The notes beneath the pieces were generated by a model. That model made no database searches, was not told the DNA's origin, and saw only the letters and a list, made by a program, of their open reading frames with translations. Below are positions 1 to 33,880 of a DNA stretch of 33,880 nucleotides, piece after piece. Source of the DNA: Planctomycetales bacterium (lineage in GTDB: Bacteria; Planctomycetota; SBBH01). The stretch spans positions 1-33,880 of the forward strand of contig SBBH01000148.1 in the NCBI GenBank assembly GCA_005239795.1, given 5' to 3'. Made by a program: the position numbers and the translations under genes. Each line of letters opens with the position of its first letter. The stretch's first letter is position 1.

Positions 1-343
1 AGACGAGGACGCGCGGCTTTCGGGAGGCGGCCGCGATCGCCGCGACGAGATGGCGCGTTCCCGCGACACGGCTTTCGCGGATCCTCTCCTTGACGCTGTC
101 GTTCCAGCGGCGGTCCGCGACCGGTTCCCCGGCGAGGTGAAAGATGACGTCGACATCCCGCAGGAGATCCGCCGGCGGGACTTTCGTGCCGGGGTCCCAG
201 CGGCGCACTTCGGCGGCGAGGCCCGCGAGCCGCGCGCGAGAGCGCTCCGGGTCTCGGCTCGAAACGATTGGAGCTTCCAGGCTTGCTAAAAGCCGCCTTC
301 CGATAAATCCCGTTGCTCCCGTCACCAACGCTTTGGTTTTCAT
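1..343 (-). CDS. TIGR01777-family NAD(P)-dependent oxidoreductase/epimerase (5' part; runs off window)
   Basis: Not in ORF track. Manual translation from ATG 343 gives MKTKALVTGATGFIGRRLL...DVDVIFHLAGEPVADRRWNDSVKRRIRESRVAGTRHLV, with a Rossmann GxxGxxG and a 'LAGEP..RW....K..I.ESR' segment typical of YfcH/TIGR01777. Confidence 0.85.
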   Translation of the reverse strand, partial: MKTKALVTGATGFIGRRLLASLEAPIVSSRDPERSRARLAGLAAEVRRWDPGTKVPPADLLRDVDVIFHLAGEPVADRRWNDSVKERIRESRVAGTRHLVAAIAAASRKPRVLV

Positions 344-362
344 GGTCGCGGTGCAGAAGCTT

Positions 363-410
363 CAGGATTCGCGCAATCAAACACAGCAGTTATTTCCGCA
401 CGGCGTCTTA
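363..410. mobile_element. MITE-like element, B-end...A-end copy
   Basis: CA|GGATTCGCGCAA...CAGTTATTTCCGCACGGCGTCT|TA. The reverse complement of 387-411 matches 4840-4864 at 24/25 nt, and the left end matches the B-end at 4967. Confidence 0.65.
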
Positions 411-469
411 GTCTCAGCCGGGTCTTTAGGAATGTCAAGCAGGGCGCGGGTGGGATTTCCCATTCTGGG

Positions 470-475
470 TATAAT
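470..475 (+). promoter_or_regulatory. -10 box (TATAAT), probable leaderless promoter of rhomboid gene
   Basis: Perfect TATAAT 6 nt before GTG 482; no Shine-Dalgarno. Confidence 0.55.
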
Positions 476-481
476 AAAGCC

Positions 482-1318
482 GTGGGCATGTACGACAGAG
501 ACTATGCCCGGGAGCCCTGGGGGGCGGGTGCCTCGCGGCTCTCAATCTGGACAGCTACCAAACTTCTGATTGCAACCAACGTCGCCGTCTTCGTCGTCCA
601 GCTGTTCTTGGATTCTTTCCTCAAAACATGGTTTGCCCTGCATCCCGAGGATGTCATCCACCGCGGGTTCCTCTGGCAACTGGTAACCTATGCTTTCCTT
701 CACGACGCGGGAAACGTCTTTCATCTTTTTTTCAATATGCTCTTTTTGTGGTGGTTTGGCGGGGAGCTTGAGGAGATCTATGGGAGCCGCCGCTTCCTGG
801 GGGTCTATCTGGGAAGCGGGATTTTCGGGGGGCTCGTGCAGACGACGACGGCGTTCCTCACAGGACGCCTGGAAAGTTATGCACTAGGGGCGTCCGCGTG
901 CGTTTTAGGGCTCCTGGTGCTGGCCACCTTGAGGGATCCTCGGCGGATCGTCTATCTCTGGATGATCATCCTGGTTCCGATCCAGCTTCGTTTTCTGACC
1001 TTGTTCTACGTGGCGGTCGATCTCCTCGGGTTCGCGCGCGGTGATGGGGGAGTCGCCTATGCCGCGCACCTGGGAGGTGCGGCATGGGGAGCCCTCTGGT
1101 GGCTGTCTCATGAGCGGGGGGTGGGGCTCCGCGTCCCCTGGCCCCAGCGTCGGCGGCGGCGCCTGAGGCTTGTTGAACCCAGGCGTGAGGGTCCCGCTCC
1201 GGAGATCCGGGCCGAGGTGGACAGGCTTCTGGAGAAAATTTCCTCTGGCGGGATCGATTCGCTCACCGCCGCCGAGCGGGAATATCTGGCCCGCGCCAGC
1301 CGGGAGTTTCGGCACTGA
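482..1318 (+). CDS. Rhomboid-family intramembrane serine protease with short C-terminal DUF6576-like tail
   Basis: WQLVTYAFLH, HLFFNM, catalytic GAS and AHLGG motifs; multiple TM segments; tail 'EVDRLLEKISSGGIDSLTAAEREYL'. Confidence 0.92.
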   Translation: MGMYDRDYAREPWGAGASRLSIWTATKLLIATNVAVFVVQLFLDSFLKTWFALHPEDVIHRGFLWQLVTYAFLHDAGNVFHLFFNMLFLWWFGGELEEIYGSRRFLGVYLGSGIFGGLVQTTTAFLTGRLESYALGASACVLGLLVLATLRDPRRIVYLWMIILVPIQLRFLTLFYVAVDLLGFARGDGGVAYAAHLGGAAWGALWWLSHERGVGLRVPWPQRRRRRLRLVEPRREGPAPEIRAEVDRLLEKISSGGIDSLTAAEREYLARASREFRH

Positions 1319-1355
1319 ACAGCCGAGGGAGGGACGGAGTCTGACGCGTGCATGG

Positions 1356-1493
1356 TCGTGGTGCATGGTTCGTGGTGCGCCTGTCCGCTGCGTAAGTAAG
1401 ATTGAAGGTTGATCAGCACGATGCAGGCAGGTGGTCGGGACTCAAGGACAGTGTTGCGTTTTTTTCCTGCGAACCACGAGCCATGAATCACGA
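1356..1493. repeat. Imperfect inverted repeat made of heptamer units between convergent genes
   Basis: 1356-1380 is the reverse complement of 1469-1493 at 21/25 positions; units such as TTCGTGG/TGCATGG. Confidence 0.55.
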
Positions 1494-1521
1494 TCAACGA
1501 GCCAGCGGATCCCCTGGATCT

Positions 1522-2148
1522 CTATCTCGCTGGCGTCCGTTCGATTTTCTTTAGGGCTTCCAGGAACTTCATGGCGACCTCGCGCGAACGGATCCGGACG
1601 TTCGCCTCATGGTTGTCCTTGAGGGCGGCTCCGGTCCAGTTGGCACTTCCCACAAAGACGGTCTCGTCGTCGATCACGACGATTTTGGCGTGGGTCACGG
1701 TTTCCAGACCATCGACAAACACCGGCACGCCCGCCTGACGCAGGCGTGCGATCGCCTCCTCGTTTTTCTTTTCAAGTGTCCGTCGCTCGGCGTCGCTTTC
1801 CTTCCAATAGGTCCGGTTGGCGTCGAAAAGCGCTTCGACCCGGACGCCCCGCGCATGGGCGGCCACGAGGTCCTCGATCAGGATCGTCTCAAGAGAGCGG
1901 GGTTTTTCGGGGTTGTAGGCAACGCGGTACATGACGCAGACGATCGAGCGGCGCGCCTCTGTTAGCGCTGCATGGAGAGAGGGAAAGTAGTCGCCATCCA
2001 TGAGAGGCGTTGCTTCGAGGGAGGCCGGCGGATCGGGGGCGGGAGAGGCGCTGGCTGCGTCGGGGTTCCGGAAGAGCCAGAGGCCAACTGCGGTGGCCGA
2101 GAGCGTCAAGAGATAAAAAAGGAGAGCGTCTCTGCGGCTGGCCGACAT
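1522..2148 (-). CDS. Membrane-anchored phospholipase D-like (single HKD, Nuc-type) protein
   Basis: HAKIVVID...GSANWT (HxKxxxxD + GSxN); N-terminal TM LLFYLLTLSATAVGLWLF. Start moved to ATG 2148 because the ORF-track extension overlaps the vWA gene. Confidence 0.85.
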   Translation of the reverse strand: MSASRRDALLFYLLTLSATAVGLWLFRNPDAASASPAPDPPASLEATPLMDGDYFPSLHAALTEARRSIVCVMYRVAYNPEKPRSLETILIEDLVAAHARGVRVEALFDANRTYWKESDAERRTLEKKNEEAIARLRQAGVPVFVDGLETVTHAKIVVIDDETVFVGSANWTGAALKDNHEANVRIRSREVAMKFLEALKKIERTPAR

Positions 2149-2155
2149 GTGCTCG

Positions 2156-3787
2156 TCAATACCCCTTGGGCGGAGGGGAGATGGGAGGAAAAGGCAGCCC
2201 TCCTTTTCCATGCTTGGAATCGTTCTGGGGCCTGTTGAACTCGATCTGTATTGATTCGTCCGCCTTTGCCTTTTCGATCTCCTGGGCCCACCATGCCCAG
2301 GGGGTTTCCGCGTGGAGCTCCTTGAGGAGTTTGGTGAGGGGACTGTTTTCCGACGAGCCGGCCGGCTGGAGGGTGAACGTGATCTCGACCTGGGCCTTGG
2401 GATCAAGTGCGGTGCAGCCGGAGAACTTTCCCTTGTCGACCGCTTCCCGGAGGAGTCTGACGCGTTCGGCGAGCCGCGCTCTCTCTTCCCCCAGGACGAG
2501 GAGCGACAGGAGGGCGTTTGCCTCCCAGCGGCTGTCGGAACGGGCGGCGGCCTCGTCCTTCCAGATTTTTTTCTTTTTAGCATTCGCGTTCTTCAGGTCG
2601 CCGATCACCTCGTAAATCTGGGCTTCGCTTTCCTCGATTTGTTGGATCTCTTCCCGGCTGGTGATGAGGAGCTTGCCGATGTCGACGAGGGCCTCGCCGG
2701 CCAGGACGGTGAATTCAGCGGAGGATTTGGGCGGGAAAGGGCCGCACAGGGAGTCGGCGTGTTTGGCGGCGCGCTGGCGGCGGATCTCGTCGAGGATTGT
2801 TTTCAACCGCTTGCCATAGTCGGTCTCGGGGGTCCTATCCGCCGCATAGCTCGGTCGGTAATGCGCTTGCATCTTCTTTCGGTCGACCGGGACGGGAGAA
2901 GGGTCGGGGTCAGGGACCACGAAGTAGGCGCCGCCCGAGTTGTTTGCGAGCCTGGCCGGCGCGTAGAACCCGAAGCCGGACGGGATTTTGAGGTCTTCCG
3001 GCGGCGGGAGGAGGCGGGCCGCGGGGCCTGGAAGAATTTTTTGTTGCTTGGGGATTACACGGTTCGGGTGGACGGCCAGCTCCATGTCGGGGGATTCCGG
3101 GCCGACCGTTAGCGTGATGTTTCCTTGCCCCTGGAGATTTTTGTCTGTGTATCGGACCCGTTTTTTCATTGTGGCTGTCTGGAAACCTGCCTCGGCCCCG
3201 ATGCAGAAGAATTGCGCCTTTTGGGTCAGGAGCTCCTTTTCCACATCGTCGACTTTGGCCGCGTCGTCGCCTGCCTCATCGGTCACGAGGACGATGATCT
3301 TTTGGCTGTCGTCCGCCTTGAAATCGTTGAGCACAGCCAGGACCGCGGCCATCGGCGTCTCCCTGCCGCTGTCGTCGGGCTTGATCGTCCGGATTGCTTG
3401 CGCAATCAGTTTCTCGTCTTGGGTCGGTTTCTGGACGAGGACTGTCTTTTCCCCAACGCTGTAGACAGTCATCAGGAGATTTTCGTGATGGCGCACTTTT
3501 TTTTGGAGCATTTTAAGGAGGTTGTCCACCTCACCGGCGAGGATTTCACGGTCATCATGCATGCTTTGGGATCGATCGAAGATCCAGGCGACAAGGATTT
3601 TGCCCGCAAGGGGTTTGTCCGCCTTCAGGATCCGCGTCCCGAGAGTCTGGGCTGCCTCTGCGGTGTCATCGACCCATGCATTGGCGCCAGGGTCGGAAGG
3701 CGGTTTAGTTTCTTCGGCCTGGTGCTGGGGGGCTGCCGCCAAAGCGCAGAGGATGAAGCCGGCAATCCTGGTTTGTCGTCTAAGCAT
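2156..3787 (-). CDS. Secreted von Willebrand factor A (vWA) domain protein
   Basis: Signal peptide MLRRQTRIAGFILCALAAA from ATG 3787; MIDAS DRSQS and 'VLVTDEAGDD'; helical C-terminal region. Confidence 0.8.
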   Translation of the reverse strand: MLRRQTRIAGFILCALAAAPQHQAEETKPPSDPGANAWVDDTAEAAQTLGTRILKADKPLAGKILVAWIFDRSQSMHDDREILAGEVDNLLKMLQKKVRHHENLLMTVYSVGEKTVLVQKPTQDEKLIAQAIRTIKPDDSGRETPMAAVLAVLNDFKADDSQKIIVLVTDEAGDDAAKVDDVEKELLTQKAQFFCIGAEAGFQTATMKKRVRYTDKNLQGQGNITLTVGPESPDMELAVHPNRVIPKQQKILPGPAARLLPPPEDLKIPSGFGFYAPARLANNSGGAYFVVPDPDPSPVPVDRKKMQAHYRPSYAADRTPETDYGKRLKTILDEIRRQRAAKHADSLCGPFPPKSSAEFTVLAGEALVDIGKLLITSREEIQQIEESEAQIYEVIGDLKNANAKKKKIWKDEAAARSDSRWEANALLSLLVLGEERARLAERVRLLREAVDKGKFSGCTALDPKAQVEITFTLQPAGSSENSPLTKLLKELHAETPWAWWAQEIEKAKADESIQIEFNRPQNDSKHGKGGLPFPPISPPPKGY

Positions 3788-3914
3788 AATCTGTTGCCAG
3801 GGTAGCACGCGGCCTAGGGGGAGGGCAAACCGATGGGGTGCACGTGTTTCCCCAGTTTGGGTTTTCAGCCCTCGAATTTCGTTCTGCCAGGTCCAGGGAC
3901 TATAATGCGCCCTT

Positions 3915-4865
3915 ATGAAGTCGATCGGAGTGCGGGATCCCCTCGGAACCGTCCTTGCCGGAGGACTCACGGGGCGGCCGTTTCTGGAAGCGTTGCGCCG
4001 CGAGGTGGCGGCCACCGCCGGGGTGGGGCATTCGCTTCTTGGGCGGATGTCGACGGACCCCCGGTCGCGTGCTGATTTCTGCGTCATCGCGCTCCAGCAT
4101 TATCCGCTTGTTACGGTGTTCACGCGCTATCTCGAGATGCTCCTTCTCGCGGCCCCCGATTCCGAGGCGAAAATGTGGCTAGCGAAAGTTTTGGTCGACG
4201 AATACGGGGAAGGATCGCGGGGTCTTGATCACGCCTCGCTCTACCGAAATTTCCTGCGGGCGACCGGGGTTCCCGAGGGACAGGAGCGCAAGGCTCGCTT
4301 GCATCCGGCTGTTGTTGAGTTCATCTTCGAACATCTTCGGATCGCAGCCCGGGAGCCGTTCCTCGTGGGGCTGGGAGCCGTGGGGCCCGGCCACGAATGG
4401 GCGATCCCGGCGATGTTCGCGCGCATGATTCAAGGCCTGCGCGCCGCAGGGTTTGCCGACGGCCAGATCGAGTATTTCCTGTTGCATGTCGAACAGGACA
4501 AGGATCACGGGGCATGGCTTGAAGAGGCCCTGGTGCGCTACGCTCTGACCCCTGAGGCGTGCGGCCAGATTCGAAAAGGGGCGCTCTTGTCCCTGGCCTT
4601 GCGCGAGCAGTTCTGGTGGGGGGTGGCCGACAAGCTGAACGCCGAGCGGATGCGCCAACGGACGGGGCTTTCTCCCAGCACCGCAGGGAGCGAGTCCCGG
4701 GAGTTGACGCTTGAAGAGTTAGAACAGCTTGTGTGTCCCCGCGTGGAATTTCCGTTCGATTCCCCAGCGGGATCCACGGGGGTGCCGAACTGGGCCGCGC
4801 AGGGAGGATTAGAGGGGGAGCTGATGAAAACCGAATCCCCTAAGGCGCCGTGCGGAAATAACTGA
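3915..4865 (+). CDS. Heme-oxygenase-like diiron (iron-containing redox enzyme, CADD/PqqC-like fold) protein
   Basis: DEYGEG..LDH, GPGHEW and YFLLHVEQDKDH give the E/H/E/H-x3-D-x2-H ligand pattern of HDO enzymes. TATAAT at 3901-3906. Last 7 residues and the stop codon derive from the inserted element. Confidence 0.8.
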   Translation: MKSIGVRDPLGTVLAGGLTGRPFLEALRREVAATAGVGHSLLGRMSTDPRSRADFCVIALQHYPLVTVFTRYLEMLLLAAPDSEAKMWLAKVLVDEYGEGSRGLDHASLYRNFLRATGVPEGQERKARLHPAVVEFIFEHLRIAAREPFLVGLGAVGPGHEWAIPAMFARMIQGLRAAGFADGQIEYFLLHVEQDKDHGAWLEEALVRYALTPEACGQIRKGALLSLALREQFWWGVADKLNAERMRQRTGLSPSTAGSESRELTLEELEQLVCPRVEFPFDSPAGSTGVPNWAAQGGLEGELMKTESPKAPCGNN

Positions 4866-5047
4866 TCTGTTTGATTAGGAGGGCCCACAGGGCATGAACG
4901 AATATCTCGGAGATCATGCGCGAGAGATCTTTTCACCTATTTCCTTTACGCACGGCGCCTTATATAGGATTCGCGCAAAAATAAAAGGAGGTTGAAAAAA
5001 AACGGATACGACGGTCAACGACAGAAGTTATTTTTGCGCGAATCCTA
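4841..5047. mobile_element. Composite MITE-like insertion (A..A + TATATA + B..B), TA-flanked
   Basis: 14-bp perfect IR TAAGGCGCCGTGCG at 4841-4854/4949-4962; 21-bp perfect IR ATAGGATTCGCGCAAAAATAA at 4964-4984/5028-5048; AT-rich interior; same ends recur at 363-410 and 20572-20621. Confidence 0.75.
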
Positions 5048-5994
5048 TCGACGGCGTTCTGCTGGTGGCATTCGGCGGGCCCACGCCCGGCTGTTGCGGG
5101 GTGCGCACCCCCTGCCCAGGGGAGGCGTATTGCTTTGTCGAGGGGGTCTTGGGGTGGGAGACCCAGCGCACGGCGCGCGTCGAGGAAGTGGCCGCCCATT
5201 ACCAGCATCTCGGAGGATTCTCGCCGTTCAACCGGTTCACGGAGGAGCAGGCTGGGGCTCTTTCGCGCGAGCTTGCAAGCCGGGGAGTGGATCTGCCAGT
5301 CTGGGTCGGCTACCGGCACTGGGCCCCCTACGTGAAAGAGGTGATGGCCGGAATTTCCCGCGAAGGATGCCGGCGGCTTCTGGCGGTGATTATGGCGCCG
5401 CACCAGTCGACGGTGAGCTGGGACTGGTATCTGAAGGTGGTTGGGGAGGCGCTCGACCCCTTGGGAGAGGCGGCTCCGCAGGTGAAATTCCTCGATCCCT
5501 GGTGGCGCCATCCAGGGTTTGTGGAGGCCTGGGCCGAACGTGTGCGCGAGGCCCTGGCGGGATGGGAGCCCGGGCGCGCCGCGCGGGCTGAGCTTATCTT
5601 CACGGCGCACGCGATCCCGCACGCGATCGCGCGCACGGGACCGTACACGCAGCAGTTTGAGGAGACGGCCTCGGCTGTCGCGAGGAGGCTCGAGCGGCCG
5701 TTCACCTTGGCCTACCAGAGCGGTCCGGAGAATCCGGCGATCCCCTGGACCGACCCTGACATCTGCGAGGTGATGCGTCAACGTGCCAAGAGCGGCCGGG
5801 ATTTTGTCGCCGCTCCCGTCGGTTTCCTCTGCGACAACGTCGAGGTCCTCTACGATCTGGATATCGCGGCGCGGCAGATCGCCCAGGCGCAGGGCTCGGG
5901 TTTTGTCCGGGCCGGCACTGTCGGAACCCATCCCCGATTCATCGGGATGCTGGCGGATCTCGTGGTCGAGCGCATCGGCCGCACCAGAATCTAG
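5047..5994 (+). CDS. hemH: Ferrochelatase (N-terminus interrupted by insertion; first in-frame start GTG 5065)
   Basis: IDGVLLVAFGGP, HYQHLGGFSP, GYRHWAPY, FTAHAIP, AYQSG...PWTDPD and PVGFLCDNVEVLYDLD are ferrochelatase signatures. Confidence 0.9.
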   Translation: MDGVLLVAFGGPTPGCCGVRTPCPGEAYCFVEGVLGWETQRTARVEEVAAHYQHLGGFSPFNRFTEEQAGALSRELASRGVDLPVWVGYRHWAPYVKEVMAGISREGCRRLLAVIMAPHQSTVSWDWYLKVVGEALDPLGEAAPQVKFLDPWWRHPGFVEAWAERVREALAGWEPGRAARAELIFTAHAIPHAIARTGPYTQQFEETASAVARRLERPFTLAYQSGPENPAIPWTDPDICEVMRQRAKSGRDFVAAPVGFLCDNVEVLYDLDIAARQIAQAQGSGFVRAGTVGTHPRFIGMLADLVVERIGRTRI

Positions 5995-6448
5995 ATCATT
6001 CTCGAGTTACTGTGCCGGCTCGTTCCTTTCCGGCCGTTTTCCGTTTGGAAATTCTTGTTCATGGCGGCCCTTGTGGCGGTTCGCCTTTTCGTGGGACACT
6101 TCATTGAGAGAGGCGCCCCTACGGGCGGTTCGCGTGTCCGCGGGACGCTCGGCACGCGATCTGGCCGCCAAGAGCGTGCCTCGCTGCAGTCCGGTTGACG
6201 GCCGGAGGGCCAAGGCATCCAAGTTGTTCCTTCGATGGAAGTCCGCCTCCGGCCTACCGGACAGCCCCGCGACCACGCTCCCGCCCCGGGGCGCGTGCTT
6301 CCTTGTGAATCCCGCCCGCGGATAAAAAACAACAGAGCTTCCCCCGCCCACCCAAGAGGTATCGCCGTCCCTTCGGGCCGGCTTTTTCGATCGGCCCATG
6401 TTCTTCACAACAGAAACAGCGAGCGCTTCTCGCCTCCGGCCACCTAAA

Positions 6449-6522
6449 GGAAGAGGGGCCGCCGAGGTGGCGATGGGACCCGCCGAGGCGGCCCCTTCCA
6501 CTTGTTGTGTTTTTTTGTTGTT
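6449..6522 (+). terminator. GC-rich hairpin followed by T-rich tract (possible intrinsic terminator)
   Basis: AGGGGCCGCC 6454-6463 pairs with GGCGGCCCCT 6487-6496; T-rich tract 6501-6522. Confidence 0.4.
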
Positions 6523-6861
6523 CAGGGGAGCTGTGTGATACGGCGGCCGCTCGCGGCCCGCGGCGGGAGCGTTCGACGAGGCGTGTGAGGCCGGTCGCGG
6601 TGCGGTCCGGCATCGAAGGGGATATTCCTCATCGGCTCCACCGCGACCGTCGCCGAACTCGAGTGAGGTATGGGTTGGGGAGTCGTTTCCATGCCGAACG
6701 ACCTCGGAGAATGCAACCGCCGATAGGGCCGCAAACGGAGCGGCCGCCTGAAGGTGGTGTCTTGCACGAAAGCGTCCCAGGCGACCGCGAGGCGACGGAT
6801 GCCGCCAACTGCGACCGCGATAAGAGCAGCCGCCTGAGTGGCGCTGTACTCAGCGCTTCTG

Positions 6862-7314
6862 TTACTTCCGTTCCGGCGTCTGCGTCGGCGCGTAGCGGTC
6901 GGCCGTGTCGAACCGCGGGGTGAAAATCGAGATCGCGGCGGCGGGGGCGGGCCCCTTGTTTTTGAAGCCGTGCACGGCCAGGCGGGGGATGACCAAGAGA
7001 TCGCCGGCTTTCACCTCGCGGGCCTGGCCGTCGATTGTGAAGGTCCCCTCTCCTTCGAGGATGTAGACCGTCTCGTCGTGCTCCTTGTGGAAGTGGGTGC
7101 TCAAAAAAGCGTTTACCTGGATGAGATTCACAGTGTGGTCGGCGTTTTCAAAAAGAGGGGTTGTCCTGCCGGGTTCCTCAGGTCTGATACGCCCCTGCTG
7201 GAGCGCCTGGAGGGCGCTCCCGACGAAGGCATCGGCCCGGGGGGTGGAGAGAGGGGCGCTCGCGCAGGCACCCAGAAGCAGGAGGGCTGCCGTGGCGAGC
7301 GCCGCGCGCCTCAT
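6862..7314 (-). CDS. Cupin-domain lipoprotein
   Basis: MRRAALATAALLLLGAC lipobox; cupin motifs HFHKEHDETVYILEGEG and GDLLVIPRLAVH; ATG overlaps HIT stop (ATGA). Confidence 0.85.
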   Translation of the reverse strand: MRRAALATAALLLLGACASAPLSTPRADAFVGSALQALQQGRIRPEEPGRTTPLFENADHTVNLIQVNAFLSTHFHKEHDETVYILEGEGTFTIDGQAREVKAGDLLVIPRLAVHGFKNKGPAPAAAISIFTPRFDTADRYAPTQTPERK

Positions 7315-7736
7315 CGATCTGCCGCCTGGCTGTGCCCCAGGGCCTTGAGCGCTGAGCGGATCGTCTCGGCATCGCGGTCGAGTTCGCCATCGCCCGGCGC
7401 CAGAGGGGGATTGGCGAAGTTGATGTCCTGGAGTTTTTCCAGCGGCACGAGGTGGAGATGCACATGCGGCACCTCGAGCCCCACGATCATCATTCCGACC
7501 TTGACCGGTTTGTAGGCGCGCTGGAGGGCTTTCCCGATCGACTGCGCCGCGGTCATGAGGTGGGCGGCGAGGTCGGCCGGCAGGTCCAACCAGTGGTCGA
7601 TTTCCTGCCGGGGGACGACAAGCACGTGGCCGTGGCGCAGGGGGCGGATCGTCAGGAAGGAAACGCAATGCTCATCCCGCCAGACAAAGCGCCCTGGGAT
7701 CTCTCCATGGATGATCCTGGTGAAGAGCGTTGCCAC
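7311..7736 (-). CDS. HIT-family nucleotide hydrolase
   Basis: TLFTRIIHGEIP, GHVLVVP and the histidine triad VPHVHLHLVP. Confidence 0.93.
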   Translation of the reverse strand: MATLFTRIIHGEIPGRFVWRDEHCVSFLTIRPLRHGHVLVVPRQEIDHWLDLPADLAAHLMTAAQSIGKALQRAYKPVKVGMMIVGLEVPHVHLHLVPLEKLQDINFANPPLAPGDGELDRDAETIRSALKALGHSQAADR

Positions 7737-7777
7737 GGGGAAAGAGTATATCGAGGGCGCCGTCGGCCGTCAGCAGC

Positions 7778-9625
7778 CTACGCTCCAACCGCTTTGCCTA
7801 CGGCGAGGGTCCGCTGGGGCGGTTGGGGTTTGGAGGGCATGCCCCACAGGAAACCCTGGCCGTACCGGACGCCCAGCTTGCGCAGGGTTGCCAGGTCACC
7901 GGCGGTCTCGATCCCTTCCGCGATCACCTCGGCCCCCAGCGCCTGGGCCATCTTGAGGAGGCGCGACAGGGAGCGGCGCCGGCCGGCATCCTGGGAGATG
8001 CCGTCGATGCATTTCCGATCGATCTTGACGATTTCAGGCTCCAAAAGGATGAGGCTCTCCAGGCAGCTGTGGCCGAAGCCGACGTCGTCCATGGCGATGA
8101 GCATCCCGGCCTGCCTGAAGGCTTGGACCGGGCCCACGAGGTAGGAAGGCTCCCCGACGATCTGCTCTTGGCTGATCTCGATGCAATGGTTTTTCCGGGC
8201 TCCGGAGGGAAGGGACTTGAGGAGGCTCGAGACGGGGATTTCACTCGCCGTCACGGGGAACAGATTGATGTGCCTGCGCATCTGGGGGGCCAACGTCGCC
8301 GCGGCCGCCAGACAGGCGTTGAAGCATTGCCGGTCGACCTGTGTGAGGAGGCGCACCTCCTGGGAAAGCCGGAAGAATTCCGACGGCATCGGGAAGGAGG
8401 GGTCATCAGCGCGGCTCAGGATCTCGTATCCGATGATCCGTTCCTCTTCCAGCGCATAGATTGGGTGGAAGACGGGATCGATCTTGGCCTTCTTGCGGAT
8501 CCGCTTGCGGATCGTCGTGTGGAAGTGAATGTCAGGAACCCTCTCCGGCGCCTGTTCCCACGCGCAGACGATGCGGTTCTTGCCGGCGCATTTGCTTTGG
8601 TGCAGGGCGAAGTGGGCTTCGGCCAGGAGCTCGTCGACCGAAAAGACATCGGGGTCGACGGCCACGATGCCGAGACTGACCGTAATGTGCAGGCGATCTG
8701 TGCCATGGGCAATGGGAGGAGATGAGACCATCAGGCGGATTTTTTCCGCAACCTCGCACGCCTCCGCAGGCTTTGTCTGAGGCAGGAAGATGAGAAACTC
8801 GTCGCCGCCGACGCGGCCGGCGTAGTCGGTCGACCGGATTGCAGCCTTCAGGCGTTGGCTCGTCTCTTTCAAGACGAGGTCCCCGACGCCATATCCGAAT
8901 CGGTCGTTGATCTCCTTGAAATCGTCGAGGTCCGCCAGGAGGACGAGGAGGTTCGCCCCACCTCGCTGGAGCCAGTGGATCTCGTGCGAAAGGATCTGCT
9001 GAAGCCCCTGCCGGTTGAAGAGCTCCGTCAGGGGATCGAGGAGAATGAGGTGACTCAAATTCTTGTTGGCCGCTTGGATTTGTCGGGCGGCTTCGGCGAG
9101 TGCCGCTTCGGCTTTCTTGCGTTCGGTGATGTCATGGATGATCGCCGTCGTCATCCGCAGGCTTCCCAGGTGCATGACGTTCAAGGAGACCCGGACCGGG
9201 AACGTCGAACCGTCCTTGCGGCACCCCTCCGACTCGAAATGAGCCACGGCCTCGGCGTCAGGCGGTGCCGTCACCGGAGCGTCCCGATTCCCTAGGAAGG
9301 GAATCAGTTGGTCGATCTTAAGGCCCGTGAACTCGAAGGGGGGATAGCCGAAGAGGCGCGCCGCCGCGGGGTTTGCGGTCTCGATGATGCCGTTCTCGTC
9401 GGCCGTGAGGATGGCGTTGGGGGCGCTTTTCAGGATCGTGTCGATGCGGATTTTGGCGTAGGCCAGATCCTGGGCGTTCGCGCGCGCTTCGGCAGTTCCG
9501 GCGTCAATCTTCTGTTCAAGTGTTTCGTTGAGGGTTTTGAGCCTCTCCTCGGCTTTTTGGCGTTTGCGGATTTCTTCCTGCAGTCGGCGGATTGTCAGTT
9601 CCAGATTGCGCCTGGTGTCGGACAT
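7778..9625 (-). CDS. PAS-GGDEF-EAL diguanylate cyclase/phosphodiesterase
   Basis: N-terminal coiled coil, PAS (..DITERK), RSTD I-site + GGDEF, EIL/DDVGFG/AEGIE EAL motifs; SD AGGAGG upstream. Confidence 0.9.
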   Translation of the reverse strand: MSDTRRNLELTIRRLQEEIRKRQKAEERLKTLNETLEQKIDAGTAEARANAQDLAYAKIRIDTILKSAPNAILTADENGIIETANPAAARLFGYPPFEFTGLKIDQLIPFLGNRDAPVTAPPDAEAVAHFESEGCRKDGSTFPVRVSLNVMHLGSLRMTTAIIHDITERKKAEAALAEAARQIQAANKNLSHLILLDPLTELFNRQGLQQILSHEIHWLQRGGANLLVLLADLDDFKEINDRFGYGVGDLVLKETSQRLKAAIRSTDYAGRVGGDEFLIFLPQTKPAEACEVAEKIRLMVSSPPIAHGTDRLHITVSLGIVAVDPDVFSVDELLAEAHFALHQSKCAGKNRIVCAWEQAPERVPDIHFHTTIRKRIRKKAKIDPVFHPIYALEEERIIGYEILSRADDPSFPMPSEFFRLSQEVRLLTQVDRQCFNACLAAAATLAPQMRRHINLFPVTASEIPVSSLLKSLPSGARKNHCIEISQEQIVGEPSYLVGPVQAFRQAGMLIAMDDVGFGHSCLESLILLEPEIVKIDRKCIDGISQDAGRRRSLSRLLKMAQALGAEVIAEGIETAGDLATLRKLGVRYGQGFLWGMPSKPQPPQRTLAVGKAVGA

Positions 9626-9744
9626 CGCTCCCCCTCCTGTCCTTTCACTGGCCGCCTTTTGCGCGCAACTGACAGACGACTACACGATATCCCCATTTAA
9701 GGGGGAGCGCAAATTCCATTCCTCTTCCAATGGGTCTGGACGAA

Positions 9745-11421
9745 TCAGAGGGTCATCTCATCAGCGGGAAGGGGAGGGCTGATCAAGAATCCCTGCACGG
9801 CGTCGCATCCGTAGGATTTGAGCTTTTTCAAGACCTCGTTTTTCTCGACCCCTTCGGCGATGACATGGAGGGAGAGGGCGTGCGCCAAGTCGATTGTCGA
9901 TTTCACGATGAGACGGGCCTGCTCCTGGTTGTCCATGTCGATCACGAAGGATTTGTCGATCTTGAGGGCGCTCACGGGGAGCTTTTTGAGATGGGACATG
10001 GAGGAGAACCCCGTGCCGAAGTCGTCAATCGTGAATTTTAACCCCATCTCGTGCAGGTTCTGGAAGACCTGCTGGACTTCCGGCGATTCGGTCAGGAAGA
10101 AGTTCTCCGTAATCTCCAGGCTCAGGTCGCCTGCCGACATCCCGTACACCTGGAGGATTTCAGCGATCTCACGGGGGAGATCCGCGTCCTCGAGGTTCCG
10201 CGAAGAGAGGTTCACAGCAACGGGAAATTTGCACCCCTGCCTTCGCCAGACACTCAACTGGTCCATCGCCTGCCGGAGCACATTTTGCGTGAGCGGCTTG
10301 ATGAGTCCCGAACGCTCTGCGAGCGTCACGAACTGGTCGGGGGAAAGGATCCCCCTCTGAGGGTGGTGCCAGCGGACCAGGGCCTCCATGCCGCAGAGCA
10401 GGCCCGTGCGCAGGTCCACCTGGGGTTGGTAGACCAGGAAAAATTCCTGGCGGTCGACCGCCCTGCGTAGGTCAGCCAGGAGTGCAAGGCGGTTCGGGTT
10501 GTACTGGTCCTTTTCCGGGGAGTAGAAAGCGTAATTGTGGAGGCTTCGCTTGGCGACATACATGGCGACATCGGCATGCCGGAGCAGAGTGTCGGCGTCT
10601 GATCCGTGCTCGGGGTGGAGGGCGATGCCGATCGACGCCCCGGAGGCCAGTGACAGGTCGTCTATAAGAAAGGGATCCTCGAGGGATTTCAGGATCTTCT
10701 TCGCGACCGTCTTAGAGACCTCGGCGTCGGCAGTGGGGAGGAGCAGGGCGAATTCATCCCCCCCCAGGCGGGCCAGGATGTCCCCCGGCTCAAGAGCCCT
10801 TTGGATGCGCCGCCCCACAAGCTGGAGCAAGGAGTCCCCACGGACGTGCCCCAGTGTGTCGTTGACCTCCTTGAAGCGGTCAAGGTCGATCAAGAGAAGC
10901 GCCAGGGGGCGCTGGCCCCGTCCCTCCGTATGCAAGAGCTCTTGCACGCGGGTCCGCAGAAGGGTCCGGTTGGGGAGATCCGTGAGCACGTCGTGGTAAG
11001 CCAGATGAAGGATCGTGTCCTCGGCGCGCTTGCGCTCCCGGCGCTCAGCCGCCTCGCGCAGTTCTCGATGGATCACGGGGAGGAGCCGGGCCGTCTGCCC
11101 CTTCATGATATAGTCGTGCGCGCCCGCCTTCATGGCCATTACGGCGCTGGCCTCGCCAATCGAGCCGCAGACAATGATGAAGGGGATGTCATGTTTCGTT
11201 TCCCGAAGGATTGCAAGAGCTTTCAGGACGTCGAATCTGGGCATCGTGTAATCCGAGATCACGAGGTCCCACGGCCCTCGGCTCAGGGCTTCCCGCATCG
11301 CCTCGGCCGTGTCGACGCGGTCATGGACCGGCTCGTACTCCCCGCGTTTCAAGTCCCGCAGGAGGAGTTCGGTATCCTCGACGGAATCCTCGACCACAAG
11401 GACTCGGAGGGGTTGGGGCAT
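9745..11421 (-). CDS. REC-GGDEF-EAL response regulator
   Basis: VLVVEDS..ISDYTMP receiver; RLGGDEF; EALVRW, DDFGTG, AEGVE, QGF. Confidence 0.93.
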   Translation of the reverse strand: MPQPLRVLVVEDSVEDTELLLRDLKRGEYEPVHDRVDTAEAMREALSRGPWDLVISDYTMPRFDVLKALAILRETKHDIPFIIVCGSIGEASAVMAMKAGAHDYIMKGQTARLLPVIHRELREAAERRERKRAEDTILHLAYHDVLTDLPNRTLLRTRVQELLHTEGRGQRPLALLLIDLDRFKEVNDTLGHVRGDSLLQLVGRRIQRALEPGDILARLGGDEFALLLPTADAEVSKTVAKKILKSLEDPFLIDDLSLASGASIGIALHPEHGSDADTLLRHADVAMYVAKRSLHNYAFYSPEKDQYNPNRLALLADLRRAVDRQEFFLVYQPQVDLRTGLLCGMEALVRWHHPQRGILSPDQFVTLAERSGLIKPLTQNVLRQAMDQLSVWRRQGCKFPVAVNLSSRNLEDADLPREIAEILQVYGMSAGDLSLEITENFFLTESPEVQQVFQNLHEMGLKFTIDDFGTGFSSMSHLKKLPVSALKIDKSFVIDMDNQEQARLIVKSTIDLAHALSLHVIAEGVEKNEVLKKLKSYGCDAVQGFLISPPLPADEMTL

Positions 11422-11448
11422 GGTCCTTATTATAGCTCCTCTTGCAAC

Positions 11449-11910
11449 CTATGGGGTTTGGGGGCCAAGCGGCGGGGGTTCGTTTAAGACCAACCAGTAG
11501 AGTCCCATCTGCTCCACCGCCTGGGAAAATTGCTCGAAATCCACGGGCTTGCGGATGTAGCTGTTGGCCCCGTTGGTATAGCTTTCGCCGATGTCCTGCT
11601 CCTCGTTGGAGGAGGTGAGGACGACAACGGGGAGGAGCTTCGTGCGGGGGGCCTCCCGGATCCGTTTCAAGACCTCCAGGCCGCTCACCTTGGGGAGTTT
11701 AAGGTCCAGGAGGACAAGCTGAGGCATGGGGGCCGTTTTGCGGTCGGCGAAGGAGCCTTTTCCGAAGAGGTAGTCGAGCGCCTCGGCCCCGTCGCGGGCC
11801 ACGTGCACGGTGTTGGCGACGCGATGCTTGGAAAGCGCCCGCAACGTGAGGTCCTCGTCGTCGCGGTTGTCCTCCACGAGGAGGATGGTTTTGGGGGACG
11901 TTTTCTTCAT
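11449..11910 (-). CDS. Single-domain response regulator (Rcp1/CphA-partner type)
   Basis: ILLVEDN, LLDLKLP, LTSS, GANSYIRKPVDF; ATG 11910 overlaps the kinase stop. Confidence 0.92.
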   Translation of the reverse strand: MKKTSPKTILLVEDNRDDEDLTLRALSKHRVANTVHVARDGAEALDYLFGKGSFADRKTAPMPQLVLLDLKLPKVSGLEVLKRIREAPRTKLLPVVVLTSSNEEQDIGESYTNGANSYIRKPVDFEQFSQAVEQMGLYWLVLNEPPPLGPQTP

Positions 11911-14525
11911 GCGCTCTCGCCTCCTTCGCGCGGCGCCTTGGGGAGTGTGAAATAGAAGGTGGTTCCGCTCCCTGTTTGCGATTCCGCCCAGACGCGGCCG
12001 CCGTGGCGATGGATCACGCGTTGGACGCTCGCCAGGCCGATCCCGTTCCCTTCGAACTCCGCCGGGTTGTGCAGGCGCTGAAAGACGCCGAAGAGCTTGT
12101 CCGCGTAGGCCATGTCGAACCCCACCCCATTGTCCCGGACGAAAAATATTTTTTCGCCCTCTTGAAGCACCATACCACATGCGATCTTCGCCGGTGAAGA
12201 GTGCCGGCTGAATTTCCAGGCATTGCCGATCAGGTTTTCAAAGAGGGTGCGTAGAAGCGAGAGGTCCCCTTCGGCGGTCATGCCGGGGGTGATCTCCCAC
12301 GCCACGCGGCGCTTCGGCTCCCTTTCTTCGAGTTCCTTGGCCGTCGATTCGGCGATCGCGCTCAAGTCGACCGTCTCGCGCCGTATCGGGGCCCGGGCCA
12401 GGCGTGAGAGGTTGAGGACGTCGTCGATCAAGCGGCCCATCCGCTGGCTGGCTGCCCGGACGCGCTGTAGATATTCCTGTCCCTTGGCGTCCAATTTCCC
12501 GCTGTAGTCCTCCAGGAGCGCCTGAGAGAATCCGTCAATCCCGCGCAGGGGGGCCCTAAGGTCGTGCGAAATGGAATAGCTGAACGATTCGAGCTCCTTG
12601 ACGGCGGCCTGGAGCGATTGCGTGCGTTCCGCCACGCGCTGCTCCAGGGAGGCGTTGACGCGGCGGATCTCCTCCTCCGATTTTTTGCGCTCGGTGATGT
12701 CGACGATAGAAGCGAGAATGCATAGCCCCTCGGGGGTCTCGATGGGGTTGAGGTCGATCTCGACGGGGATCTCTCGACCGTCTTTGTGCAGGCCGAAGAG
12801 GTCCCGGCCGGCTCCCATGGGCCGCGCCTGGGGGGCGGCGAAGAAGGCGTTGCGGTGGCCCGGATGCGCCTCGCGGAAGCGCGCCGGGACGAGATCCTCG
12901 ACGGGGCGGCCGATGAGTCCTTTCCGGGTCCACCCGAACAGCTTTTCCGTTTGATTGTTGACGAGCATGATCCGTCCCTTGCGGTCGACCAGGATCATGG
13001 CTGTCGGCGCCCCTTCGAGCGCCAGGCGGAACCGTTCCTCGGCCTTCTTGCGCTCGGTGATGTCGCGCACAAAGGCGTTAAAGGTCGTTTCCCCCCTGAA
13101 CGTGACGGGGGAGACGGAGAGCTCCACCAGGAATTCGCTTCCGTCGCGCCGGAGGGCTTCGATCTCGATCCGCTTGTTAAGGATGGGGCCCTCCCCCGTG
13201 GCGAGGAAATGGGCCAGCCCCCGGGCGTGCGCCTCCCGGTAACGCGCCGGCATGATGAGGTCGGCCAGGAGGGATCCGATCGCCTTCTCAGCGGGCCATC
13301 CGAAGATCTTCTCCGCCTGGGAGTTCCATCCGATGATCGTCCCGCGGGCATCCATGGCGATGACGGCGTCGATGGCGTTCTCCAGGATCAACCACATCTT
13401 CTCCTCGCTTTCCCGGAGCTCCTTTTCGGTCTGCTTTTGGGTCGCTTGCGTCAGTTCCAGGGATGCCGCCATGTCGTCGAAGGAACGGGCCAGTTCGCCG
13501 ATCTCGCCGCCGCCGACGCGTGTCCCGGACCGGGTGGTCAGATCCCCTTTCGCGATCCGTTGGATGGCCGCCAGGAGTATTTTGACAGGGCGCAACACCA
13601 GGAATTCGCTGCCGAGCCAAGCGGCGGCTATGATCAGGATCGTGACGATTGCCAGGGCCGACAGAGAGCGTTCGACGATCCTGTCGACGGGGGCGTAGGC
13701 GATCGACAGGGGAACGCCGACGGCGAGCCTCATGCCCGTCGCTTTCCCATCGGCCTCTCCCACGGAGAGGAAGGCGTACAGCCGTTTGACGCCGTCGAGC
13801 CCTTCGACTTCGCCGGTTCCATCGCGGATGGTCTGGGCCGCTTCGACCAAGGGGTGGCTGGGATGAAGTCTGCCGGTCCATTCCGGGAGAACGGGGCGGC
13901 GCGCCAGGACCGTCCCCTGGGAGTCGAAGAAGACGATGACGGTTCCCTCGGGCAACTCGATCCCTTCCAGAAACGTCTGGAGGAATTCGAGATTCATCGA
14001 GGCCCAGATCACCTGTTCCAACTTTCCGTCCTCGGTGTAGACGGGATAGGCGAAGCTGACCGTCGGCTTTTCGGTGACGTGGTCGATCTGGTAATTCCCC
14101 ATGGAAAACCGCCGGGTTTCCAAGGCGCGTTGGAACCACGACTGGTCCGAGAAATTGGAGACTTCCGTGGGAGCGATGGCGCTTGCGAGGAGATCTCCGT
14201 TCGGTTTGACCATCCCTAAATTTGCGTGACGGGGGTTCTGTTTGAGCACTTCGGTCAGGACGTCATTGGTGGTCTCGATGTCGCGGCGGCGCACCATCGG
14301 GAGTTTCGAAAGGGCGATGAGCAGTTGCTCTGTTCCCTGGATCACCTCGGTCTGTTGGGCGGAGGTCAAGCGGGCGATGTCGAGGATTTGGGTGTAGGCC
14401 TCGCGCTTGGCGCTTTGGCGCAGTTCCACCGCGGCGTAGCCGATGAGCGTCAACGGGGCAATGGTTGCCAACAGGATGAGGATCAGGAGGCGGCTACGGA
14501 AACTGCCGAGGGCCAGAGGCATCAT
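11907..14525 (-). CDS. Sensor histidine kinase (Cache-HAMP-PAS-PAS-HisKA-HATPase)
   Basis: Two TM segments flanking a Cache-like domain, HAMP (EIGELARSFDDM), two PAS, SHDLRAPLR H-box, N/G1/F/G2 boxes. Confidence 0.93.
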   Translation of the reverse strand: MMPLALGSFRSRLLILILLATIAPLTLIGYAAVELRQSAKREAYTQILDIARLTSAQQTEVIQGTEQLLIALSKLPMVRRRDIETTNDVLTEVLKQNPRHANLGMVKPNGDLLASAIAPTEVSNFSDQSWFQRALETRRFSMGNYQIDHVTEKPTVSFAYPVYTEDGKLEQVIWASMNLEFLQTFLEGIELPEGTVIVFFDSQGTVLARRPVLPEWTGRLHPSHPLVEAAQTIRDGTGEVEGLDGVKRLYAFLSVGEADGKATGMRLAVGVPLSIAYAPVDRIVERSLSALAIVTILIIAAAWLGSEFLVLRPVKILLAAIQRIAKGDLTTRSGTRVGGGEIGELARSFDDMAASLELTQATQKQTEKELRESEEKMWLILENAIDAVIAMDARGTIIGWNSQAEKIFGWPAEKAIGSLLADLIMPARYREAHARGLAHFLATGEGPILNKRIEIEALRRDGSEFLVELSVSPVTFRGETTFNAFVRDITERKKAEERFRLALEGAPTAMILVDRKGRIMLVNNQTEKLFGWTRKGLIGRPVEDLVPARFREAHPGHRNAFFAAPQARPMGAGRDLFGLHKDGREIPVEIDLNPIETPEGLCILASIVDITERKKSEEEIRRVNASLEQRVAERTQSLQAAVKELESFSYSISHDLRAPLRGIDGFSQALLEDYSGKLDAKGQEYLQRVRAASQRMGRLIDDVLNLSRLARAPIRRETVDLSAIAESTAKELEEREPKRRVAWEITPGMTAEGDLSLLRTLFENLIGNAWKFSRHSSPAKIACGMVLQEGEKIFFVRDNGVGFDMAYADKLFGVFQRLHNPAEFEGNGIGLASVQRVIHRHGGRVWAESQTGSGTTFYFTLPKAPREGGESA

Positions 14526-14600
14526 CCGAGTGTTTTTATTATAGTCATCGCACCCCCATGCCGCAGAGCAGGAAGTTGCGCTGGAGGCCCAGACGGTGGC

Positions 14601-14816
14601 TCAGCGCCAGAGTTGCTCGTAGTCGGGGGAGGGGCCTTCGCCGGCCTCTTTTCGGGCTTTCACCGCCTCGAGAACCCGGCGCTTTCCGGCCGCCTCAAAA
14701 AGCGTCCAGTTGGCGATCTCTTCCGTTGTGCGCAGGCACCCGATGCAGAGCCCCGTGTCGCGGGCGACGGCGCAAACGCCAATGCAAGGAGAGGGGGGAT
14801 CAGAGGGGGCTTGCAC
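14601..14816 (-). CDS. DUF1289 (YdhL-like) small Cys-rich protein
   Basis: SPCIGVC...GLCIGCLRTTEEIANW family signature; TATAAT (14823-14828, minus) 6 nt before GTG. Confidence 0.88.
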   Translation of the reverse strand: MQAPSDPPSPCIGVCAVARDTGLCIGCLRTTEEIANWTLFEAAGKRRVLEAVKARKEAGEGPSPDYEQLWR

Positions 14817-14853
14817 GGAATGATTATAAATGTCGAGGCGGGGGCCGAAAAGG

Positions 14854-14882
14854 TTGCTAAACTCTGACGTTGACGTTAGGAT
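14854..14882 (+). promoter_or_regulatory. Promoter TTGCTA-17-TAGGAT with overlapping MerR-type palindrome
   Basis: -35 at 14854-14859 and -10 at 14877-14882, 7 nt before ATG 14890; CTGACGT-TG-ACGTTAG dyad at 14864-14879. Confidence 0.6.
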
Positions 14883-14889
14883 TACAGTT

Positions 14890-15381
14890 ATGGTTCAGAA
14901 CCTTCAGGATAAAAGGCTTCTCAAGATCGGCGATCTTGCCCGGGAGTCCGACAAGACCGTCCGGGCGCTCCGTTATTACGAGGAGCTGGGGCTCCTGGAG
15001 CCGGCGGACCATACCAAGGGAGGGTTTCGGCTTTACCATCCCGACGAGGTCAAGCGGGTCCATCTCATCGGGCAATTGCAGGAGCTCGGGTTCTCGCTCG
15101 ACAAGATTCAGGAGATCGTCGCCGCCTGGCGCAGGGGGCGTAAGGGGGAGGATGTGGCGCACCCTCTTCGCGCTTTCTTCGAAGGGGGGCTCGGCGATAT
15201 CCGCCGCAAGATCGCCCGGCTCCGGAAGATGGAAGCCGACATGCTCGAGGCTCTGCGGTTCCTAACCGCCTGTCGATCTTGTCAGGACGCCCCCGCGCGG
15301 GACCTTTGCTCGGGGTGCGAAAAGGGGGACCACCACGCGCAGTTGCCGTTCCTGATGGACGCGCTGGCCAGGGGGAAGTGA
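14890..15381 (+). CDS. MerR-family transcriptional regulator with C-terminal CxxC-x8-CxxC
   Basis: LKIGDLARESDKTVRALRYYEELGLL..GGFRLY HTH; LGFSLDKI; tail CRSCQDAPARDLCSGC. Start inferred at ATG 14890. Confidence 0.88.
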   Translation: MVQNLQDKRLLKIGDLARESDKTVRALRYYEELGLLEPADHTKGGFRLYHPDEVKRVHLIGQLQELGFSLDKIQEIVAAWRRGRKGEDVAHPLRAFFEGGLGDIRRKIARLRKMEADMLEALRFLTACRSCQDAPARDLCSGCEKGDHHAQLPFLMDALARGK

Positions 15382-15390
15382 GAGGGAGCC

Positions 15391-16839
15391 ATGGCTGAAA
15401 CAAACGCAGGGATCCGCCGGATTACGGAGCAGGAATATAAATACGGGTTCGTTTCGGCGATTGAGACCGACACCATCCCGCGGGGTTTGAGCGAGGAGGT
15501 GATCCGCCTCATCTCGGCCAAGAAAAAAGAGCCCCCTTTCATGCTGGAGTGGCGCCTGAAGGCGTACCGCCACTGGCTTACAATGAAGGAGCCGGCCTGG
15601 CAGAACATCCATTACGCCCCGATCGACTACCAGGAGATGATCTACTACGCGGCGCCGAAGTCCCAAAAGGACCGCCCCAAGAGCCTGGACGAGATCGATC
15701 CCGAGGTGAGGAAGACTTTTGACAAGCTGGGGATCCCCTTGAAGGAGCAGGAGGTCCTGGCAGGGGTCGCGGTGGACGCTGTGATCGACTCGGTCTCGGT
15801 CGCAACCACCTTTAAGGAGAATCTCGGGAAGCTCGGCGTCATCTTCTGCTCGTTTTCGGAAGCGGTCGAGAACCACCCCGATCTCGTCAAGAAATACCTG
15901 GGCTCCGTCGTCCCGTACACGGACAATTTTTTCGCGACCCTGAATTCCGCTGTCTTCAGCGACGGCTCGTTCGCCTACATCCCCAAGGGGGTGCGCTGTC
16001 CGATGGAGCTGTCGACCTATTTCCGCATCAACGCGGCGGACACGGGGCAATTCGAGCGCACGCTCATCGTCGCCGATGAAGGGAGCACGGTCAGCTATCT
16101 CGAGGGATGCACCGCCCCCAAGCGGGACACCAACCAGCTCCATGCGGCGGTGGTGGAGCTGGTGGCCCTGGACAACGCCACAATCAAGTACTCGACCGTC
16201 CAGAACTGGTACCCCGGCGACAAGGACGGCAAGGGGGGGATTTACAACTTCGTCACCAAACGCGGCAAGTGCGCGGGGAGGAACTCCAAGATCTCCTGGA
16301 CACAAGTGGAAACCGGCTCGGCCATCACCTGGAAGTATCCGTCCTGCATCCTGCAGGGGGACGATTCCACGGGGGAGTTCTACTCGGTGGCGGTCACCAA
16401 CAACCGCCAGCAGGCCGACACCGGGACCAAGATGATCCACATCGGAAAGAACACGAAGAGCACCATCATTTCAAAGGGGATCTCGGCCGGCCATGGCCAG
16501 AACACCTACCGGGGGCTCGTCAAGATTTTGAAAGGGGCGACGCGCGCACGCAACTATTCGCAGTGCGATTCGCTCCTCATGGGAGACACCTGCGGCGCGC
16601 ACACCTTCCCTTACATGGAGGTCAAGAACGCCACGGCGCAGGTCGAGCACGAGGCGACCACCGCCAAGATCGGCGAGGATCAGATCTTCTACTGCCGCCA
16701 GCGGGGCCTCTCGGCGGAGGACGCCGTGAACATGATCGTGAACGGTTTTTGCAAGGAGGTTTTCCGGGAGCTCCCGATGGAATTCGCGGTGGAAGCCCAG
16801 AAGCTCTTGAGCGTGAGCTTGGAAGGGAGCGTGGGGTAA
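15391..16839 (+). CDS. sufB: Fe-S cluster assembly protein SufB
   Basis: [34 protein letters not shown]-terminal LEGSVG. Confidence 0.98.
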
Positions 16840-16840
16840 G

Positions 16841-17631
<791 letters not shown>

Positions 17632-17635
<4 letters not shown>

Positions 17636-18993
17636 TCCGGATGGTGTCCCGGGTCGAGGCGCCTGATTACCAGGCGGATTTCGCGCGGCTTGAAAAGACG
17701 CTCCCGGGCGGCTCGCGCTTGGTCCAGCTTCGCCGCGCAGCGTTCGAACGCTTCGCGTCGACGGGGTTCCCTTCCGTGCGCGACGAGGCCTGGCGCTTCA
17801 CGAATGTTGCGGCGATCGCGGGGACCCCCTTCCAGCCGGCCGTCCCCGGAGCCGAGGGATCGGTCTCGCGGCGGGATCTGGCAGAAGTCCTTCTCGGGAC
17901 CGGCGTGGAACTCGTCTTCGTGAACGGTTTTTTCGCGCCGGCGCTTTCTTCGTCGCGTCTTCCAGCCGGGGTCGCGGCGGGAAATTTTGCCGCGAGCCCC
18001 GATCGCCTCAATCCTCTCGAGGAAAGCCTGGGAACGGTCTTTCAAGTGCCAGAGACGCCGTTTGCGGCCTTGAACATGGCATTCTTCGCCGATGGCGCCT
18101 GGGTCCGTATCGGCCCCAAAGCGGTTGTGAAGGAGCCGATCCATCTGGTGTTCGTTTCCTTAACGGGGCCGGGACCGGATCCGCGTCCCCTGGCAATCCA
18201 TCCCCGGACATTCCTCCTGGTGGAGGAGGGGGGTCAGGCGCAGGTCGTCTCGAGCCACATCGGGCTTCCCAGCCCGGCAGGAGAAGCGGAAGGCCCCACG
18301 CGCCTTGTGAACGCCGCGGTCGAGATTTCGCTTTCAGAAAGTGCTGTTTTCACGCATACGCTCCTTCAGCAGGAGGGGGCGGGCGCTTTCCATGTTTCCT
18401 GCTGCGGTGCGCGCCTGGCCCGTGGCGCCCAATTCACCTCCCGCGTCGCGTCGGTCGATTCCCGCTTCGTTCGGAACGATCTATCGGTCCTCCTGGGCGG
18501 CGAGGGGGCGGGATGCACCTTGGACGGCCTCTTCCTGACGCGGCTTTCTGAGCACGTCGACAACCATACGTCGATCGACCACGCGGCGCCGCACACCTCA
18601 AGCCGCGAACTCTACAAGGGGGTTCTGGACGGCTCCTCCACGGGCGTCTTCAACGGCCGCATCACCGTGCGCCCCGGCGCCCAGAAGACGGACGCCCGCC
18701 AGGCGAGCCGGAACCTGCTCCTCTCGGAAGAGGCGCTCGTCAGCACCAATCCCCAGCTCCAGATCGACGCCGACGACGTGAAATGCTCCCACGGCGCGAC
18801 GGTGGGGCAGCTCGACGAGGAAGCGGTATTCTACTTGCGCTCGCGCGGGATCGGCCTCGCCGAGGCGCGCAATCTCGTGATCCTCGCCTTCGCCGAAGAG
18901 GTGATCGGGCGGATCGAGCCGGCGCCGCTTCGCGCGCGATTGGAGGAGACCCTGAAAAGCCATCTGCCGGCCGCAACGGGAGCACTCGCATGA
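17632..18993 (+). CDS. sufD: Fe-S cluster assembly protein SufD
   Basis: [38 protein letters not shown]. Confidence 0.95.
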
Positions 18994-19439
18994 GCGACCT
19001 GCGCGAGCTCTACCAGGAGACGATCCTAGACCACAGCCGCAATCCCCGCAACTTCCGCAAGCTCGAAGGGGCCCGGAAGGCCGAGGGGTTCAACCCTCTC
19101 TGTGGCGACAAGGTGGACGTCTACGTGACTCTCAGCGCCGACGGCGCCGCGGTGAAGGAGATCGCCTTCCAGGGGGCCGGATGCGCCATTTCGACGGCGT
19201 CGGCTTCCGTCATGACGGAGGCCCTGCGGGGAAAGCCGCGCGCCGAGGCGGATCGTCTCTTTGCGGAGTTTCACGGGATGCTGACGGGAAAGGGCGCGCC
19301 CGACCCGGAAGCGCTGGGGAAGCTCGCGGTTTTCGCGCGCGTCTCTGACTTCCCGATGCGCGTCAAATGCGCGACCTTGGCCTGGCACACGTTCCAGGCG
19401 GCGCTTAAAGGAGACAAGGGGGCCGTGACCACGGAGTGA
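18990..19439 (+). CDS. sufU: SUF system NifU-like sulfur-transfer/scaffold protein
   Basis: [36 protein letters not shown]; ATG 18990 overlaps the sufD stop. Confidence 0.95.
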   Translation: MSDLRELYQETILDHSRNPRNFRKLEGARKAEGFNPLCGDKVDVYVTLSADGAAVKEIAFQGAGCAISTASASVMTEALRGKPRAEADRLFAEFHGMLTGKGAPDPEALGKLAVFARVSDFPMRVKCATLAWHTFQAALKGDKGAVTTE

Positions 19440-19831
19440 ACACTATGGAAAGTCCCGAATCCAAAATCCCCGATCCAAAATCCCAACCCCCCGAGGCAGC
19501 CGCCGGCGGAGCGGGAGCCGGAGACCCGGAGAAGCTTAAAACAGGGATCATCGAGGCGATCAAAACCTGCTACGACCCTGAAATCCCGGTCAATATCTGG
19601 GAGCTGGGGCTCGTCTATGACATCGCCGTGTCGGCCGATAGAGCCGCCGCGGTCAAGATGACCCTCACCAGCCCCAACTGCCCCGCCGCCGCCTCGCTCC
19701 CTCCGGAGGTGGAGGGGAAGGTCAAGACGGTGCCGGGCGTGGCCTCGGCCAAGGTCGAGGTCGTCTGGGATCCCCCCTGGACCCCCGAGAAAATGAGCGA
19801 GGCCGCGAAGCTCGAACTCGGCATCATGTAG
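19436..19831 (+). CDS. sufT: DUF59/SufT-like Fe-S assembly protein
   Basis: DPEIPVNIWELGLVY, MTLTSPNCP, VWDPPWT..MSEAAKLELG; alternative start ATG 19445. Confidence 0.9.
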   Translation: MNTMESPESKIPDPKSQPPEAAAGGAGAGDPEKLKTGIIEAIKTCYDPEIPVNIWELGLVYDIAVSADRAAAVKMTLTSPNCPAAASLPPEVEGKVKTVPGVASAKVEVVWDPPWTPEKMSEAAKLELGIM

Positions 19832-19833
19832 TC

Positions 19834-19865
19834 AAAGACCTCGCCCCTTCCGGGTGGGGTCTTTT
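19834..19865. terminator. Bidirectional intrinsic terminator between suf operon and peroxiredoxin
   Basis: AAAGACCTCGCCC-cttcc-GGGTGGGGTCTTT(T) hairpin between convergent stops. Confidence 0.7.
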
Positions 19866-20499
19866 ACTTCACGGCTTTTTTGGCCGAACCGCCCAGGGTG
19901 TCTCCGACGCGGCCGACCAGATTGGCGCCGGGTTTTAAGGTCTTCGATCCTTCCGACCAGTTGGCCGGGCAAGCCTCGTCGGGGTGCTCCGCCAGATAGG
20001 CGTTCGCCTTGACCTTGCGGGAGAGCTCCTCGGCGTTCCTGCCGAAGTTGTAGAAGTTGACCTCGGAGCCGACGAGCTTCCCCTGCGGGTTGATGATGAA
20101 CGTCCCGCGCAAGGCGAGCCCCGTCCCCTCGTCGTAGACGCCGAAGAGACGCGAGACCTTGCCCGTGGGGTCGGCGCCCATCAGGTATTTGACATCCTTC
20201 ATGAGCTTCTCTTCGCGGTGCCAGGCCATGTGGACGAATTTGGTGTCGGTGGAGATCGAGATGACCTCCGCGCCGGCTTTTTTGAGCTCCTCGTGTTTGG
20301 CCGCCAGGTCCGCCAGCTCCGTGGGGCAGACGAACGTGTAGTCGGCGGGATAGAAGAAGAGGACTGTCCATTTCTTCGTCTTCTTGATCCCTTCGAGCGT
20401 GACCTGGGCGAAATCCCCCTTGGCGGGGTCGAAAGCGTCCAGCGTGAAGTCGGGAACCGTCTGCCCCACGCGGATCGGCGTCTGAATCTGCTCGCTCAT
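19864..20499 (-). CDS. ahpC: 2-Cys peroxiredoxin (AhpC/Prx1 type)
   Basis: FYPADYTFVCPTE, RGTFII, GRN, resolving EACPANW; SD (AAAGGAAAGGA) upstream. Confidence 0.92.
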   Translation of the reverse strand: MSEQIQTPIRVGQTVPDFTLDAFDPAKGDFAQVTLEGIKKTKKWTVLFFYPADYTFVCPTELADLAAKHEELKKAGAEVISISTDTKFVHMAWHREEKLMKDVKYLMGADPTGKVSRLFGVYDEGTGLALRGTFIINPQGKLVGSEVNFYNFGRNAEELSRKVKANAYLAEHPDEACPANWSEGSKTLKPGANLVGRVGDTLGGSAKKAVK

Positions 20500-20571
20500 A
20501 AACGTTCCTTTCCTTTCTGGGCTCTCTTGTCGCGGCGCCGCCAGGCGACGCGCCCGAAAACAGGGGTATTG

Positions 20572-20621
20572 TAAGGCGCCGCACGGAAATAACTTCTATA
20601 GTTATTTTTGCGCGAATCCTA
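20572..20621. mobile_element. MITE-like element, A-end...B-end copy
   Basis: TA|AGGCGCCGCACGGAAATAACT-tctat-AGTTATTTTTGCGCGAATCC|TA; 20600-20621 is identical to 5026-5047; supplies the permease TAG stop. Confidence 0.75.
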
Positions 20622-22619
20622 ACGCACCCGCGCCGGGAGGATCACCATGGTGAGCCCCGCCCACTGCAGGCGTTTCTGGATGGAGAAGGCGGTCTCGTTG
20701 TGCAGGAATCGGTGGTACCAGCGCTCGCGCTGGAAGATGATCTGGCCGGAGAAGAAGGTGACGCGCGGGAATTCCTTCGCAACCGCCAGGCAGAGTTTTT
20801 CGCATTCTTCGACGGCGTCGGTGCCAACGGTCTGGCGGCTGGTGGCGGGGATCCCCAGGCGCTGTGCCAGTTCCACGTAGCGCCGCAGGGTCTCGTCGGT
20901 CTCCTTGCGCAGGGATTCGATCGCTTGTTCCCCCTTGAAGACGCCCGAGTCGATGACGCCCACAGAGATGAAGACGAGGTTTTTGAAATGCCCCGGGAAG
21001 GTCCGGAAGATGTTGAAGGTCGTGTGCAGGCCCAGACCGTCGTAGGCGCCCACGAGCACCGCGGCGGTGGGCTGGGCGGGGTCGACGGGTTTGGCCGCCC
21101 CCACGGCGACTTCCGGAATCTCCTCGAGCTCCCGCGAGAGCTTGGCGAATTTTCGCCGTACGGTCTCGTAGCGGCCGCGGATCAGGAAGCAGAGGACGAC
21201 CAGTCCCCCGGTCACGAGGAGCGTCATCCATCCCCCCTCGCCGAATTTCTCGACGACGATCACGAGGAGAATCGTCGCGCACAGAAGAAAGCCGGAGGTG
21301 AAGAGGGCGAAGTGCCGGCGGCCGCCGGGTCGCGCGGCCCCCCCCGGGCGGCGCGACCAGGACATCCCAAAGAGCGACAGGGAGAAGGTGAGGAACACGT
21401 TGATGCTGTACATCACGACGATCTGGTGGACGGAGCCGCCCGTGTAGAGGAGGGCGCTCAGCCCCGCCGCCCCCATGAGGAGGATCCCATTGCGTGTCGT
21501 GAACCTTTCGGAAAGGGCCGCGAACCGGCGCGGCACCCAGGAGTCGACCGCCATATTGGCCAGGACCCGGGGGCCGTCCAGGAACCCTGCCTGCGCCGCG
21601 ACGATGAGCAGGGCTCCTTCCGTGAGCAACGTGAGGATTACGAAAGGCTTCCCGAGAAAAGTCTCGCTCGCGAAACTCTCCGCCAGGACCGCGTTCATCG
21701 TCTTGCCGGGCTCCGGCATGACGTGCCAGAGGAGATAGCACAACATCAGGCCCGAGGCGGTCAAAGCGAGCGAGACGGCCATGTAGGCCATCGTGCGCTT
21801 GGCGTTGGCGACCTTGGGTTCGCGCAGGACCGCCAGGCCGTTCGAGATCGCTTCGATCCCGGTGTAGGTCCCACCCCCCAGCGAATAGGCGTGCAGGAGC
21901 AGAAGCAGCATTCCGCCTATCCCCAGCGTCGACAGGCCTTCGTTGAAGCCGCTTTTGACAGAGGCGGCCGTGGCTGGGAGTTCCGGCGCGTGCATGAGCA
22001 GCCCGCCGCCGATCAAGACGGCGTGCGTCAGGAGAAACAGCACGAAGATCGGCGTCAGCGACAGGACCGACTCGCGCACGCCGCGGATGTTGAGGATCGT
22101 CAGGCCCGCGAGCGTCGCGGCCTCGACGGGCAGCTTCAAGCCGTGCCAGGCCATAGGGAGAAAACTGAAGAGAGCGTCGCCGGCGGCGGCGATCGAGACC
22201 GCGATCGTGAGGACGTAGTCCACGAGGAGGGCGCACCCGGAGATGACCCCCGTGCGCGGTCCCAGGAGGCTCGTGGCGACGACATATCCTCCTCCGCCGT
22301 GGGGGAATTCCTCGATGAGGCGGCTGTAGGCGGCCGAGATCACGAAGACCGTCGCCGCCATGGCGACGGCCAGCGCCAGCGCCATGTAGGTGTGCGTCCC
22401 CAGCGTCCGGAACGCCTCCTCGGGGCCGTAGGCAGAGGATGACAGGGGGTCGGCCCCTAGCCCGACCCAAGCTAGGAACGGGACGAGCGTCAGTTTGTGA
22501 AACAGTAAGCGGTCGGCAAGGTTCCGGGGGGCGCCGAAAAACAGCCGCCGCGCGCGCGTGGCCCATGACTGTTGATCAGGGGCGACCGGCTCCGGAAGGG
22601 GGGGCGGGCGTGGCGTCAT
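20619..22619 (-). CDS. APC-superfamily transporter, KimA-like (putative K+/H+ symporter)
   Basis: About 12 TM segments plus a C-terminal soluble domain; GADPLSSSAYGPEE, GGGGY, LLVDYVLT, TGIEAISNG motifs. Start inferred at ATG 22619. Confidence 0.85.
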   Translation of the reverse strand: MTPRPPPLPEPVAPDQQSWATRARRLFFGAPRNLADRLLFHKLTLVPFLAWVGLGADPLSSSAYGPEEAFRTLGTHTYMALALAVAMAATVFVISAAYSRLIEEFPHGGGGYVVATSLLGPRTGVISGCALLVDYVLTIAVSIAAAGDALFSFLPMAWHGLKLPVEAATLAGLTILNIRGVRESVLSLTPIFVLFLLTHAVLIGGGLLMHAPELPATAASVKSGFNEGLSTLGIGGMLLLLLHAYSLGGGTYTGIEAISNGLAVLREPKVANAKRTMAYMAVSLALTASGLMLCYLLWHVMPEPGKTMNAVLAESFASETFLGKPFVILTLLTEGALLIVAAQAGFLDGPRVLANMAVDSWVPRRFAALSERFTTRNGILLMGAAGLSALLYTGGSVHQIVVMYSINVFLTFSLSLFGMSWSRRPGGAARPGGRRHFALFTSGFLLCATILLVIVVEKFGEGGWMTLLVTGGLVVLCFLIRGRYETVRRKFAKLSRELEEIPEVAVGAAKPVDPAQPTAAVLVGAYDGLGLHTTFNIFRTFPGHFKNLVFISVGVIDSGVFKGEQAIESLRKETDETLRRYVELAQRLGIPATSRQTVGTDAVEECEKLCLAVAKEFPRVTFFSGQIIFQRERWYHRFLHNETAFSIQKRLQWAGLTMVILPARVR

Positions 22620-22702
22620 CGTTGTGATCCAGGGGTTCCGGAGACAGTCCCGGAAAATTGAGGAGGGGAGTATAATGGGAACTTGGGGGAAAATCAAGAG
22701 TT

Positions 22703-23524
22703 ATGGAAAAGACGACCGCTTGGATTGTCACATCTGTCCTGGTTTCGGGGGGAGCCATTCTGGTCGGGGTCGCCCTTGATTCAGACTCTGCTTCGTCAAG
22801 TTCGCCAAGCGCCGCCGTAGGCCAGTCGGAAAAATTCCTGGAAGGGGAAGAGTGGCCTCGTCCGTCGGGAAGCGCCGAGGAGATGGCCCAAACCCTTTCT
22901 GTTGAGGAACTTATCGAGGCCTGGTCAGCCTTCCCTGAGGAGGAGTCCCAACTGGGGCTCCACGCTGTCTACGCCGAGGCGCTTGGGCTTTTAGGGATGG
23001 AGGCGGCCAACGCAGCTCCCGCTCTCGGGGTCCATGCGGTACATCCGAACCCCGGGATACGCAAGGCGGTGCTCTCGGCCCTGGCTCGGATGGGAGACGC
23101 GGGGCTTCCGTATCTCATGGAGGCGCTTGATTACGGTTCGCTTTTAAGCGTGAACGCCAGCGATGTCCGCTGGGATGCGGCGCAGGCGTTGGCCGAGAAG
23201 GAATCGGGCCTGGAGGGAGCTATCCCTGCGCTTCTTTCGCGCGTGGTCAATTTTGAGGAGAACGTCCTGGTCCGGGAAAGCGCCGTCGCCGCGCTCGTCA
23301 ATGCAGGAGAGGCGGCCTTGCCCACTTTGAAGGAAGTCCAGACTGCCTACTATGCCCGCAGCGAGGAAGACGGACTCACCGTGACCGAGACGGCGATCTT
23401 GAACACGATCAACCTAGGCCTTCAGGGAATCCGTCCGAAGCGGCCTGCTCCCAAGGTCGGGGCCGAAGAAGTCGGAGAGACCGAAGAGGCTGAGGAAACC
23501 GGCCAAGCGCAAACGGAGGAGTAG
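22703..23524 (+). CDS. HEAT-repeat protein with N-terminal TM/signal and acidic tail
   Basis: Repeated units 'IRKAVLSALARMG', 'VRWDAAQALA', 'VRESAVAALVNAG'; TATAAT at 22671-22676. Confidence 0.75.
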   Translation: MEKTTAWIVTSVLVSGGAILVGVALDSDSASSSSPSAAVGQSEKFLEGEEWPRPSGSAEEMAQTLSVEELIEAWSAFPEEESQLGLHAVYAEALGLLGMEAANAAPALGVHAVHPNPGIRKAVLSALARMGDAGLPYLMEALDYGSLLSVNASDVRWDAAQALAEKESGLEGAIPALLSRVVNFEENVLVRESAVAALVNAGEAALPTLKEVQTAYYARSEEDGLTVTETAILNTINLGLQGIRPKRPAPKVGAEEVGETEEAEETGQAQTEE

Positions 23525-23529
23525 CCGCT

Positions 23530-24372
23530 CTAATGGCCGTTGCCGCTTGAAAGCAGTTGGGGAGGGGTGCGCTTGAGGTTCGAGGCGAGCCGCGCGCGGT
23601 GCATCGTCCAGATCCACCATTTGGTCGGATCGAAGTGGTGGGGAGCGTGGCCGTTCCGGTAGTCGGACGGAAAGCGGTGGTGGAAATTGTGGTACCCCTC
23701 GCCCAGCGTCACGAAGGCCGTGAGGGCGCTGTCCCGGGCCGACACCGCGCTGCCGAACGGCTGGCTCCCGATCCAGTGAGCCACGGAATTGATGGCGAAG
23801 GTGGCGTGGTACTGGAGGGCGAGCCTCAGGAAGCAGGCCACCAGCATCCCTCCGAAGGCGTCGCCCCAAAGCGAGGCCGTCGCGACGGGAAGAAGAAGCG
23901 CCACGCTGGTTGCCAAGGAGTAGTAGTGACGATGCTGGAAGCGCAGGAGAGGATCCCGCTCGAGGTCCGCCACGTTTTCGGGGCCGGCCCGCCCGGTCTC
24001 CTTGAAAAGGACCCAGCCGATGTGCGCCCACCAGAACCCCCGCCGGATGTTGTAGGGGTCTTCCGCTTCGTCGGTGTGCCGGTGGTGGCGCCGGTGGTCT
24101 GAACACCACGCCAAGGCGCTATTCTGGACCGAGGCCGCGCCGAAGAGAAGGTAGAAGAGCCGCAAGGGCCAGCGGGCGCGGTAGGCGAGGTGCGCGAAGA
24201 GGCGGTGGTATCCGCCGGTAATCGACACCCCACAGCAGGCGAAAAGGACGCTGGCCAGGAGGAGTGTCAGTCCGGAGAACCGGACGCAGATCATATAGAC
24301 GACGGCGAGGACTGCGAAGAGATGCACTGCCGACAGGAAAAAGGCATTCCCCCAGTGGAATTTGAACTTCAA
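23530..24372 (-). CDS. Delta-9-type acyl-lipid/acyl-CoA fatty acid desaturase
   Basis: His boxes HRLFAH, HRRHH, HNFHH; GEGYHN and DPTKW. Confidence 0.93.
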   Translation of the reverse strand: MKFKFHWGNAFFLSAVHLFAVLAVVYMICVRFSGLTLLLASVLFACCGVSITGGYHRLFAHLAYRARWPLRLFYLLFGAASVQNSALAWCSDHRRHHRHTDEAEDPYNIRRGFWWAHIGWVLFKETGRAGPENVADLERDPLLRFQHRHYYSLATSVALLLPVATASLWGDAFGGMLVACFLRLALQYHATFAINSVAHWIGSQPFGSAVSARDSALTAFVTLGEGYHNFHHRFPSDYRNGHAPHHFDPTKWWIWTMHRARLASNLKRTPPQLLSSGNGH

Positions 24373-24468
24373 GCGGGACGCATTATAGCCGCTTCCGCCA
24401 GCGCGCCCGCAGGTTTTTTTAAATCCAGAGGTCGAGCGGCTCGGGGGCCACGACGCATTTCAAATGAA

Positions 24469-24708
24469 TCAGGCGGCCGGAGGCTCGAGCGGTTCCGCCC
24501 GGTCCTCCAGGAGGAAGGGGCGGTCGGGGAGCACTTCGACCCGGAAGGCCTCCAGCCGCGCCTCGTCGTGGAGCGCGTGGCGCAGGTTGGCGGGGCGGGC
24601 GAGGGCGAGGTAGCCCGCAATGGCCGCGGCCCCCAGGAGAGCCCCCGCCGAGAGGTCGAGGAGGTTCAGCCGCCCGAAGAGGCGGCCCTGGCCGTCGAGA
24701 AGGGGCAT
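24469..24708 (-). pseudogene. Truncated DUF4330-like membrane protein
   Basis: MPLLDGQGRLFGRLNLLD plus TM resembles the DUF4330 N-terminus, but the ORF stops at 79 aa. Confidence 0.5.
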
Positions 24709-24793
24709 GATGACGGCCGATTATCCGGACGCCGGAACACCGCCGCAATCGAGGATTCCTCTGTATACTTCCGGCCCGGGAGGGAGAGCACCC

Positions 24794-25150
24794 ATGGACG
24801 GCGTGGCATTCCTCGCCCTGTTGGTCGCTGCGACGGGAGTGATCCTTGTGTCTCTGGCCATGCGCCGCAAGAGCGCCGCCCCTCCTGCCTCGGCCGAGCC
24901 TCCTGTGCCGCCCCCCGCTTCTCTGCCCGTCCCGCCCGCCGCCTCCGGGTGCGCTTGCGTCCGTGGGGAAAAGGGGGCCCTTGAGCTCCTGACGGGCCAG
25001 GAAGGTTCCGATTCCCTCTGGCGCTGCAAACAGTGCAAGACTCCCTATTATTTCAACGCCGCCAGCGCCACGGCGCGGGCCCTCACGGCCGAAGAGCTGG
25101 CGCGGGATTTAGCGCGCTTCATGAACATGAAAACGAAGGGGAAGGAATAG
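24794..25150 (+). CDS. Hypothetical membrane-anchored protein with Pro-rich linker and CxC...CxxC motif
   Basis: SD GGGAG before ATG 24794 and TATACT at 24764; TM AFLALLVAATGVILVSLAM; GCAC and CKQC. Confidence 0.65.
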   Translation: MDGVAFLALLVAATGVILVSLAMRRKSAAPPASAEPPVPPPASLPVPPAASGCACVRGEKGALELLTGQEGSDSLWRCKQCKTPYYFNAASATARALTAEELARDLARFMNMKTKGKE

Positions 25151-25466
25151 ATCGCCTTGGACGGTTTGCGAGCCTTGAGGATTGAGTTCGAGAGCTACCG
25201 GATCCTCACGCGTGTGGTGGGAATCAACACCAAGCGCCCCTTATGGGCGTCCGGCGGCATCCCCCTTTCTCCGGCAGGAAGGTCAGGCCCGAAACGACAA
25301 AGCGGTCCCGACCCCTCATGGGATCGGGACCGCTTGCTCGACCGCTTCGAGGACGAAGCGGACTGTCGCGTTGTTACGAACCCAGGCCCGCAGGCCCCCT
25401 GGCCGGAATTGACGGCTGCTGAGCTTGCTCGCTAACCAGAGAACCGCGCTGTGGGAGATATCAAAG

Positions 25467-25540
25467 TGGTTGCCCGGCCAGGATTCGAACCTGGAATCTG
25501 AGGACCAAAACCTCATGTGTTACCGTTACACCACCGGGCA
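25467..25540 (-). tRNA. tRNA-Gln (anticodon TTG)
   Basis: TGCCCGG acceptor stem, TGAGG-TT-TTG-GT-CCTCA anticodon arm, GGTTCGAATCC T-arm, encoded CCA; TATAAT upstream at 25550-25555 (minus). Confidence 0.97.
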
Positions 25541-25616
25541 AGTCGTCGCATTATACGCCTGTGGCGTTCGGACTGTGCTTTGTATAAATTCGAAACCTGT
25601 TGTGAATAGGCTCTGT

Positions 25617-25678
25617 TTTGTCATTTCTGTTTTGTGCTTCGAATTTGTTTAGGATTTAGGATTTTCCGTTTTGGATTT
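25617..25678. repeat. Degenerate T-rich heptamer tandem repeats
   Basis: TTTAGGA TTTAGGA, TTTTGGA and TTCGAAT-like units between the tRNA and queF. Confidence 0.5.
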
Positions 25679-25689
25679 ATGATGAAGGT

Positions 25690-26103
25690 GTGATTCGCAA
25701 AAAAGGGGTCGGTTCAACCCGCCACGGTTACACCGACGCGCACGCCCGCGCGGGGGTCCAGGCGAAGCTCCCCGCGATCGAGACCTGGGAGAACCAGTTC
25801 CCGCGCTACGAGATCACGATCGAGACGACGGAGTTCACGTCGGTCTGCCCCAAGACAGGGCTTCCCGATTTCGGCGTGGTGACCGTCACCTACATGCCTA
25901 AAAGGGCCTGCCTCGAGCTCAAATCCTTCAAGGAGTACCTCCTGGCCTACCGCGATCTGGGGATCTTCTATGAAAACGCCGTGAACCGGATCCTCGCGGA
26001 TATCGTGCGCGCGGCGCGCCCGGCGTGGGCCGTGGTGAAAGGCGATTTCAACGCGCGCGGCGGGATGCGGGCGACGGCGACCGCGCGTTATCCTAAAGCA
26101 TGA
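25690..26103 (+). CDS. queF: NADPH-dependent 7-cyano-7-deazaguanine reductase (unimodular QueF)
   Basis: EFTSVCPKTGLPDFG, QueF motif ELKSFKEYL, FNARGG. Confidence 0.95.
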   Translation: MIRKKGVGSTRHGYTDAHARAGVQAKLPAIETWENQFPRYEITIETTEFTSVCPKTGLPDFGVVTVTYMPKRACLELKSFKEYLLAYRDLGIFYENAVNRILADIVRAARPAWAVVKGDFNARGGMRATATARYPKA

Positions 26104-26870
26104 CGGCGCGCCAAGCCCTGTCTCTCACGGGGCTCCTCGTCCTGCGGGACCTGAAAGGGCGCTACCGCGGATCGATCTTCCCCGGGTGGAGCCTGGTGTT
26201 GCCGATCGCGACCGTCATCGCCTCGGCGGGGATCGCCGGGTCGGTTTTTCGAGTGCGCTTTTCCGGTTCGGGAGGGGAGCCGGCGCTGTGGCTTCCGGTT
26301 CTGTGCGGCGTCCTCCCCTGGCTTCAGGTCCAGGAGGCCCTGCGCCGGGCCGTCACTTCCCTCGCCGAAAACGCCGTGCTTGTCAAGAACGCCCGCGTGC
26401 CGCTGGCACTCTTTCCTCTTCACGTGGTGGGGACCAGCCTTCTCCTCGAGATCATTCTCATGGGACTGGCCCTACCGTGGCTTGGACCCTTGGCGGGCCC
26501 CGGTGGTTTTGCCTGGCTCTTGCTGGTTCTCGTGTTGCAGACCGCCTTCGCCGGGGGGGCGGCCCTGCTCTTGAGCTCCCTGCACGTCTTCCTGAGGGAT
26601 CTGGGGCCGCTCGTGACGCTGGCGCTCCCGGGCTGGTTCTATCTGAGCCCGATCCTCTATCCGTGGGAAAGCGTCCCGGCGTGGATGTGGGGGCTCTATG
26701 GCGCGAACCCGCTTGCGCCACTGGCGTCGCTGTACCGGGACCTCTTGTGGCGGGGAGTGGGTCCCGCGGCGGGGGACCTGGCGATTCTCGCCGCTTGGGC
26801 TGTTGTTTTGGGCGCGCTGGGAGGGTGCGTCTTCCGGCGCCTGGCGCCGCATTTTGCGGACGAACTGTGA
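26100..26870 (+). CDS. wzm: ABC-2 polysaccharide export permease (Wzm-like)
   Basis: RDLKGRYRGS, FLRDL, FYLSPILYP, ANPL; about 6 TM segments. Confidence 0.88.
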   Translation: MTARQALSLTGLLVLRDLKGRYRGSIFPGWSLVLPIATVIASAGIAGSVFRVRFSGSGGEPALWLPVLCGVLPWLQVQEALRRAVTSLAENAVLVKNARVPLALFPLHVVGTSLLLEIILMGLALPWLGPLAGPGGFAWLLLVLVLQTAFAGGAALLLSSLHVFLRDLGPLVTLALPGWFYLSPILYPWESVPAWMWGLYGANPLAPLASLYRDLLWRGVGPAAGDLAILAAWAVVLGALGGCVFRRLAPHFADEL

Positions 26871-28084
26871 CGCCGGCGATCCAGGCCGAGGGGGTCTCGA
26901 AATGGTACGGCGCTCGCGCTTCGCCTATGGCGCGCCTACGCGCCGCCTGGACAAACCGTCCGGGCTCTGACGGGACGTGGGCCCTGCGCGACGTCAGCTT
27001 CGGCGCCGCCGCCGGCGAGTGCCTGGGGGTGGTGGGGGCGAACGGCTCGGGGAAGAGCACGCTCCTTAAGGTTCTGGGAGGGATCGCAGCTCCCGCCGCT
27101 GGGCGCGTGACGGCAGAGGGGCGCGTCACAGCCGTTTTGGACCTGGCGGCTTTTTTCAGCCGTGAGGCCCCAGGGCGCGAGAATGCCGCGGTCGGCGCGC
27201 GCCTGATGGGATTCCCAGCGTGCGACATTCCGTCGATTGTGGAGGAGGTCCGGGATTTTTCGGGGCTCGGCGCGGCCTTCGAGCATCCCTTGCAGACCTA
27301 TTCGGCGGGGATGTCTCTGCGGCTGGGGTTCGCCCTCGCGACGGCGAAGCGCCCTGACGTGCTTCTTGTGGACGAGGTCTTGTCCATCGGGGACGCGTCG
27401 TTCGAACGGCAATGCCTCGAACGAATCAGGGCTTATCTCAAGGCAGGGACGGCCGTCGTCGTCGCCTCGCACGATCTGAGGGTGATCTTTCAGATCTGCT
27501 CGCGCGTCGTCTGTCTGGCCGGGGGGCGCGTCGCCGCGGAGGGGGAACCGGCCGCCGTCATCGGGCAATATCTGGCGTCTCAAGGGGCGTCGGGCGCGGG
27601 GGGACGCCTGGCGCCGCAGGGCCTGAAGATCCCGTGGATCGAGAAGGTCTCCCTGGAGGACGGCGCCGGAAGTCCGCTCGACGTTCTGGTGAGCGGCGCC
27701 CCCCTGCGCGCCGTCATCGACTGGACCTCCCCCGAAGGGGCTGTCCAGGACGCCGTTTTCGAAATCCTCGTCCACCGCCAGGATGGGGCGTTTTTCATGA
27801 GGCAGTCCTCGAAGGGGAGGCTGATCCGGGACGGTGCGCGTCCCGGGCCGCGGCGCACAGCCTTGACTGTGGCGCATCTGACGTTCCCCCCCGGCCGCTA
27901 TGCTCTGACGGCGGCGCTGTATGATGCCTCCGGGACGTTTCCCTACGATTCGCATGCGCAGGGGCTCTTGCATTGGTTCACCGTGCAGGGGGAGGAAGCG
28001 AACGACCCCAGCGAATTCCGCTGGGAAGAAGTGCCTCGGGAGGAGAAACACCAAACGCCAAAAGGCAAACACCAAACCAGCTAG
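26867..28084 (+). CDS. wzt: ABC polysaccharide export ATPase with C-terminal carbohydrate-binding domain (Wzt-like)
   Basis: GANGSGKST, YSAGMSLRLGF, VDEVLSIGDASF, SHDL; beta-rich C-terminus with PGRY; GTG 26867 overlaps the wzm stop. Confidence 0.88.
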   Translation: MTPAIQAEGVSKWYGARASPMARLRAAWTNRPGSDGTWALRDVSFGAAAGECLGVVGANGSGKSTLLKVLGGIAAPAAGRVTAEGRVTAVLDLAAFFSREAPGRENAAVGARLMGFPACDIPSIVEEVRDFSGLGAAFEHPLQTYSAGMSLRLGFALATAKRPDVLLVDEVLSIGDASFERQCLERIRAYLKAGTAVVVASHDLRVIFQICSRVVCLAGGRVAAEGEPAAVIGQYLASQGASGAGGRLAPQGLKIPWIEKVSLEDGAGSPLDVLVSGAPLRAVIDWTSPEGAVQDAVFEILVHRQDGAFFMRQSSKGRLIRDGARPGPRRTALTVAHLTFPPGRYALTAALYDASGTFPYDSHAQGLLHWFTVQGEEANDPSEFRWEEVPREEKHQTPKGKHQTS

Positions 28085-28131
28085 CCTAAACTTCTTTTGG
28101 CTTATAGGGCTGCAGGTTAGAATCTCTTTAG

Positions 28132-29601
28132 ATGTGTGGGATCGTCGGGCTCTTTGGGTCCGGGAATGTCGTCGGTGAGATCTACGATGGCCTGATCGCA
28201 ATCCAGCACCGCGGCCAGGATGCCGCCGGGATCGCCACCTTCGACAGCCAGTTCCATCTTCACAAGGCGGAAGGGCTTGTCCAGGAAGTCTTTATGCCGC
28301 AGGTCGTGGCGGGCCTGACCGGCCCCCTGGGGATCGGCCATGTGCGCTACCCGACGGTGGGGTGCGGCGGGGTGCAGGACGCCCAGCCGTTCCTGATCCC
28401 CTCGCCGTTTGGGATCGCGATGGTCCACAACGGGAACGTCACAAACTACCACGACTTGAAGCGTGAGCTCGTCTCGAAGGATTTCTGCCACATCGATTCG
28501 AACTGCGATGTCGAGGCGCTCCTGCATGTCTTTGGCCTCGAGCTCTTGAAGCGTGGCCAGCGGCTTTTGACGCCCGAGGACGTCTTTGCGGCCGTGAAGG
28601 GGGTCTTCGCCCGAGCCAAGGGGTCTTATTCTGTGGTCGGGATGATCGCCGGTCAGGGGCTTTTCGCCTTCCGCGACCCGTATGGGATCAAGCCCTTGAT
28701 CATCGGGGAGCGCGACCTCGGGAACGGCCAGAAGGCGTACTGCGTCACCTCCGAGAGCGTGGCGCTCGACCTTTTGGACTACCACCAGGGCCGCAACCTC
28801 AAGGCGGGGGAGGCGATTTTTATCGACAACCAGCGGCGCGTTCATTCGGCCCAGGTCGTCCCTGGGGACCACCACCCCTGCATCTTCGAATGGGTCTATT
28901 TTGCGCGCCCCGACTCGTTTCTGGACAAGGCGTCTGTTTACAAAAGCCGTCTTCGGATGGGGGAGGAGCTCGCCGAGATCTGGAAAAAGACCGGCCGCCA
29001 TGCCGATGTCGTCATCCCGGTGCCGGAGTCGTCGCGGCCCGCCGCGACGGCGATGGCGCGGGCCCTGGGGCTTCCCTACCGCGAGGGGCTCGTCAAGAAC
29101 CGCTACATCGGACGGACCTTCATCATGCCGGACCAGGCCGCCCGCCAGCGCTCGATCCGCTACAAGCTGAACCCGATCCAGGTGGAGTTCGAGGGGAAGG
29201 ATGTGCTTCTCGTGGACGATTCGATCGTGCGGGGGAACACCGCGAAGGCCCTGGTGAAGCTCGCCCGGACGGCGGGTGCCAGGACGGTGCACCTGGCCTC
29301 CTACTCCCCCCCCATCAAATATCCGTGCCTCTACGGGATCGACATGTCGACGCGCAACGAGTTCATCGCGCGGGACAAGAGCCCCGAGGAGATCGCCTGG
29401 ATCATCGGGGCGGACTCGGTTATCTACCAGACGATGGAGGGGATGATCCACTCCGTCCAGCAGGGGAATCCCGAGCTCCGGCAGTTCTGCAACGCCTGCT
29501 TCTCGGGGAATTACCCCACCAACGACATCACGCCCGAGATTCTCGCCGAGTGGGAAAAGGACCGCACCCACCCTGTCGCTGAAGAGTCCCCGAGCCAGTA
29601 G
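28132..29601 (+). CDS. purF: Amidophosphoribosyltransferase
   Basis: MCGIVG, QHRGQD, GHVRYPT, HNGN, CIFEWVYFARPDS, VDDSIVRGNT. Confidence 0.98.
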   Translation: MCGIVGLFGSGNVVGEIYDGLIAIQHRGQDAAGIATFDSQFHLHKAEGLVQEVFMPQVVAGLTGPLGIGHVRYPTVGCGGVQDAQPFLIPSPFGIAMVHNGNVTNYHDLKRELVSKDFCHIDSNCDVEALLHVFGLELLKRGQRLLTPEDVFAAVKGVFARAKGSYSVVGMIAGQGLFAFRDPYGIKPLIIGERDLGNGQKAYCVTSESVALDLLDYHQGRNLKAGEAIFIDNQRRVHSAQVVPGDHHPCIFEWVYFARPDSFLDKASVYKSRLRMGEELAEIWKKTGRHADVVIPVPESSRPAATAMARALGLPYREGLVKNRYIGRTFIMPDQAARQRSIRYKLNPIQVEFEGKDVLLVDDSIVRGNTAKALVKLARTAGARTVHLASYSPPIKYPCLYGIDMSTRNEFIARDKSPEEIAWIIGADSVIYQTMEGMIHSVQQGNPELRQFCNACFSGNYPTNDITPEILAEWEKDRTHPVAEESPSQ

Positions 29602-29623
29602 TCTTTTCGCAAATGAGATTTTT

Positions 29624-32320
29624 CTGAAGAACCTGTTCTTAGCAATCTTCGGCATTCTGCTCGCGGCTGGGGCCGCCTCGGCCGCCCCTCGCCCGGGGGG
29701 GCACCCTCGCCTCGAGCCGAAGGACCCTGTGGAGGCCGCCGCCTTTTTCGAGGGGCAAAAGGAGGCGCTGATCGAGCAGGCGCGCCGCGCCGCCGACCGG
29801 CAGGAAAACCGGCCCGCGCCCGAAGAGCTCGAGCGCCTGGCCAAGGACCGGTCCAAACTAGAGCGGGAAGAGAAACGCAGGCGCATTGCAGAAGAGACCC
29901 GCGAGAAAGATCGCCTCTGCCGGGAGATGGGGGTCGCCGGCATCGAGACGATCGTCGACACGGGGGATTCCGCCAAGCGTCTCGACGTCGTCATCCTGGG
30001 GGACGGCTGGGCCGAGAAGGATCTCGACGAATACCGCCGGCTGTGCAAGAATCTGGCCCAGCAGTTTGCGGAGCGTGTCTCGCCCTTCAACCTGTACGCG
30101 CACTACCTCAATTTTCATCGCGTCGACGTCATCGGGAAGGAATCGGGGATCCCGAGCGAGAAACCCGAGCGGACGGTTTTCGGAACGGAGTTGGACCGGA
30201 AGGGAATTCTGACTTCGTCCGGAAGCGCCGCCCTTCCCTATGCCCAACTGGCGCGGGACGCCGATCTCACGGTGGTGATGGCCAACACCGCGACCGGGCG
30301 TTCCACGGGGGGCGGGGGGCACATCACGCTGGTGAAAACCGGCGTGGATGGCACGGTGATCCACGAAATGGGGCATGCTTTGGCAAACTTGGCCGACGAG
30401 TACTCGGAGGAGGCAGTCGAAAAGCGTCGGTCCGCGGTGAGGGCCGAAGAGTACGTGAACACGACTCTGGAATCGGATCCCTTGCGCGTGAAGTGGCACT
30501 ACTGGAACATCCCGGAGGAGATCTTCCGCGGTCGCAAAGCCCCCAAGGAGGGGCCGGTGCCGGAGAAGCGCGTGGGGACGTTCGAAGGAGGGTACTACCA
30601 CGTCAAAGGGGTCTGGCGGCCCAAGGCGAATTGCCGGATGAGGGATTCCGATGTCTCTTCCTTCTGCGAGGTCTGCGCGGAGGAAATGGAGAAGCGCTTT
30701 TACCGGTTCGTCTCGCCAATCGATGAGGCGTTTCCAAAAACCTTCCGCCGCATAGTCTTCTCCGACGGACAGCTTGAGTTTTCGATCCGGGCCGTGCACC
30801 TCGCGGCGGAGGCTCTCGAACGGCTCAAGGGGAAGGGGCCTCCCGATGTCTGGGAACTGGGGTGGTACGTGGACGGCCAGCGTGTCGCGGAAGGGAAGGT
30901 CGGCCGGAAGGGGGAAGCCGATTTCACGCTCGCCGGCAAGAGTCTGACACCCGGGCGCCATACCGTCTCCTGCCAGATGAACTACCTGACGGCGCGCATG
31001 CGCCGCGACGCCGGGCTCCTGACGGGAGGCGCCACCTGGGAAGTGAAGGTTTTGCCATTTGCCCGGCCAGAATTCAAGATTCCCGCGAAGCGCTTCAGTA
31101 CGACGGCAGGTTCGCCCCTGGCGTTCCCCGTCGCCTGCCAGACAGAGGCCCCTTCGGGAGCAGTTGTTTTTGAGCCTCTAGACCTTCCGGAGGGGGCTGC
31201 GTTTGCGGATGGCATGTTCACCTGGACGCCGCGGCCGGACCAGCGCGGCGCCTATGAGATCGCTTTCGCGCTTCTCGAGCCGGCGCCCTCCGACACCCTG
31301 TCGGGGGAGGGCTTGGTAAAATCCCTCCGGGAGGAGGTGGGTTCGATGCGGCGGATGGGCCCGGCGGAGGTCTGGCGCCATTACGGGCGCACAGGCGGCC
31401 GCGCCCTCCTTCACGAGGAATCGGTGCGGATCGACGTGAAAGGCGGGCGCGGGTCATCCAATGCCGGACCGAAGATGGCTTTCGGAGCCGTCCCGGCCGG
31501 CGGCGCCGAAGGGGAGCCGATCCGCTTCACCGCCTGGGCGTTCGACCCCGACGGGGATCACCTGCTGTATGACGCGAAGAATCTTCCGGAAGGTGCCAGG
31601 CTTGATGCCAACACGGGGCGCTTCGAGTGGATTCCCACGCTGTCTCAGGCGGGCCTCCACAAGGAACTTGAGATCCGCGTCACCGACGGCGTTTCATCAG
31701 ATCGTGTCGTTTTCGACTTGGAGGTGGCCGATGCTCCTCTGGATCGGCAGTATCGGCAGACCCGGTCGCTGGCAGATCTCTTTCAGGATGAGGCTGACAT
31801 CGTTGTGGGACTGCGCCATGACGATGAGAATCTGCGCCTTGCCAGTTTGGATCTTCTGGGGGAATACCCGGTGGAGATGCAGATCCGCGAGGCGGGGCGG
31901 ATGTTGAGGGACGACGCGCCCGAGGTGCGCCAGGCGGCGCTGGCTCTTCTGAAGTCCCTTTTGGCATTGGACGAAGGCGTTCCCGCGCCGGGCCCGGGGC
32001 GAGCAGGGTACGAGGTGGGTGAGGGAACGGAAGAGGGCGCGGACGCGGCCGAGGGAGATTCCGAGGAGCCAGCCACGACGCGCGCGGTTCGATTCGGCGC
32101 GCTTTTCCAGGCCCTCACGACGCGGGAGGGGACCCATACCTGGACGTTCGTCGACGATCCGGAGGTTTTGGCGTGGCTTGAAGAGGTCTCGGCCGCCGTG
32201 CGTGGCCTCAAGGATCTGCGCGCAAGCGAACGCAAAGCCGCCCGCCGGATCGAGAAGGACTTAAAATCGATCGGTGCGTACAACCGGAACCGGACGGGGA
32301 AGAAGGACGGGGCTCGATAA
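29624..32320 (+). CDS. Secreted M64-family (IgA peptidase-like) metallopeptidase with Ig-like (He_PIG-type) repeats and C-terminal HEAT-like region
   Basis: LDVVILGDGW, HEMGHALANLADEY, FEGGYY..GVWRP..CRM..FCEVC; two 'LPEGA..G.F.W.P...Q.G' repeats. An in-frame signal peptide lies upstream of GTG 29729, so the true start is uncertain. Confidence 0.85.
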   Translation: MKNLFLAIFGILLAAGAASAAPRPGGHPRLEPKDPVEAAAFFEGQKEALIEQARRAADRQENRPAPEELERLAKDRSKLEREEKRRRIAEETREKDRLCREMGVAGIETIVDTGDSAKRLDVVILGDGWAEKDLDEYRRLCKNLAQQFAERVSPFNLYAHYLNFHRVDVIGKESGIPSEKPERTVFGTELDRKGILTSSGSAALPYAQLARDADLTVVMANTATGRSTGGGGHITLVKTGVDGTVIHEMGHALANLADEYSEEAVEKRRSAVRAEEYVNTTLESDPLRVKWHYWNIPEEIFRGRKAPKEGPVPEKRVGTFEGGYYHVKGVWRPKANCRMRDSDVSSFCEVCAEEMEKRFYRFVSPIDEAFPKTFRRIVFSDGQLEFSIRAVHLAAEALERLKGKGPPDVWELGWYVDGQRVAEGKVGRKGEADFTLAGKSLTPGRHTVSCQMNYLTARMRRDAGLLTGGATWEVKVLPFARPEFKIPAKRFSTTAGSPLAFPVACQTEAPSGAVVFEPLDLPEGAAFADGMFTWTPRPDQRGAYEIAFALLEPAPSDTLSGEGLVKSLREEVGSMRRMGPAEVWRHYGRTGGRALLHEESVRIDVKGGRGSSNAGPKMAFGAVPAGGAEGEPIRFTAWAFDPDGDHLLYDAKNLPEGARLDANTGRFEWIPTLSQAGLHKELEIRVTDGVSSDRVVFDLEVADAPLDRQYRQTRSLADLFQDEADIVVGLRHDDENLRLASLDLLGEYPVEMQIREAGRMLRDDAPEVRQAALALLKSLLALDEGVPAPGPGRAGYEVGEGTEEGADAAEGDSEEPATTRAVRFGALFQALTTREGTHTWTFVDDPEVLAWLEEVSAAVRGLKDLRASERKAARRIEKDLKSIGAYNRNRTGKKDGAR

Positions 32321-32350
32321 CGGCGGGGATGCGAGAGGTTTGGTGATTCC

Positions 32351-32386
32351 TTGACAAGTTGACCAATGATGGTCATCATATGGTCA
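32351..32386 (+). promoter_or_regulatory. TA operon promoter with autoregulatory palindrome
   Basis: TTGACA 32351-32356, 17 nt, CATCAT 32374-32379; TGACCA-N4-TGGTCA at 32360-32375 and an extra TGGTCA at 32381. Confidence 0.65.
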
Positions 32387-32670
32387 TGAATAAAAGGAAG
32401 GGACAAAGAGCCGGCGTCCGGATCGCCCAATTCAAGGCGCATATGGGGCGCTACCTCAAGGAGGTCCGCAAGGGATATTCCATCACCCTCCTGGACCGGG
32501 ATCATCCGATCGCCGAGATTGTTCCTCACACGGAAGTCAAGGGGTATCGGTTGACCGTCCGTCCGGCGACGCGGAAGTGGGGGTCCATCGTCCTCCCTCC
32601 CCCCTTGCCGCCCGGCTCGCCCGACAGTCTCACCATTCTTTTGGAAGACCGGAACCGGGATCGGTTTTGA
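32386..32670 (+). CDS. Phd/YefM-family antitoxin
   Basis: VRIAQFKAHMGRYLKEVRKGYSITLLDRDHPIAEIVP; overlaps the downstream PIN gene. Confidence 0.85.
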   Translation: MNKRKGQRAGVRIAQFKAHMGRYLKEVRKGYSITLLDRDHPIAEIVPHTEVKGYRLTVRPATRKWGSIVLPPPLPPGSPDSLTILLEDRNRDRF

Positions 32671-33083
32671 AGGTCTACGCCGATGCGTCAGTGATTCTTC
32701 GGGTGATTCTGGGGGAACGCGGTCCTGTTTCGGAGTGGCGTGATTTCGAGAAAGTCGTCGCCAGCGACCTGTCCGAAGTTGAAAGCTTTCGAGCGCTTGA
32801 TCGCATGCGCCATGTCGGACGGATCCCGATGGGGAGCTTTGAGATTTTTCGTGAAAAAATGGTGGAGATATTCACGGATGTCCAATTGGTGGCGCTCGAC
32901 CGCGCGGTTTTGAGGCGGGCTTCCGAACCGTTCCCAACCCCGCTGGGCACGCTGGACGCCATCCATCTTGCCACGGCTCTGTATTGGCGCGACCTAAAAG
33001 GGGAGGACCTCACGTTCGCCACACATGATCGTCAGCTTGCCCAAGCGGCCCGCATGATGGGTTTCGCGGTCGTTGGAGTCTGA
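32667..33083 (+). CDS. vapC: VapC-type PIN domain toxin
   Basis: VYADAS, EVE, TLDAIHLATA, FATHDRQL; TTG 32667 overlaps the antitoxin stop. Confidence 0.9.
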   Translation: MKVYADASVILRVILGERGPVSEWRDFEKVVASDLSEVESFRALDRMRHVGRIPMGSFEIFREKMVEIFTDVQLVALDRAVLRRASEPFPTPLGTLDAIHLATALYWRDLKGEDLTFATHDRQLAQAARMMGFAVVGV

Positions 33084-33094
33084 TCCAGCCCTTC

Positions 33095-33141
33095 AAAAAA
33101 ATCCTCCCTTCCCCCGCGCGGGGGGAAGGGGGGGGCGGATT
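33095..33141. terminator. GC-rich hairpin between convergent genes
   Basis: CCCTTCCCCC 33106-33115 pairs with GGGGGAAGGG 33121-33130; A-run at 33095-33101 gives a U-tract on the minus strand. Confidence 0.6.
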
Positions 33142-33154
33142 CACCTCGCTTGAC

Positions 33155-33778
33155 CTACTGTGACTTGCCCTTGCTCCGGACGTACTGGATCTCCATCATT
33201 CGCATCTCTTTCCCCTCCGGGCCGGCGCAAAAGAATTCGAAGGTGAAATGGTCCTTATCGACCAGGCGCGTCGTTGAGCGGTAGGCGCATTTCTTTCCCA
33301 CCATTGGACAGCTGAACGTCCCTTTGTCATTGATCGTCTTCGTGGCGGCGTCGTACGTCCCGGTCCCCATCATCATCGCTGTCGACATCGAGTCGGTCCA
33401 GATTCCTTGGTATTCCTGCGTCACGTTGTCGAAGCCGATGATCCCCAGCCCTTCGAACGGCTGATTCATCGCCATCCCGGTCACCTTGTGTTCCAAAAAG
33501 CGCCCGCCCAGGATCCAGCGGATCTCGCTCGTCCCCTTGGAGATGTCCGGCTGACCGTTTGGCTCCATCCACATCTTCACCGTGTGGCTCCAGCTTCCGA
33601 CCATCCCCTCCAGGACCTTGTGCCCGGCGCCGGGCTTCCCGGCCTCCATGCACTTTTGCATCATCGCTTCCTGCTCGGGCGTCATCTTTTTGTCCGACTT
33701 GCCCATCTCCGCCGCGATCGCGAGCCCGACACACGCCGCCAGGCCCACAAGACCCATCGCCATCTTCGAGATTTTCAT
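33155..33778 (-). CDS. DUF1579-family exported protein
   Basis: SD AGGGAGG before ATG 33778; signal peptide; PGAGHKVL..MVGSW, ILGGRFL, FEGLGIIGFDN, WTDSMST. Confidence 0.85.
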   Translation of the reverse strand: MKISKMAMGLVGLAACVGLAIAAEMGKSDKKMTPEQEAMMQKCMEAGKPGAGHKVLEGMVGSWSHTVKMWMEPNGQPDISKGTSEIRWILGGRFLEHKVTGMAMNQPFEGLGIIGFDNVTQEYQGIWTDSMSTAMMMGTGTYDAATKTINDKGTFSCPMVGKKCAYRSTTRLVDKDHFTFEFFCAGPEGKEMRMMEIQYVRSKGKSQ

Positions 33779-33880
33779 CGGAACCTCCCTGCGATCTATT
33801 CGTAGAACCCAGAAGTAGCGTAAACGCTTCACAAGCTCGTGTAAAGGCGCGACCCCTGTTGGCAGGCTCATTCTCAAGGG

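Follow-up and report, generated by a model that had tools for sequence, protein, structure and literature searches.

Can a ferrochelatase gene (hemH) that a mobile element has parted from its start codon still be expressed, and was it fused to its upstream neighbor before the element arrived? We addressed these questions at a locus of a Planctomycetales bacterium, using the whole 33,880-nt stretch of contig SBBH01000148.1 as the window of analysis. Its + strand carries a gene for a haem-oxygenase-like diiron oxidase (HDO; 3915-4865) followed by the body of hemH (5047-5994, + strand, ending with TAG at 5992-5994). Taken as a whole, the account that we favor has in our judgment a slightly better than even chance of being right: a TA-duplicating MITE would have beheaded hemH, HDO and hemH would ancestrally have been a separate but coupled pair, and HemH would probably still be made.

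The hemH gene is interrupted 18 nt downstream of an ATG at 4824 by a 203-bp repeat with two hairpins (4843-5045, + strand). The native start left orphaned upstream (4814-4842, + strand) consists of an SD-like GGGGGAG at 4814-4820, the ATG and five codons. One copy of a TA target-site duplication lies on the left (4841-4842) and one on the right (5046-5047), whose A opens an Ile codon of the hemH body. In silico excision of 4843-5045 together with one TA (205 nt) brought ATG 4824 into frame with both the hemH body and HDO. When scripted, the frame of this empty site was 627 codons long from stop to stop, with 312 codons to the left and 314 to the right of the junction, and ran without a stop from ATG 3915 to TAG 5992. 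In the interrupted gene, the hemH-frame stop that precedes the body is TGA 4993-4995, the first ATG, GTG or TTG after it is GTG 5065, and the open stretch is 332 aa. HDO ends at TGA 4863-4865, 21 nt inside the element, so that the insertion would have lengthened it by a few codons. An earlier note on this DNA had described a TA-flanked insertion that parts hemH from its SD and ATG, contains HDO's only stop, leaves the hemH body without a standard in-frame start codon ahead of it and, when removed, restores a single stop-free HDO-hemH frame. Its coordinates and arithmetic all hold, and the TA-flanked insertion that beheads hemH is real.

The inserted sequence is a repeat and not a chance resemblance. 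It is a composite, MITE-like element of a module A (~4843-4961) and a module B (~4967-5045), whose hairpin arms (4841-4858 with 4945-4962, and 4956-4984 with 5028-5056) are 18-29 nt long and 90-94% complementary; its RNA fold has a z-score of -4.3 and its GC content is 0.42-0.46 versus 0.6-0.7 in the flanks. The left and right ends of the composite have nothing in common beyond the termini TA(A)GG...CC(T)TA. We found 44 matches to the element on many contigs of its own 2.3-Mb genome, a family of about 40 copies; BLAST returned 49 HSPs, 15 of them full length, and 12 of these 15 copies are flanked by TA on both sides. Modules A and B also occur alone. Genome-wide, the terminal repeats of A and B gave 88 and 82 matches, respectively, and each is found three times in the window against an expectation of 0.01-0.02. 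Two mini-derivatives in the window have retained the outer ends alone: 46 bp at 20574-20619 (+ strand), in which A's left end meets B's right end between flanking TAs, and a second one at 365-408 (- strand), with a B end plus an A end in opposite orientation. None of the five relatives searched, one of the same genus included, carried the element. The orthologous HDO-hemH junction of that congener (G001) is free of it, which supplies the empty site in a related genome that the earlier note had proposed to look for.

The element has no transposase gene, its longest internal ORF being 33 codons, and a search for one transposase type, DDE_3 (PF13358), gave no match in the 88%-complete genome. Two pairs of terminal repeats, 1.9 and 2.2 kb apart, were considered as an autonomous partner and rejected, as they are separate copies around ordinary genes. 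Small size, terminal inverted repeats, TA duplication and dispersed copies with filled and empty sites all agree with a MITE; an autonomous partner with the same ends (IS630/Tc1/mariner) was found neither in the PF13358 search nor among the repeat pairs. A scan of 3700-6300 revealed no promoter-like sites, and there is no terminator inside the element. The left flank, GAATCCCCTA, was also considered as a relic of a B end. We rejected this reading since only GAATCC and TA align, other copies of the element too tend toward C before TA, and the flank serves as a correct hemH N-terminus. These features suggest that a lineage-specific, non-autonomous two-hairpin element, a MITE in the style of Tc1/mariner/IS630, would have inserted into hemH.

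Insertion of a MITE into a gene is in itself nothing unusual, and the family has no sequence relation to the known MITE families compared. As described in passages of PMC2229807, the Correia/NEMIS elements of Neisseria and the RUP elements of Streptococcus pneumoniae share with it a size of 100-200 bp, terminal inverted repeats, a TA duplication, many copies and strongly folded transcripts; they are mostly intergenic but sometimes lie in genes. The same passages state that ORFs of such elements can fuse in frame to host ORFs and that mobilization of RUP by IS630-Spn1 has been proposed (PMC2229807). Unlike them, our element is unrelated in sequence and combines two hairpin modules that also occur singly; unlike RUP with its proposed helper IS630-Spn1, it had no partner transposase in the DDE_3 search or between its repeat pairs, and among the genomes searched the family was confined to this species. 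Rfam yielded only sub-threshold matches of the element to miRNA hairpins, and membership of these families was rejected. One of them was a weak match of module B, a TA-flanked palindromic hairpin of ~80 nt, to mir-548, the hairpin of the primate mariner-derived MITE Made1 (30 bits versus a gathering threshold of 90, E = 7e-4). It spans the full model on both strands but scores far too low for membership, and convergence in hairpin composition is almost certainly its cause.

In metagenome bins, repetitive sequence is difficult to assemble, and the reads of many copies pile up on the element, which could mean that mis-assembly placed the element at hemH. Against this, Logan contigs from the probable source sample carry both element junctions. 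An independent contig set matches 4300-4978 and 5018-5600 without a difference, with a third contig covering 4956-5040, and a second sample, taken in the same study, has a 182-nt contig that spans 4763-4944, again without a difference. At 4885 and 4936, where this copy has private alleles, the whole-sample depth of the window alleles equals the depth of the locus (16.1), and the flanks join precisely into one hemH start. We therefore regard an assembly artefact as extremely improbable. The search for excised alleles that the earlier note had proposed revealed no empty-site joint in the contigs of three runs; as rare variants are lost from contigs, an empty allele carried by a minority could escape detection. 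A metagenome scan with HemH for an empty site of the same species gave 46 loci, whose best identities of 57-71% were not close enough.

Did the empty site encode one protein? The earlier note had suggested that a 624-aa HDO-ferrochelatase, possibly with an internal start, existed just before the insertion and was split by the element. The stop-free frame on which it built, from ATG 3915 to TAG 5992 with the SD and ATG 4824 in frame with HDO, stands in silico; the ancestral fusion is not supported. Fusions of ferrochelatase are in themselves plausible, since a HemE-HemH fusion is known (P0001), and the ferrochelatase-coproheme decarboxylase fusion of Cutibacterium acnes, as presented in excerpts of PMC8529089, makes a link between ferrochelatase and the enzyme that follows it conceivable. 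However, HDO and hemH were fused in 0 of 42 related loci that have both genes on one strand. In 11 of these loci the HDO stop and the hemH start overlap by 4 nt, and in 28 the distance from the HDO stop to the start of hemH homology is at most 50 nt. Among the relatives, the overlap reads GTGA in the congener G001 and ATGA in G032, and longer gaps also occur (246 nt in G002 and 165 nt in G031). The hemH N-termini of G001 and G032 differ from the one seen here; a stop between the domains and a different N-terminus in relatives is the pattern that the earlier note had named as refuting its reading. Nor did two large protein searches reveal a natural fusion: no protein combined HDO with PF00762 among the 3 longer hemH relatives or among the 11 scanned from the best 150 of 514 HDO relatives (listed proteins of at least 550 aa, with P0120 left out).

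The sequence around ATG 4824 argues in the same direction. Relative to HDO, three stops, TAG 4810, TGA 4822 and TGA 4825 (the latter two forming TGATGA), share the +1 frame and resemble what a normal stop/start junction would leave behind. Since this genome has TGATGA at the hemH ATG, one 1-nt indel in the disordered tail of HDO would suffice to account for the open frame. A fusion ancestor would need the same 1-nt indel, but in a region still under constraint. Had the indel preceded the insertion, a real fusion would have existed; had it followed, it would be neutral drift. We consider a fused ancestor unlikely and favor an ancestrally separate, translationally coupled HDO and hemH pair in a late haem-biosynthesis cluster, with one 1-nt indel in the tail, which is disordered and variable, as the simplest origin of the stop-free empty-site frame. 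The HDO tail was unalignable among homologues, and at the DNA level its comparison with G001, aimed at placing the indel, covered a short, divergent region. As a separate observation, at a second locus with an apparent fusion, a radical-SAM/SDR pair, the SDR was not found in G001 with the query used.

We then asked what is left of hemH. The body (5047-5991) matches PF00762 with 233 bits (cut-off 27), which identifies it as a ferrochelatase, and residues 2-309 align to positions 3-310 of the 311-position profile NF000689; therefore only a few N-terminal residues are missing from it. As a gene it is incomplete, with no start codon before strand beta-1. This strand is present in 72 of 72 hemH orthologues, and a start at GTG 5065 would cut most of it. 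The alternative that orthologues natively start at the VAFGGP position did not survive inspection, as 17 of 17 start 2-10 residues before beta-1, and the length of the N-terminus reconstructed from ATG 4824 fits the orthologues. In the 88%-complete genome the single PF00762 match is hemH itself, which settles within that coverage whether there is another copy.

The hemH body looks to be under purifying selection. Its 315 codons contain no stop or frameshift, and it deviates from 72 orthologues in 0 of 52 columns conserved to at least 90%, in 1 of 82 columns at 80% (median orthologue 3) and in 6 of 112 at 70% (median 8). By comparison, the inserted copy of the element differs from the other members of an alignment of 15 full copies by 10 substitutions and 2 indels of its own over 203 nt, a private divergence of ~5%. 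At that rate a neutral hemH would have gained ~47 substitutions and ~9 indels, and ~5.5 changes would be expected at the 52 conserved codons (probability of none, 0.004). However, the element's private differences could be inherited from an unsampled source copy, in which case the insertion would be young and the argument for selection void. Lineage-specific substitutions in this genome versus G001 number 28 versus 18 in HemH and 11 versus 23 in HDO (Fisher p = 0.014), an excess in HemH that is compatible with some relaxation.

It is thus conceivable that hemH was recently inactivated, with its start lost and no functional HemH made, in an organism that scavenges haem or is a defective variant. 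The excess of HemH substitutions would fit this, as would the fact that the first canonical start in frame is GTG 5065, whose use would delete beta-1, and life without hemH does occur in the phylum, since 48 of 121 sampled genomes have no PF00762 match. The intact frame, with no change at the conserved positions despite the divergence of the inserted copy, speaks against inactivation, as do the retention of hemE, hemY (both intact on contig C242) and HDO and the presence of the same allele in a second sample. We hold inactivation to be a serious possibility, though a doubtful one. HemH is probably still made, given that its body looks selected, and the likeliest route would be initiation inside the element, yielding an N-terminally extended protein.

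Three candidate starts may serve this purpose. An element-internal ORF of 33 codons (4894-4995, + strand) runs in the hemH frame from ATG 4894 to TGA 4993, with GGAGG at 4878-4882 upstream, and could yield HemH by read-through of UGA 4993. Farther downstream (4987-5002, + strand), a second GGAGG (4987-4991) is followed by TTG 4992, which overlaps TGA 4993 as TTGA, and by a run of eight A (A8; 4995-5002) at which a shift could lead into hemH. Finally, 10 nt beyond the same GGAGG, the near-cognate ACG 5002 could start translation in the hemH frame. The 3' end of the 16S rRNA carries the anti-SD. From the stop at 4993 up to 5065 the hemH frame has no canonical start, so every proposed route needs a low-efficiency event, be it UGA read-through, a +1 shift or slippage at A8, or a near-cognate start. 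In another copy of the same 204-nt length (C97) the matching ORF is open through the right end of the element; here the ATG 4894 ORF is closed by private changes, which one would not expect under selection for an open ORF. The A8 run is likewise private to this copy, others having G at 4995 and 4998.

Alternatively, the interruption might be removed during expression, by ribosomal bypass from CCT 4839 to CCT 5044, or in part of the population by DNA excision. The matching CCT codons on either side and the two strong hairpins between them recall gene 60 of phage T4, in which identical codons flank a non-coding gap with a hairpin and a stop directly follows the take-off codon. The resemblance ends there: AAG and no stop follows CCT 4839, and the gap is 205 nt, whereas to our knowledge known bypass gaps are ~50 nt or less. 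The matching codons are trivial because of the TA duplication and the CC before the target. The bypass that the earlier note had raised as a speculation thus does not show the features by which known bypass sites are defined. Excision would have to be reconciled with the lack of a DDE_3-type transposase in the genome, with terminal-repeat pairs more than 300 bp apart that enclose ordinary genes, and with contigs of three runs that contain no empty-site joint. We deem either form of removal very unlikely, and initiation within the element remains our preferred route.

Finally, we examined the upstream partner. The HDO ORF matches PF14518 with 99.8 bits (cut-off 28.9), and its AlphaFold model (pLDDT 84.8, with tail residues 276-303 below 50) has the seven-helix fold of the superfamily. 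The top Foldseek matches were CADD, BesC, HrmI and UndA, with a probability of 1.00 to CADD, BesC and UndA. Residues E96, H106, E161, H191, D195 and H198 align with the six metal ligands of CADD; in our alignment of the family (A1), they are either invariant or conserved to at least 90%. Thus, HDO shares its fold and six ligands with UndA, BesC and CADD, at an identity of only 17-22%. UndA converts a carboxylate chain to a vinyl end and CO2. Formally, this is the chemistry needed to turn the propionates of haem precursors into vinyls, and by analogy HDO may perform it. The family has 31 cluster representatives at E <= 1e-30 in 1.84 billion, and its members occur in hemE/hemH/hemY clusters, a context that was not found for the HDO superfamily in the literature searched and is thus apparently new. 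Within Planctomycetota, HDO is mostly found in genomes without a detected known propionate-to-vinyl decarboxylase. A strict alternation of HDO and ChdC was rejected, as two Entotheonella genomes and G114 have both. From genomic context and phyletic complementarity, the propionate-to-vinyl decarboxylase that is missing from haem synthesis in Planctomycetota may be this HDO. Excerpts of PMC8529089 describe an experimentally demonstrated ferrochelatase-ChdC (HemH-HemQ) fusion in Cutibacterium acnes, which joins ferrochelatase to the enzyme that takes its product. Similarly, in genomes where ChdC was not found, the ferrochelatase gene is here in tight coupling with that of an oxidase; unlike in C. 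acnes, where the partner has the chlorite-dismutase fold, the partner is an HDO, and no genome examined contains the fusion.

Tentatively, and with the odds rather against it, both proposals may hold together: where ChdC, HemF and HemN are all not found in Planctomycetota, HDO would be an O2-dependent coproheme/coproporphyrinogen decarboxylase that replaces them, and here the sole ferrochelatase would be kept by element-borne recoding, through UGA read-through or an A8 shift. If true, HDO would fill a gap in bacterial haem biosynthesis and add a tetrapyrrole substrate to the HDO superfamily. The hemH gene itself, an apparently single-copy biosynthetic gene that has lost its start and is nonetheless conserved, offers a natural case in which to test how far a bacterium tolerates damage to the N-terminus and non-canonical initiation.

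The window carries on its plus strand a gene for a haem-oxygenase-like diiron oxidase (HDO; 3915-4865; PF14518, 99.8 bits, above the cut-off of 28.9), followed by the body of a ferrochelatase gene, hemH (5047 to the TAG at 5992-5994; PF00762, 233 bits). The two form an isolated unit between genes for a VWA protein and a cupin protein; a minus-strand run of signalling genes at 7781-14525, with no relation to haem, encodes a Cache/HAMP/PAS histidine kinase and two GGDEF-EAL proteins, of which one has a PAS and the other a receiver domain. Residues 2-309 of the hemH body cover positions 3-310 of the 311 in NF000689, the NCBIfam ferrochelatase model, and the body thus lacks just a few N-terminal residues. 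Its frame is open for 332 aa behind a TGA at 4993-4995, and the first ATG, GTG or TTG is GTG 5065. Between the genes, GC content is 0.42-0.46 versus 0.6-0.7 in the flanks; this stretch holds two long inverted repeats, and RNA of 4800-5100 is predicted to fold into two strong hairpins (-115 kcal/mol, z = -4.3).

The earlier note attributed this arrangement to a TA-flanked insertion, and its arithmetic holds. TA occurs at 4841-42 and 5046-47, and removing 4843-5045 plus one TA joins ATG 4824 to hemH, placing this ATG with five codons, the hemH body and HDO all in one frame; by script, the reconstructed empty site is a single frame that crosses the junction and measures 627 codons from stop to stop. 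The insertion is real and not an assembly artefact: independent Logan contigs from the probable source sample are identical to the window over 4300-4978 and 5018-5600, a third spans 4956-5040, and 4763-4944 is covered by a contig from another sample of that study. No empty-site joint across the element was reported in the contigs examined, and a minority empty allele could exist, since contigs drop rare variants.

The inserted sequence belongs to a new family of an already known type, the TA-duplicating MITE. Its 204-nt stretch has 44 matches in this genome (2.3 Mb, 263 contigs, 88% complete); BLAST returned 49 HSPs at E <= 1e-5, 15 of them full-length, and 12 of these 15 copies have TA at both flanks. 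The element is a composite of two hairpin modules, A (~119 bp) and B (~80 bp), which both have inverted ends of their own and are also found singly; genome-wide, their left-end 20-mers have 88 and 82 matches, respectively, at up to three mismatches. Two mini-derivatives of ~45 bp in the window (365-408 and 20574-20619; one with TA flanks) keep only the outer A and outer B ends, which are therefore the mobilised part. The element was absent from all five relatives searched, including the same-genus G001 (92% complete), and the PF13358 profile found no partner transposase in the contigs of this genome. Terminal-repeat pairs 1.9 and 2.2 kb apart were rejected as an autonomous element, as they enclose ordinary genes. 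A match of module B to mir-548, a family derived from a mariner MITE, was likewise discarded (Rfam, 30 bits versus a threshold of 90) and read as hairpin likeness. In these respects the element resembles the bacterial MITEs with TA termini described in the review PMC2229807, according to which such elements sometimes lie inside genes and are fused in frame with host ORFs.

Other copies also lie close to genes. On contig C102 a second full copy (14635-14836; 1501-1702 of locus L019) sits exactly between radical-SAM and short-chain dehydrogenase genes: the upstream stop TAA consists of TA plus the first base of the element, and the downstream GTG lies 3 nt past the right TA. Its in-silico empty site is a stop-free frame of 660 codons, the same apparent fusion on excision as for HDO and hemH. 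Two copies (C122:1807-2019 and C69:4708 onward) are a few codons upstream of gene starts, and one (C168:17511-17718) lies near the end of a gene, 8 codons ahead of the stop. All three frames are free of stops over the final 26 nt of the element, and read-out ORFs into downstream genes are therefore common.

The proposal that HDO and hemH were ancestrally fused is not supported for the clade by the sequences compared. HDO stop and hemH start overlap as GTGA in G001 and as ATGA in a relative with a hemE-HDO-hemH-hemY cluster (G032); the two genes are 246 nt apart in G002 and 165 nt apart in G031, in an HDO-hemH-hemE cluster, while G003 has hemE-hemH-hemY without HDO at that place. An HDO alignment scan, with one genome per species, yielded 80 loci (by title mostly Planctomycetota, with some Entotheonella, Myxococcota and Acidobacteriota), 42 of them with a same-strand downstream hemH. 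None of the 42 is fused, the HDO stop preceding hemH homology in every case, within 50 nt in 28, and 11 show a 4-nt overlap in which the start codon begins one base before the stop. An exhaustive search gave 514 HDO relatives, and no HDO protein with PF00762 was found in 11 Pfam-scanned sequences from the best 150 (nine longer than 400 aa plus P0009 and P0014; P0120, 1143 aa, was left out). The long "proteins" P0010 and P0018 are apparently read-through gene calls in high-GC DNA rather than real fusions, with an HDO gene followed by a seemingly radical-SAM-type protein, read by eye where Pfam was blank. A word-indexed search, in which a blank is weak evidence, gave three longer hemH relatives, one HemE-HemH fusion and two others, and none combined HDO with ferrochelatase. 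Nor do orthologues natively start at VAFGGP, an alternative raised earlier: all 17 inspected begin 2-10 residues before beta-1, and HemH positions 4-8 are filled in 72/72 orthologues.

Why, then, is the empty site stop-free? The orphaned hemH start reads TGATGA, with ATG 4824 bracketed by TGA 4822 and TGA 4825 and with TAG 4810 lying 11 nt upstream, all three stops in the +1 frame relative to HDO. The site thus resembles the normal stop/start junction of relatives, if the HDO phase is shifted by one base, and gaining or losing a single nucleotide within the final ~25 nt of HDO would be enough to open the frame as it is now. The HDO tail (residues 276-303) is predicted to be disordered (pLDDT below 50) and is not alignable among homologues. 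A fused ancestor and a separate gene pair both require this one 1-nt indel and differ only in its timing. Before the insertion, it would have created a real lineage-specific fusion; afterwards, it would have been a neutral change, because ATG 4824 by then served no gene. The HDO tails of this genome and G001 align over too little DNA, and with too much divergence, to date the indel, and no same-species empty site was found in the source-study contigs or the metagenome scan. We consider it unlikely that this lineage had an HDO-ferrochelatase fusion just before the insertion.

On sequence grounds, hemH is probably still needed and expressed. No other hemH was found, the gene being the sole PF00762 match in this genome (88% complete), and its body has no stop or frameshift; hemE and hemY are likewise intact. 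In an alignment of 72 distinct orthologues, HemH agrees with all 52 columns conserved at 90% or more; it departs from 1 of 82 columns at the 80% level and from 6 of 112 at 70%, where the median orthologue departs from 3 and 8, respectively. Relative to nine close copies, the element in hemH has 10 private and 11 shared differing positions, including two indels. At sites 4885 and 4936 the sample-wide depth of the window allele equals the locus depth (16.1), so the sample contains no source copy carrying them. Were the private changes younger than the insertion, a hemH evolving neutrally should have accumulated ~47 substitutions and ~9 indels, with ~5.5 changes falling in the 52 conserved codons (probability of zero, 0.004). 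Against this, the private changes may have been inherited from a source copy since lost, and lineage-specific changes in this genome versus G001 (HemH 28 vs 18, HDO 11 vs 23; Fisher p = 0.014) are compatible with some relaxation of hemH. The HDO-linked HemH clade also has four invariant cysteines (C16, C17, C23 and C29; GCC-x5-C-x5-C) between beta-1 and the first helix (window 5089-5136, HemH residues 15-30), present in 60-61 of the 72 aligned orthologues; their positions differ from the [2Fe-2S] motifs in the C-terminal tail or internal insertion described in passages of PMC8529089.

How HemH might be translated admits several candidate routes, and the anti-SD is present at the 16S rRNA 3' end. 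ATG 4894, behind GGAGG 4878-4882, opens a 33-codon ORF in the hemH frame to TGA 4993, past which the frame is open into hemH. In the same-length copy C97 this ORF meets no stop before leaving the element on the right, and a consensus-like copy in this phase would give HemH a 51-residue N-terminal extension; ferrochelatases extended at the N-terminus are common (56/482 in PMC8529089). In the hemH copy, the gain of an A at 4986 and the loss of a base near 4995-4998 have left a shifted 9-nt window that contains the TGA, which is a problem for the ATG 4894 route. The same changes brought GGAGG right up to TTG 4992, whose last bases are shared with the TGA (TTGA), and made the private A8 run at 4995-5002. 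Translation from TTG 4992 would enter the hemH frame if the RNA lacked one A or if a +1 slip occurred on A8. Other candidate starts are the near-cognate ACG 5002, in frame and 10 nt past GGAGG, and GTG 5065, which would lose most of beta-1. Ribosomal bypass from CCT 4839 to CCT 5044, suggested earlier, fares poorly, with no stop after the take-off codon and 205 nt to cross, and is very improbable.

HDO may itself take part in haem synthesis. It aligns to CADD with all six family metal ligands (E96, H106, E161, H191, D195 and H198), its structure model is similar to CADD, BesC, HrmI and UndA, and it is found in hemE/hemH/hemY clusters of relatives. In this genome hemE and hemY are adjacent, intact and ~350 nt apart on another contig (C242:1184-3781), whereas relatives have hemH, with or without HDO, between them; the haem cluster is thus rearranged here. 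No ChdC (PF06778), HemF (PF01218) or HemN was found in this genome, whose one HemN_C protein is HemW (TIGR00539, 265 bits, cut-off 205; TIGR00538, 113, cut-off 325). Among 121 phylum-sample genomes, each at least 85% complete, HDO (E <= 1e-30) occurs in 13, hemH (PF00762) in 73, including 12 of those 13, ChdC in 15, HemF in 24 and HemN in 37. A known decarboxylase accompanies HDO and hemH in 3 of 12 genomes (G079, HemF; G100, HemN; G114, ChdC), whereas 56 of 61 genomes with hemH but without HDO encode one or more of these enzymes (Fisher p = 4e-6, which is overstated as relatives are non-independent and the HDO genomes represent about six families). In G079 the HDO match (C50:29649-30389) has an in-frame TGA, and HDO may be decaying there in the presence of the classical enzyme. 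Three further Planctomycetota genomes with HDO-hemH, on megabase-size contigs, had no ChdC, HemF or HemN over cut-off; two Entotheonella genomes with the pair carry ChdC, which counts against strict replacement. The distant HDO relative P0043 is a fusion protein that also contains protochlorophyllide-reductase-type and rubredoxin-like domains. No paper linking an HDO to haem synthesis was found in full-text searches of a literature collection without subscription journals, and the terms "diiron" and "heme oxygenase-like" are absent from the text of a 2026 review (PMC13564367).

UndA converts a carboxylate chain to a vinyl group and CO2. By analogy with this chemistry, we tentatively propose HDO as a putative coproheme or coproporphyrinogen decarboxylase, a possible rather than a probable role, and regard it as the most valuable lead of the analysis.
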